From NCBI GenBank assembly GCA_963844035.1, contig CAWJMT010000012.1:32001-96000 (forward strand): a stretch of 64,000 bases of DNA, written 5' to 3'. Below the pieces are notes generated by a model, which made no database searches, was not told where the DNA came from, and saw nothing but the letters and a program-made list of their open reading frames with translations. Shown in pieces: positions 1-64,000 of the stretch (position 1 is the first letter of the stretch; each line of letters opens with the position of its first letter). The DNA comes from an uncultured Gemmatimonadales bacterium. Its GTDB lineage: Bacteria; Gemmatimonadota; Gemmatimonadetes; Gemmatimonadales; GWC2-71-9. The position numbers and the translations under genes are program-made.

Positions 1-144
1 CTGGTCGCGTTGAAGCTCGGGGACTACCGCAAGCTCGATCCCGGCCCGATCGAGGAGTTCATCTTCTTCGACCACCCAAGCGGGCGCGCCCGCATTCAGG
101 CCGCAATGAGATGGAAAGCGGAGCACCTGCATCCGGGCTCGTGA
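1..144 (+). CDS. C-terminal fragment of an M48 family (Ste24-like) metallopeptidase, cut by the window edge
   Basis: Frame 1 reads LVALKLGDYRKLDPGPIEEFIFFDHPSGRARIQAAMRWKAEHLHPGS*. FFDHPS..RI matches the M48 C-terminal HP motif. Confidence 0.7.
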   Translation: MVALKLGDYRKLDPGPIEEFIFFDHPSGRARIQAAMRWKAEHLHPGS

Positions 145-221
145 CCCGGGGAATACGCCCTAAGGTCCCGCCCGTGACGCATCGCACAGCGGCGCTGGCG
201 CGGGGGCGAGTAAAATGGTGC

Positions 222-578
222 ATGGCTGGTAAGCGCTGGGCACGGTTACGGGTTGACTTGGACCTGCCCATGCGACGGGGCGCTTGGTACCGCGTTCGCG
301 ATCTCAGCCCCCTGGAAGCAGTTATCGAAATCAACCACACCACCCTCCCGGTCCCATCCGCGTTCCTCGATCTGGCCGACGTTCCACCCCGCCGTTGGGC
401 CGTCGTGCCCCGGCCGGAAGGGGCGATCCGCATCCCGGACAGCTGGACGCGCTACGGGGTCTGCCCGAGCTGCCGGGAGCGAGTGCAACTGACACGCAAG
501 CCCAGTGCGATGCAATGTCCGCGCTGTAATAGCATATTCGAGGTCGGCTGGGACGAACCCTTCGATCCAGGTCTCTGA
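222..578 (+). CDS. Hypothetical protein with C-terminal zinc ribbon (paralog 1)
   Basis: MAGKRWARL...RRGAWYRV...CPSCRER...CPRC. The start is chosen by alignment with the adjacent paralog. Confidence 0.7.
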   Translation: MAGKRWARLRVDLDLPMRRGAWYRVRDLSPLEAVIEINHTTLPVPSAFLDLADVPPRRWAVVPRPEGAIRIPDSWTRYGVCPSCRERVQLTRKPSAMQCPRCNSIFEVGWDEPFDPGL

Positions 579-603
579 AACAGACGTTTTCGGAGGATCT
601 CGC

Positions 604-965
604 ATGACGGGAATTCAATGGGCGCGGCTGTCCGCCGATGTGGACTGCTCGTTGCGCCGTGGCGCCTGGTACCGGGTGACCGCCGTCGGGGGTCTGCAGT
701 CGACGGTCGAAGTAGGGCGTAAGCCCCAGTCCGTCCCGAGCTATCTGCTGCAAATCGTCACCGCTCCGCCGCGGCGCTGGACCGTGGTGCCGCGCCCTGA
801 CAGCGCGGTGCGCATGCCCCGCGAGTGGGGAAGCAGTACGCCGTGTGCCCCAGCTGCCGCGAGCGCGCCGCGCTCCCCCCCAAGGGTCGTGCCCGCACCC
901 TGACCTGCGATCGCTGCCGTGGGGACTTTGAAGTCAACTGGGCCGAGGGCTACCTCGCGCCTTGA
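604..965 (+). CDS. Hypothetical protein with C-terminal zinc ribbon (paralog 2, frameshift near 830)
   Basis: GGAGG RBS at ~593. MTGIQWARL...RRGAWYRV, then in a shifted frame YAVCPSCRER...CDRC...FEVNW...*. Confidence 0.7.
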
Positions 966-1093
966 TGGATCCCCGGGCTGACGCCCGGGGCCAGTTGTAA
1001 CCTTTTCTCGCTCCCACCCGTCATGTCCCTCGCAACCCGGGGGAACCGCCGTCTCCGGCGCGCAAATCAGCACATCGGCAGACAGGAGCGAGA

Positions 1094-1409
1094 ATGCGCG
1101 TCCACGCAGTGCTACTGGGATTGTTGGTGACCGCCGGCTCCGCCTACGTCGCCCAGCTCGCAGTCGCTTCCGCTGGGTTTGAGCGCGTGAGCGCCCCGTC
1201 CCCCACAGGGCGGGGATATGCTGGGGCCAGGCGAGCTCTGGTATGGCGGAGTGATCGAGCCCGTGACCGTCGAGGCGATGCGCGTGGCCAGCCCGGCCGT
1301 CGCGGTCGCGGCTCGTCAGGCGTCAGCGAGTGAGTGTCTCCGCCTCGCGCACCCCCACCCGCCGCCGCCCCGCTCGCGCATGCGACCGGACGTCGGATGG
1401 ACTCGATGA
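1094..1409 (+). CDS. Small hypothetical exported protein (probable frameshift near 1215)
   Basis: AGGAG RBS and a signal-peptide-like N-terminus. It continues in the 1218..1409 frame (ELWYGGVIEPVTVEA). Confidence 0.4.
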
Positions 1410-1438
1410 TGTAACGGCGGGCGCTTAGCTTCCATGCC

Positions 1439-2277
1439 GTGCGTCCCTCGACACTCGGCATCATTGGACTCGGCGCGATCGGCGGCTCGGTCGCGCGGCA
1501 GGCGAAGCAGGCCGGCATAGCACGGTGCTCGGGTGGTCGCCCGATCGAGCGGAGCGCACCGCCGCCCTCGAGCAGCGAGCGATCGATCAAGCGCCGGCCG
1601 ATGCGGCCGGCGTGGCGCGCGCGGCCGACCTGCTCGTGCTCGCCGCCCCGCCCGCCGCCAACCTCCAGCTGCTCGAAACACTCCACCCCCTGCTGCGCCC
1701 CGACGCGCTTGTCACCGACGTCGGCTCCGTGAAGCGCGGCATCGTCGCGCGCGCCGAGGCGCTAGGGCTAGGCGCACGATTCGCCGGGAGTCATCCCCTC
1801 GCCGGCACTCACGATCACGGCTTCGAGGCGTCGCGCGGCAACCTGTTCGCCGGCGCGATCGTGTACGTCACGCCGGCCCGCGGTGGTGAACGGGCCGCCC
1901 GGGACGTGGGCCATTTCTGGGAAACGGTGCTCGGCGCTCGCGCGGTGGCCATCGACGCCGCGGCGCACGATGCCCAGATGGCGGTGACGAGCCACCTGCC
2001 GCAGGTGGTCGCGTCGCTGCTCGGCTACTACCTCGCCGCGCACGCCGCCGGCGCCACACTCGGTCCCGGCGCCAAAGACACCACCCGCCTCGCCGCGAGC
2101 GAGCCGGGCCTCTGGACGGAAATCCTGCTGATGAATCGTGACGTGCTGCTTCCGGCACTCCGATCGCTGGAGGAGCCCCTGGGAGAACTCTCGCGCGCCC
2201 TCGAACAGGGCGATGCGGCGACCGTGACCGCCTGGCTGGCGCGCGGCTCCGATTGGCGCCGGACGATCGGTCCATGA
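1439..2277 (+). CDS. tyrA: Prephenate dehydrogenase (frameshift near 1525)
   Basis: GIIGLGAIGGS Rossmann motif, TDVGSVK, GSHPLAG, HD...SHLPQ, DTTRLAAS. Confidence 0.9.
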
Positions 2278-3545
2278 AGGTCCGGGGCAGCGTCCGGCCG
2301 CCGGGCGACAAGAGTATTTCCCATCGCGCGTTGCTCGTGGGTTCGCTGGCACAGGGCAAAGGGGTGAGCCAGTTCACCGGCCTGCTCACCGGCGAAGACG
2401 TGAAGAGCACGGCGCGCGTGCTGCGGCAGCTCGGGGCGACGATCAGCCCCGTGCGCGAGGGCGCGGTGGTGACGGTCCGCGCCAAGAAATTCAGCCGGGC
2501 GCGAGGGGACCTCGACTGCGGCAATTCCGGCACCACCGCGCGGCTGCTGCTCGGCGTGCTGGCGGGGCAGCCGTTCCGCGCGCGCCTCACCGGCGACGCT
2601 TCGCTGCGGCGCCGGCCGATGCGGCGGGTGACCGAGCCGCTCAAGGCGATGGGGGCGGAAATAGAAGAGGAAGTGGCCAACGCGCTGCCGCTCACGATCC
2701 GGGGCGGGGCGCTGCGGCCGCTCACCTACACCACCCCGGTGGCGAGCGCGCAGATCAAGAGCGCGCTGCTCCTCGCGGGGCTCACGGGCCAGGTGCGTGT
2801 CACGCTGCGCGAGCCCTACCTCTCGCGCGACCACACTGAGCGCATGTTCGTGCATCTCGGCCTCAGTCTCCATTTGCGCGACGGCGCGATCGTGTACGAG
2901 CCGACGCCGCACACGAGCATCGCGCCGTTCCGGCTTGCCGTGCCGGCTGACCCCTCGTCGGCGGCATTTCTGGTGGCGACAGCCGTGCTCGCCGAGGGCG
3001 GCGAGCTGCTGGTCGAACAGGTAGGGGTGAACCCGACCCGCACCGGATTTCTGGTCGTGCTCGAGCGCATGGGCGCGCACGTCGAGCGTGTGAACCTGCG
3101 CGACGAGGGCGGCGAGCCGGTGGCCGATCTGCTCGTCCGCCCGGCGACAGCGTTGCGGGGCACCGTGGTGGCCGCACCCGAAATTCCCACGCTCGTGGAC
3201 GAGGTCCCGATCCTGGCGGTGGTGGCGAGCCGCGCCGTGGGTGAGACGGTGTTTCGCGATGTGGGCGAGCTGCGCGTGAAGGAGAGCGACCGCCTCGAGC
3301 TGATCGCGAGCAACCTGCGAGCCGTGGGTGTCGAGGCCGAAGCGCGCGGCAACGATCTGCACGTGCAGGGCAGCAATGCGCCGCCGCGCGGCCGGGTCGA
3401 GACGGCACTCGATCACCGTCTCGCGATGGCGTTCGCGGTTCTTGGCACGCTGCCGGGGGCGGACGTGCGCCTCTCGGAGCGGGCCTCGGTGGCCATCAGC
3501 TATCCCGGCTTCTTCGCGGACTTGCGGAGGATTCGGGCAACGTGA
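2274..3545 (+). CDS. aroA: 3-phosphoshikimate 1-carboxyvinyltransferase
   Basis: PGDKSISHR, DCGNSGTT, SAQIKS, LRVKESDR, DHRLAM. ATGA overlap with tyrA. Confidence 0.97.
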   Translation: MKVRGSVRPPGDKSISHRALLVGSLAQGKGVSQFTGLLTGEDVKSTARVLRQLGATISPVREGAVVTVRAKKFSRARGDLDCGNSGTTARLLLGVLAGQPFRARLTGDASLRRRPMRRVTEPLKAMGAEIEEEVANALPLTIRGGALRPLTYTTPVASAQIKSALLLAGLTGQVRVTLREPYLSRDHTERMFVHLGLSLHLRDGAIVYEPTPHTSIAPFRLAVPADPSSAAFLVATAVLAEGGELLVEQVGVNPTRTGFLVVLERMGAHVERVNLRDEGGEPVADLLVRPATALRGTVVAAPEIPTLVDEVPILAVVASRAVGETVFRDVGELRVKESDRLELIASNLRAVGVEAEARGNDLHVQGSNAPPRGRVETALDHRLAMAFAVLGTLPGADVRLSERASVAISYPGFFADLRRIRAT

Positions 3546-4243
3546 TTCCGCGCGTCATTGCGATCGATGGGCCAGCCGCGTCAGGGAAATCATCGACCGC
3601 GGCGGCGGTGGCGCGTCAGCTGGGGTGGGGACATTTCGACTCGGGAGCGTTGTACCGGGCAATTACTCTGGCAGCGCTCGACAACTTGGGGGAAGCGGGA
3701 AGGGGGAAGGGGGACGAGTGGTCGCCGCAGCGGATTTTGGCGCTCGCGGAAGACCTCCCGGTACGGCTGGTGCTGGTGAACGATGTGTTCAGGCCCGAGA
3801 TCGCGGGCGTGGACGTCGCGAAGGCGATTCGTGCGGAGCGGGTGACCGAGCGGGTCTCCGGGGTAGCCGCGGTGCCGCAGGTGCGCGCCTGGGTGAACGC
3901 CCGTCAGCGCCAGGCCGTCCTCGATCATCCCCGCGGCGTGGTGGTGGACGGCCGCGACATCGGCACGGTGGTGTTTCCCGACGCTCCGCTCAAGGTGTTT
4001 CTCACCGCCAGTCCGGAAGAGCGGGCGCGGCGCCGGCTGCTGCAACGCCGGGAGCCGGTCAACCCGGCGGACGTGCAGCGGGAGGCGGCGATCCTCGCGG
4101 AACGGGATCGCGCCGACTCGACGCGCGCTGTGGCACCCCTCAAACCCGCCGCCGACGCTGTGGGTCTGGACACGACTTCGATGGACCAAGCCCAACAGGT
4201 GAGCCACGTTGTGGCGCTGGCGCGCGACCGCCTCCCCGGCTAG
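3542..4243 (+). CDS. cmk: Cytidylate kinase
   Basis: IAIDGPAASGKSS, DSGALYRA, DGRDIGTVVFPDA. Confidence 0.96.
   Translation: MIPRVIAIDGPAASGKSSTAAAVARQLGWGHFDSGALYRAITLAALDNLGEAGRGKGDEWSPQRILALAEDLPVRLVLVNDVFRPEIAGVDVAKAIRAERVTERVSGVAAVPQVRAWVNARQRQAVLDHPRGVVVDGRDIGTVVFPDAPLKVFLTASPEERARRRLLQRREPVNPADVQREAAILAERDRADSTRAVAPLKPAADAVGLDTTSMDQAQQVSHVVALARDRLPG
3690..3717 (+). repeat. 4 x 7-bp GGGA(A/C)GN array inside cmk
   Basis: GGGAAGC GGGAAGG GGGAAGG GGGACGA. Confidence 0.8.
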
Positions 4244-4315
4244 GTTCACAAGTTCCGCCACGAGCAAGGTGTTCGCGGCACATGTCCAAACCCACAACCG
4301 GAGCAGTGCAACTGC

Positions 4316-6058
4316 ATGTTGGTAGACACCCAGGACCTCGAGGATAAATCCGAGGGTCCTTCCAAGCCGGTCCCCCATTCCCCCCTGCGTGTTCGTTCCG
4401 ATCTCAACGAGGAGTACTCGGCCGACGAAATCGCCAGAATGACGGATCTGTACGAGGGAACCCTCTCGAACATCCAAGAAGGCGAAATCGTCAAGTCCAA
4501 AGTGCTGCGGGTGACCGACACCGCGGTCATTCTGGATGTGGGATTCAAGTCCGAAGGCGCCGTAGCGATCGACGAGTTCAAGGATCCCCACAGCCTGAAG
4601 GAAGGCGACATCGTCGAAGTCTTCCTCGAGCACCTCGAGGATCAGGAAGGGGCGGTCGTCCTCTCGAAGAAAAAAGCCGACTTCATGCGGGTGTGGGAAC
4701 GCATTCGCGAAGCGCACGAGAAGGACGAGGGCGTCAGCGGGACGCTGGTGAAGAAGATCAAGGGCGGCGTGGTCGTGGATCTGATGGGGGTGGACGCATT
4801 CCTCCCGGGCAGCCAGATCGCGCTCCGGCGGGTGCCGAACATCGACGAGCTGCTGGGGCAGAGCTTCGAGTTCAAGATCATCAAGCTCAACAAGCGGCGC
4901 CGCAACATCGTCGTGAGCCGCCGCGTGCTGCTCGAGGCCGAGCGCAAGACCAAGCGCGACGTCCTGATGAAGGAGCTGCAGGTCGGCCAGGTGCGCAAAG
5001 GCGTCGTCAAGAACATCACCGACTTCGGCGCCTTCATCGATCTGGGCGGCGTGGACGGACTGCTGCACATCACCGACATGAGCTACGGCCGCGTGTCCCA
5101 TCCGTCGGAGATGGTTCACATCGGCCACGAGCTCGAGGTGAAGGTGCTCGACATCGATTGGGAGCGCGAGCGCATCAGCCTGGGGTTGAAGCAGCTCCAG
5201 GCGTACCCGTGGAAGAACGTCGCCGCCAAGTATCCGGTCGGCACGCGGGTCCAGGGGAAGGTCGTGTCGATCACGAACTACGGCGCGTTTGTGGAGCTCG
5301 AGCCCGGGATCGAGGGCCTGGTGCACATTTCGGAGATGAGCTGGACGCGCAACGTGCGCCATCCGTCGAAGATCGTGTCGATCGGCGAGACGATCGAGGC
5401 GGTCGTGCTCAAGGTGGACGAGACCGAGGAGAAGGTCTCGCTCGGCATGAAGCAGACCGAGGAAGATCCGTGGATGGCGTTGCCGCAGAAGTATCCGGTG
5501 GGCACGCGCATCAACGGCAAGGTGCGCAACCTCACCTCGTTCGGCGCCTTCGTCGAAATCGAGCCGGGGATCGACGGGCTGATCCACATCTCGGACATGT
5601 CCTGGACCAAGCGGGTGCAGCACCCCTCGGAGCTCGTGAAAAAGGGCGACGAGGTGGACGTGCTGATCCTCAACGTCGATGCCGAGAACAAGCGCATCTC
5701 GCTCGGCCTCAAGCAGGCCGACGAAGACCCGTGGCTCAAGATCGGTGAGACCTATCCGGTCGGCACCGAGCTGCGCGGCCGCGTGGTACGCCTGATGGAC
5801 AAGGGCGCCGTCGTGGATCTGGGGAACGACATCGAAGGGTTCATCCCGATGTCGCAGTTCGGCATCCCCGACGTTCAGAATCCGGCGGATGCGGTCAAGG
5901 AAGGGCAGGCGGTCGAAATGAAGGTCCTGGAGGTGGACCCCATCCACCATCGGATCGTGATGGCGGCTACCTCGTGGCCCGAGGGTGACATTATTCCCCC
6001 GACGCCGTTGCCGCCGCCGCCGCCGGATGACAAACCCGAAGTAGAGCGCGGACCGTAG
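4316..6058 (+). CDS. rpsA: 30S ribosomal protein S1
   Basis: Repeated S1 domains (VKNITDFGAFIDLGGVDGLLHITDMS). Downstream of cmk, GGAG RBS. Confidence 0.98.
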   Translation: MLVDTQDLEDKSEGPSKPVPHSPLRVRSDLNEEYSADEIARMTDLYEGTLSNIQEGEIVKSKVLRVTDTAVILDVGFKSEGAVAIDEFKDPHSLKEGDIVEVFLEHLEDQEGAVVLSKKKADFMRVWERIREAHEKDEGVSGTLVKKIKGGVVVDLMGVDAFLPGSQIALRRVPNIDELLGQSFEFKIIKLNKRRRNIVVSRRVLLEAERKTKRDVLMKELQVGQVRKGVVKNITDFGAFIDLGGVDGLLHITDMSYGRVSHPSEMVHIGHELEVKVLDIDWERERISLGLKQLQAYPWKNVAAKYPVGTRVQGKVVSITNYGAFVELEPGIEGLVHISEMSWTRNVRHPSKIVSIGETIEAVVLKVDETEEKVSLGMKQTEEDPWMALPQKYPVGTRINGKVRNLTSFGAFVEIEPGIDGLIHISDMSWTKRVQHPSELVKKGDEVDVLILNVDAENKRISLGLKQADEDPWLKIGETYPVGTELRGRVVRLMDKGAVVDLGNDIEGFIPMSQFGIPDVQNPADAVKEGQAVEMKVLEVDPIHHRIVMAATSWPEGDIIPPTPLPPPPPDDKPEVERGP

Positions 6059-6060
6059 GC

Positions 6061-6198
6061 TAGACGCACAGACGCATAGACGCACAGACGGTGAATAGCG
6101 AAAGGGGGACAGGACAGGTCTGTCCCCCTTTCTTACTGTTTACCACTATGCGTCTATGCGCCTATGCGTCTGCCTATGCGCCTGTGCGTCTATGCCCC
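6061..6198. repeat. Inverted pair of 8-bp tandem arrays (YAGACGCA / TRTGCGYC) around the rpsA terminator
   Basis: TAGACGCA CAGACGCA TAGACGCA CAGACG at 6061-6090. TATGCGTC TATGCGCC TATGCGTC ... TGTGCGTC at 6147-6198. Confidence 0.9.
6100..6141 (+). terminator. Intrinsic terminator after rpsA
   Basis: Perfect 13-bp stem GAAAGGGGGACAG / CTGTCCCCCTTTC followed by TTACTGTTT. Confidence 0.8.
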
Positions 6199-6213
6199 TA
6201 GATTCTGTCCACT

Positions 6214-7738
6214 ATGACAATGCGTGAGAAAGCTCGAACTCCTACAGCAGAAGCGCGCCGAGTCCGAGCTCGGCGGCGGTCCCGAGCGAATCCAGGCCCA
6301 GCACGACAAGAAAAAAATGACCGCGCGCGAGCGGCTCGACGCGCTGGTCGATCCCGGCTCGTTCGTCGAGCTTGACCGGTTCGTGACGCACCGCTCGAGC
6401 GACTTCGGGCTGGCCGACGAGCAGTACCTGGGCGACGGCGTCGTGACCGGCCACGGCACTATCGACGGGCGGCCGGTCTTCGTGTTTGCCCAGGATTTCA
6501 CCGTGTTCGGCGGCTCGCTCTCCGAGACCAACGCGGAAAAGATCTGCAAGGTGATGGACCTGGCGGTCAAGACCGGGGCGCCGATCATCGGCTTGAACGA
6601 CTCGGGCGGCGCGCGGATCCAGGAAGGGGTCGCCTCGCTGGGCGGCTACGCCGACATTTTCCTGCGCAACACGCTTGCCTCGGGCGTGGTCCCGCAGATC
6701 AGCGCGATCCTCGGGCCCTGCGCGGGCGGCGCGGTGTACAGCCCCGCGATCACCGATTTCGTGTTCATGGTGCGCGGGGTGTCGTACATGTTTGTGACCG
6801 GCCCGAACGTCGTGAAGACCGTCACCCACGAAGACGTGGATTTCGAGAGCCTGGGGGGCGCTGACGTCCATGGCATCACCTCCGGGATCGCGCACTTCGT
6901 GCACGATTCAGAGCTCGAGTCCCTGGCGGCGATCCGCACGCTGCTGTCGTACCTGCCGTCCAACAACCTCGACGCCCCGCCCGTGATCCCGAGCGGCGAC
7001 CCGGCCGACCGGCGGGACGAAGAGCTGCTCGACGTAATCCCCGACAACCCGACCCAGGCCTACGACATGCATGACGTGATCCGCCGCGTGGTGGACCGGG
7101 GCGTGTTTTTCGAGGTGCAGCGGGACTTCGGGGGCAACCTGCTGGTCGGCTTCGCGCGCCTGGGCGGCCGTCCGGTCGGCATCATCGCCAACCAGCCCGC
7201 GACCCTGGCCGGCGTGCTCGACTCGAACGCCTCGGTCAAGGGCGCGCGCTTCATCCGCCTGTGCGACGCGTTCAACGTGCCGCTCGTCACCTTCGAGGAT
7301 GTCCCGGGCTTCCTCCCTGGGGTTGCCCAGGAGCACGGCGGGATCATCAAGCACGGCGCCAAGCTGCTCTACGCCTATTGCGAAGCCACCGTCCCCAAGC
7401 TGACGGTCATCACCCGCAAGGCATACGGCGGCGCGTACGACGTGATGAGCTCGAAGCACATCCGCGGCGACTACAACCTCGCGTGGCCCACCGCCGAGAT
7501 CGCGGTCATGGGGCCGAAGGGCGCGGTGGAAATCCTCGACAAGGGCGAAGCCACCGAGCAGAGCGAAGCGGAGTATCGGGAGAAGTTCGCCCACCCCTAC
7601 CTGGCGGCCGCCCGCGGCTTCCTGGACGACATCATCGACCCGCGCGACACGCGGCCGCGGCTGATCGCCGCGCTCGCGACGCTGGCGTCCAAACGCGACC
7701 GGAATCCTCCCAAGAAGCATGGCAACATTCCTCTGTAG
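6214..7738 (+). CDS. pccB: Acyl-CoA (propionyl/methylmalonyl-CoA) carboxylase carboxyltransferase beta subunit
   Basis: [46 protein letters not shown]. The true start MTMRE is separated by an apparent +1 A near 6230. Confidence 0.9.
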
Positions 7739-8662
7739 GGTGCTGCTCGCCGCAGTGCTCGCTCAGGGGACGGAAGCGCCTCCGCGCGACTCTGGCGTAG
7801 CGCCGCGGGCGGCGGTACGCCGGAGCCCGGTGACGGGCCCGGCTGGGCGGCGCTGGGCCGGAGCTACGTCGAGCTGGTCGTGGCCGATCGCGCGGTGCAA
7901 CCGCGCCGCGATACCGTCTGGACCCTCGCGGTACTCGACAGCGCGGACCGGGCGCTGGCGCGCGCGGCGTCGCTGCTGGGTGCGCCCGGATTGAGCCCGG
8001 AGGGGGACAGCGCGCGCGTACTGCGCGTACAGGCGTGGAGCGAGCGCGCGGTGCTCGCGTGGGAGCGCGGCGGGGTCGCCCGGGGCATCGATGCGTGGAG
8101 CCCGGTGCCCGCCGACTTACGCCTCTCGCCGGTGCTCGAGGAGCTGGGCGAAAATCTGTTGCGCGCCTGTCCCACGCACGGCGTGCTGCTGACGGCCACG
8201 GCCGCGGATTCCTACGCCGCCTGGTTCATGCGCTACGCCAGAGGCTTGCGGACGGACCTCATCGTCGTGCCGCTCAGCGTGTGGCGCGGTGACTCCGTGT
8301 TTCGCGTGCGCGCCGCGGCGGACCTGAAGCTCGGCACGGCGGGGCGCGGGGACGGGTGGCTGGCCGCATTGATCGAGCGCCGCCCGGCGTGCGCCACGAT
8401 GGCGTTCGAGCGGCCGCCCGACTGGCGGCCCCGCGTGAGCTGGGCCACCCGGCCGCTCGTGTGGGTGGCAGGCCGGCCGCCCAGCGACGACCGCGTGCCC
8501 CCGCGGGACTTCGTCTTTGCCGCGCTCTCGATGGCACTCGACGACCACGACCCCTGGGCCAGGAGCGCCCTGGCGGTGTACGCCCGCGCCGCCCGCGCCA
8601 CGCCGGCGCTGTGCGAGCCCCTGGGCGCATTCAAGATTCCCGATACCGGCTGCCGGCGATGA
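7719..8662 (+). CDS. Hypothetical exported protein (frameshift near 7830-7870)
   Basis: Signal-like N-terminus in the 7719 frame joined to the 7880..8662 ORF. It fills the operon gap. Confidence 0.55.
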
Positions 8663-8679
8663 AACGGCGGCTCTGACCA

Positions 8680-10193
8680 ATGATTGATTTCACCCGAGTG
8701 CTGGTCGCGAACCGCGGCGAGATCGCGCTCCGCATCATCCGCGCCTGCCACGAGGAGGGCCTCGAGGCGGTGGCGGTCTATTCCGAGGCCGACCGCTTGT
8801 CTCCGCACGTGCGCGCGGCCGACCGCGCCGTGCCCATCGGTCCCGCGCCCGCGATTGACTCGTACCTGAACATCGGGGCGCTGCTCGAAGCCGCCCGCGC
8901 CACCGGCTGCGAAGCGGTGCATCCCGGCTACGGGTTCCTCTCGGAGCGGGCGCCGTTCGCGGAGGCCGTGGAGCGGGCCGGTCTGGTGTTTGTCGGGCCG
9001 TCGCCCGAGGCGATGCGCGCCATGGGCGACAAGACCGAAGCGCGGCGGCGCATGCAGGCCGCCGGCGTGCCGATCGTGCCGGGCTCCACCCAACCCGTCA
9101 GCGACCTGCATCAGGCCGGCGTTCAGGCGGGGCGGATCGGATTTCCGGTGCTGCTCAAGGCGGCGGCCGGCGGCGGCGGCAAGGGGATGCGTCTGGTGCG
9201 CGACGCCGCGGAGCTCGCATCGGCATTCGAGGCGGCGCGCAGCGAAAGCCTGAAGGCGTTCGGCGCCGACGACGTCTACATCGAGAAATATCTGGAGGCC
9301 CCGCGGCACATCGAGGTCCAGGTGTTGGCCGACACGCACGGCCGGATCATCTCGCTGGGCGAGCGGGAGTGCAGCGTCCAGCGCCGCTACCAGAAGCTGA
9401 TCGAGGAAGCGCCGTCGGTGGCCGTGTCGCCGGCTCTGCGCCGCCGTTTGGGCGAAGCGGCCACCGCGGCCGCGGGGTCGGTCGGCTACGTCGGCGCGGG
9501 CACGATCGAGTTCCTGCTGACGGCGAACGGCACCTTCTATTTCCTCGAGATGAACACCCGCATCCAGGTCGAGCACCCCGTCACCGAGCTCGTGTACGGC
9601 GTCGACCTGGTGCGCGAGCAGCTGCGGATCGCCGCCGGCAAGCCGATGCGGGTCCATGCGGGGACTCTCAATCCGCGCGGCCACGCGATCGAATGCCGCA
9701 TCACGGCCGAAGACCCGTTCAACGATTTCCTCCCGGCGACCGGGGTGATCCAGTACCTGCGCGTGCCGGGCGGTGCGGGAGTGCGTTGGGACGGCGGCGT
9801 GGAGTCGGGGCAGGAGATCACGCCTGTACTACGATCCGCTGCTCGGGAAGCTGATCGTGTGGGCGGAATCCCGCGAAGTGGCGATCCGGCGCATGGTGCG
9901 GGCGCTGCGCGAGCTGGTGATCGTGGGCCTGCCGACGTCGCAGCCGTTTCACCTCCTGGTGATGGACGATCCCGGGTTTCAACGCGGGGAGCTCGACATC
10001 ACCTACCTCGACCGCTTTGGGCTGGGGCACCTGCCGCAGGGCACGCGGGAGGAGCTGGTCCGTCCCGCTCGCGGTGGTCGCCGCGCTGCTGGCTGAGGAG
10101 CGCCGCACGGAAACTCGCTCGACGACCGCCCGACCGCCCGACCGCCTGTCCGCCTGGGTTGTTGAGGGGCTGCGGGAAGGTTTGCGCGAATGA
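8680..10193 (+). CDS. accC: Biotin carboxylase subunit (frameshifts near 9825 and 10060)
   Basis: VLVANRGEIALR, HPGYGFLSE, GGGGKGMR, EMNTRIQVEHPVTE, YYDPLLGKLI. Ends ...GLRE* overlapping the next ATG. Confidence 0.93.
10124..10155 (+). repeat. 4 x 8-bp GACCGCCY array in the accC 3' end
   Basis: GACCGCCC GACCGCCC GACCGCCT GTCCGCCT. Confidence 0.75.
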
Positions 10194-11422
10194 GCGAAGT
10201 CGTGACGATCTCGGGGCTCGCCGCCGGGGGCGATGGCGTCGGCCACCTGGCCGATGGCCGGGCCGTGTTCGTGCCGCGCACGGTGCCGGGTGATTCGGTG
10301 GCCCTGCGCACCGGGGTGAAGCTGCATCGCAGCTTTGCGCGCGGCGAGGTGAGCGAAATTCTGCGCCCCGGTCCCGCGCGCGTCGCGCCTGCCTGCCCGC
10401 ACTTCGCCAAGGATCGCTGCGGCGGCTGCCAGTTTCAGCATCTCGCGTACGACGCGCAGCTCGCGGCGAAACGCGCCATCGTGGGCGACGCGTTACGGCG
10501 GATTGGCAAGCTCGATCTCCCAGACCCGGAGATCGTGGAAGCGATCGAGGAATGGCGCTATCGCTCGGAGATCACGCTGCACGCCGTGCGCTTGCCGGGC
10601 CGCGACGGGAATGTTGTCGGGATGCACCCCTACGGTCGTCCGGGGGCGGTGTTCTCGCTGCTCGACTGCCACGTCGCGGACTTCCGGCTGATGGCGCTGT
10701 GGCGCGAGGTGAAGCCGCGCCTCGCCATGCTGCCGCCCCGTCTCACCCGGCTGACGCTACGGCTCGATCGGGATGGCCGCCGGCATCTGATCGCGGAGTC
10801 TCCCGGGGAGCCGTGGCAGGACGCGCGGGCGCTCCGCGCCTTCATTCCCGATCTGATCTGCTGGTGGCATCCGGTCGATGGCGCGGCGCGCGTGGTGGCG
10901 GGACCGGTCACGGGGTTCCCCCCGACGGGGTTCGAGCAGACCAACGCGGAGATGGCGCTGCTCGCGCGCACCTGGGCGGTGGAGCAGCTCGGCGACCAGC
11001 GCGGCCGCGTGGTGTGGGACCTGTACAGTGGCATCGGTGACACGGCGACGCTGTTGGCGGCGCGGGGCGCGGAGGTGGTGAGCGTTGATGCCGACGAGAA
11101 GGCGGTCGAGTGGGCACGCCGGCGGCCCGTCACGGGGTCGGTGCGATTCATTGCCGCGCGCGTCGAGGATGTGCTCGCGACGCTCCCCGAGCCGCACGGT
11201 GCGCTCGTGAACCCGCCGCAGGAGGGGCTGCACTGGGACGTCACCTTGAAGCTGCGGGAGCAGCCCGCTGCCCGTCTGGTCTACATCTCACGCGATCCCG
11301 CGACGCTCGCACGCGACCTCCAGCGCTTGAGTGTGAACTACCACATCACCGCGCTCCGCGCGTTCGACCTGTTCCCGCAGACGGCGCAGGTCGAGACCGT
11401 CGCCGTGCTCGAGGCGGCATGA
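10190..11422 (+). CDS. RlmD/TrmA-family RNA m5U methyltransferase-like protein (TRAM domain, Fe-S motif) with degenerate catalytic motifs
   Basis: TRAM N-terminus, CPHFAKDRCGGCQ, FEQTN, DLYSGIG, YISRDPATLARD, DLFPQT. Confidence 0.85.
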   Translation: MSEVVTISGLAAGGDGVGHLADGRAVFVPRTVPGDSVALRTGVKLHRSFARGEVSEILRPGPARVAPACPHFAKDRCGGCQFQHLAYDAQLAAKRAIVGDALRRIGKLDLPDPEIVEAIEEWRYRSEITLHAVRLPGRDGNVVGMHPYGRPGAVFSLLDCHVADFRLMALWREVKPRLAMLPPRLTRLTLRLDRDGRRHLIAESPGEPWQDARALRAFIPDLICWWHPVDGAARVVAGPVTGFPPTGFEQTNAEMALLARTWAVEQLGDQRGRVVWDLYSGIGDTATLLAARGAEVVSVDADEKAVEWARRRPVTGSVRFIAARVEDVLATLPEPHGALVNPPQEGLHWDVTLKLREQPAARLVYISRDPATLARDLQRLSVNYHITALRAFDLFPQTAQVETVAVLEAA

Positions 11423-11940
11423 AATACTCCGTGAAGGTGGGGGAGCCGCCGCGCACCGTGGAAGTCGAGGTTACCGCCGAGGGCGTCAAGGTCGACGGCA
11501 AGCCGGTCGAGGCGCGCATGGTAGCGATACCGGGCACCCCGCTGTACCACCTCCTCCTCGGGGTGCAGTCCTGGACGGTGGCGGTGCAGGCGGTCGAGGA
11601 TGGGCGCTGGACGATGGGGGTGGCTGGCGAACGGGTGGCGGTCGAGGCGATGGATGAGCGCACCCGGCAAATCCGCGCCCTCGCAGGCGCTCGCCCGGTT
11701 CCGAAGGCTTCGGGGGCGGTGGTAGCGCCGATGCCGGGGTTGGTCGTGCGGGTGCTGGTGGTCGCCGGCCAGCAGGTCGAGGCGGGAGAGGGTCTCGTCG
11801 TGGTCGAGGCGATGAAGATGGAAAACGAGCTGCGGGCGGCCAGAGCGGGGGTGGTCGCCAAGGTGCACGTGGACGTGGGACAGGTGGTCGAGAAGGGCGC
11901 CCCGCTCGTTACCCTCGGAGAGCCAGAAACCAAGGTGTAG
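11419..11940 (+). CDS. Biotin carboxyl carrier protein subunit
   Basis: APMPGLVVRV...VEAMKMENEL biotinylation motif. ATGA overlap. Confidence 0.93.
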   Translation: MKYSVKVGEPPRTVEVEVTAEGVKVDGKPVEARMVAIPGTPLYHLLLGVQSWTVAVQAVEDGRWTMGVAGERVAVEAMDERTRQIRALAGARPVPKASGAVVAPMPGLVVRVLVVAGQQVEAGEGLVVVEAMKMENELRAARAGVVAKVHVDVGQVVEKGAPLVTLGEPETKV

Positions 11941-12035
11941 TCGGATTGTGGCCGGAGCGTTACAAACGCGCCACCGAGCCGTCGCCCGCCCGGGCGATGA
12001 TGGTCCCGAAGCCCACACCTACTTCGGGAGGATCG

Positions 12036-13401
12036 ATGCCTCGTCGCTTCACCAGCCCTCTATTCAATGCGGTCGCCGTCGCCGCCGTGCTCGGCGCGGC
12101 CTGCCGCGATGTCTCGACCACGGCGGGACAGACGCCTGAGAGCGCCGCACCCCTGGCGTTCGAAGCGCACGCCGTCGATTTCAATTTTTCCGATCCTGAC
12201 GCCTTCGTCCCGCTCGACACGTCAACGGCCTGCACGGCGGGCGGCGGACTCGAGCAGATCCTGTTGCCGCCCGGCTTCGTCGCGACGATCATCGCCTCGG
12301 AGCCCGCGTTCGCGGACGTACCCGATATGAACACCCTCAACGAGACGGGGTCGCAGGCCGGCCGGTTCCTCTATCGGACGCACGAAACGGGAAGCAACTC
12401 CCCCGTCTCGGTGACCGACCTCGAGACCGGAGCCACCCACACGTTGGCGCAGCGCGCCGATTGGGAGCGGTTCGACGGCATCGCGTGGACTCCGTGGGGG
12501 ACGATTCTCGCGGCCGAAGAGGCAGCTCCCGCGGCGCGGCCCGATACCGCTGTCCCCGGCGGCCTGAACGGGTTCGTCTATGAGATCGACCCGACGAGCG
12601 GTGCCGCCACCGTGCGTCCGGCGATCGGCTCGAAGTCGCACGAGGGAATGCGGTTCGACGAGCGCGGCAACCTGTACACCATTTCGGAGCGGAGCCCCGG
12701 GCTACATCTACCGCTTCACGCCGGACCACCCCCACGACTTGAGCAGCGGCCAGCTGTCCGTCATGAAGCTGGTGGAAGACATGGGCGATCGGACGGGGTG
12801 GGGCGTGTGGGTGCCGCTCGACCGCGTGCAGGTGCGCCTGAACGCCGATGCCGCGGCCGACTCGGCCGGCGCCACCGGCTACGCTCGTCCCGAGGACGTC
12901 GAGACGGGCACGAGCACCGGCAATGACCGGCGCGGTGGCCGCATGCTCTACGTGGCGGTCACGGGCGAAGACCGCGTGCTGGCGATCGACCTGGACGCCG
13001 GCAGAGGACCACGGCGCGGCCAGGTGTTCGTGAGCGACTATGTGCGCGACGGTCTCAACGCACCCGCGGCGTTCGACTTCCCGGACAACCTGGCGCTCGA
13101 CCGGGACGGCAACCTCTTCATCACCGAGGATCCGGGTGGGACGGCGCCGGCCAAGACCCGGGGCGACGATGTCTGGTTCGCATCATTCGAGCGCTCGACG
13201 CCCGGGCGGGCCGGCAGCGTCTCGCGGTTCTTCTCGATCACGGACTGCAACGCGGAGCCGACGGGCATCTACTTCAGCAAGTCGGGCCGCTCGTTGTTCG
13301 TGAACATCCAGCACCGCGGCGGCGACGGGCGTGACGCGTCGATCGCCGTGCAGCGGATCGCCAAGGTGGACTTCCAGGTCGTGGGCGGCGCGGCCAAGTA
13401 A
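12036..13401 (+). CDS. PhoX/DUF839-like beta-propeller lipoprotein, putative alkaline phosphatase (frameshift near 12700)
   Basis: GGAGG RBS, lipobox LGAAC, WTPWGTILAAEE, SHEG, RPEDVE, PDNLALD, EPTGIYFS, LFVNIQH. Confidence 0.8.
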
Positions 13402-13492
13402 GGCGCGCTCTCCCAGGAAGCGCACGGCCGCGCTCCACCGGACTGGTGGGGCGCGGCCGGTTTGCGTCCCCGGAACGGGGCGAACCCTGTGG

Positions 13493-13522
13493 TTGACAGG
13501 GTCTTACGGCTCGTGGTATAGT
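13493..13522 (+). promoter_or_regulatory. Sigma70-type promoter of rplM-rpsI
   Basis: TTGACA-N18-TATAGT with an extended -10 TG. Confidence 0.8.
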
Positions 13523-13558
13523 ACTCGGCTGCGACATTCTCGAAACAAGTTCGGGGAC

Positions 13559-14003
13559 ATGAATACGTTCACATTGCGATCCGAAGACATGCAAACACCG
13601 CTGGTTCGTGCTCGACGCCGCCGGGGAACCGCTCGGCCGGTTGGCGAGCCGCGTCGCCCAGGTGCTGCGTGGCAAGCACAAGCCGACGTTCACGCCGCAC
13701 GTCAACGGCGGCGACTGCGTGATCGTGGTCAACGCCGAGCGGGTGATGCTGACCGGACGGAAGATGGAGCAGAAGCAGTACTTCCGGCACACCGGCTACA
13801 TGGGCCACGAGCGGTTCACGCCCGTGAAGACGATGCTCGCGAAACATCCCGAGCTGGTCATCGAGAAAGCGGTCTGGGGCATGCTGCCCAAGACGACGCT
13901 GTCACGTCAGAAGGTGAAACAGATGCTCAAGGTGTACGCCGGACCGACCCATCCGCACGCGGCTCAGCAGCCCGAGCCGTTCGCATTGGCCAAGGTGAAG
14001 TGA
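13559..14003 (+). CDS. rplM: 50S ribosomal protein L13 (frameshift near 13595)
   Basis: WFVLDAAGEPLGRLAS, LRGKHKPTFTPH, GMLPK, HPHAAQQP. Confidence 0.97.
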
Positions 14004-14004
14004 C

Positions 14005-14409
14005 ATGAGCGCGATCACGCCGGAGCTGCGCTGGCACGCCATCGGCCGCCGCAAGGTGGCCGTTGCCCGCGTCTATCTGACGCCGGGCTCGGGAAAGTGG
14101 AATATCAACGGCCGTACGCTGGGCGACTATTTTCCGCGACCGTCGCTCGTGTCGCACATTCAGCAGTCGTTCACCGCGACCGACACGTTGGGGGCGTTCG
14201 ACGTGAAGGCGATCGTGAAGGGCGGCGGGCTGACGGGGCAGGCGGGCGGGATACGCCTGGCGATCGCGCGCGCCTTGTGCCTCGCGGACGAGCGCCATCG
14301 GAAAAAGCTGCGCGAGAATGGCCTGCTGACGCGCGATCCGCGTGCCGTCGAGCGCAAGAAGCCGGGACGAGCGGGCGCGCGGAAGCGGTTCCAGTTCAGT
14401 AAGAGATAG
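14005..14409 (+). CDS. rpsI: 30S ribosomal protein S9
   Basis: GRRK, GGGLTGQAG, ERKKPG...ARKRFQFSKR. Confidence 0.98.
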   Translation: MSAITPELRWHAIGRRKVAVARVYLTPGSGKWNINGRTLGDYFPRPSLVSHIQQSFTATDTLGAFDVKAIVKGGGLTGQAGGIRLAIARALCLADERHRKKLRENGLLTRDPRAVERKKPGRAGARKRFQFSKR

Positions 14410-14412
14410 AAA

Positions 14413-14485
14413 CAGGTGTCAGGTGTGAGGTGCCAGGTGTCAGGTTTCTGAAACCCTGACACCTGAAACCCGACACCTGACACCT
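14413..14485. repeat. Inverted pair of 7-bp tandem arrays (CAGGTGT / GACACCT)
   Basis: CAGGTGT CAGGTGT GAGGTGC CAGGTGT CAGGTTT, then GAAACCCT GACACCT GAAACCC GACACCT GACACCT. Confidence 0.9.
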
Positions 14486-14490
14486 AAAAT

Positions 14491-14587
14491 CCACACGCTG
14501 CCCGATCCGGTCGCGGGTCCCCGCCTTCGCGGCGGGGTTCGACCGGAGATGACGGCAGCGGCGGAACGAACCCAGAAAGGGAGGGGC
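14491..14587 (+). promoter_or_regulatory. Structured rpsB 5' leader (putative S2 autoregulatory element)
   Basis: Nested stems CGCTGCC/GGCAGCG, TCCGGTCG/CGACCGGA and CCCCGCC/GGCGGGG directly upstream of rpsB. Confidence 0.6.
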
Positions 14588-15476
14588 ATGACACAACCGC
14601 AGTTACAGGACCTGCTCGAGGCCGGGGTACACTTCGGCCACCAGACCCGCCGTTGGAATCCCAAGATGCGCCGCTTCATCTTCGCCGAGCGCAGCGGCAT
14701 CTACATCATCGACCTGCAGAAGACGCTGCGCCAGCTCGAGCTCGCGCAGGAGCTGTTGCGCGGCGTGGTGCTCAAGGGCGAAGGCGTGATGTTCGTCTGC
14801 ACCAAGCGCCAGCTCAAGCTCATCCTCCAGAGCGAGGCGCAGCGCTGCGGCGCGTACTACGTCACCGAGCGCTGGCTGGGCGGTACGCTGACCAACTTCC
14901 AGACGATCAAGAAGCAGATCAAGCGGCTCAAGGATCTGGAGCAGGGCGCGACCGAAGGCGAGTTCCAGAACTACACCAAGAAAGAACAGCTGCTGTTCGA
15001 GCGTGAGCGCATCAAGCTCGACAAGTATTTGTCGGGGATCAAGAACATGGGCCGCCTGCCCGGCGCGCTGTTCATCGTGGACGCCAAGAAAGAGCGGATC
15101 GCGGTGGCGGAGGCGAGAAAACTGGGCATCCCCGTGGTGGCGATGGTCGATACCAACGCCGATCCGGACGTGATTACGGTACCGGTCCCCGGAAACGACG
15201 ATGCGATCCGGGCGGTCTCGCTGATCACCGGCGCGGTGGCCGACATGATCTCCGAAGCCCGGCGGCAGGTGCCGACGCGCGACGAGCGCCGAGGATGCCG
15301 ACTCGGTCACGTATTCGACCGAAACGGGTGTCGAGGCAGAGGCGGGGGCGGAGGGCGACCGCAAGCGGCAGCCGGCGCGCCGCAAGCGGCGGCCCAAGCC
15401 CGGCGCGATCGCTGCCCAGATGAAAACTGACGACTCTCCGGCTTCGGCGGAATCGAGCGGTGGGGGCGAAGCCTAG
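14588..15476 (+). CDS. rpsB: 30S ribosomal protein S2 (frameshift near 15288)
   Basis: LLEAGVHFGHQTRRWNPKM, RWLGGTLTNF, DTNADP, PGNDDAIR. Confidence 0.97.
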
Positions 15477-15504
15477 CCGCCGGGTTGCGTCGTACGATCA
15501 ACCT

Positions 15505-15543
15505 CGCCGCCCTCCGGCCCCACGGCGTGAGGGCGGCGTTTTT
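15505..15543 (+). terminator. Terminator/attenuator hairpin between rpsB and tsf
   Basis: CGCCGCCCTC...GAGGGCGGCG followed by TTTTT. Confidence 0.65.
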
Positions 15544-15557
15544 ATGAGGAGTGACGC

Positions 15558-16167
15558 GTGTCGAGTGTGAAAGAAATTATCGGCAAAGATGGTGGCGGAG
15601 CTGCGGAACCGGACCGGCGCCGGCATGATGGACTGCAAGAAGGCGCTCGAGGAGACGGGCGGAGATCTGGACAAGGCGGTCGAGCTGCTGCGCACGAAGA
15701 ACATCGCCAAGGCCGACAAGCGCGCCGGTCGCGACGCAGCCGAAGGGCTGATCGACACCTACGTGCACTTCAACGGCAAGATCGGCGTGCTCGTCGAGCT
15801 CAACTGCGAGACCGATTTCGTGGCGCGCACCGACGACTTCCGGCAGCTCGCCAAGGACGTGTGCCTGCACGTCGCCTCCACCAACCCGCTGACGGTCCGG
15901 ATCGAAGATCTCCCCAAGGAGGTGGTGGACACCGAGCGGCGCATCTACGAGGCCCAGGTGTCCGAGGAAAAGAAGCCGGACGCGGTGCGCGTGAAGATCG
16001 TCGACGGCCGCCTCCGGAAGTTCTACGAGGAGCGCGTGCTGCTCGAGCAGAAGTTCGTGAAGGACGACTCGCTGACGGTGGGCGACCTCGTCAAGCAGCT
16101 CGCGGCCCGGACCGGCGAGAACGTCCAGGTCCGGCGCTTCGCGCGCTTCGAGCTCGGAGGCGCCTGA
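15558..16167 (+). CDS. tsf: Elongation factor Ts, short form (frameshift near 15578)
   Basis: ELRNRTGAGMMDCKKAL, ELNCETDFVA, RRFARFELG. Confidence 0.96.
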
Positions 16168-16905
16168 GTGGCATCTACCCCCAAGCTCGCGTACCCGCGC
16201 GCGCTCCTCAAGATTTCGGGTGAGGGGTTCGCGGGGGAGCGATCGGGGGCGACGGCGGGAGCCGGGATCGACTTCGGCGTCATCGAGCGGCTGACCGACG
16301 AGCTGAAGAGCGTGGCCTCGCTGGGCGTGCAGCTCGGCCTCGTGGTGGGCGGGGGCAACATTCTGCGCGGCACCACCGCCAGCCAGCAGGGGATGGACCG
16401 CGTCTCGGCGGACTACATGGGGATGCTCGCGACGGTGATCAACGCGCTCGCCCTCCAGGACATGCTGGAGAAGAAGGGCGTGGATACGCGGGTGATGACG
16501 GCGATCCGCATGGAAGAGCTGGCCGAGCCCTACATCCGGCGCCGGGCGCTGCGCCACCTCGAGAAGGGCCGGGTGGTGATCTTCGCGGGCGGGACCGGCA
16601 ACCCGTACTTTTCCACCGACACCGCGGCGGTGCTGCGCGCGCTCGAGATCGAAGCCCGCGTGCTGCTCAAGGCCACGAACGTGGACGGCGTCTTCACCGC
16701 CGACCCCAAACGAGACCCCAAGGCCAAGTTCATTCCGGAGCTGTCGTTCCAGGAGGCGATCGTGAACGGGTACGCCGTGATGGACGCCAATGCGTTCGGT
16801 CTGTGCAAGGAGAACCGGTTGCCGATTGTCGTGTTCAATATCAACCAGCCCGGCGCGACCGCCAAAGTGCTGGCGGGTGAGCGCGTCGGCACGATCGTCC
16901 AATGA
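16168..16905 (+). CDS. pyrH: UMP kinase
   Basis: [38 protein letters not shown]. Confidence 0.97.
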
Positions 16906-17454
16906 CCCTCGCCGACGACGCCAAACACGTCAAGCAGCTGATGGGCAAGGCCGTGGACGCGGTCAGGCGCGAGTTCGCGACCGTGCGCACCGGGAAGGCG
17001 AGCGACCGCGCTGCTCGATCTCGTCCGCGTGGACGCGTACGGCAGCGAGATGCCGCTGAACCAGGTGGCCAGCGTGTCGGCCCCGGAGCCGCGCCTGCTG
17101 ACCGTGCAGCCCTGGGACCGCGGCCTGATCAAGGCCGTCGAGAAGGCGATCATGACGTCGGACCTGGGATTGACCCCGTCGAGCGACGGCCAGCTGATCC
17201 GCATCCCCCTGCCGCCGCTGACCGAGGAGCGGCGCAAGGAGCTGGTGAAGGTCGTGCATCGCTTCGCCGAGGAGGGGCGCGTCGCGATCCGCCACGCGCG
17301 CACCGAGGGGATCAGCAAGATCAAGAAGACCGAGCACGTCTCCGACGACGAGAAGAAGCACGCCGAGAAGGAAATCCAGAAGCTGCACGACGATCACATC
17401 AAGCACGTCGAAGAGATCTTGAAGGCCAAGGAGGCCGAGATCCTCGAGGTCTAA
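16902..17454 (+). CDS. frr: Ribosome recycling factor (frameshift near 17005)
   Basis: [28 protein letters not shown]. Confidence 0.96.
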
Positions 17455-17456
17455 CG

Positions 17457-18197
17457 ATGCCCGACGAACTTCTCGCGCAGATCCGGCGCCACGGAGCCGT
17501 ACCGCACCACGTGGCGATCATCATGGACGGCAGCGGGCGCTGGGCGCGCAAGCGGCGCCTGCCGCGCCCGTTCGGACACCGCGCCGGGATGAAGTCCGTG
17601 CACGAAGTGGTCGAGGGCGCGATCGAGGCCGGTCTCGAGGTGCTCACGCTGTTCGCCTTCTCCAACGAGAACTGGCAGCGGCCCGCCACCGAGATCGACG
17701 CGCTGATGAGTCTGCTCGAGGAATACATCGGTCGCGAGGAAGAAGAGCTCAAGAAACAGGGTGTCGCCGTCCACGTGCTGGGCGAGCGCACGCGGCTCGG
17801 CCCGGGGGCGCGCGCGGCGGTCGAGCGCCTCGAGGGAAACACCCGCGACGGTCAGCGGCTCTCGCTCAACCTCTGCATCTCCTACTCCGCCCGGGCGGAG
17901 CTGGCGCGCGCGGCGCGTCTGCTCGCCGAGGAAGTGGTCCGCGGCACCAAGCGGCTCGAGGACATCGATGAAGAGGCCCTGCGCGAAAAGCTCTACACCG
18001 CGCCGTGGCGCGACCCCGACCTCCTGATCCGCACATCGGGGGAGGCCCGGCTCTCCAATTTCCTGCTGTGGCAGCTCGCGTACACCGAGCTGTACATCTC
18101 GCCCGTGCTGTGGCCGGACGTCACGCGCCACGTGCTGTTTCAGGCGATCCTGGATTATCAACGACGCGAGCGTCGGTTCGGCAAAGTCACGGCCTGA
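17457..18197 (+). CDS. uppS: Undecaprenyl diphosphate synthase
   Basis: HVAIIMDGSGRWA, AFSNENWQRP, DLLIRTSGEARLSNFLLWQ. Confidence 0.95.
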   Translation: MPDELLAQIRRHGAVPHHVAIIMDGSGRWARKRRLPRPFGHRAGMKSVHEVVEGAIEAGLEVLTLFAFSNENWQRPATEIDALMSLLEEYIGREEEELKKQGVAVHVLGERTRLGPGARAAVERLEGNTRDGQRLSLNLCISYSARAELARAARLLAEEVVRGTKRLEDIDEEALREKLYTAPWRDPDLLIRTSGEARLSNFLLWQLAYTELYISPVLWPDVTRHVLFQAILDYQRRERRFGKVTA

Positions 18198-19054
18198 TGT
18201 CTCGCAATCTCCTGGCGCGGATCGCGTTCGCGGTGCCGGCCATCGGACTCACGGTCTTCATCTTGTGGCGCGGCGGGTGGCTGTTGGCGGCCCTGCTCGG
18301 CGCGCTGGGGGTGCTGGGGACGCGCGAGCTGTATGCCTTCGCCCGCCGCCAGGGCATTGCCCCGCTCGATACGCTGGGCTATCTCGGCGCGGCGTGTATC
18401 CCGTTCGCGGCGACCTGGGTGACGGAGACGGACTCGCTGTGGGTCGGCCCGATGCTCGCGCTGGGCGCGCTCTGGCTGCTGGCCGTCCTCATCGCGGCCG
18501 CGGTCCGGGGACCCGAGCACCGGCCGCTCAGCGTCGTCGCCGTCACGGTGTTCGGCTGTCTGTACGCCTCCGCATTGCTCGCGTTCATCATCCCCATACG
18601 GCACGGCATCCACAGCGAGGCGCACCCGTTGGCGTCGACGGCGCTGGTGCTGTTCCCGCTGGTCCTCACCTGGATCGGCGACACCTGCGCGATGGCGGGA
18701 GGGTCGTTGTTCGGGGGCGCGAAGCTGGCCCCGGTGCTGTCGCCGCGTAAGACGTGGTCGGGCGCGGTGGCGGGCGTCGTCGGCGCGCTGGTCGCCGCGC
18801 TGGTGTTCGGGCGCTGGATCCTCACCCGGTTCGCGCTGGACCTTCCCGCGCTGCAGCTGCTCATCATCGGGGTGATCGTCGCCGTGGCGGCGCAGGTGGG
18901 CGACGTGGTCGAGTCGCTCTTCAAGCGCGAAGTGGGCCTCAAGGACTCGTCGGCGCTGATCCCGGGCCACGGCGGCGTGCTCGACCGGCTGGACGCGCTG
19001 TATTTCGTCGTGCCCGTGAGCGCGACGCTCTTCTGGGTGTTCGGCCTCGTATGA
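18197..19054 (+). CDS. cdsA: Phosphatidate cytidylyltransferase
   Basis: Multi-TM protein with SPRKTWSG and ESLFKREVGLKDSSALIPGHGGVLDRLD. Confidence 0.95.
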   Translation: MSRNLLARIAFAVPAIGLTVFILWRGGWLLAALLGALGVLGTRELYAFARRQGIAPLDTLGYLGAACIPFAATWVTETDSLWVGPMLALGALWLLAVLIAAAVRGPEHRPLSVVAVTVFGCLYASALLAFIIPIRHGIHSEAHPLASTALVLFPLVLTWIGDTCAMAGGSLFGGAKLAPVLSPRKTWSGAVAGVVGALVAALVFGRWILTRFALDLPALQLLIIGVIVAVAAQVGDVVESLFKREVGLKDSSALIPGHGGVLDRLDALYFVVPVSATLFWVFGLV

Positions 19055-20180
19055 CCACGGGCGTGGCGGTGCTCGGCTCCACCGGGTCGATCGGCACCTC
19101 GGCGCTGCAGGTGCTCGCCCGCCAGCGCGAGCGCTTCCGGGTGGTCGCCTTGACCGCTCACTCGAATGCCGGCCTGCTCGACCACCAGGCAAAGGAGTGG
19201 CAGCCGGCGTATGTCGGGATCGTCAATGGCGGGACGGGGGACGGGGGACGGGGGAAGGGTACGGCATGCCTTGTGGAAGCCGCCACGCGACCTGACGTTG
19301 ATATTGTCATCAACGGCATCGTGGGTGCGGCCGGGCTCGAGGCGACGCTCGCCGCATTGTGCGCCGGGAAACGGGTGGCGCTCGCCAACAAGGAGAGTCT
19401 GGTGATGGCCGGCGAGCTGGTCACGCGCGCCGCGCGCCAGGGGGGCGGTGAGATCGTACCGGTGGACTCGGAGCACAGCGCCGTGCTGCAGTGTCTCACC
19501 GGGCGCAGGCCCGGCGACGTCGCCAGCCTGACGCTGACCGCCTCTGGGGGCCCGTTCCGCACCTGGACGCCGGAGCGCGTAGCCGACGCCACGATCGAAG
19601 CGGCGCTCCAGCACCCGACGTGGCGGATGGGCCGCAAGATCACGGTGGACTCCGCGACGCTCGTCAACAAGGCCCTCGAGGTGATCGAAGCGCACTACCT
19701 GTTCGGCGTCGAGTACGACCAAGTCAGGGTCGTGGTGCATCCGCAGTCGCTCGTGCACGCGCTGGTCGAGTTCGTGGACGGATCGGTGTTGGCCCAGATC
19801 GGATTTCCAACGATGGAGGTACCGATTCTGTACGCGCTGACCCACCCGGAGCGTGTCCCTGACGACGGCACGCGCCGCTTCGACCCCGTGGCCGCCGAGA
19901 CACTCACCTTCGAGCCGGTGCGCCACGAGCTGTACCCCGCGTACCAGCTGGGGCGCGAGGCGGCGCTCGCCGCGGGGGACGCTGCCGGCGGCGTTCAACG
20001 CGGCGAACGAAGTCGCCGTGCAGCGGTTTCTCGACGGCAAGATCCGCTTCGGCCAGATCGCGCGCATCATCGACGCGGTGCTGACGGACGACGCAGTCGG
20101 GGGACGCTCAGTCCCTGGACGGCGTTCTGGCCGCCGACGCCGAGGCACGGCGGATGGCCTGGGAGGTCGCATGCTCCTGA
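19051..20180 (+). CDS. dxr: 1-deoxy-D-xylulose 5-phosphate reductoisomerase (frameshifts near 19975 and 20110)
   Basis: LGSTGSIG, LANKESLV, PVDSEH, HPTWRMGRKITVDSATL, NAANE. Confidence 0.95.
19231..19258 (+). repeat. 4 x 7-bp GGGACGG array inside dxr
   Basis: GGGACGG GGGACGG GGGACGG GGGAAGG. Confidence 0.85.
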
Positions 20181-21535
20181 CGATCGTTTCGCTCGTCGTC
20201 GTCCTCGGCGTGCTGATCTTCGTGCACGAGGCCGGCCACTTCATCGCCGCCAAGGCGATGGGGATCCAGGTGCTGCGCTTCTCGCTCGGCTTTGGGAGGC
20301 CGCTCGTGCTGGTGCGGCGGGGCGAGACGGAGTACTGCATCTGTTGGATTCCGCTCGGCGGCTACGTGAAGATGGCGGGCCTCGAGGACGAGGGAATCGC
20401 GGGCGAGCTCGAGGGGGGCGCGGGCGCGGTCCCCGTGGATCCGGAGCGCGCGTTCGACCGGAAGCCGGTCTGGAAGCGGATGGTGGTGATCCTCGCCGGG
20501 CGTCACGATGAACGCGATCTTCGCGTTCGTGGTGTACACCGCGCTCGCCTACCAGGGCACGCTGCAGGCGGACCGGCTCGCAACCACCGCGGTGGACAGC
20601 GTGCGGGCGAGCGAGCTGCCGCCGCAGGCCGCGGAGCTCGCGACGCTGCCGCGGGGGAGCCGGATCGTCACGGTGAACGGCGATTCCGCTGTCAACGTGG
20701 GGTGAGCTGCTCGAGCGGCTCGTCGATCGCACCGAGCCCGATCCGGCTCGAGGTCGCCGGGCGCGCCGAGCCAATCGTGCTGACGCTGGCGCAGGATGAC
20801 ACCGCCGCGCGCATGCAGCTCGCGCGGGGGCTGACGGTCTTCCTTCCGCCCGTCGCGGCGCAGGTCACGCCGGGAGGCCCGGGCGATCGCGCGGGGTTCA
20901 AGCCCGGGGATCGCATCCTGCGCATCAACGACGATACGATGGCATCGTGGACAGACTTTGCCCGCACGGTGCGCGACCGTCCCGAGCAGGAGATCGTGGT
21001 CGCCGTGGCGCGTGGGGGGCAGCGCGAGGTGCTGCACGTGGTGCCCGAGCGGCGGGTCGAGACCGATCCCGAAACGAAGCAGGAGCGGGTGTTCGGGCTG
21101 GTGGGTCTGGTCGCGGAGCATCCGGTGCTCAAGGCCCCCGGCGCACTCGGAGCGCTGCGGCTCGGCTGGCGGGAAACGATGTCGCGCACGGGCATGATCC
21201 TGCAGTTCCTGCGCAGCCCGCGGGTGCAAGAGCTGGGTGGGCCCCTCACCATCGGCCAGGTGTCGGGTCAGGCCGCGCGCGTGGGGCTCAGCGCATTCCT
21301 GGCCTTCATGGCGCTCCTGTCGCTCAACCTCGCAGTGCTGAACCTGCTCCCGATTCCGATCCTCGACGGTGGGCAGGTCGTGTTCCTGGTGGCGGAGGCG
21401 GTGCGCCGCCGGCCGCTCTCGGTGCAGCTCCGCGCCCGGCTCACGCAGGTGGGCTTCTTCGTGCTGGTCGGCATCATGCTGCTCGCGCTGCGCAACGACG
21501 TCCTGCGCGTGTTCCCCCATGTCTTCTCCCGTTAG
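20171..21535 (+). CDS. rseP: RIP metalloprotease RseP (compensating frameshifts near 20500 and 20700)
   Basis: HEAGH, IPLGGYVKM, PDZ regions, NLLPIPILDGG. Confidence 0.93.
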   Translation: MLLTIVSLVVVLGVLIFVHEAGHFIAAKAMGIQVLRFSLGFGRPLVLVRRGETEYCICWIPLGGYVKMAGLEDEGIAGELEGGAGAVPVDPERAFDRKPVWKRMVVILAGRHDERDLRVRGVHRARLPGHAAGGPARNHRGGQRAGERAAAAGRGARDAAAGEPDRHGERRFRCQRGVSCSSGSSIAPSPIRLEVAGRAEPIVLTLAQDDTAARMQLARGLTVFLPPVAAQVTPGGPGDRAGFKPGDRILRINDDTMASWTDFARTVRDRPEQEIVVAVARGGQREVLHVVPERRVETDPETKQERVFGLVGLVAEHPVLKAPGALGALRLGWRETMSRTGMILQFLRSPRVQELGGPLTIGQVSGQAARVGLSAFLAFMALLSLNLAVLNLLPIPILDGGQVVFLVAEAVRRRPLSVQLRARLTQVGFFVLVGIMLLALRNDVLRVFPHVFSR

Positions 21536-21919
21536 GCGCGAGCTGGAGGAGTACGTCGCGGGGCGGGGTGGCGAGGCGCGGCTCGTGAGCAGCGGTGATG
21601 GATGCCTACTACCGGGATGGGGGAAGCGGGAAGAGGGAAGCGTTGCGTCCGCTGATCGATGTGATTGAGCGGGCGGCGCCGGGCGTCGTCGAGCTCGCGG
21701 CGGCGGGTGACACGCCGGGGTTCCGGGTGCGCCTCGCCGAGCGCCCGTTCCCGGAGCGGTACGCAGAACGACCTGCGCGCCGCGGCTGGCATGGCGTTGC
21801 AGGCGTGGGGGGCGGAAGCTCCTGCATCCCCTCCACCACCTCCACCTCCTCCATCCCCTCCCAATCGGGGCCTGCTCCAACGCGTGCTGGGCGTTATCCG
21901 GCGCTGGTTCGGCGAATAA
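21519..21919 (+). CDS. Hypothetical protein (several apparent frameshifts)
   Basis: MSSPVRRELEEYVAG.../VMDAYYRDGGSGKREALRPLIDVIERAAPG.../NDLRAAAG...RRWFGE*. It overlaps the rseP end. Confidence 0.5.
21614..21641 (+). repeat. 4 x 7-bp GGGAAGN array
   Basis: GGGATGG GGGAAGC GGGAAGA GGGAAGC. Confidence 0.8.
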
Positions 21920-22856
21920 TCGCGGCGACGAGCAGGGCGATCAGGATCACCGCGGCGGCGATCAGCCCCCACGTTCGGCGGGAGTGTGGCACGGTCCCGA
22001 TCGACGATGTCGAACGCCGGTCGGGGGAGCGCGCCGTCGCTCAGGTCCGCGGCGAGCTCCGCGGCGGTCTGGTAGCGGTCGTCGGGGTGCTTGGCAAGGC
22101 ACTTGGCGACCACCCGCTCGAAGCGCTTGGACAACTCGGGCCGTTTGCGGCGCACCGAGGGCGGAGAATCCTCGACATGCATGCGCGCCAGCTCGAACCA
22201 GTGCGCGTGCGCAAACGGCACCTCCCCCGTCGCGGCCTTATAGAGGGTCACGCCCAGCGCGTAGAAATCGGCGCGTTGGTCCATGGCGCCGCCCAGCGCC
22301 TGCTCGGGCGAGAGGTATTGCGGCGTGCCGATCGTCATGTTCACGCCGGTCGAGGCGACGTAACCCGACACCGCGCGCGCGATCCCGAAGTCGGCGATCA
22401 CCGCCTCCCCATCGGAGCGGAGCAGGATGTTGTCGGGTTTCAGGTCGCGGTGGATGAGTCCCGCCTGATGGGCGAAGCCGAGGCCCGCTCGCGATGCCCA
22501 AGGCGATACGGAGGATGTCGGCTTCGGGGAGGGGGCCCTCGCGCGCCAGCCGTGCGCTCAAGCTGTCGGGGCAAAGGTCCATGGCGAAGTAGACGTGGGC
22601 GCCTGCTTTGGCGACGGAGCGGATGCGAATGATGTTGGGGTGCTCCAGGCGGGCGGCGGTCTCGCTTTCGTTGCGGAACCGGGCTTCGAACGAGGGCGTC
22701 CCCGGCGTAGAGCGGCTTCAGGACCTTCACCGCGACCGGCGTCCCGTCGATTTCGCGGCCCACGAACACCCACGCCACCCCTCCCTGGCCGATCAGGCGC
22801 TCGAGGTAGTAGGGGCCAAGGGACTGACCCACGAGATCGGTGGGCGCGCCGGTCAT
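21894..22856 (-). CDS. Hanks-type Ser/Thr protein kinase with C-terminal TM helix (frameshifted)
   Basis: GQGGVAWV, VAVKVL, HRDLKPDNILL, DFGIAR, GTPQYLSPEQ. C-terminus WGLIAAAVILIALLVAAII. Confidence 0.88.
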
Positions 22857-22946
22857 GGATTCGGGGCTTTACAAAAGTGGCTACGGTCCGTCTAACTTAG
22901 TGCGCTCACGATAATTAGGGAACTGCAATTAGGGAAACGCAACCAG

Positions 22947-23204
22947 ATGTACGATAAAGCGACGCCAGTCACGAAGTATCGGCAGCATGAGCGGGACACG
23001 GGCTCTGCCCCCGTCCAGATCGCGCTGCTCACCGAGCGAATCAACAGCCTCACCGGTCACTTCCGGTCCCACGCCAAGGATTACCACGGGCAACGCGGCT
23101 TGCTGCGAATGGTCAGCAAGCGGCGGCGGTTGCTCGAGTACCTGAAGCGCACCGACCTGGAGCGCTATCGGAAGCTGCTCGAGGCGCTGGGTCTCCGCCA
23201 CTAA
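22947..23204 (+). CDS. rpsO: 30S ribosomal protein S15
   Basis: [16 protein letters not shown]...[13 protein letters not shown]...LGLR. Confidence 0.97.
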
Positions 23205-23224
23205 TGCAACAGCAGGCGTCGCGT

Positions 23225-23265
23225 CCGGCGCCCCGGAAGAGCACCGGGGCGCTGGGCGTGTTTTC
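23225..23265 (+). terminator. Hairpin between rpsO and pnp
   Basis: CCGGCGCCCCGG...CCGGGGCGCTGG followed by GTGTTTT. Confidence 0.5.
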
Positions 23266-23294
23266 ATATGCTCAAGACAGGTGAAGGTGAAATA

Positions 23295-25391
23295 GTGAAG
23301 CGTGTAGAGAAGAGTTTTGCGGGGCGCACGCTCCGCATGGAGACCGGGCGGTTGGCCAAGCAGGCCGCCGGCTCGTGTCTGATTCAGTTTGGCGAAACGG
23401 TGGTCCTCGCCGTCGTGACCGTGTCCGACAATGTGTCCACCCTGCCGTTCTTTCCGTTGACCGTCGAGTATCGCGAGAAGAGCTACGCCGCCGGCAAGAT
23501 TCCGGGCGGCTTCCTGAAGCGTGAAGGCCGTCCCTCGGACGATGAGATCCTCGCGGGACGCGTGATCGACCGGTCCACCCGGCCCCTGTTTCCCGAGGGG
23601 TTCAAGAACGAAGTCCAGATCTTCGTCTACATCCTCTCGGCGGACCAGGAAAACGATGCGGACGTGCTCGGGGTGACGGCGGCCTCCGCGGCGCTGTCCG
23701 TCTCGCGGATTCCGTGGAACGGCCCGATTGCGGCGGTGCGTGTCGGCCGCGTGGAAGGTGCCTGGATCCTCAATCCCACGTTCCAGCAGCTCGAGTTCTC
23801 GGACGTGGACCTCACCGTCTCGGGCTCGCGCGATTCGATCGTGATGGTCGAGGGCGGTGCGCTGGAGCTGAGCGAGGCGGAGGTGGTCAAGGGCCTCGAG
23901 GTGGCGCACAAAGGCATCCGCGAGCTGATCGACGCGGCGAACGAGCTGGTGGCCGAGGTGCGCCAGCCGAAGATGCAGTGGACCAAGGCCGAGCCCCCCG
24001 CGGCGCTGGTCGCGCGGGTGAAGGAAGTGGCTGAGCGGCGGGTCGTCGACGCGTTGAACCGCCCAGTGAAGGCGGAGCGCGCGCAGGCGATCGGCGCCGT
24101 CAAGGCGGCCACGCAGGAGGAGCTCGCGACCGAGTTCCCCGAGAACGGCAAGGACATTGCCGCGCTCATCGAGGACGTCGAGTATCGCACGATGCGGGAG
24201 CAGGTCCTCACCACCAGCGAGCGGGTGGATGGTCGTGATCTCGACACCGTGCGGCCGATCGCGTGCGAAGTCCCGATGTTGCCGCGCGCTCACGGCTCGG
24301 CTCTGTTCACGCGTGGCCAGACGCAGGCGCTGGTGTCGGTCACGCTCGGCACGGTGAGCGACGAGCAGCGCATCGATTCGATCGACGTGGCGCAGGAGAC
24401 GACGAAGTCGTTCATGCTGCACTACAACTTTCCGCCGTTCTCGACCGGCGAAGTGCGGCCGATCCGCGGCACGTCGCGGCGCGAAGTCGGGCACGGGGCG
24501 CTGGCGGAACGCGCTCTCCAGGCGCTGCTGCCGCCCTACGACCAGTTTCCCTACACGATCCGTATCGTCTCGGAGATCCTCGAGTCGAACGGCTCGTCGT
24601 CGATGGCCACGGTGTGCGGCGGGTCGCTCGCGCTGTTCGACGCGGGCGTGCCGCTGAAGGCGTCGTGCGCCGGCGTCGCCATGGGGCTGATCAAAGAGGG
24701 TGAGCGTGTGGCCGTGCTGACCGACATTCTCGGATCCGAAGACCACCTGGGCGACATGGACTTCAAGGTCGCCGGCACGCGCGAAGGCGTGACCTCGATC
24801 CAGATGGACATCAAGATCGAAGGGCTCGACTTCAAGATCATCAGTGAAGCGCTCGAGAAGGCGAAGAAGGCCCGGTTGCACATTCTCGATGTCATGGAAC
24901 AGACCATGGCGCAGCCGCGCACCGAGATGTCCAAGTACGCGCCGCGCATCATCACGATCCAGATCCGCCCGGACAAGATCGGCGACATCATCGGACCCAA
25001 GGGGAAGGTGATTCGCGGGATCCAGGAGCAGACCGGCGCCGAGATCAACGTGGACGACACGGGGCTCGTGACGATCTCCGCCGTGGGCGAGGGCGGCGAG
25101 CAGGCCCGCGCCATGATCGCCGGAATCGTGCAGGATCCGGAAGTGGGTCGCATCTACGAAGGCGTGGTCAAGAGTACGACCGCGTTCGGCGCGTTCGTCG
25201 AGATCACCCCCGGCGTCGAGGGGCTGTTGCACATCTCCGAGCTGCAGCACGGGCGCACCGAGAAGACCGAAGACGTGGTCAAGAAGGGCGACCGGGTCAA
25301 GGTGAAGCTGCTCGAGGTGGATGAGCGCGGGCGGATGCGGTTGTCCCGCAAGGCGCTGCTCGACAACGGAGACTCCGCGGGTAAGCGGTGA
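23295..25391 (+). CDS. pnp: Polyribonucleotide nucleotidyltransferase
   Basis: FFPLTVEYRE, FTRGQTQ, ESNGSSSMA, GDMDFKVAG, KH and S1 domains. Confidence 0.98.
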   Translation: MKRVEKSFAGRTLRMETGRLAKQAAGSCLIQFGETVVLAVVTVSDNVSTLPFFPLTVEYREKSYAAGKIPGGFLKREGRPSDDEILAGRVIDRSTRPLFPEGFKNEVQIFVYILSADQENDADVLGVTAASAALSVSRIPWNGPIAAVRVGRVEGAWILNPTFQQLEFSDVDLTVSGSRDSIVMVEGGALELSEAEVVKGLEVAHKGIRELIDAANELVAEVRQPKMQWTKAEPPAALVARVKEVAERRVVDALNRPVKAERAQAIGAVKAATQEELATEFPENGKDIAALIEDVEYRTMREQVLTTSERVDGRDLDTVRPIACEVPMLPRAHGSALFTRGQTQALVSVTLGTVSDEQRIDSIDVAQETTKSFMLHYNFPPFSTGEVRPIRGTSRREVGHGALAERALQALLPPYDQFPYTIRIVSEILESNGSSSMATVCGGSLALFDAGVPLKASCAGVAMGLIKEGERVAVLTDILGSEDHLGDMDFKVAGTREGVTSIQMDIKIEGLDFKIISEALEKAKKARLHILDVMEQTMAQPRTEMSKYAPRIITIQIRPDKIGDIIGPKGKVIRGIQEQTGAEINVDDTGLVTISAVGEGGEQARAMIAGIVQDPEVGRIYEGVVKSTTAFGAFVEITPGVEGLLHISELQHGRTEKTEDVVKKGDRVKVKLLEVDERGRMRLSRKALLDNGDSAGKR

Positions 25392-26662
25392 GCGAGACGG
25401 TCCAGCTCGACCGGGAGATATTCCAGACAAAGGGCGCCAACGGCCTCACCGTGATGTCGGAGCGGGTGGCCACCGTCCGCTCGGCGGCCGTCGGGGTGTG
25501 GGTGCGGACGGCGAGCGTCCACGAAACGCGCGCCAAGATGGGCGTGTCGCACCTGCTCGAGCACATGGTGTTCAAGGGGACGGAAAAGCGCACGGCGCAG
25601 CAGCTGGCGCTGGCGCTCGAGTCCCGGGGCGGTTCGCTCGACGCCTACACCTCCCGGGACACGACGGCGTTCCACGCCCGGGTGCTCGACGCGGACCTGC
25701 CGCTCGCGCTCGACGTGCTGACCGACCTGGTGCGCCGTCCGGTGCTGCGCGACAGCGATCTCGACCTCGAGCGGAACGTGGTGCTCGAAGAGATCAACGT
25801 CGTCGAAGACACCCCCGACGACCAGGTGTTCGACCTTTCCTCCGGGCTGCTCTGGCCCGACCACCCCTACGGCTACTCGATCCTCGGCACGCGCGCGTCC
25901 GTGAGCGCGCTCGCCGCGGCCGACCTGAAGGACCTGCACGATCGCGCCTACTTCCCCGGCAACTGCGTGATCTCGGCCGCGGGCAACATCGAGCATGCGC
26001 GTCTGCTGGAGGAGCTGGAGCGGCAGGGGTGGTTCGATCACCCGGCCGGGAACGGGTCGCCGCAGGCGCTCGAGATCGAGCCGGTGCCGGCCGCGGTGCG
26101 GGGCATGGAGCTGCGGCAGCCGCGCGACTCGGCCCAGACCCACATCGTGATCGCGACCGACTCAGTGCCCTACGCCGACCCGCGCCGCTACGCCGTCATG
26201 GTGCTCGCCAACGTGTTCGGCGGGGGCATGTCGAGCAGGCTGTTTCAGCGGATTCGGGAGGAGCTCGGGCTCGCCTACGCCGTGTACGCGTTCACCTCGC
26301 TGTACCGCCACGTCGGCGTGATGGGGGTGTACGTTGGCACCCAGCCCAAGACCGCCGAGCAGGCGGCCGAGGCGATTCGCGAGGAATACGCCAAGCTCGC
26401 GCGTGAAGGTTTGAGCGGCGACGCGCTCGCCGAGGCGAAGCAACAGACCCAGGGACAGCTGGTGCTGTCGCTCGAGAGCCCGTCGGCGCGCATGTACCGC
26501 CTGGCCGGCTTTCCGGTGTACGGCGCCCGATACCAGGGGCTCGACCAGGCGCTCGCCGCCGTCGCGAGCCTGACGCCGGAAGACATGCTGGCGGCCGCCG
26601 GGGAGTTCTTCGATCCCCAGCGTCAGACCGCGGTCTGGCTCGGACCCGCGAACCCGTCGTAG
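25388..26662 (+). CDS. M16 family zinc peptidase
   Basis: GVSHLLEHMVFKGT (HxxEH), GGGMSSRLFQRIREELGLAY. Confidence 0.93.
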   Translation: MSETVQLDREIFQTKGANGLTVMSERVATVRSAAVGVWVRTASVHETRAKMGVSHLLEHMVFKGTEKRTAQQLALALESRGGSLDAYTSRDTTAFHARVLDADLPLALDVLTDLVRRPVLRDSDLDLERNVVLEEINVVEDTPDDQVFDLSSGLLWPDHPYGYSILGTRASVSALAAADLKDLHDRAYFPGNCVISAAGNIEHARLLEELERQGWFDHPAGNGSPQALEIEPVPAAVRGMELRQPRDSAQTHIVIATDSVPYADPRRYAVMVLANVFGGGMSSRLFQRIREELGLAYAVYAFTSLYRHVGVMGVYVGTQPKTAEQAAEAIREEYAKLAREGLSGDALAEAKQQTQGQLVLSLESPSARMYRLAGFPVYGARYQGLDQALAAVASLTPEDMLAAAGEFFDPQRQTAVWLGPANPS

Positions 26663-26663
26663 C

Positions 26664-27710
26664 ATGGCGGGCGGGGCCCGAAGGTCGGCATGCCTGGCGT
26701 TGCTGGCCGTAGTTGCGGCGTGCGGCGCACAATCCGAGCGCGCCCTTCGGGAAGCCGAGCAGGCTGACGAAGCGCCGCCCGAGTCGAGTTCGCAGACTCC
26801 GCAGCCCCCGTCAGAAATCCGGGGTTCAGCACGTGTGTTCGTCGGATCGCTCCGCAAGGACGCCTTGCTGGTGCACCCCGTTGCCTATGGTCAAGGTGCA
26901 TGGACCGGATGGCCCGACACTCTCCCGGTCCCGGTCGATTGGACGGTCTACGGCTACGATGGCTCTGTGCGCCCCCTGAAAGTCGGAGCAGGGCGAGCGA
27001 TTGCTGATGACGACTACGACGGCTGGGGCTACGCGACGGAGTACCCGGTCGACACGACGGATTCCCATTATGCTCCTCGGCCCAGGGTCGGGCTCGCGGT
27101 CGCCGGCGGTGGGCCGCTCTATCTGTTGACACGAGTGGACAGCACCTCCAGCCAGTGGAGCGCAGTCGCGCCGACCGTTCGGTCGGCCTTTGATGACCAG
27201 GAGCAGCGCGCCATCGCGGCCGCGTTCGTCCGAGCGATTTGCGCTCACACTCCTCAAGGGGCCGATTGTGATGCAGGGGCGGAACGCGCGCGCCTGATCC
27301 GAGAGGGGGTAGTTCCCGGGGGATACCCCGTCGACGCGGCGAACCGAGCCACGGTGAAGTTCGAGCATTTCGTGATCAGCGCGACCTCGGTGCTTCCGGG
27401 AGGACTGACCTTTTATCACGTGCACGTGGTTCGGTATTACCCGGATCCGCAGCACAAGACCTGCGCGAGGTCGTTCTTTGACGCGAATCTTGTGACCCGC
27501 ACGGGGAAGGTGACCGTCACCGACATCGAATTCCAGTTACCGGATTGCGACGGTGTAGGGTTGCAGGGCGTCACGCCAATCGCCGTGATGGTGTTGGAGA
27601 ATCGGCCCTATGTGATTGCCGAGAAGTGGGCGTGGGAAGAGCACGAAGACATCGTTCGCGAGCTGACCGACACAGGCCTGATCAGTCCCCCTCGGTTGAG
27701 GCTGCAATGA
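26664..27710 (+). CDS. Hypothetical lipoprotein
   Basis: 348-aa ORF with lipobox VAAC and atypical codon usage. Confidence 0.65.
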   Translation: MAGGARRSACLALLAVVAACGAQSERALREAEQADEAPPESSSQTPQPPSEIRGSARVFVGSLRKDALLVHPVAYGQGAWTGWPDTLPVPVDWTVYGYDGSVRPLKVGAGRAIADDDYDGWGYATEYPVDTTDSHYAPRPRVGLAVAGGGPLYLLTRVDSTSSQWSAVAPTVRSAFDDQEQRAIAAAFVRAICAHTPQGADCDAGAERARLIREGVVPGGYPVDAANRATVKFEHFVISATSVLPGGLTFYHVHVVRYYPDPQHKTCARSFFDANLVTRTGKVTVTDIEFQLPDCDGVGLQGVTPIAVMVLENRPYVIAEKWAWEEHEDIVRELTDTGLISPPRLRLQ

Positions 27711-27790
27711 CGCCGGTGGTCCAGGTGCGCCGGCTGCCGCACCACGACAGATGCCCCCCTCGGGCCCGCGGGCGGATCGCAGCGCTGGGA
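27707..27790 (+). pseudogene. Remnant duplicate of the dut 5' end
   Basis: [13 protein letters not shown] matches the dut N-terminus [14 protein letters not shown] at 28908. Confidence 0.75.
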
Positions 27791-27798
27791 CTCGCACG

Positions 27799-28911
27799 GT
27801 GATCGTCGGCGTGCCGAAGGAGATCAAGGGAGGCGAGTGCCGAGTGGCCCTCGTCCCCGCCGGAGCGGAGTCGCTGGTTTCCGACGGCCATACGGTGCTG
27901 GTGGAGCAGGACGCCGGACTCGGCTCGGGGTTTCCGGACGAGGCCTACCGCGGAGTGGGGGCCACGCTCGTCCCCGGCGCCCCCGAGATATGGGCCAAGG
28001 CCGGGCTGGTGATCAAGGTCAAAGAGCCGATCGAGACCGAATGGCCGATGTTGCGCCGCGGCCAGGTCGTCTTCACCTACTTCCATTTCGCTGCCTCAGA
28101 GCCCCTCACGCGGGCCGTCCTCAAGTCCGGGACGGTGGCGGTCGCATACGAGACGGTGCAGCTCGACTCGGGCGAGCTGCCCCTGCTTACGCCTATGAGC
28201 GAAGTGGCGGGCCGGATGGCAGTGCAGGAAGGGGCGAAGTACATCGAGAAGGTGTACGGGGGCAGCGGGATCCTGCTGGGCGGCGTGCCGGGGGTGCTGC
28301 CGGCGGAGGTGGTGATCCTCGGGGGCGGCACGGTGGGCACGCAGGCCGCGAAGATGGCGGCGGGGCTCGGCGCCCACGTCACGCTGCTCGACGTTTCGCT
28401 CCACCGGCTGCGATACCTCGCGGATGTCCTCCCGGCCAACGTGGATGTCGTGTATTCCAATCGCCACACGATACTGGAGCAGCTGGCCAAGGCCGACGTC
28501 GTGATCGGCGCCGTGCTGCTGCCGGGCGCGAAGGCGCCGCGGCTCGTACAGCGGGCCGACTTGAAGGTCATGAAACCGGGCTCGGTGATCGTGGATGTGG
28601 CGGTGGACCAGGGCGGCTGCTTCGAGACGATCAAGCCCACCACACACGAAAAGCCGACCTACGTGCTCGACGGCATCGTTCATTACGCCGTCACCAACAT
28701 GCCGGGCGCGGTGCCTCGCACCTCGACGCTCGCGCTCACCAACGCCACGTTCCCGTACGCGCGTCGCCTGGCCGCCCATGGATGGAAGCAAGCGTGCCGC
28801 GACGATCACGCGCTGCTGCTCGGGCTGAACGTGGTCGAGGGGAGTGTCGTCTACGCCGGGGTTGCCGAGGCGTTCGGGCTGCCGCTCGTAGATCCCAGGA
28901 CGCTGACATGA
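27799..28911 (+). CDS. ald: Alanine dehydrogenase
   Basis: VGVPKEIK, KVKEP, PMSEVAGR, DVAVDQGGC, NMPGAVPRTST. Confidence 0.96.
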   Translation: MIVGVPKEIKGGECRVALVPAGAESLVSDGHTVLVEQDAGLGSGFPDEAYRGVGATLVPGAPEIWAKAGLVIKVKEPIETEWPMLRRGQVVFTYFHFAASEPLTRAVLKSGTVAVAYETVQLDSGELPLLTPMSEVAGRMAVQEGAKYIEKVYGGSGILLGGVPGVLPAEVVILGGGTVGTQAAKMAAGLGAHVTLLDVSLHRLRYLADVLPANVDVVYSNRHTILEQLAKADVVIGAVLLPGAKAPRLVQRADLKVMKPGSVIVDVAVDQGGCFETIKPTTHEKPTYVLDGIVHYAVTNMPGAVPRTSTLALTNATFPYARRLAAHGWKQACRDDHALLLGLNVVEGSVVYAGVAEAFGLPLVDPRTLT

Positions 28912-29355
28912 CGCCGCCGGTCGTTCAGGTGCGGCGGCTGCCGCACCACGAGGGATTGCCCATGCCGGCGCGCCAGACCGCGGGCTCGGCCGGCTACGAC
29001 GTCTACAGCGCCGACCCTGACTTCCAGATCGCCCCCATGGAACGCCGGCTGGTACGCACCGGCCTCGCGCTCGCGATCCCGGCGGGTTTCGAAGCCCAGG
29101 TGCGCCCGCGCTCCGGGCCTCGCCATCAAGCAGGGTCTCACCCTGCCCAACACCCCCGCCACGATCGACTCCGACTACCGCGGCGAGCTGATGATCGGCT
29201 TGATCAACCTCGGCACCGAGCCCGTGGCGGTCACACGCGGCATGCGTATCGCACAGCTCGTGTTCCAGCGGGTGGAGCAGGTGGAGCTTGTCGAGGTGGA
29301 GGAGCTGCCCGAGAGCGGCCGCGGAGCGGGCGGGTTCGGGAGCACGGGAGCGTGA
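28908..29355 (+). CDS. dut: dUTPase (frameshift near 29118)
   Basis: [37 protein letters not shown]. Confidence 0.95.
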
Positions 29356-30052
29356 ATCCCGTGAGATGGATGACGACCGTTCGCGTGGGCGGGCTCGCGC
29401 TCATCGTCGGTGCGATCAAGTTCATGGCCGTGTTCGCATTTCTCGCGGCACGGTTCGACTACCCCGCCGTGCTCGACGGCACGGCGGACGTGGTGTTGCC
29501 CCGACTCCTGGCGACCGGCGCCGCCGGCCGTGCGGCGTGGGCGCTGTATGCGTTCCTGCCCCTGATCTGGATCCCGGCGGGGGTCGGCGCGTATCGCGCG
29601 CTGCGGGGCTCGCATCCGGGAGCCATGCTGCTCGCGCTGCAGTGCGCCGTGCTCGCAGCGATCTGCCATGATGCTCGGCCTGATGCGCTGGCCGACCATC
29701 CACTGGCATCTAGCCCAACTGCACGCGACCGCCAACCCCGAGCAGCAGCAGGTGATCGCGGCGCTGTTCGACGGCCTCAATACCTACCTCGGGAACTACA
29801 TCGGCGAGTTCCTGGGCGAGCTGAGCTTCAACATGTTCTTCCTGCTCTCGGCGTGGGCGCTGTTGCGGTCGCGCGCGGCACCGGCCGGGATCGGCGGGCG
29901 CCGGCCTGGTGGTCGCCGCAATGGGATTCGTCGGCATGTTTCGCAACGTCACGGTCGCCGTGGCGCCCGTTTCCGCCATCAACAACTACCTGCTGCCGCT
30001 CTGGATGATCGTGTTCGGCGTCGTGCTGTTCCGCCTCCCGGACCAGAAATGA
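29352..30052 (+). CDS. DUF4386-like membrane protein (frameshifted)
   Basis: [29 protein letters not shown]. Multi-TM. Confidence 0.65.
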
Positions 30053-32013
30053 CCCAGTTGAACTTTAGCGGCGTCGGCGTCGATTTCGGCGCCACGACGC
30101 TGTTTTCGGACGTCACCTTCACGGTGGCGCGCGGGCGAGCGCTGGGGCATCGTGGGCCGGAACGGCACCGGGAAGACGACGCTGTTCCGCCTGGTGACCG
30201 GGCGAGCTCGAGCCGACGCGCGGCACGGTCGCGCGTGCGCCCGGGCTGCGGGTGTCGCTGCTCGAGCAACACCGCGACTTCGGAGCGGCGACGACGGTGT
30301 GGGCGGCGGCGGCCGGGGGGCTGGCCGACCTGCTGGCCCTGGAGCAGTCCCTGGAGAAGCAGGCGGCGGCGCTCGCGCACGACGCGTCGCCCCAGGCGCT
30401 GCACCGCTACGGGGAGGACCTGGAGCGGTTCGAGCGGGAAGGCGGCTACGCCGTCACCTCGCGCATCGACACGGTGCTGCAGGGCCTCGAGTTCGATCCC
30501 GTGCAGGCTCGCGTCACGCCGCTCTCGGCGCTGAGCGGCGGCGAGCTGGGCCGCATCGGTCTGGCCCGCCAGCTCATGACCACCGCCGACGTGCTGCTGC
30601 TCGACGAGCCCACGAACCACCTGGACCTCGAGACCACTCGCTGGCTCGAGCAATACCTTGCCGCGAGTGAGCGGACCGTGCTGCTCGTGAGCCATGACCG
30701 CGCGTTCCTGGCGGGCACGGTCGATCACGTCCTGCACTTCGAGGGCGACACCGCCACCGCCGTACACGGGGGGCTACGCGGCGTTCGTGGTCCAACGCGC
30801 CGAGCGCCGGCTGGCGCAGCAGCGGGCCTATGAGCAGCAGCAGCGGGTGGTCGCGCACGAGCAGGACTACATCGCCCGCAACATCGCCGGCCAGAACAGC
30901 AAGCAGGCGAAGGGGCGGCGCAAGCGCCTCGAGAGCCTGCCGCGGCTCAGTCCGGTGGTGTCGGCCGACGGCACCATGGCGCTGCGGTTCGAGGTCGCCG
31001 AGCGGGGTGGCGACCAGGTGCTGAACGCCAAGGATGTGAGTGTCGGGGTCGGCGTCCCGCACGCTGGTCGAGCGGTTCAGCGGGACGCTGGAGCGGACCG
31101 GCGTCCTGGGGATCATCGGACCGAACGGGGCGGGGAAGTCCACGCTGCTCAAGGCGCTGCTGGGGGAGCACCCGACGCTCGGCGGCGAGCTGCGGCTCGG
31201 CGCTTCGATCACGGTCGGGTACTACCGGCAGGATCTGTCACAGGTGCCGTTGAAAAAGGCGGTCTACGACGTCATCGCCGACATGCGCCCGTTGTGGGAG
31301 CGCGGGCGCATCCAGGGGCACCTGGGGCGCTTCGGGTTCTCCGGCAAGGAGGTGCTGCGGCGCGCCGACACGCTGTCAGGCGGCGAGCGGGCCCGCCTCG
31401 CGTTGGCGATCCTGATGTTGTCGCGGGCCAACCTCCTGGTGCTCGACGAGCCGACCAATCATCTCGATGTGGAATCGATCGAAGCGCTCGAGGACGCCAT
31501 CCAGGAGTACGACGGCACGGTGATCCTGGTGAGCCACGACCGGGAGCTGCTGCGCGCGCTGACGACGCGGCATCTGGGTCCTGCACGAGCGGCGGATGAC
31601 CGAGTTCGCCGGCGGGTTCGCCGAGTGGGAGGAAGTGAGCACGGAGCGCGCGCACGCCGCGGCGGTACGCGCCGCCGAGGATCAGGCGCTGCGGCAGGTC
31701 CATGAGCGCCAGCGCGTGGCCGCTCCGCGAAGGGGGATGCGGCGCCGACGACCCGCGCAAGGCGCTGCGCCGCGCGCAGCGCGATCTGGAGGAGGCGGAG
31801 GCGGCGGTGGCGGAGCTCGAAGCTCGGATCGCGCCGGTGGTCGCCGCGCTCGAAGACCCGGCGCTGTACACGCGCCCCGACGGCGCCGCGACGGCCCGCA
31901 AGCTCGGCGCCGAGCTCGAGACGCTGAAGCGTGATCTCGATGCGGCGCTCGAGCGGTGGACCCAGGCTACCGAGCGGGTGGAGACCCTGGCTAAGGCGCC
32001 TTCACGACCGTGA
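30049..32013 (+). CDS. ABC-F family ATP-binding protein (multiple frameshifts)
   Basis: Two ABC domains: [28 protein letters not shown], then [22 protein letters not shown]. Coiled-coil tail. Confidence 0.92.
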
Positions 32014-32404
32014 GGGTGACGTTGCCGTCCGTCTTCGAGAAGACGAACTCGATCTGCCAGGATCCAGGGGTCCCATGCATGGTGACGGCCGATCCATTCG
32101 TCGTCAGTGCCGATTGGAACAGCACCCCGCCCCCGGGCCCGCGAACGGTGAAGGCAACCGTGCCGCCGATCAGGTTCGACGAATTGCTGACAACGGCGCT
32201 GTCACCCGTGGTGATCCAGTTGTAGCTCAAGCTTTGCGACACGTTGGACATGTTGGAGACCTTGAACGCGAAGTTGTCCGGCGCAAGGCTCACCATGAGC
32301 TGGTTCTCCACCCCCAACACATTGTCCCCACTGCACATGGTCGATCCGACGAGCACGATGGCCAGCACCAGCGTGCGGAATGGGGACTGCGTGAAGACCC
32401 TCAT
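31991..32404 (-). CDS. Hypothetical exported beta-rich protein, possible lipoprotein
   Basis: AAGGAG RBS. MRVFTQSPFRTLVLAIVLVGSTMC followed by a S/T/N-rich domain. Confidence 0.7.
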   Translation of the reverse strand: MRVFTQSPFRTLVLAIVLVGSTMCSGDNVLGVENQLMVSLAPDNFAFKVSNMSNVSQSLSYNWITTGDSAVVSNSSNLIGGTVAFTVRGPGGGVLFQSALTTNGSAVTMHGTPGSWQIEFVFSKTDGNVTLTVVKAP

Positions 32405-32533
32405 TGAGTCGCTCCTTGAGGATTGCTGTACGCGATTGGCAAGGATGGTGGAACGCTGCCGGAAACTCGTCGTGGCTGGGATGTGTGTCAAGGATTGCGA
32501 TCGCACCGCCACTTCCACTCCGCACGTACTACT

Positions 32534-33622
32534 TCAGCAGTGCCCCTCAGGCGCAACCATTGCCGGCACCCGGGTCGCCGGACTCAGTAAGCCGTCGGGG
32601 TAGGACGCGGTGACCTCGTAGTAGTAGTCGATCGATAGCAGGTGGCCGTCGCAATGCGTTTTCCCGCTGTAGCGGTTCTGTGTGTCCGCGAAGGACAGTT
32701 CCGTCGTAGACCCTTCCGCACTGAGCGCGCCTTCCCCGACGGTCACGCGGCCGTCCTCGCCGTAGACGGTGTAGGCGCCCACCAGGTTGACGGTGTAGCG
32801 CACCGCTGCCCTCGGGGCGCCCCAGGACACGGTCGGGGACCCACCCGGGTACGAGACCGAGACGTCCGGCACATGGGGCGGGTATATCGTGTTGAGCGTG
32901 CGGATGTCCTTCGTGCTGAGGCTGTCCAGCTGGCCCATGAGGTAGCCCCGGCCGCGACGGGACTGAATTGTCTTGAGCAGTGCACCATTCACGCCTCGCT
33001 TCACCCCGAACGCGGTATCCGAGTAGTGCATGATCGAGGCTTCGTCGTACTCCCCGAAGTCCACGCCGAAGCCGCAGCTCTTTTCGAACTGATGCCGGGC
33101 GAGTTGGGTCGGTTCGATATTGGACCAGATGATTGTCACGTACTTGTCGCGGTCGCAGCGGTTCTGCTCGTGCCGGAACCCCAACACGTGTAACAGCTCG
33201 TGAATCACCCCGTTCGCCCCACACATTTCTCCCAACCACACCACCGACTCGCCCCCTTCCCGGCCCTCCACCTCGGACAAGCAGTCGTCGGCGGGACGAA
33301 ACAGGATGTAGTCCCTCTCAATGGTGCGCGGCTTGAACGTGACGCCGAACGCCCGGGCCTGGATCCGTGCGATGGCGGAATCCACTCGAGCGCGTGACTG
33401 GTCCGGGAGGTCCGGGGCGAAGGTGTAGGGAACCTGTCCGCGCGCCCAACGGTGTCTTTTCGGAGCGACGACACCGGCCGGCTGGAGCTCTCCGGCGGGG
33501 CGTAACTCCATGCGCGGGCGGGCGATGAGCTCGATGGGACGGGCGGCGACGTCCAGCGCATCCAGGGTGACCGAGGCAGACTGGCAGGCAGCGGCGAGAG
33601 CCAGCGCCATGCCCGGGGTCAT
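32534..33622 (-). CDS. Astacin-like M12A zinc metalloprotease, putative lipoprotein
   Basis: HELLHVLGFRHEQNRCDRD zinc motif, SIMHY Met-turn, LAAAC lipobox-like. Confidence 0.88.
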   Translation of the reverse strand: MTPGMALALAAACQSASVTLDALDVAARPIELIARPRMELRPAGELQPAGVVAPKRHRWARGQVPYTFAPDLPDQSRARVDSAIARIQARAFGVTFKPRTIERDYILFRPADDCLSEVEGREGGESVVWLGEMCGANGVIHELLHVLGFRHEQNRCDRDKYVTIIWSNIEPTQLARHQFEKSCGFGVDFGEYDEASIMHYSDTAFGVKRGVNGALLKTIQSRRGRGYLMGQLDSLSTKDIRTLNTIYPPHVPDVSVSYPGGSPTVSWGAPRAAVRYTVNLVGAYTVYGEDGRVTVGEGALSAEGSTTELSFADTQNRYSGKTHCDGHLLSIDYYYEVTASYPDGLLSPATRVPAMVAPEGHC

Positions 33623-33667
33623 CCTTAAGAGTGAGGTCAATATCCACCGATGGAGCTAGAGGATACC

Positions 33668-33698
33668 GCAATAGGGGGTGTTCCGGGGGGTGTGTCAA
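33668..33698 (-). promoter_or_regulatory. Putative sigma70 promoter of the astacin-like gene
   Basis: TTGACA-N19-TATTGC on the minus strand. The spacer contains homopolymers. Confidence 0.4.
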
Positions 33699-34025
33699 GC
33701 AGGGATCACATTTCTGCTCTTTGAGCCTTGACTGGCGGGTCGACTGCAGGCGTTCACGTTCGATCTGGGAACGAGTCGTGGACGTTCTCGACGTGACGGT
33801 AGTCACGCATCGCCGGGCTGCAGTACGTCGGGCGCGGTGACGTGATCAGCGGTCGCACGGAGGGCCAGCTCGCCGCGCAGCGCCGACTCGCTCGCGGGAC
33901 TTGATGTAACGGGTCGTGAACCACTTCGCGTTAGGGCTTCAAGCATCAGCCTTGTTTGAGGTTACGCTTTGCATTAGCTTGATGCGCCCGAGCCGCGCCT
34001 GCCCAACTCTTTCATCCTACGAGCC

Positions 34026-35069
34026 GTGCCGATACGCTGGCCGAACTTCAAAATCGGTGTGTGGAGCCCGGCCAACGAGATCGCCGTGGATCTCGGCACG
34101 GCGAATACCCTCGTCTATGTAAAGGGCGAGGGGATCGTCCTGAACGAGCCCTCGGTTGTGGCGATCGAGAAGGCCACCGGGAAGATCAAAGGGATCGGGC
34201 TCGAGGCCAAGCGCATGCTCGGCCGCACCCCTGACGGCATCCTGGCCGTCCGGCCGCTCAAGGACGGCGTGATCGCCGACTTCGACGTGACCGAGAAGAT
34301 GCTCCGCTTTTTCCTCAAGACGATCATCGACCGGCACCTGTTCCGCGTCAAGCCGAAGGTCATCGTGTGCGTGCCGAGCGGGATCACCGAGGTGGAGAAG
34401 CGGGCGGTGCGCGACTCGGCGCAGTCCGCCGGCGCCAAGGAGGTCTACATGGTCGCCGAGCCGATGGCGGCGGCGATCGGCGTCGGGCTCCCGGTCGAGA
34501 CGCCCACCGGCAACATGGTGATCGACATCGGCGGCGGTACGACGGAGATCGCGGTGATCGCGCTTTCCGGGATCGTCTCGGATACCTCGATCCGCACCGG
34601 CGGCGACGAGCTGGACCAGGCGATCGTGCAGTTCATGCGGAAGAACTACAACCTCCTGATCGGCGAGCCGACCGCCGAGCTGATCAAGATCCAGATCGGC
34701 TCCGCCGCGCCGGTCGGCGAAGAGCGCGAAATGGAGGTCAAGGGGCGCGACCTGGTCTCCGGGATCCCAAAGATCGTACGCGTGCACTCGAGCGAGATTC
34801 GGGAGGCGGTCCAGGAGCCGATCCAGCAGATCGTGGATGCCGTGCGCCGGTGCCTCGAGATCACGCCCCCCGAGCTGGCGAGCGATATCGTGGACCGCGG
34901 CATCGTGATGACCGGAGGCGGGGCGCTCATCCGCGGGCTCGATGTGCTGCTGCAGCAGGAGACGGGCCTGCCGATTCATCTCGATGAGGATCCCATGACC
35001 TGCGTGGTCCGCGGGACCGGGCGCATCCTCGACGATCCGGAGAAATACCGCAACGTCCTCACCACGTAG
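34026..35069 (+). CDS. mreB: Rod shape-determining protein MreB
   Basis: VDLGTANTLV, EPMAAAIG, DIGGGTTE, TGGGALIRG. Confidence 0.98.
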   Translation: MPIRWPNFKIGVWSPANEIAVDLGTANTLVYVKGEGIVLNEPSVVAIEKATGKIKGIGLEAKRMLGRTPDGILAVRPLKDGVIADFDVTEKMLRFFLKTIIDRHLFRVKPKVIVCVPSGITEVEKRAVRDSAQSAGAKEVYMVAEPMAAAIGVGLPVETPTGNMVIDIGGGTTEIAVIALSGIVSDTSIRTGGDELDQAIVQFMRKNYNLLIGEPTAELIKIQIGSAAPVGEEREMEVKGRDLVSGIPKIVRVHSSEIREAVQEPIQQIVDAVRRCLEITPPELASDIVDRGIVMTGGGALIRGLDVLLQQETGLPIHLDEDPMTCVVRGTGRILDDPEKYRNVLTT

Positions 35070-35070
35070 C

Positions 35071-35931
35071 GCCATCACACTGGGCGCGGACCGGTACGCG
35101 TCCCGGGGCGACTGGATCCTGTTCATCGTGTGCGTCCTGTGCTCCGGTGCCGCGATGGGACTGCCCGATCGAGTGCGCGCCCCCCTGGCGCGCGTAATCC
35201 GCCAGACCGTGCTCGCGCCGTTCCTCACCCTCCAGGAAAAGTCTGAGCTGCTCTCCGCGTCGGTCTCGCGCTACCAGGCCGTCGTCGCCGCGCGCGATTC
35301 CGCGGCGCTCGTCGCGACCTTTCTCCCGGAGCTGCGCAATGAGAACGTGCGCCTGCGCAGCCTGCTCGGACTCGGCGCGAGGCTCGGAACGGGCTACGTC
35401 GCAACCGAGGTGCTGCATCAGTCGGTCCCGACCGATCCCCTGACGCTGGTCGTCGCCGCGGGCCGGCGGCAGGGCGTCCGCCCCCTCGCGGGGGTGATCA
35501 GCCCCGAAGGCCTGGTGGGGGTCGTCAGCGCGGTGGACGAGCGGACCAGCATTGTGGTCACCTGGGCGCACCCGGAGTTCCGCGCCAGCGCCATGGCGCT
35601 GGACGGCAGCGTCTACGGCATCGTCGGCGCGCGCGGCACCGACGGGCCGCGCACCTGGATGCTCGAGCTGCGGGGCGTCCCCTACCGCCAGCTGGTGCCC
35701 GACGGCACGGTGATCGTCACCTCAGGCCTCGGGGGGGTGTTCCCCCGCGGCATCCCGCTCGGGAGCGTCGTCGGGATGGGGCGTGAGGCCGAAGGGTGGG
35801 AGCGGACCTACCTGCTGCGCCCGGCGGTCGCCCCGTCGAGCGTGTCCCACGTGATGATTCTCATCGGCCCCCGGCCGGGCGGGACCGCTCGCAGCGTCTT
35901 CGAGACCCCTCCGAGCGGTGACACGCGGTGA
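35071..35931 (+). CDS. mreC: Rod shape-determining protein MreC (start uncertain)
   Basis: ELRNENVRLRSLL, GLVGVV, VTSGLGGVFPRGIPLG. Confidence 0.9.
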   Translation, partial: AITLGADRYASRGDWILFIVCVLCSGAAMGLPDRVRAPLARVIRQTVLAPFLTLQEKSELLSASVSRYQAVVAARDSAALVATFLPELRNENVRLRSLLGLGARLGTGYVATEVLHQSVPTDPLTLVVAAGRRQGVRPLAGVISPEGLVGVVSAVDERTSIVVTWAHPEFRASAMALDGSVYGIVGARGTDGPRTWMLELRGVPYRQLVPDGTVIVTSGLGGVFPRGIPLGSVVGMGREAEGWERTYLLRPAVAPSSVSHVMILIGPRPGGTARSVFETPPSGDTR

Positions 35932-36425
35932 GGCGCAGCGATCGCTATCGGTTCGTGGTGATTCTGGCCACCCTGGTCGTGCTGCAGTTTTCGCTGCGGC
36001 CCCGCCTGGGGGACGAACGCATGGCCCCGGACTTCCTGCTGCTGGCCCTGCTCATCTACACGATCCGGGCGCGGCCCGGAAAGAGCGCCGCCGCCGGATT
36101 CCTGGTCGGTCTGCTGCGCGACGCGCTCACCCCGGCCTCGTTCGGCGCGGGAGCGCTGGCGCACACCCTGGTGGGTTACCTCTCCGCCTGGAGCAAAGCG
36201 GTGTTTTTCGCGGAGAACCTCTTCGTCAACGGCTGTCTGTTCTTTGCGGGGACGTGGGTGCGCAACCTCGTGATGGCGGTGGCGTCGGGAAAAATGCGGG
36301 GCGGTTTGTTGGGATGGGAGTTGCTGGTCTGGTCGCCGATCCAGAGTCTCACGACAGCGCTCGTGGGGGTCATCGTGCTGTGGCTGTTCGGACGCCACCT
36401 GGCGATCCGGATGAGTGACGCATGA
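35928..36425 (+). CDS. mreD: Rod shape-determining protein MreD
   Basis: Hydrophobic, PDFLL, GFLVGLLRD. Lies between mreC and mrdA. Confidence 0.9.
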   Translation: MRRSDRYRFVVILATLVVLQFSLRPRLGDERMAPDFLLLALLIYTIRARPGKSAAAGFLVGLLRDALTPASFGAGALAHTLVGYLSAWSKAVFFAENLFVNGCLFFAGTWVRNLVMAVASGKMRGGLLGWELLVWSPIQSLTTALVGVIVLWLFGRHLAIRMSDA

Positions 36426-38392
36426 CGGCGTTTCATCCGCACCTCGTCACCCGGCGGGTAGGGGTCGCGCGGCTGGTCCTGTGGGTGACGCTTGGCGTGT
36501 TGCTGGTCGCCTTCTTCAAGGCGCAGATCCTCGAGCACAGCAAATTCCAACTGCAGTCCGAGTCCAACCGGCTGCGCCCGATCCCCCTCCCGGCGCCGCG
36601 CGGCATCATCACCGATCGCAACGGCAAGATCATCGCCGAGAACGTCCCGGGGTACACCGTGTCGTTGCTCCCCGGCGATGAAGCGGGGATGCGCGCGACG
36701 CTGGGGCGCATCGCCCCGTTCGTGAAACTCGACAGCGTGGGCATGGCGCGGGTGATGGCGCGGTACCGCAAGGCGCCCTACCTGCCCGCGCTGATCGTAC
36801 CGGACGCCAAGTTCGACGTGGTGGCCCAGCTCGAGGAGCGCCGGCTGTTGATCCCCGGCCTGTTGATCCAGCCCGGGCCGAAGAGGTACTACCCCGACTC
36901 CGGCGTCGCTGCGCACTTGGTGGGCAATATCGGCGAGGTGACCGAAGCGGAGCGGACCCAGATGCGGTTCGCGTCGGTGCGGCTGGGCGGCCTCGTCGGT
37001 AAGGATGGGCTGGAGCGCGAGTATGACGATTCGTTGCGGGGCTCGGACGGCCTGCGGTTCGTCGAGGTCAGCGCGCTGGGTCACGTGGTCCGCGAGGCGG
37101 GTGCGGCCCCGACGTTGCCGCCGGTGGCGGGGAGTGTGGTGCACACCACCATCGATCTCGATCTGCAGCGCTTCATCGCGCGCATCTTTCCGGCGGGCCA
37201 TCGCGGCGGCGTCCTGGCGATGAACCCCAACACCGGCGAGATCCTGGCGCTGTACAGCGCTCCCGGGTTCGACCCCAATGCCTTCGTGGGCGGGATCGAT
37301 CCGGCGTACTGGTCCAAACTGAGCGACAACGCGACGCACCCCCTCTTCAACCGCGTCATCCAGGCTCGTTACCCGCCCGGGTCCACGTGGAAGCTCGCCA
37401 CCGCCTCCATGGCGCTGAAGCGTGGGCTGATCACCCTCAATAGCCACATGCCGATCCCCTGCCGCGGCGGCCTGCAGTACGGCAATCGCTTCTTCCGCTG
37501 CTGGAAGGCGGATGGTCACGGCGACCTCGCGTTGACGGATGCCATCGCCCAGAGCTGCGACGTGTATTTCTATCAGCTGGGGTTGAAAATCGGCCTCACC
37601 TCGCTGCTCGAAGACGCCAATGCCTTCGGCTTCCGCTCGCTCACCGGAGTAGACCTGCCGGGCGAGATCCGCTCGGAGTTCCCGAACGGCCCCGAGTACT
37701 ACGACCGCCTATATGGTGCGCGCCGTTGGACCGCGGCCGTGACCCTGAACCTGGCCATCGGGCAGGGGGAGAATGCTCAGACGCTCGTGGAGATGGTGCG
37801 GTTCTATCAGATGCTCGCGAGCGACGGCTTGGAGCGGCCGCCCTACGTCGTCCGCCCGCCCCACGGCACGGGGGTGAGCCTGGGGCTGACGGCGGCGCAG
37901 CTCGACGGGTTGCGGAAGGCGATGATCAGCGTCGTGTCGAGCGGCACCGCCCGCGGCGCGGGCCGGTTCACGACGGTCCAGATCGCCGGCAAGACCGGCA
38001 CGTCGCAGAACCCCCATGGGCCCGCGCACGGCTGGTTCATCGGGTTCGCGCCCGCCGACAAGCCGGAGATCGTCGTCGGTGCGATCGTCGAGTTCGCCCG
38101 GGAGGGCCCGTGGGTCGCGCCGCTCGTGGCGCGGGTGATCGCGCGCTACCTTGGCGCCGATTCGACCGCCGAATCCGACGTGCGCATGACGCTGCCGACC
38201 GATACGGCGCCGCACCCCGTGCGGCTGCGAGGCGCCCCTGTCGACAGCGGGGTGCCCGAGGACGTCACTCCACCCGAGGGCACACCGCCGCCGGCCGGCA
38301 TTCCGGAGGGCACGCCGCCGCCGGGCGGCATTCCTACGTTCCCCGACCAACAAGACTCGCTCGATGCGCCCCCGGTTCCGGGACCTCGATAG
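36422..38392 (+). CDS. mrdA: Penicillin-binding protein 2
   Basis: PGSTWK (SxxK), SCD, KTGT, APRGIITDRNG. Confidence 0.95.
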   Translation: MTAFHPHLVTRRVGVARLVLWVTLGVLLVAFFKAQILEHSKFQLQSESNRLRPIPLPAPRGIITDRNGKIIAENVPGYTVSLLPGDEAGMRATLGRIAPFVKLDSVGMARVMARYRKAPYLPALIVPDAKFDVVAQLEERRLLIPGLLIQPGPKRYYPDSGVAAHLVGNIGEVTEAERTQMRFASVRLGGLVGKDGLEREYDDSLRGSDGLRFVEVSALGHVVREAGAAPTLPPVAGSVVHTTIDLDLQRFIARIFPAGHRGGVLAMNPNTGEILALYSAPGFDPNAFVGGIDPAYWSKLSDNATHPLFNRVIQARYPPGSTWKLATASMALKRGLITLNSHMPIPCRGGLQYGNRFFRCWKADGHGDLALTDAIAQSCDVYFYQLGLKIGLTSLLEDANAFGFRSLTGVDLPGEIRSEFPNGPEYYDRLYGARRWTAAVTLNLAIGQGENAQTLVEMVRFYQMLASDGLERPPYVVRPPHGTGVSLGLTAAQLDGLRKAMISVVSSGTARGAGRFTTVQIAGKTGTSQNPHGPAHGWFIGFAPADKPEIVVGAIVEFAREGPWVAPLVARVIARYLGADSTAESDVRMTLPTDTAPHPVRLRGAPVDSGVPEDVTPPEGTPPPAGIPEGTPPPGGIPTFPDQQDSLDAPPVPGPR

Positions 38393-39611
38393 GCAGCTGC
38401 TGGGCGTCGTCGGGGCGCTCGCGGCGTTCGGCCTCGCGACCCTGTACTCGGCGGGTCAGACCGACGTACCGACCTTCGCCACCACGATCTGGCATCGCCA
38501 GTTGTTGTGGCTCGGGGTTGGGCTGGTCCTGATGCTCTTCATGTATCGGGTCTCGCCGCGGATGCTCGAATGGGCGACGCCGTTTGCCTACGGCGCGGTC
38601 GTGTGCCTGCTGTTGCTGACGCTCGTGGCCGGTGTCGGGGGAGGTACGGCGGCGAGCAGCCGGTCGTGGATTGCGATCGGTGGGGTGCGGATCGGGCAGC
38701 CGGCGGAGCTCGCGAAACTTGCCGCGATTCTGATGCTCGCCCGGTGGCTGGCGACGCGACGCGAGGGACCCGCCACCCTGCGTGAGCTGGCCCCCGCGAT
38801 TGCCATCATCGGCGTCCCGCTCGTCCTCGTCCTCCTACAGCCGGACCTGGGGAGCGCGCTGGTGTTCGTCGCGGTCATGTTCGCCATGCTGTTCTGGGCG
38901 GGGACTAAGCCCACGCTGCTGTTCATGCTCGCGTCTCCGGTGATCGGGCTGACGCTGGCGTTTTCCACCGGAGTGTGGGGCGCGTGGATCGTCGTGCTGT
39001 TCGGACTCTTGTTGTGGTGGCGGCCCTATCTCTGGGAAGGGCTCGCCGTGATGCTCGCCAACGTCGGCATGGGCGTAATCGCACTGCCGTTCTGGAAGCA
39101 TCTGCAGCCCTACCAGCAGAACCGGTTGCTCGCGTTCCTCAATCCCGAGGTCGACCCCAGAGCCACGGGGTGGCACGTCATTCAGTCCAAGGTGGCGATC
39201 GGGTCGGGGGGCCTGTTCGGGAAGGGGTTCACGCTCGGGACCCAGAAGCGGCTGGCGTTTCTCCCAGCCCAGCACACTGATTTCATCTTTTCCGTGGTCG
39301 GGGAGGAGCTGGGGTTCCTGGGGGTGCTATTGGCCCTGGGCCTGTTTGCCGCCCTGTTGATCACCTTGCTGCGGATGGCGCGCCGGGCGACCGACCCCTA
39401 TTCCAGCCTGTGCGTGTTCGGGTGTACGGCGCTGCTCTTCACCCATATCATCGAAAACATCGGGATGACGGTGAACTTGCTGCCGATTACCGGGATTCCC
39501 CTGCCGTTTTTCTCCTACGGAGGGTCGTTTTTGATCGTTTGCTCCCTCTCGATCGGGATCGCTCTAAGGGTCGCTTTGGAGTCCCGGCAGTCCGGCTATG
39601 TTGATCTATGA
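38364..39611 (+). CDS. rodA: Rod shape-determining protein RodA
   Basis: QPAELAK, QPDLGSA, QSKVAIGSGG, HTDFIF, GIPLPFFSYGGS. Confidence 0.95.
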   Translation: MRPRFRDLDRQLLGVVGALAAFGLATLYSAGQTDVPTFATTIWHRQLLWLGVGLVLMLFMYRVSPRMLEWATPFAYGAVVCLLLLTLVAGVGGGTAASSRSWIAIGGVRIGQPAELAKLAAILMLARWLATRREGPATLRELAPAIAIIGVPLVLVLLQPDLGSALVFVAVMFAMLFWAGTKPTLLFMLASPVIGLTLAFSTGVWGAWIVVLFGLLLWWRPYLWEGLAVMLANVGMGVIALPFWKHLQPYQQNRLLAFLNPEVDPRATGWHVIQSKVAIGSGGLFGKGFTLGTQKRLAFLPAQHTDFIFSVVGEELGFLGVLLALGLFAALLITLLRMARRATDPYSSLCVFGCTALLFTHIIENIGMTVNLLPITGIPLPFFSYGGSFLIVCSLSIGIALRVALESRQSGYVDL

Positions 39612-39686
39612 CAATTAGTTAGCGAAGCGGGTCTGGCGCCGGGGGACGGTCCCCAGCAAATTGACGCCTTACAGAACCCCTCTCAC

Positions 39687-40553
39687 ATGGCGCGAATGGC
39701 CTGGTTCAAGAAAGAACGTAAGCCACGCACGACCGAGCGGGTCCGCCTCGAGATCCCCGCCGACGCATGGGAAAAATGCGACGCGTGCGGGCACACCGAT
39801 ATCAAAGAGCGCTTTGTCCAGGCGCTCAACGTCTGCCCCAGCTGCGGCCATCACCGTCGCATCCTCGCCCAGGAGTACATCGACCTCCTGGTGGACGAGG
39901 GCTCCTGGCACGAGCTGGACACCAAGCTTCGCTCCGCCGACCCCCTGACGTTTGAGAGCTATAAAGAGCGCCTCGCGGCCGCCATGAAGAAGGCCGGGCC
40001 GCTCGAAGGGGTCCGCACTGGATACGCGCGTCTCGACGGCATGCCACTCGATCTGGCGGTAATGGACTTCGCCTTTATGGGTGGGTCCATGGGCTCGGTG
40101 GTGGGGGAGAAGATCGCCCGGCTGACCCGGCGCTCGGCGGAGAAGGGCATTCCCTTGGTCATCGTCTCGACGTCGGGTGGGGCACGGATGCAGGAGGGGG
40201 TGCTGTCCCTCATGCAAATGGCGAAGACGTCGGTCGAGATCGCCCGGCTGCAGCGGGCCGGGGTGCCGTTCATCTCCGTCCTGACCAACCCGACGACGGG
40301 CGGCGTCTCGGCCTCCTATGCGATGCAGGGCGACGTCATCCTAGCCGAGCCGGGGGCCGTTGTCGGCTTTGCAGGGCCGCGAGTCATCAAGCAGACGATC
40401 GGGCAGGACCTTCCGGAAGGCTTCCAAACCGCAGAATTTCTCCTCGAACATGGCATGGTTGACGCCGTAGTGCCGCGCAGTGAGCTACGCGGGACCGCCG
40501 CGCGCCTGATGCGTCACATGGCGGGCCGGCAGCCGTCGGAGGCTGCCGACTGA
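39687..40553 (+). CDS. accD: Acetyl-CoA carboxylase carboxyltransferase beta subunit
   Basis: WEKCDAC...CPSC zinc finger, FMGGSMG, GGARMQEG, PTTGGVSAS. Confidence 0.96.
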   Translation: MARMAWFKKERKPRTTERVRLEIPADAWEKCDACGHTDIKERFVQALNVCPSCGHHRRILAQEYIDLLVDEGSWHELDTKLRSADPLTFESYKERLAAAMKKAGPLEGVRTGYARLDGMPLDLAVMDFAFMGGSMGSVVGEKIARLTRRSAEKGIPLVIVSTSGGARMQEGVLSLMQMAKTSVEIARLQRAGVPFISVLTNPTTGGVSASYAMQGDVILAEPGAVVGFAGPRVIKQTIGQDLPEGFQTAEFLLEHGMVDAVVPRSELRGTAARLMRHMAGRQPSEAAD

Positions 40554-41767
40554 ATCGGCTGTCTTACGACGATGCCTGCCGTTTCCTCTTCGCACGACAA
40601 GGAAGCCGAATAAAGTGGAGCCTGGGTCCGACCCAGGGTCTACTCGATCTGCTGGGCCATCCCGAGCGGCACTTTCCGGCGGTACACATCGGTGGGACGA
40701 ACGGCAAAGGCTCGACGGTCGCGTTCACCGCGGCGGAGCTAGCCGCGCGGGGCCTCCGGGTAGGCGTGTACACCTCACCACACCTCGTCTCATTGCGCGA
40801 GCGGGTTGTCGTCGACGGCGTCCCGATTGGCGAGGAGGCGTTCGCGGAATGGACCACGTTCCTCAAGCCCCACATTGAGCGTCTCGACGCGAGTTTTTTC
40901 GAAGCGACCACGGTGATCGCCTTCGCCGACCTGGCGGCCCGGGGGGTGGACATCGCCGTTGTCGAAGTGGGGCTCGGCGGCCGGCTCGACAGCACCAACG
41001 TGCTGACCCCACTGGTCAGCGTGGTGACCAAGATCGCCATTGAGCATACCGACTACCTGGGGACGGATCTCGCAGGGATCGCGCGGGAGAAGGCTGGCAT
41101 TGCGAAGCCCGGGGTGCCGTTCGTCACGGGGGAACGCGACCCGGCGGTCCAGCGCGTGCTGCGGGAGGAGGCGGAGCGGCTGGGAGCGAGCCGCGTGTCG
41201 CTCGTGGATACCAAGGGCGCGCCGACGCGCCCCCTGGGTCTCAAAGGGGCGCACCAACACGCCAACGCCTGGGTGGCGCTCGCGGGGCTCAATCAGCTCC
41301 CGGCGCCGTTTGGTCCGGTGGGCGAATGCTGGCCGGAGAGCTTCGAGCACGCGTTCGTACCCGGGCGGTTCGATGTGCGGGGCCGGTGGATCTTCGATGT
41401 GGCGCACAACCCCGACGGGATGGATGTGCTCGTCGCGACGCTGCGGTCGCACCCACCGCGGCGTCCGCTGCATGCGCTGGTGGGGATCCGCAACGACAAG
41501 GAATGGCGCGCGATGCTCGCTGCGCTTGCCCCGGCCGTCGATCGGATGATGCTCACGGTGGCGCCGTCGGTCGCCCCGGATCGGCGCTGGCTCCCCGAGG
41601 AGGTCGCGCAGTGGTCGCACGAGCGCCCCGACGTCTCATGGGAGCCCGACTTCGCGCGCGCCCTGGACGCCGTGCAGCAGGGCGCCGAGACGATGCTGGT
41701 GACGGGCTCGTTCCACACCGTCGGCGATGCACTGGCACGCCTCCCGGGGTTTGCGCCCGTCGACTGA
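40550..41767 (+). CDS. folC: Folylpolyglutamate synthase/dihydrofolate synthase
   Basis: HIGGTNGKGST, YTSPHL, EVGLGGRLDSTN, DVAHNP, GSFHTVG. The frame is open from the CTG at 40550. Confidence 0.93.
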   Translation: MNRLSYDDACRFLFARQGSRIKWSLGPTQGLLDLLGHPERHFPAVHIGGTNGKGSTVAFTAAELAARGLRVGVYTSPHLVSLRERVVVDGVPIGEEAFAEWTTFLKPHIERLDASFFEATTVIAFADLAARGVDIAVVEVGLGGRLDSTNVLTPLVSVVTKIAIEHTDYLGTDLAGIAREKAGIAKPGVPFVTGERDPAVQRVLREEAERLGASRVSLVDTKGAPTRPLGLKGAHQHANAWVALAGLNQLPAPFGPVGECWPESFEHAFVPGRFDVRGRWIFDVAHNPDGMDVLVATLRSHPPRRPLHALVGIRNDKEWRAMLAALAPAVDRMMLTVAPSVAPDRRWLPEEVAQWSHERPDVSWEPDFARALDAVQQGAETMLVTGSFHTVGDALARLPGFAPVD

Positions 41768-41806
41768 GGCCATTGCTCGGCTTCACACTGCCGCTAAATT
41801 GTTGCG

Positions 41807-43093
41807 ATGCAAGGACAAGCCTTACCCGGCTTTCGCGACTTCTACCCCGACGAGCTTGCCCTCCGCACTCACATCTTTACCACGTGGCGTCGCGTCGCCG
41901 CTCGGTACGGTTTTGAGGAATACGATGGGCCGCCGCTCGAGCCGCTCGACCTCTACACCCAGAAAAGTGGTGAGGAAATCGTCGGCCAGCTGTACGAGTT
42001 CACCGACAAGGGGGACCGGCACGTCGCGCTGCGCCCGGAGATGACCCCCACGCTCGCCCGGATGGTTGGGGCGAGGGCGCAAGCGCTGAAAAAGCCGATC
42101 CGCTGGTTCTCGATCCCGCAGCTGTTCCGCTATGAGCGGCAGCAGCGCGGCCGGCTGCGCGAGCACTTCCAGCTCAACATGGACCTGATCGGCGAGGCGG
42201 GGCCGCTCGCGGACGCCGAGCTGATGGCCGCCGCCGTGGACATCATGCGGGCGTTCGGCCTTGGCCCGGGAGACGTGAAGCTCCGCATCTCCGACCGCCG
42301 CGTGTTGCGGGCCCTGCTGCTCGGCCGCGGGATTCCTGAGGCCCAACTGCCGGCCGCGTTCGCCGTCATCGACAAGAGCGAGCGTGTCCCGAAGGAAGCC
42401 CTGCCGGAGGTCTTCGCGAAGGCCGGAATCGCACCGGCAGAGATGGCGATTGTGGTCGAGGTCGCGAATCTGCGCAGCATCGAACAGGTGACCGCGGCCC
42501 TGGCCAAGGTCAAGGACGGCGAGGCGGCGGGCGAGCCGCTGCGCGAGGCAATCGCGGCGCTCGATGCGATGGGTCTAGGGGAGTTCGTCCAGGTCGACCT
42601 GACCATCGTCCGCGGGCTCGCGTACTACACCGGGATCGTGTTCGAGCTGTTCGACGCCGGCAAATCGCTGCGGGCGATCTGCGGGGGCGGGCGGTTCGAC
42701 GGGTTGCTGAAAGCCCTGGGTGGGGTCGATCTTCCGGCCCTCGGCTTCGGGATGGGCGACGTGGTGTTGGGCGAGCTGCTGCGGGAGCGCAAGGTCGTGG
42801 TGGAGGCGCCCAGCCGGCTCGACGCATTCCTCGTCGCGGTGGGCAGCGAGGACATCCCGGCCGTCCTGAAGCTCGCGCACGAGCTGCGCGACCGCGGGGT
42901 GGGGGTCGAGTACGGGCTGCGCCACGCCGCGCTCCGCAAGCAGATGGAGCTCGCGTCCGCGCGCAGCGCGCCCCGGGCCATCATCATCGGTCCCGACGAG
43001 AGGAAAGCGGGGGAAGTGGTGGTACGAGATCTCAAAGGGGGCGCAGAGGAGCGCGTGCCCATGGCAAACTTGTTGACCGGATATTTCCGCTAA
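41807..43093 (+). CDS. hisS: Histidine--tRNA ligase
   Basis: LRPEMTP, FRYERQQRGRLREHFQ, RGLAYYTG, GGGRFD. Confidence 0.97.
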   Translation: MQGQALPGFRDFYPDELALRTHIFTTWRRVAARYGFEEYDGPPLEPLDLYTQKSGEEIVGQLYEFTDKGDRHVALRPEMTPTLARMVGARAQALKKPIRWFSIPQLFRYERQQRGRLREHFQLNMDLIGEAGPLADAELMAAAVDIMRAFGLGPGDVKLRISDRRVLRALLLGRGIPEAQLPAAFAVIDKSERVPKEALPEVFAKAGIAPAEMAIVVEVANLRSIEQVTAALAKVKDGEAAGEPLREAIAALDAMGLGEFVQVDLTIVRGLAYYTGIVFELFDAGKSLRAICGGGRFDGLLKALGGVDLPALGFGMGDVVLGELLRERKVVVEAPSRLDAFLVAVGSEDIPAVLKLAHELRDRGVGVEYGLRHAALRKQMELASARSAPRAIIIGPDERKAGEVVVRDLKGGAEERVPMANLLTGYFR

Positions 43094-44586
43094 TGGCTCA
43101 GGCCCAGCGCATCACGCCGCGCACGCAGGACTTCAGCGAGTGGTACAACGATGTCATCGTGCAAGCCGAGCTGGCGGACTACTCGCCGGTGCGGGGCTGC
43201 ATGGTGATCCGGCCCCACGGCTACCTGCTGTGGGAGCTGATGCAGCGCGCCCTGGACGACATGTTCAAGGCGACCGGGCACAAGAACGCCTACTTCCCGC
43301 TGTTCATCCCGATGAGCTTCCTCGCGAAGGAGGCGGAGCACGTCGAAGGATTCGCCAAGGAAGTGGCGCTCGTAACCCACACGCGCCTCAAGGCCACGGG
43401 CAAGACGGGCGCCCAGGCGATCGAAGTGGACCCCGAGTCCAAGCTCGAGGAGCCCCTCGTCGTGCGGCCGACGTCGGAGACGATCATCTACGCGATGTTC
43501 TCGAAGTGGATCCAGAGCTACCGCGATCTGCCGCTGCTGCTGAACCAGTGGTGCAACGTGGTGCGCTGGGAGCTGCGGACCCGGTTGTTCCTGCGGACCA
43601 CCGAGTTTCTCTGGCAGGAAGGGCACACCGCGCACGCGACCGAGGCCGAGGCCGAGACCGAGGCGCGCCAGATGCTCGGCATCTACCGCAAGTTCCAGGA
43701 AGAGTGGATGGCGATGCCCGTGCTCACCGGCCGCAAGACCGAAAGCGAGAAGTTCGCCGGCGCGCTGCGCACCTTTGCGGTCGAAGCGCTGATGCAGGAC
43801 AACAAGGCGCTGCAGGCCGGCACGTCGCACAACTTGGGTCAGAATTTCGCCAAGGCGTTCAACGTGCAGTACCAGACGGCGGCCGGCGGCCTGGAGTACG
43901 TGTGGAACACCTCGTGGGGCGTCTCGACGCGCATGATCGGCGGCCTGATCATGACCCACAGCGACGACAACGGGCTCATCTGTCCCCCGCGGCTCGCGCC
44001 GATCCAGGTGGTGATCGTGCCGATCTGGAAGTCGGATGAAGAAAGGTCTCAGGTGTCAGGTGTCGGGTCTCAGGTAAAAGCTGAACTGGAGAAAGCGGGG
44101 ATCCGAGTCGAGTTGGATTTGCGGGACAGCGTGAAGCCCGGGGCGAAGTACTTCGAGTGGGAAGCGAAGGGGGTGCCGCTCCGCCTCGAGGTCGGCCCGC
44201 GCGACGTAGCGGCGAAACAGGTCATGGGCGCGCGCCGCATCGGGGGCAAGAATCCCGTCATGCTCGAGGACATCGCGCCCCGGGTCGCCGCGGCGCTCGC
44301 CGAGATTCAGGCATCGCTCTTCAAGTCGGCCAAGGATCGGCGAGAGGCGAACTCGATCCGCGGCGTGACCAAGGCGCAGTTGATGGACCTCATGAAGGGG
44401 AAGGGCGGGTTCGCCTACGGCGGGTTCTGCGGCTCCGGCAAATGCGAGGCCGAGATCAAGCAGGCCACCGCGGCGACCATCCGGGTGCTGCCCGATCCCG
44501 AGTTCCAGTCGCCCCAGGCCCCGACGACGTGCATGTGGTGCGGCGCCCCGAGCATCGCGGAGGCGGTGTGGGCGCAGGCGTACTAG
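43093..44586 (+). CDS. proS: Proline--tRNA ligase (archaeal/eukaryotic type)
   Basis: RPTSET, FLRTTEFLWQEGHT, QAGTSHNLGQNF, SWGVSTR. Confidence 0.97.
   Translation: MAQAQRITPRTQDFSEWYNDVIVQAELADYSPVRGCMVIRPHGYLLWELMQRALDDMFKATGHKNAYFPLFIPMSFLAKEAEHVEGFAKEVALVTHTRLKATGKTGAQAIEVDPESKLEEPLVVRPTSETIIYAMFSKWIQSYRDLPLLLNQWCNVVRWELRTRLFLRTTEFLWQEGHTAHATEAEAETEARQMLGIYRKFQEEWMAMPVLTGRKTESEKFAGALRTFAVEALMQDNKALQAGTSHNLGQNFAKAFNVQYQTAAGGLEYVWNTSWGVSTRMIGGLIMTHSDDNGLICPPRLAPIQVVIVPIWKSDEERSQVSGVGSQVKAELEKAGIRVELDLRDSVKPGAKYFEWEAKGVPLRLEVGPRDVAAKQVMGARRIGGKNPVMLEDIAPRVAAALAEIQASLFKSAKDRREANSIRGVTKAQLMDLMKGKGGFAYGGFCGSGKCEAEIKQATAATIRVLPDPEFQSPQAPTTCMWCGAPSIAEAVWAQAY
44043..44077 (+). repeat. 5 x 7-bp CAGGTGT-type array inside proS
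   Basis: AAGGTCT CAGGTGT CAGGTGT CGGGTCT CAGGTAA. Confidence 0.8.
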
Positions 44587-44589
44587 GGT

Positions 44590-45825
44590 TTGACCCCGGC
44601 GCTGCTCCGCGCCATCGCGGAGCGGGTGGGCACGCCCGCGTACGTCTACAGCGTCAACCTCATCCAGGCCCAGTACCACGCGCTGCACGACGCGCTGCAG
44701 GGCGTCCCCCACCGGATCTGCTACTCCGTGAAAGCCAACGGCAACCTCGGCGTGCTGCGGGTCCTGAAGCAGCTCGGCGCGGGCGCCGACATCGTGTCGG
44801 CCGGCGAGTTGAAGCGCGCTCTCGCCGCGGGGTTCGATCCCGGGTCGCTGGTATTCTCGGGGGTCGGCAAGACCGCGGCGGAGTTGGCGGAGGCGATCCG
44901 GGTCGGCGTGGGCTATCTCAACATCGAATCGGCGCGAAGAGCTGGACGCGCTGCTCGCGGCCGCGGCAGCACGTCGGCAAGCCCGCGTCGGTCGGGATCC
45001 GGGTGAACCCCGACGTCTCGGCGGACACGCACCCCTACACCAAGACCGGCGAGAAGACCGCCAAGTTCGGGGTCCCGTTCGACGAGGTGGTCCCGCTCGC
45101 CCGCCGCATCGCGGGCGAACGCATGCTGGTGCTGCGCGGCCTGGCGATGCACATCGGATCGCAGATCACCGATGTCGAGCCATACTCGCGCGGCACCGCC
45201 AAGCTGCTCGAGCTGGTGGCGGCCCTGCGCGCCTCCGGCATCGACACCCTCGACGCACTCGACGTGGGCGGCGGGCTCGGCATCCGCTACCACAATGAGA
45301 AGGCACCCACCCCGAAAGCGTTCGCGGACGCGGTGGCGCCCAAAGTGAAAGCCGCGGGACTCGGCTTGTTGTGCGAGCCGGGGCGCTACCTGGTGGCGAA
45401 CGCCGGCGTGCTGTTGACCAAGGTCCTGTACCGCAAGCATGCCGGTGGCAAGGAATTCGTCGTGGTGGACGCGGGGATGAACGACTTCGTGCGGCCCAGT
45501 CACTACAACGCCTACCACGAGATCGTCCCGCTCGCCGACCGCGGAGCGCCCGCGGAGGCGGTGAACATCGTCGGCCCGATCTGCGAGTCGGGTGACTTCC
45601 TCGCGCTCGATCGCACGCTGCCGGGGGTGACGGCCGGGGGAGTACCTCGCGGTGCTCGGCGCCGGCGCGTATGGCTTTGCGATGAGCTCCAACTACAACG
45701 CACGGCCGCGGCCGCCCGAAATCCTGGTCGAAGGGGACCGCTACTACATCGCGCGTCCGCGCGAGACGCTCGACGACCTGATCCGGGGCGAGGTGCTCGA
45801 CCCCACGACATGGTACCAGACGTGA
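44590..45825 (+). CDS. lysA: Diaminopimelate decarboxylase (frameshifts near 44935 and 45635)
   Basis: [41 protein letters not shown]. Confidence 0.94.
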
Positions 45826-47377
45826 ACGGGATCCTGATCCTCGACTACGGGTCGCAGTACACCCAGCTGATCGCGCGGCGGGTGCGCGAGGCGCATGTGT
45901 ACTGCGAGATTCACCCGCCGCACCCGCGACCTGGCGTTCATCAAGCAGTTCGCCCCCAAGGGGATCATCTTCTCCGGCGGGCCGAACTCGGTGTTCGATC
46001 CGCGGCGCGCCCACCGCCGACCCGCGGATTCTCGACCTCGGCGTCCCCGTGCTCGGGATTTGCTACGGCATGCAGCTGCTGGCGCACGCTCGCCGGCGGC
46101 AAGGTGCAGCCGTCATCGGAGCGGGAGTACGGCCGGGCAGAGGTCGAAGTGCGGGAGACGAGCGGGTTATTCGCGGGGTTCGAGCCGCAGGCGTCTATCA
46201 CGGTGTGGGCGAGCCACGGCGACCGGATCGAGGAGCCCCCGCCCGGGTTCCGCGTGACGGCCGTGAGCGCCAACGCGCCGGTCGCCGGGTTCGTACATCA
46301 GACCAAACCGATCTTCGGCATCCTGTTCCACCCCGAGGTGGCCCACACGCCGCGCGGCGGCGAGATCCTGCACAATTTCCTGTTCGGGATCTGCGGGTGC
46401 TCACCCGACTGGACCCCCGGGCACTTCGTCGCCCAGCAGGTGGCAGAAGATCGCGAGCGCTGGCGGGACCCAAGGCCCGGGCGATCTGCGGCCTGTCGGG
46501 AGGCGTGGACTCCGCGGTGGCGGCGGCGTTGGTGCAGCGCGCCATCGGCGACCGCCTCACCTGCATCTTCGTGGACCACGGCCTGCTGCGGCTGAACGAG
46601 CGCGAGCAGGTGGAGCGCACCTTCCGCGCGCACCTGGGCCTGGACCTGCGGACCGTGGACGCGAGCGCGCCGCTTCCTCGAGGTGCTGGCCGGCGTTGAG
46701 GACCCGGAGGAGAAGCGCCGCCGCATCGGGCACACATTCATCGACGTGTTCGAGGACGCGGCGCGGCACGTCGCGGGCGACGTCGGATTCCTGGTGCAGG
46801 GCACGCTGTACCCGGACGTGATCGAGTCCAGCTCCCCGACGCGGTGGACCGTCGGTGACCATCAAGACGCACCACAACGTCGGCGGCCTGCGCCCCGATC
46901 TGCCCTGGACGCTCATCGAGCCGCTGCGCGAGCTGTTCAAGGACGAAGTGCGGGAGGTGGGGCGCGAGCTGGGACTGCCGGATGAAATCGTGGGACGACA
47001 TCCATTCCCGGGTCCGGGCCTGGCGATCCGCGTGCTCGGCGCCGTCACCGAGGAGCGCCTCGATCTCCTGCGCCGCGTCGACGCGATCTACATCGCCGAG
47101 ATCCGCGAAGCCGGGCTGTACGACCAGATCTGGCAGGCGTTCGCGGTCCTGCTGCCGATCAAGTCCGTCGGCGTGATGGGAGACCACCGCACGTATGACC
47201 ACGTGGTGGCGCTGCGTGCCGTGACGAGCCGGGACGGGATGACGGCGGACTGGTTTGCGTTTCGCGCCGGAGGTGTTGGGGAAGATCAGCAGGCGGATCA
47301 TCAATGAGGTGAGGGGCGTGAATCGGGTGGTGTATGACGTCAGCAGCAAGCCGCCGGCGACGATTGAATGGGAATGA
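45822..47377 (+). CDS. guaA: GMP synthase, glutamine-hydrolyzing (multiple frameshifts)
   Basis: [51 protein letters not shown]. Confidence 0.95.
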
Positions 47378-47382
47378 CCAGG

Positions 47383-47434
47383 GACGCTAAGACGATAAGA
47401 CGCTAAGACGATAAGAGGCTACGAGGCTAAGAGG
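47383..47434. repeat. 8-bp tandem array (GACGMTAA), left arm flanking the four helix bundle gene
   Basis: GACGCTAA GACGATAA GACGCTAA GACGATAA GAGGCTAC GAGGCTAA. Confidence 0.9.
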
Positions 47435-47792
47435 TGCGTGCCGCAGCAATCTTGCGGAGTAGCCCGTACACCACCTTCCCACATTCGTCGCGTGTTGCTT
47501 TGATCGGTGCCAACTGTACCTCCTCCAAGTATCCGAGCGCCTCCACCATCGCAAGAATCGCCTCGATTTCGTGCAGCGAGCTTCGCGCCATGTCGAGATA
47601 GCGACGAAACTCCTTCGGGCCGCGACGGCTCGCCCCCTCCGTGATGTTGAGCACAACGCTGTACGCGGCCCGCCGCCACTGATCCCCGAGCGCGAACCGC
47701 TCGGTCGCGGGCAGCATGTTGGCGGCTTTGCTGGATAGTACTGCGAGATCGACTGCCCGTTGCCAGGCTCGGAGCTTCCGAAAATCTCCCAC
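47427..47792 (-). CDS. Four helix bundle protein (23S rRNA intervening-sequence protein family)
   Basis: FRKLRAWQRA...ERFALGDQWRRAAYSVVLNITEGASR...EFRRYLDMARSSLHE family signature, 121 aa. Confidence 0.9.
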   Translation of the reverse strand: MGDFRKLRAWQRAVDLAVLSSKAANMLPATERFALGDQWRRAAYSVVLNITEGASRRGPKEFRRYLDMARSSLHEIEAILAMVEALGYLEEVQLAPIKATRDECGKVVYGLLRKIAAARTS

Positions 47793-47866
47793 GGGCGGGA
47801 ATCTTGCACCGCGCCACCTTCAGCCGAACATCATTTCGCCGCACGGAGGCTCATTCCCACGCACTC

Positions 47867-47906
47867 TTAGCGTCTTGCAACTTGCGTCTTACCGTCTTAG
47901 CGTCTT
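47867..47906. repeat. 8-bp tandem array (TTAGCGTC), right arm, inverted relative to 47383-47434
   Basis: TTAGCGTC TTGCAAC TTGCGTC TTACCGTC TTAGCGTC. Confidence 0.85.
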
Positions 47907-47908
47907 TG

Positions 47909-48361
47909 TCAGATGCTCTTCTCCTCCAGCAGCTTCAGGAATTCCTGCGGCGTCTTCAATCGCGCCAACCGCTCCGCAATATCCGCTTCCTTCGCGAACT
48001 GGGCGATCTTGCCGAGCACGGGGAGATACTGGTTCGAGACCTCGAGCGGTGGGGCGACGATGAGAAAGAAGTAGTGAACCGGCTTGCCGTCGATGGAACC
48101 GAAGTCGATCCCCGAGAGCTTGCGGGCGAAGGCGACCCGCAAGTGGTCGACCACCAGCGAGCGGCAGTGGGGGATGGCGATGTTCTGGCCGATGCCGGTG
48201 GACCCAAGCGTCTCGCGGCGCTTCAGCATCTTGACGAGCATCGCGTCGGACTTTTCGTCCAGGTTGAGCAGGCCGACGAGCTCCTTTAAGACGTCGTCCT
48301 TGGCGGTGCTCTGGAGGTCGAGGTTGATAGCGTCTTCGGCGACGAACTCGCGTAGCTGCAC
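47909..48361 (-). CDS. PTS IIA (Fru/Ntr family) protein
   Basis: RETLGSTGIGQNIAIPHCR, IDFGSIDGKPV. Confidence 0.92.
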   Translation of the reverse strand: MQLREFVAEDAINLDLQSTAKDDVLKELVGLLNLDEKSDAMLVKMLKRRETLGSTGIGQNIAIPHCRSLVVDHLRVAFARKLSGIDFGSIDGKPVHYFFLIVAPPLEVSNQYLPVLGKIAQFAKEADIAERLARLKTPQEFLKLLEEKSI

Positions 48362-48441
48362 GGCAGGGGTTCTCCTTAGGTTGACGGGCGCAACGTAATG
48401 AATGGTTGCCCATGACGCAACGCGCCATTACGTTGTCCCGC

Positions 48442-49432
48442 ATGCGGTTCCCGTATCCCGTCGCACACGATGTGCCGCTCTTTTTGGCGCCCATGGCCGG
48501 CGTATCCGAGTCGCCGTTCCGGCTGCTGTGCCGGCGGTTCGGGGCGGACGTGGTCGTGTCGGAATTCATCTCCTCGGTGGGCGTGGCCCGGGGGATCGAT
48601 CGGGTGATCGATGACGCCCGGTTCGACCCCGCCGAGCGCCCGTACGGCGTGCAGCTCTACGGGGCCGAGGAGGACGTCATGGCGCGTGCCGCGGCGATGG
48701 TGACTGAGCGCGTGCAGCCGGACTTCCTGGACATCAATTTCGGCTGCCCGGTGAAGAAGGTCGTCCGCAACAACGGGGGCTCGGGCTGCCTCAAGGACTT
48801 GGAACTGGTGCAGCGCATCATCCGGGCGGTCCGCGCCGCGACCCACCTTCCGGTGACGGTAAAAATCCGCAGCGGGTGGGACGAGCTCAAGCGGGACCCG
48901 CTCACCATCGCGCTGCGCTGCCAGGACGCGGGCGCCCAGGGCCTGACCCTGCACGCGCGCACCCGGACCCAGATGTTCTCAGGGAGAGCGAACTGGGACG
49001 AGATCGCTCTGCTGGTCGAGCGGCTGGAGATCCCGGTGATCGGGAACGGGGACATCGAAACCCCCGAGGACGTGGTGGCCATGCACACGCCATACCCGGT
49101 GTGCCGGGGTCATGATCGCCCGCGGCTCGTTTGGCAATCCGTGGATTTTCGCGCAGGGCCGCGACCTGCTCGCGGGGAGGGCCAAGCGTCCCGATCCCAC
49201 CCCCGCGGAGCGGTTTGCCACGGCGCTCGAGCACGCGCGGCTGGCGGTGCGCACGCAGGGAGACACGCGCAAGACAGCGCTCGAGTTCCGGAAACACTTC
49301 GGCTGGTACACGAAGGGCGTGCCGGGCGCGTCGGGCCTGCGCGAGCAGCTGTTCCGCATCGAATCGATGGCCGAAGCGGAGATGATTTTCGCCGCCTCCC
49401 TCGAGGTCCGGGAGGTCGAGGCGGCGGCGTGA
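48442..49432 (+). CDS. dusB: tRNA-dihydrouridine synthase (frameshift near 49090)
   Basis: LAPMAG, DINFGCPVKKV, TVKIRSG, HARTR, GNGDI, MIARGSFGNPW. Confidence 0.92.
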
Positions 49433-50115
49433 GGCTCGACGACCTGGCGCGGCTGATCGAGCAGCTGCCCTTTGCTTCCATCGATCACCTCCGGCCCGCG
49501 ACGCAGGGGCATCAGGAGGTGATTTTTTGTCCCGGTAAGACGCCGGGGCAGGTGGCGGCGATCGCCGAGCGGTTGGAGGTCGCGGGCGGACAGTTCCTGG
49601 CCACGCGCGCCGACGCCGGCCAGATCGCCGCGTTGGCCGAGCGGTTTCCGCGCGCCGAGATCAATGAGCTGGGCCGCACCGTGTACCTGCCTCCGGACCC
49701 CGATCCCGCGCCCACTGGACGAGGTACGGTGTTGATCGTCACGGCGGGGACGAGCGATCTCCCGGTCGCTGAGGAGGCGGCCGTCACCGCACGCGCGTTT
49801 CGCAACCGGGTGGAGCGTCTCACCGACGTCGGCGTGGCGGGGATTCACCGCATCCTCACCCAGACCGACGTGCTGCGCAGCGCCGCCGTGATCATCGTGG
49901 TGGCGGGAATGGAGGGAGCGCTGCCGAGTGTGGTCGGCGGACTCGTGAAGGTGCCGGTGATCGCCGTGCCGACCAGCGTCGGCTACGGCGCGTCGTTTGG
50001 CGGCATCGCCGCGCTGCTCGGCATGCTGAACTCCTGCGTTGCCGGGATCACGGTCGTGAACATCGACAACGGGTTCGGCGCCGCCGCCGCGGCCAGTCGC
50101 ATCAACCACACATGA
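49429..50115 (+). CDS. larB: LarB-like (PurE-related) nickel-pincer cofactor biosynthesis protein
   Basis: TAGTSDLPVAEEA, DVGVAGIHR, AGMEGALPSVVGG, PTSVGYGA, VNIDNGFGA. Confidence 0.88.
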   Translation: MRLDDLARLIEQLPFASIDHLRPATQGHQEVIFCPGKTPGQVAAIAERLEVAGGQFLATRADAGQIAALAERFPRAEINELGRTVYLPPDPDPAPTGRGTVLIVTAGTSDLPVAEEAAVTARAFRNRVERLTDVGVAGIHRILTQTDVLRSAAVIIVVAGMEGALPSVVGGLVKVPVIAVPTSVGYGASFGGIAALLGMLNSCVAGITVVNIDNGFGAAAAASRINHT

Positions 50116-51632
50116 AGCAACCGGTGGTCTGGGTCGGGCGCGCTCTCGCCGTGCTCGGCCTCGCCGCCATCGTTCCTCCGTTCCTGCACGCCTCGCAGTG
50201 GGCGGTGCTCGCCGCGATCGGGGGATTCCTCGCAGCCACCGGCCTGGTGCTCGCGCCCCTCGTCCGCGTCTGGCTCGCCGAGCGTCCGCTCGCCCGTCCG
50301 TCCGACTTCACGCACCTCCTGGACCTGTTGCGCCGCGCGCACGGCGGCCGCGCCGGCTGGCTCGTCGGACTGCCGGAGGGCGATGCGGAGGTCGCGGGCG
50401 ACGACGATCTCGGGAAGGACGTGCGACAGCGCGGCGAAGGACTGGTGCAGCTCGCGTCGATTGATGGTCGGGCCCACGTGGAGCGCGACCGCGCCGGCAC
50501 CTATGTGGCGGTGGGAGACTTTCCGATCGGCGCAGGCGTACTGCTCGCCCAGCCCGACGCGACACCGGCACAGGCCGCGGCGGTGGTGGAGGAGCTGCGA
50601 CGCGTGGTGGCGGCCATGCGGCTCAGCGGGCAGCCCGAGCACGGGGAGCCGGCGCAGCTGGTGGCGAAGCAGCTGGCGGTGATCGCGGGCGGCGCGATGA
50701 CCCTCGAAGGCGTGGCGAAGGCGGGGGTCGAGCTGGCGCAGCAGTTCACGCACCAGGGGGCGGTCATCGTGCTTCAGGCCGTGGATCCGAAGCAGGCGAT
50801 TCACGTGTTCGCGGTGTCGACGGGCGCGGACAAGCGGCTGATGTCGTTGGCGGTTCCCGACAATTCGCCGGTGGCGCGCGCCATTCACTCGGGGTTGCGC
50901 GTCGTGTCGCATGGGGAAGAGGACGTGTTTGGTGCCACGATCGCCGACCGGCGGCGGCGCGAGCGGGCGGGGACCGCCTACCCCCTGATGGACGGCCATT
51001 TCGCGATCGGCGCGCTGGTCATCACGGGACCCCCGGCCGACCCCGACAGTCTCCTCGCCGAGCAGTTGGACCGCCTGGTCCTGGAGTTGGGCTCGCGCCT
51101 CGCTGCTGCCCGGGCGGTGTACGAAGCGGAGCAGCGTGCGGTGGTGGATGTGCTCACCGGGCTCCGCAATCGCCGTGAGCTGGAACGCCGCATCAGCCGG
51201 CATCGTTCGCTCGAGGGGCCGCGGCAGGCGTCGCTCATCTACCTCGACCTGGACCGGTTCAAGATGCTGAACGACACGCTGGGTCACGCGGCCGGCGATG
51301 CGGCGTTGCGACACATCGCCGCGATTCTTCTGTCGGCAGTGCGAGATCGCGACTTGGCCGCGCGCATCGGCGGGGAAGAGTTTGCGGTGTGGATGCCCGA
51401 GACGCCGCTCGCGGAGGGGCTCGACGTTGCTGAGCGCATCCGCCGCGCCATCGAGACGACCACGTGGCGCTGGAACGGCGAGCCGTACCCGATCACCGCG
51501 TCGTGCGGCGTGGCGGCCTACCCTGAAAGTGTCTCCGACATCAACAACTTGCGCGGCGCTGCGGACGCGGCGCTGTACCGCGCCAAGGAGGCGGGCCGCA
51601 ATCGAGTTGAAAAAGCTACGGCGGGCGGCTAG
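50112..51632 (+). CDS. Membrane-anchored diguanylate cyclase
   Basis: Two N-terminal TM helices, a GAF-like middle region, DVLTGLRNRR, DLDRFK..ND..GH..GD, RIGGEEF. Confidence 0.92.
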   Translation: MKQPVVWVGRALAVLGLAAIVPPFLHASQWAVLAAIGGFLAATGLVLAPLVRVWLAERPLARPSDFTHLLDLLRRAHGGRAGWLVGLPEGDAEVAGDDDLGKDVRQRGEGLVQLASIDGRAHVERDRAGTYVAVGDFPIGAGVLLAQPDATPAQAAAVVEELRRVVAAMRLSGQPEHGEPAQLVAKQLAVIAGGAMTLEGVAKAGVELAQQFTHQGAVIVLQAVDPKQAIHVFAVSTGADKRLMSLAVPDNSPVARAIHSGLRVVSHGEEDVFGATIADRRRRERAGTAYPLMDGHFAIGALVITGPPADPDSLLAEQLDRLVLELGSRLAAARAVYEAEQRAVVDVLTGLRNRRELERRISRHRSLEGPRQASLIYLDLDRFKMLNDTLGHAAGDAALRHIAAILLSAVRDRDLAARIGGEEFAVWMPETPLAEGLDVAERIRRAIETTTWRWNGEPYPITASCGVAAYPESVSDINNLRGAADAALYRAKEAGRNRVEKATAGG

Positions 51633-51652
51633 GTTGCGCTCGGTATCACTTT

Positions 51653-52013
51653 GGGGGCGACAGGCTTCGACGGGTTTGGCGATGGTATCGTTGCGTGCCC
51701 AGGTTCTCAGTCACCTGGTATAAACCACTGGGAAATTATTAACTGCCAATTCAAACCTGGCACTGGCTGCGTAAGCTTTTAGCTTCACGCACCTGCGTGA
51801 GTGGCAGCCCGCCTGAGGCGGCGCTCACGTATCGCAAAGTCGGGCTGGCGTAACCCGGGGTCTCAACGGGTTGCGTAAGAGTCAGGTAGAGGCTGGTCGC
51901 TGCCAGGGCTGACGATGCGCCGAGGTGGCGAGAACACAAGAAAGCGTCGTCTACGCACGTAGTAGCGCTATCGGAGTCTCTCTCGGACCGGGGTTCGATT
52001 CCCCGCGCCTCCA
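51653..52013 (+). ncRNA. ssrA: tmRNA, tag peptide ANSNLALAA at 51745-51774
   Basis: 5' GGGGGCGACAGGCTTCGAC, 3' GGTTCGATTCCCCGCGCCTCCA, acceptor stem GGGGGCG/CGCCTCC with G.U pair, tag ending LAA*. Confidence 0.96.
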
Positions 52014-52023
52014 TGCAGACGAC

Positions 52024-52073
52024 GGGAAGAGGGACGGGGGAAGGGTGCCATCGGCGCTCTTCCCCCGTTTCAT
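52024..52073. repeat. 7-bp GGGA(A/C)GN array with partial inverted arm after tmRNA
   Basis: GGGAAGA GGGACGG GGGAAGG ... CTCTTCCCCCGTTTC. Confidence 0.7.
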
Positions 52074-52152
52074 GTTGCGTCGGTCCATGAGGCGGTCCGC
52101 CGGGGTAGAGAGGCTGTGGTCATCCTGCCTTTCCCGTACCTCGGAGGAACCT

Positions 52153-52482
52153 ATGCGCAGATTCGCCTATCCCTTCCTGCTCATGTTGGCCCTCACGCTC
52201 CCCGCGCTGGCCTGCGGGGATGACGAAACGTCAGCGGTGAGCGTCAAGGACGACTCGTTCGACCCGACCAGCAAGACGGTCAGTGTCGGAGCGAGCGTGT
52301 CCTGGCAGTGGACGGGCACCCATCAGCACAATGTCACGTGGGTCGTCGCGAGCACAAACTCCGCTACGCAGACGACCGGCACCTTCATGCGCACGTTCAG
52401 CACCGCGGGTTCGTATGTCTACTACTGCACGATTCATGGCACGCCTACGGGCGGCATGATGGGGACGATCGTCGTACAGTAG
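52153..52482 (+). CDS. Cupredoxin/plastocyanin-like lipoprotein
   Basis: GGAGG RBS, lipobox ALAC, HNV...YYCTIH...MMG type-1 copper ligands. Confidence 0.85.
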   Translation: MRRFAYPFLLMLALTLPALACGDDETSAVSVKDDSFDPTSKTVSVGASVSWQWTGTHQHNVTWVVASTNSATQTTGTFMRTFSTAGSYVYYCTIHGTPTGGMMGTIVVQ

Positions 52483-52547
52483 GATGGAGATGGGAGTGGG
52501 ATAGGGGACGAGTGGTCCTGCCGCTCTTCCCCTGTTTCATTTGTGCG

Positions 52548-52739
52548 ATGCGCCCACCCCTTCCCCCACCGCGCCGCGCGCGCGAGCGGCACCCGCTGGT
52601 CTACTTCGCGGGCCTCAGTTTGTTATTCGCGATTATCGCCCTATTGGCGCGGTTCGATTTTGTATTCGTCGCCGGTGGAGCACTCGGGGCGGTCATCCTG
52701 GCCGTTGCCGCCATCGTCATCGCATTGCGGCGTGGGTGA
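52548..52739 (+). CDS. Small two-TM membrane protein
   Basis: 63 aa with two hydrophobic segments. Confidence 0.5.
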   Translation: MRPPLPPPRRARERHPLVYFAGLSLLFAIIALLARFDFVFVAGGALGAVILAVAAIVIALRRG

Positions 52740-52797
52740 GCAAGGCGTTTCACTCCCGCATCTACCATCGATCCATTAGAGTAGTTGCGTAGAGTAG

Positions 52798-55023
<2,226 letters not shown>

Positions 55024-55031
55024 TTGCGGCC

Positions 55032-56431
55032 CTACGAGATGGCGACCAACACCGGCTCGGCGTGTCTCGCGTCGGCGGCTCCGCCGGGGATCTCGGTGGG
55101 ATACTCGCCGGAGAAGCAGGCATGACAGAACTCGGCCGGATCGCCTCCCGCCGAGCGCAGCATCCCGTCGAGCGACAGATAGCCGAGGCGTGTCCACACC
55201 CAGGTGGCGGCGGATTTCCTCGACGCTGTGGTTCGAGCCGATCAGCTCGCTCTTCGTGGGGGTGTCGATGCCGTAGTAACACGGCCCGGTGATCGGTGGC
55301 GACGCGACCCGGAGGTGGACCTCTTTCGCGCCGGCCTGGCGGATCAGCTGCACCAGTGCCTTGCTGGTGGTGCCGCGCACGATCGAGTCGTCCACCACCA
55401 CGACCTTCTGTCCCTCCAGCACCTCTCGCACCGGATTGAACTTGATCTTCACCCGGGCGGTGCGGCCCGCCTGCAGCGGCTGGATGAACGTGCGGCCGAC
55501 GTAGTGGTTACGAATCAGCGCATGCTCGAGCTTCACGCCGGAGGCCTCCGAGTACCCGAGCGCCATCGCATTGGAGGAGTCGGGCACGGAGAAGACGCAG
55601 TCGGCGTCGGGCGCCGGATGCTCCCGCGCCAGCTCGCGGCCCAGGGCACGCCGCACGCGCGTCCACGGAGCGGGTGAACACGCGGCTGTCGGGACGGGAG
55701 AAGTAGACCAGCTCGAACACGCAGCGCCGATGCGGCTTGGGGGCGAGCGGGGGCAGCCGGTCCACCGTGTTTCCCTGGATGCGGAGGAAATCCCCGGGCT
55801 CGAGCTCGCGTACCAGCGTAGCGCCCATGATGTCGAGCGCGCACGTCTCCGAGGCGACCACCCACCCGTCGCCCAGGCGGCCGAGGACGAGCGGGCGAAA
55901 GCCGCGCGGGTCCACGACGGCGTACAGGGTGCGGCCGATCGTGATCACGAGGGAGTAGGCGCCCTCGACGCGCTCCAACGCGTCGAGCAGCTGATCCTCG
56001 GGCTCCCGCGCTTCCGACCGGGCGATCAGGTGGAGCAGCACCTCGGTGTCCGAGGAGCTTTGGAAGATCGAACCCTTGTTGACGAGGTCGGCGCGGAGCT
56101 GGACGGCGTTGGTGAGGTTGCCGTTGTGGCCGAGGGCGAGCGGACCCTCGCGGTAGCGGGCGAGCATCGGCTGGGCGTTGGCGAGCACCGATGTGCCGGC
56201 GGTGGAGTAGCGCGTGTGACCGATCGCGACGTCGCCCCGCAGCCCGGCGAGCGCTGCCTCGCTGAACGCGTCGGACACGAGGCCCATACCGCGATGCGAG
56301 CGGGCGACACCCTCACCGTCGACGGCGACGATGCCCGCCGCCTCCTGGCCGCGGTGTTGCAGGCTGTACAACCCGAGGTATACCTGTCGGGCTGCGTCGG
56401 GAACGGCGGTGACTCCGATGATGCCACACAT
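55032..56431 (-). CDS. purF: Amidophosphoribosyltransferase (frameshifts near 55660 and 55190)
   Basis: MCGIIG, QHRGQE, GHTRYST, HNGNLTN, VVVDDSIVRGTT. Confidence 0.96.
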
Positions 56432-56437
56432 CGTGCT

Positions 56438-58710
<2,273 letters not shown>

Positions 58711-58711
<1 letters not shown>

Positions 58712-59359
58712 TACGGTGCGGTCTGCAGCGTGTCTGAGCGTCATCGGCACGGTGTCCGGAAGCATCGGGACGGTGTCGGGCAGCATCGGCACCGTGTCGG
58801 GCTCTGTCATCTCGAGGGGGGTCCCCCCCAGCTGCCCGTCATGCCTGCCGCCACTCGGGGAGCTGGATTGACCGCCGTATCCGTGACCGGGCCAGCGAAC
58901 CACGGCGTCAGTCACTTGACCGTTCTGTAAGGTCACGAGATCCAGATGCCCGCAGCTGTGTTCGCAGCCATTCGGGAAATAGAGGTAGGTGAACGCGCCC
59001 GTGCGGCGGACCGCGACCGGCGCTCCCCACAGTGAGTACACGTCGCGCTCCGCCATGCCCGGAAAGATCGTTCCCGTGTCCTGTGACACGTACGGGACAT
59101 CCCGCACGCGTGGAGGATTCGCGACCTCCTGGACGGGCGGCGGCTCCGGGGGCGGGGGGGCGGGAGCGGGCGTTGGAGCCGGCGCTGGGGCCGCAGGTGC
59201 TGCGGCGACGGGCGCCTTCTTGTGGAAGAAGCGCTCGCGCAACGTTGCAATCTTGCCCTTCACGGTGGTGCCGAACGTCGCGGCTTGGTCCTTGACCTTG
59301 TCACACCCGAAGGTGGTGGTCACCAACAGCGCGCACATCCACAGCGTGCTGCGTCGCAT
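58711..59359 (-). CDS. Hypothetical lipoprotein with Pro-rich linker (appears fused to purL through a probable indel near 58738)
   Basis: [27 protein letters not shown] lipobox, TAG overlapping the purL GTG. Confidence 0.7.
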
Positions 59360-60017
59360 TGCCAGCCTCCATCGATTGAAAGACACGGGCTCCGTCATCG
59401 CCGCCAAGAGCCGGAGCCGTGCGGCGCTCCGGGTGGGGCATGATGCCTACCACGTTGCGGCCGGCATTGCAGATGCCGGCGATATCGTTGGTCGATCCGT
59501 TGGGATTGTCGCGGACGTAACGCCAGACCACCTGGTCCTGCGCTTCGAGGTCGGCCGCGGTGCGTGGGTCCGCCACGAACCGGCCGTCGCCGTGCGCGAT
59601 GGGGATCTCGATGACCTCGTCCTGCTCGTACAGGCGGGTGAAGGGTGTCTCCACGGTCTCGACGCGGACCGACACGGGGCGCGAGAGAAACCGCAGCCGC
59701 GCGTTGCGCATCAGCGCGCCGGGAAGCAATCCGGCTTCACACAGCGTCTGGAACCCGTTGCAGATGCCCAGCACCGCGCCTCCCGCCTGCGCGTGGGCGT
59801 TCACCGCCGCCATGATGGGCGAGAATCGGGCGATCGCACCGGAGCGGAGGTAGTCGCCGTAGCTGAACCCGCCTGGCAGGATCACGACGTCCGCCTGGCG
59901 GAGGTCCGTCTCCCGGTGCCACACGGCGTAGGCGTCCGATCCCGCGGCGCGGGCGGCCGCGATCGTATCGGTGTCGCAGTTCGACCCGGGGAAGACGACC
60001 ACCGCGACGCGGCGCAT
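59301..60017 (-). CDS. purQ: FGAM synthase subunit PurQ
   Basis: [31 protein letters not shown]. Confidence 0.96.
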
Positions 60018-60271
60018 CAGCCGGTCCTCACGGCCACGTCGAAATCCTCGGTGACCGGGTTGGCGAGCAGCCGGTCGCACATCACGCGCGCCTGTGCCGC
60101 CGCCGCTTCGCTGCTCGCCGCATCGAGATCGAGCACGAGGTGCTTGCCCACGCGGACCTTGGCCACGTCTTTGAACCCGAGCGCGTGCAGCGCGTGCTCG
60201 ACGGCCTGCCCCTGGGGATCGAGCAGCGCGGCGCGGGGCATCACGCGGATCTCCACCCGATAGGCGGTCAT
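60017..60271 (-). CDS. purS: FGAM synthase subunit PurS
   Basis: LDPQG...VRVGK...LLANPVTEDF. Confidence 0.95.
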   Translation of the reverse strand: MTAYRVEIRVMPRAALLDPQGQAVEHALHALGFKDVAKVRVGKHLVLDLDAASSEAAAAQARVMCDRLLANPVTEDFDVAVRTG

Positions 60272-61104
60272 CCTGCGGCTCCGCCGCGCGGGACGTCTTG
60301 ATCGCCGTCGTCGTCGCCGTCGGCGATCATGATCGGTCCCGAGTCTTCATCCTCGTCTTCGGATTCGCTCACCAGTCCGAGCACGAAGGCCCGGATCACG
60401 CCGTACGCCATGTATGCGATTCCCAAAGGAAAGAAGAAAACGTCGTGCTCCCAGATCCCGAACGCCGCGATACAGAGTATCGTCGCCAGCCCCAGGGCGC
60501 CCCGCAGTGAGCGCGTGCTGGCATGCGGCAGCGCGGCATACTGGACGCTGCTCACCATGAGCATCGCCAGGAGGATCATCAGGAGTTGGAGGAGATGGTG
60601 CCAGGGGAGGCCGCGGAGCGCATTCTGGTACAGGTCGCTTTGCGTGAACGGATAGTACGTCGCGAGGGTCATCCCGGCGGCCGGCGACGGCAGCCCGATG
60701 AACGAATGCTTCGCCTTTCCCGCCGAAGCGACGTTGAAACGCGCGAGTCGGATCGCGGCGGCCATGACGTAAAAGTAGCAGAAGATCCATTCCGCCTGGC
60801 CGGCGCTGCCGAAGGCCAGCATGTACATCAAGAACGCGGGCGCCACGCCGAAGCTCACGATGTCGACCAGGCTGTCCAGCTCTTCGCCGAACCGCGATCC
60901 GGTATTCGACAAGCGCGCGATGCGGCCGTCCAGCGTATCGAGGATGCCGGCGAATACGATGTACCACCCTGCGCGATAGAACTCGCCGCGGGAGGCTTGC
61001 ACCATCGACCAGATTCCAAAGAACAAGTTGAAAAGCGTGAACAAGCTCGGCACCACCACCACCACGCGGCGCATGTTCGGACGCGGCAACCGCGGCCGCA
61101 TCAC
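60268..61104 (-). CDS. pssA: CDP-diacylglycerol--serine O-phosphatidyltransferase
   Basis: DTLDGRIAR...GEELDSLVDIVSFGVAP, RLARFN, FIGLPSP. Confidence 0.93.
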   Translation of the reverse strand: MMRPRLPRPNMRRVVVVVPSLFTLFNLFFGIWSMVQASRGEFYRAGWYIVFAGILDTLDGRIARLSNTGSRFGEELDSLVDIVSFGVAPAFLMYMLAFGSAGQAEWIFCYFYVMAAAIRLARFNVASAGKAKHSFIGLPSPAAGMTLATYYPFTQSDLYQNALRGLPWHHLLQLLMILLAMLMVSSVQYAALPHASTRSLRGALGLATILCIAAFGIWEHDVFFFPLGIAYMAYGVIRAFVLGLVSESEDEDEDSGPIMIADGDDDGDQDVPRGGAAG

Positions 61105-61754
61105 TCCGGGTACTCCGCCAGCACTGAGGCGCCCACGCGCACCCGGTCGCCCACCGCGACGCGGACCGTGTGCCGGCTGGTGTGGGGCAGGAACACGTCC
61201 ACCCGCGAGCCGAACCGGATCATGCCGAGGCGGGCGCCCTGCGCGGCGGGATCGCCCACCTTGCTGTCGGTCACGATGCGGCGCGCGATGAGGCCGGCGA
61301 TCTGGCGCACGAGCAGCGGGCCGTGCGCGCCGCGGATGCCGACCGAGGACTGCTCGTTCTCGAGGCTGGCTTTATCGGACGCGGCGTGCAAGAACAAGCC
61401 GGCGTTGTAATGCGTCAGCTCGACCTGTCCCGAGATCGGGTACCGGTTCACGTGTACGTCGAACACGTTCATGAAGATCGAAATGCGCGTTGCCTCCGCC
61501 TTCAAGTACATCGGCTCATGCACCGACGCGACCTCTACGATCCTGCCGTCCGCCGGCGAAATGACCATCCCAGGGCCCCGTGGACCCGCGAACAGCGGAT
61601 CGCGGAAGAACACGAGCAGCCATATCGCGACGGCGAGTGCGGGCGCTTCCGCCAGCCAGAACCAGGGCCCGTGGCGAGCCACCGCCCAGGCGCCCACGCC
61701 CGCGAGCGCCCATCCCGTGAGGATGAAGGGCCAGCCTTCCGGCGCCAACCTCAC
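61101..61754 (-). CDS. psd: Phosphatidylserine decarboxylase proenzyme
   Basis: [40 protein letters not shown]. Confidence 0.94.
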
Positions 61755-62677
61755 CGCGCGCGGGCATTCAGGACATGCCCCGTAATCAGCCGATACGCGT
61801 CGCGATAGCGCACGCTGGTGGCTTGAACGACCTCGGCGGGCAGCGGCGGCGGCGGTGCATCGCCGTTCCATTCTCCGCGACGCTTTACGCCCGCCAGATA
61901 GTCCCGCAGCGGCTGCTTGTCGAAACTGGGCTGGCTCCGTCCCGCCTGGTATCGGTCGGCGGGCCAGAACCGTGACGAATCGGGCGTGAGGATCTCGTCG
62001 ATCACGAGCAGGGTGCCGTCGCGCGCAGTGCCGAATTCGAACTTCGTGTCCGCGATGATGATGCCCCGCGGCCCCGCATAGGCCCGGCCCGCTTCATACA
62101 GCGCGAGGCTCGCCTGGCGGAGCCGCTCGGCCATGGGGCGTCCCAGTGCCTGGGCGACGTGCGCGAAGGTGACGTTCTCGTCGTGACCCGTTTCGGCCTT
62201 GGTCGCGGGAGAGAAAATGGCGGGCTCGAGCCGCGCGCTCTCGGTCAGGCCGGCGGGCAGGCGCTCGCCCGCCAGCGTCCCCGATTTCTCGTACTCCGCC
62301 CACGCCGAACCCGTGATGTATCCCCGGACGACGCATTCGAACGGCACCGGCGTGGTCCGGCGCGCGAGCATGGCGCGGCCGGTGAGCATGGCGCGCGCGC
62401 CCGCCACCGCGGGCACGCGCCGTACGATCTCGTCGGCGTCGGCGGTAATGAGGTGGCTCGGCATCACCGACTCCAGGCGCTCGAACCAGAACGCGCTCAG
62501 CTGGGTGAGCACCGCGCCCTTGTGCGCTACCGGCTCGCGCATGACCACGTCGAACGCGCTCACGCGGTCGCTCGCTACGAGCAGCAACGTGTCCGCATCC
62601 ACCTCGTAAACCTCGCGAACCTTGCCGCGCCGCAGCAGCGGCAGGGGCAGAGCGCTGGCGACCAGGGGAGCGGTCAT
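61751..62677 (-). CDS. purC: SAICAR synthase
   Basis: [42 protein letters not shown]. Confidence 0.96.
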
Positions 62678-64000
62678 ACGTTCACCTCCGCGGCCACGGC
62701 GCTGGGCGCAACCGGCTCGATGCGGCGGAGCAGCGGCGGGAGCACGTGCGCGAGGAAGTCGTCCACCTGGCGCGGCGCCCGGCCCACGTAGCGCGACGGG
62801 TCCATCTCGTCCGGGAGGATGGTCACCTTGAGCGTCTTGAACGCCGGATCTTCGCTGAGCCGTGCCAGCAGCTGGTCAGCGGTACCGTGCTCGACCGCCG
62901 CGAGGCTGTGGACCCGGATCACCTCGTGCAGCCGCTGGCGATCGCCGCCCGCTTTTACCGCGCGCATCAGCAGACGCTCCGTGACGAGGAAGGGCAGCTG
63001 CGCTGCCACGTGGCGGGCGATTGCCGTTTCACGCACTTCGAGTCCGGCGGCGACATTGGTCGCCAGCACGAGAATGGCATCCGTCGCCAGGAATGCTTCG
63101 GGGATGGTGAGGCGCCGGTTCGCGCTGTCGTCGAGCGTGCGCTCCAGCCATTGCTCCGCCGCGGTGTGCCAGCCGTTCCCTTCGAGCTCGATGACGAAGC
63201 GCGCCAGACCCGTCATGCGCTCGGCGCGCATCGGGTTCCGTTTGAAGGGCATGGCGCTCGAGCCCACCTGCTCGGCCTCGAACGGCTCCAGCATCTCTCC
63301 TTCGTGCTGCAACAGCCGCAGGTCGGTCGCAAACTTGGCCGCGGTCGCCGCGATCCCCGCCAGCGCCGCCAGGATCTGCGCGTCGAGCTTGCGGGTGTAG
63401 GTCTGGCCCGTCACGGGAAACACTTTCGCGAATCCCATCTTGCGGGCCACGCGCGCATCGAGCTCCTGCACCTTCTCGTCCTGCTCGCCGAACAGCTCGA
63501 GGAAGCTGGCCTGGGTTCCGGTCGTTCCCTTGACGCCGCGGAACTGGAACGCGTCGAGCCGGTGCAGCAGCTCCTCCGCGTCGAGCAGGAAATCCTGCAT
63601 CCACAGCGTCACGCGTTTGCCCACCGTCGTGAGCTGGGCAGGCTGGAAGTGGGTGTAGGCGAGGCAGGGAACGGCGCGGTGGCGGCGCGCGACTTTCCCG
63701 AGTGCGACGAGGACCGCCGCCAGGCGGCCGAGCAGCAGCGTGAGCGCTTCGCGCATCACCAGCTGGTCGGCGTTGTCGGTGACGTAGGCGCTCGTCGCGC
63801 CGAGATGGAGGAACGGGCGGGCGGCAGGTGCCTGCTCGCCGAGGTGGTGGATGTGCGCCATCACGTCGTGACGCAGCCGCTTCTCGTGCTCGGCCGCGCG
63901 ATCGAGATCGGCGTCGTCCAAATGCGCGCGCAGCTCCGACAGAGCTGCGGGAGGAATGGCGAGGCCGAGCTCCTGCTCCGCTTCCATCAGCGCCAGCCAG
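62674..64000 (-). CDS. purB: Adenylosuccinate lyase (5' end outside the window)
   Basis: [31 protein letters not shown]. Confidence 0.95.

Follow-up and report, generated by a model that had tools for sequence, protein, structure and literature searches.

What does a stand-alone gene for a small four-helix-bundle protein do between guaA and a PTS IIA gene, and why is it enclosed by inverted arrays of an 8-nt repeat? The locus lies in a 64,000-nt stretch of DNA, here called the window, from an uncultured Gemmatimonadales bacterium whose genome (G000) is 84% complete. A sequence-only reading had proposed that gene and arms form a mobile or RNA-processed unit. The gene (121 aa, GTG start) occupies 47427..47792 on the minus strand, as placed by the ORF list and the PF05635 and TIGR02436 profiles. 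On its guaA side, repeat detection delimits a purine-rich period-8 array of about six GACGMTAA-family units at 47383..47434 (plus strand), which degrade in the direction of the gene and harbor its stop codon (47427-47429). The PTS-side arm, a pyrimidine-rich reverse-complement array at 47866..47906 (plus strand, repeat detection), is interrupted: about 2.8 TTAGCGTC-type units at 47885-47906 and one further unit at 47866-47874 are divided by a 9-base non-periodic piece. By visual inspection, this piece recurs in the arms of the closest relatives of the gene elsewhere (L147, L149, L150). The sequence-only reading had thus described the arrangement correctly, including the stop codon within the left array, while the right arm proved longer than it had given.

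The host flanks are the 3' part of what we take to be guaA (46855..47377, plus strand; stop 47375-47377; named from the earlier reading and a C-terminal motif rather than by HMM) and the PTS IIA gene (PF00359; 47909..48361, minus strand), the stop codon of which (47909-47911) adjoins the arm. Since the arms begin 5 nt past the guaA stop and finish 2 nt short of the PTS IIA stop, the cassette occupies the entire convergent intergenic gap. The guaA part is frameshifted in the assembly, as are many positions in 46400-47380 and in other genes; relatives' contigs show single-base indels there, so that the frameshifts are probably assembly errors. The minus strand of a 546-nt segment folds with -244 kcal/mol (z = -3.81; equaled by 0/100 shuffles) and with the arms paired, in line with the earlier suggestion of a stem. 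Rfam yielded nothing meaningful at the locus, its sole match in the window being tmRNA; the tmRNA gene (51653-52016) is directly followed by an arm of the GGGRAVR family (52024-52045). A likely -10 promoter hexamer (47801..47806, minus strand) ends 8 nt ahead of the GTG, based on its sequence and on the family statistic given below; a promoter and terminator scan of the locus made no calls, its consensus search giving no full sigma-70 site at the gene. Among the sequencing runs listed, 20 DNA runs contained at most 0.20 of the sequence words, and none was an RNA run. One read-derived contig from four sequencing runs joins 47408 to 47884 via 21 other letters; as its shorter side spans 24 nt, this contig may stem from another site of the family and was left out of account. 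Among 15 of the 76 joints listed from the four runs there was no strand-switch joint.

Membership of the protein in its family is clear, with matches of 92.4 bits to PF05635 (cut-off 33.8) and 87.2 bits to TIGR02436 (cut-off 24). The predicted structure (pLDDT 97.3) consists of four long helices and superimposes on Xcc0516 (2GSC; TM 0.91, rmsd 1.2), BT_0352 (2RLD; TM 0.80) and Avd (4DWL; TM 0.73). Like Avd and Xcc0516, which in the portions consulted of PMC6182149 and PMC10053308 and in entries 4DWL and 2GSC combine the four-helix fold with basic character, the cassette protein is basic (pI 9.8; 76/84 proteins have a pI > 8). Passages of PMC4990558 describe Xcc0516 as a pentamer, and those of PMC6182149 describe Avd as a basic pentamer that is required together with reverse transcriptase (RT) for cDNA synthesis and works in an RNA-protein complex; by analogy, we infer that the cassette protein may be a pentamer as well. 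The kinship with Avd that had been drawn from family knowledge thus holds for the fold, but not for the Avd family model NF033474, which was missed (19.8 bits versus a cut-off of 80). Eleven longer homologues among the matches listed, mostly single sequences, had neither a recurring partner domain nor an RT domain in what was a weak search. The protein is under purifying selection, with a median dN/dS of 0.175 over 43 pairs (PTS IIA: 0.13), and Q38, R41, N49, E52, S72 and E75 are invariant.

Enclosure by inverted arms turned out to be a property of the family. A PF05635 gene is present in 25/31 genomes examined, giving 105 family loci in the kin, 102 of them with enough flank for an arm test. 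Inverted arms scored above the 95th percentile of mismatched-locus pairs at 89/102 loci and above the 99th at 81/102, with 13/102 failing the test, whereas in the direct-orientation control 6/102 loci exceeded the cut-off. G000 itself has seven family loci, three of which represent one site on three contigs (L002, L003 and L007 on C30, C9 and C1; 95% and 88% identity), suggesting strain mixing in the assembly; this leaves five sites, each with another arm family. Six of the seven pass; the arms of L002, which failed with a score of 17, are far more decayed than those of L003 and L007. Only 3/990 small genes of G000 reach the 99th-percentile flank score (>= 36), two of the three belonging to this family, and the gene caller behind this set missed the other G000 copies of the family. 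In a wider genome search with one protein query (16 loci, of which 15 come from other phyla and two are near-duplicates), 13/16 loci exceeded their own 95th and 9/16 their own 99th percentile. Strong inverted arms that are non-periodic were seen in the f2 clade (L016, L018, L037, L120, L125, L133).

The 105 loci distribute over 16 shared sites and 52 singletons (about 68 sites). Loci with the same site label group together on the protein tree (18 changes versus 38.9 in shuffles; 96 rows, 111 columns), which indicates that the cassette has often resided long at a site, yet has reached many. Arm type tracks the protein clade across differing sites. A -10-like hexamer 5-9 nt upstream was found in 43/63 family genes whose start sits at the usual position, compared with 136/883 controls and 2/63 in a shifted window, while a Shine-Dalgarno (SD)-like motif occurs in 4/63 family genes versus 230/883 controls. 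A leaderless transcript starting inside the arms from an internal promoter is therefore likely on sequence grounds, and the gene's own transcript would then be devoid of the upstream arm. Across the kin, other family copies do carry inverted arms, as had been anticipated, and none of the three outcomes named beforehand as speaking against the proposal came about, namely copies devoid of flanking arrays, arrays unassociated with the family, or a gene syntenic and vertically inherited across the phylum.

Comparison of the guaA-PTS IIA junction in relatives revealed a polymorphic site, with empty versions as the sequence-only reading had expected. Thirty PTS IIA loci in GTDB kin were inspected by eye; five carry the gene, and the others have arms only or are bare. 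G025, one of the five loaded loci, represents an unrelated lineage, so that the site has been occupied at least twice. In a metagenome junction sample comprising the best 80 of 408 relatives, the gene lies on the PTS strand in 18 and on the opposite strand in 15 cases; 5 junctions have arms only (7 under a looser cut-off), 11 are bare, 15 hold another insert, and in 16 guaA is out of reach and the gene lacking. Within these best 80 of 408, we also encountered three internally deleted genes and three bare junctions that look like collapsed outer arm ends. Another small gene, without arms and pilin-like by our reading, occupies the junction in L186, L201, L203, L207, L224 and L246. Scanning metagenomes with a pattern built on the PTS end returned no matches.

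After removal of 7 partial or frameshifted rows, 29 proteins from the junction (26 from metagenomes, 3 from genomes) form one clade (support 100/99). This clade needs six orientation changes, at least three of which are forced by well-supported branches, and the L217 and L238 cassettes align from arm to arm, promoter included, after flipping one of them. Flips were seen at further sites, two confirmed on both flanks and another within the clade of a fourth site. The longest perfect arm matches span 9-28 nt, making assembly flips less likely while leaving room for chimeric contigs. We saw no sign that near-identical copies had recently multiplied across different sites. Gene and arms thus behave as one unit, as had been conjectured, which is inverted and likely exchanged between lineages.

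If the arms decayed independently, those of a given locus should pair equally well with their own partner and with that of a relative. Own arms in fact pair with a score of 47.5 as opposed to 33.1 with a relative's partner (n = 21, p = 0.0015; rows not independent), the own partner being the best in 10/21. Mismatches within paired arms are balanced on the gene strand family-wide (G·U 125 versus A·C 132), and in the context of tandem genes the transcribed strand has no G·U excess either (15 versus 22). At the present junction the gene strand has 31 G·U versus 18 A·C, a lean that hints at RNA-level selection here.

How far the cassette has moved between hosts was assessed against the PTS IIA gene. 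A weak correlation links the identity of the cassette proteins to that of PTS IIA (Mantel rho 0.31; 0/2000 permutations), which together with the clustering of site labels speaks for much vertical inheritance. Cassette subtypes, on the other hand, are scattered on the PTS IIA tree, none of them better than in shuffles: the 9 rows of subtype B require 8 changes, the 8 rows of C require 7, and the 14 rows of A require 13. Of these subtypes, B and C form clades with support and A gathers the rows left unresolved; four partial genes were allotted to subtypes by visual inspection. The protein of the host nearest to G000 (88% at the DNA level) is 52% identical, that of a 79% host 70%. Between L230 and L238, identity is about 90-98% over the greater part of the cassette and some 60 nt at the end of guaA, and mostly 75-88% in the remaining flanks; the gene has a dS of 0.19, PTS IIA one of 0.86. 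This pattern fits a short-tract transfer at the site, with chimeric assembly as the main caveat. No correlation gradient toward the junction pointed to co-transfer of flanks, where the guaA values were disturbed by indels.

The arms are part of a much larger population of repeats. G000 contains 143 period-7 and 124 period-8 arrays, compared with 5 and 4 after triplet shuffling, and a relaxed detector found 63 inverted pairs versus 0 in the shuffle; 56/63 have a spacer below 160 nt, and in 60/63 the purine-rich arm comes first. Nine hand-defined repeat families capture 311 arrays, among which the reverse arm order within 200 nt occurs in 0 cases; at least nine families with periods of 7 and 8 thus coexist in this genome. 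Four units are the commonest array size (165/311, with three in 87 and five in 18), a peak that broadens with looser matching to three to five units in 273/311 arrays. By rough in-house gene calls, 33/61 arms lie within -19 to +8 nt of a stop codon, and arrays are scarce in divergent gaps (4/53 versus a background of 253/1279), with 12/53 versus 128/1279 in convergent ones. These features match those of the heptamer repeats of Xanthomonas and Nostoc (PMC4692102) and the TAACTGA repeats of Beggiatoaceae (PMC4679880), which in the passages available likewise comprise about four units, are intergenic and stop-adjacent, are rare between divergent genes, often form inverted pairs and in some cases lie in ORFs; no gene is tied to the repeats in these passages. 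We rejected quadruplexes as a general explanation. The cassette's unit has no G-run and so falls outside the quadruplex reading of heptamer repeats.

One empty inverted pair of the window (6062..6200; GACGCAYA family, with a hairpin in the loop) separates an S1-domain gene from a carboxyl transferase gene; another (14413..14496; GGTGTCA family) lies between the genes for ribosomal proteins S9 and S2. The empty and single-arm arrays of the window had been suggested as possible footprints of this cassette, but they belong to repeat families other than the cassette's own; on other contigs, the GACGMTAA family accounts for 6 empty pairs and 12 solo arrays. Terminator-like hairpins or AT-rich palindromes lie inside some empty pairs (window 6062-6200; C3:405366, C27:46333, C35:85187), which means that arms can bracket other intergenic signals. 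Four pairs are chimeric, with the purine arm of one family followed by the pyrimidine arm of another (C23:40579, C27:46333, C35:93627, C35:249588). Where relatives have a loaded site, its counterpart in G000 is often taken up by an empty pair or a solo arm from another family. Searches for mobile enzymes, which covered RT (PF00078) and Y1 (HUH) transposases, gave 0 RT matches in the 84% complete G000 and five Y1 matches at four places, all on contigs other than that of the cassette, in agreement with the earlier remark that neither is found nearby. The Y1 genes (C23:11530, C5:185867, C23:33741, C5:200388), presumably RAYT-like, each have their own non-periodic palindromes, as judged by eye.

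Across genomes, repeat families largely follow protein clades, with exceptions. Arrays of the 8-mer family (at least two matches) occur in 15/16 genomes carrying the mostly 8-mer-armed clade and in 2/15 without it, and GAATGCG arrays in 5/6 carriers of the matching clade versus 3/25 others. These counts have to be read bearing in mind that kin are not independent, that the patterns were designed from G000, that the arms of the genes themselves contribute part of the matches, and that a reversed 8-mer control also matches in G008, G009, G013 and G017. In genomes devoid of a family gene, we found 0 arrays in 220 kb sampled from G003 (same genus, complete), 0 in 122 kb from G011 and three GC-only runs in 71 kb from G022, as compared with 2.5-13.6 arrays per 100 kb sampled in three gene-bearing genomes. 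The exceptions are G014 (97% complete), in which 12 array matches and, in a 180-kb sample, 3 family-type arrays coexist with no detectable family gene; G000, with GAATGCG and GGGRAVR arrays but no matching gene (at 84% completeness); and G007, with 41 8-mer matches but no member of the 8-mer-armed clade. L309, in the family-negative scored G010, is a truncated gene remnant with decayed flanking repeats.

Arrays are also found within coding sequence. Sixteen lie deep inside well-scoring genes, the purine strand being the coding strand in 14/16. In the window, a solo four-unit array of the GGTGTCA family (44044..44075, plus strand) resides in frame within ORF 43093-44586, which we take to be proS. 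Six such genes, tentatively named, were compared with same-genus orthologues. The array at 44044-44075 causes no length change relative to 3/3 orthologues, which implies that it was written over coding sequence rather than inserted; among the other arrays of the six genes, one differs by at most one codon and the rest lie in loops of variable length. The loop arrays of G000 (L272 at C3:391536, L273 at C2:45302, L277 at C4:37498, L275 at C1:3400 and L274 at C35:268533) have counterparts at matching positions in sister genomes, frequently from another repeat family and in one case, G006, on the opposite strand, while G003 has no array in 5/5 coding loops where its kin have one. The broader notion that arrays are cassette footprints can therefore be kept for the empties and stubs at the junction, which look like decay products, but not for arrays in coding loops, which excision does not explain.

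The sequence next to the arms is affected as well. In the last 10 codons before an arm, C makes up 0.16 of four-fold sites versus 0.35 (64 genes, p = 1e-6); over about 20 codons of genes ending at an arm, C goes down while G and A go up. Genes starting after the other arm show a loss of G at four-fold sites (24 genes, p = 8e-4). Among guaA orthologues, four-fold C amounts to 0.22 at loaded versus 0.43 at bare junctions, with no clear split for PTS IIA orthologues. Cytosine deamination was rejected as the cause of this shift since the lost C gives way to G and A rather than to T. The synonymous purine shifts are compatible both with selection acting on RNA and with a process at the DNA level.

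What, then, is the cassette? The layout, the specificity of inverted arms for the whole family, the occurrence of both orientations at a single site in a single clade, and concerted arms are established, as are purifying selection, discordance between cassette and flanking genes, and a partial match between clades and repeats. The best reading is that the cassette represents a widespread inverted-repeat element in the form that carries a gene. That it is a transposase-free, invertible and exchangeable cassette, the protein of which putatively binds and spreads its repeats, we hold about equally likely to be right or wrong. According to this model, inversion and arm homogenization would come about by replication template switching or recombination between the arms, loop deletion would give rise to partial genes, empty pairs and stubs, and movement from host to host could rely on recombination of short tracts at an arm and at the conserved end of guaA. 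The gene would be expressed as a leaderless mRNA. The weakest step is what follows: the predicted pentameric ring putatively binds single-stranded repeats of the cognate family and may promote the writing of about four units by host enzymes beside stops and in coding loops. The symmetric, strand-neutral behavior points to DNA-level copying at the arms, and the exclusive tie to the family, the match of clades with repeats and the four-unit peak point to repeat recognition by the protein. Template switching at short inverted repeats in yeast genes, as far as covered by the passages of PMC8604942, likewise yields homogenized arms and inverted spacers with no dedicated enzyme; there, however, the spacers measure 2-5 bases compared with a cassette of about 430, and spread to new sites is left unexplained. 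The repeats without matching genes in G014, G000 and G007 also weigh against our model.

A host regulator is the alternative that has to be weighed most carefully. The RNA-binding regulatory ring TRAP offers a comparison: the protein might be a similar ring that recognizes about four purine-strand repeats in mRNA past stop codons, with the complementary arm as competitor, the gene's own sites serving autoregulation, and flips and swaps being neutral by-products. The position of the arms beside stops, the purine strand being mostly the coding one in intragenic arrays, purifying selection, and the loss of four-fold C before arms mirrored by G loss after them, as if mispairing with the arm were selected against, would all be in line with this idea, and repeat-binding regulators were indeed proposed by MacGregor in the passages available (PMC4679880). 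Against it, a G·U excess is lacking on the transcribed strand and on the gene strand family-wide; the same site holds different repeat families in sister genomes, close relatives have neither gene nor arrays, and some 68 sites among 105 loci would be unusual for a stable regulon. Taken together, we regard this explanation as unlikely, while according it serious weight.

It is decidedly less probable that the unit is processed like an intervening sequence (IVS) in rRNA, whereby a read-through mRNA would form the stem, RNase III would cut out the loop, and the element would spread since cleavage renders it harmless. The available portions of PMC4990558 place the same protein family in rRNA IVSs with complementary borders cut by RNase III, the arms do form a stable stem, and the G·U lean at this junction would suit an RNA stem. 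Yet the locus lies outside rRNA, between convergent stops where cleavage rescues nothing obvious, and the likely internal promoter would deprive the transcript of the upstream arm. With the overall balance of G·U and A·C, and with flips, solo arms in coding loops and the clade-repeat match left unexplained, RNA excision of the kind that the sequence-only reading had envisaged finds no backing. In the sections consulted of PMC4990558 and 10.1101/2024.02.27.582315, rRNA IVSs resemble the cassette in their S23p/PF05635 protein, their complementary stem-forming borders, and their patchy, horizontally transferred occurrence in ORF-bearing and ORF-less versions at one site. The cassette differs by its location between protein genes, its tandem-array arms, its two orientations and its likely internal promoter, and its ORF is under purifying selection while the Coxiella IVS ORF is reported there as decaying.

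Could the gene simply be a passenger, enclosed by chance in some of the 7-8-mer palindromes that host replication errors create past stops? G014 with its arrays but no gene would be accounted for, and one study reportedly found that template switching can build and keep hairpins. Against this, hardly any other small gene is bracketed, arm type follows the protein clade across sites, and the sampled DNA of G003 and G011 is free of arrays, making this account quite improbable. The probability of retro-mobility, with the protein as an Avd-like partner of an RT acting in trans or as the remnant of a diversity-generating retroelement (DGR), is very small. The Avd fold is common to both, Avd acts together with RT in cDNA synthesis (according to the passages of PMC6182149), and overwriting in place recalls retrohoming; but PF00078 occurs in 4/31 genomes versus 25/31 for the gene, G000 lacks it altogether, nothing of the kind adjoins the cassette, the Avd model is missed by 60 bits, and the weak search of 11 longer homologues listed gave no RT domain.

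Least probable of all, and hardly credible, is a MITE or REP/RAYT-type element with its transposase encoded elsewhere: such systems combine one gene-bearing copy with many gene-less extragenic palindromes, and loaded and empty forms as well as Y1 genes do coexist here, but the Y1 genes appear by eye to be flanked by palindromes of their own, the cassette gene has no nuclease or transposase domain (no PF01797), the periodic tandem-array arms keep a fixed purine-first polarity and vary in their outer ends by family, with no common terminal motif seen, and no target duplication was seen by eye. On the features tested, the cassette falls outside IVSs, DGRs and REP/RAYT elements.

Each component had been known on its own, be it the protein family, rRNA IVSs with an ORF or paired heptamers, and the literature searched, in which subscription journals were scarcely covered, held no report joining a PF05635 gene to inverted repeat arms. 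What this locus adds are recurrent flips, concerted arms, site-specific exchange and the purine shift in the flanks. Two puzzles meet here, that of a widespread family with solved structures and no function and that of the excess of 7-8-base tandem repeats in bacteria. With the protein's own, clade-specific arm family as candidate ligand and with inversion, loop loss and repeat writing as measurable outcomes, both become open to test. A bolder reading, which we put forward tentatively and consider somewhat more apt to fail than to hold, is that PF05635 proteins act as the sequence-specific engine behind a so far undescribed class of mobile elements that manages without transposase, recombinase or RT, each lineage recognizing its own 7-8-base repeat, measuring about four units and directing host enzymes to overwrite chosen targets past stop codons, within coding loops and around its own gene. 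If so, this would explain bacterial heptamer repeats, and ORF-bearing rRNA IVSs would be one landing site among others. Should the protein indeed direct repeat writing, this would be a new route of genome change, one that also alters loops of housekeeping proteins.
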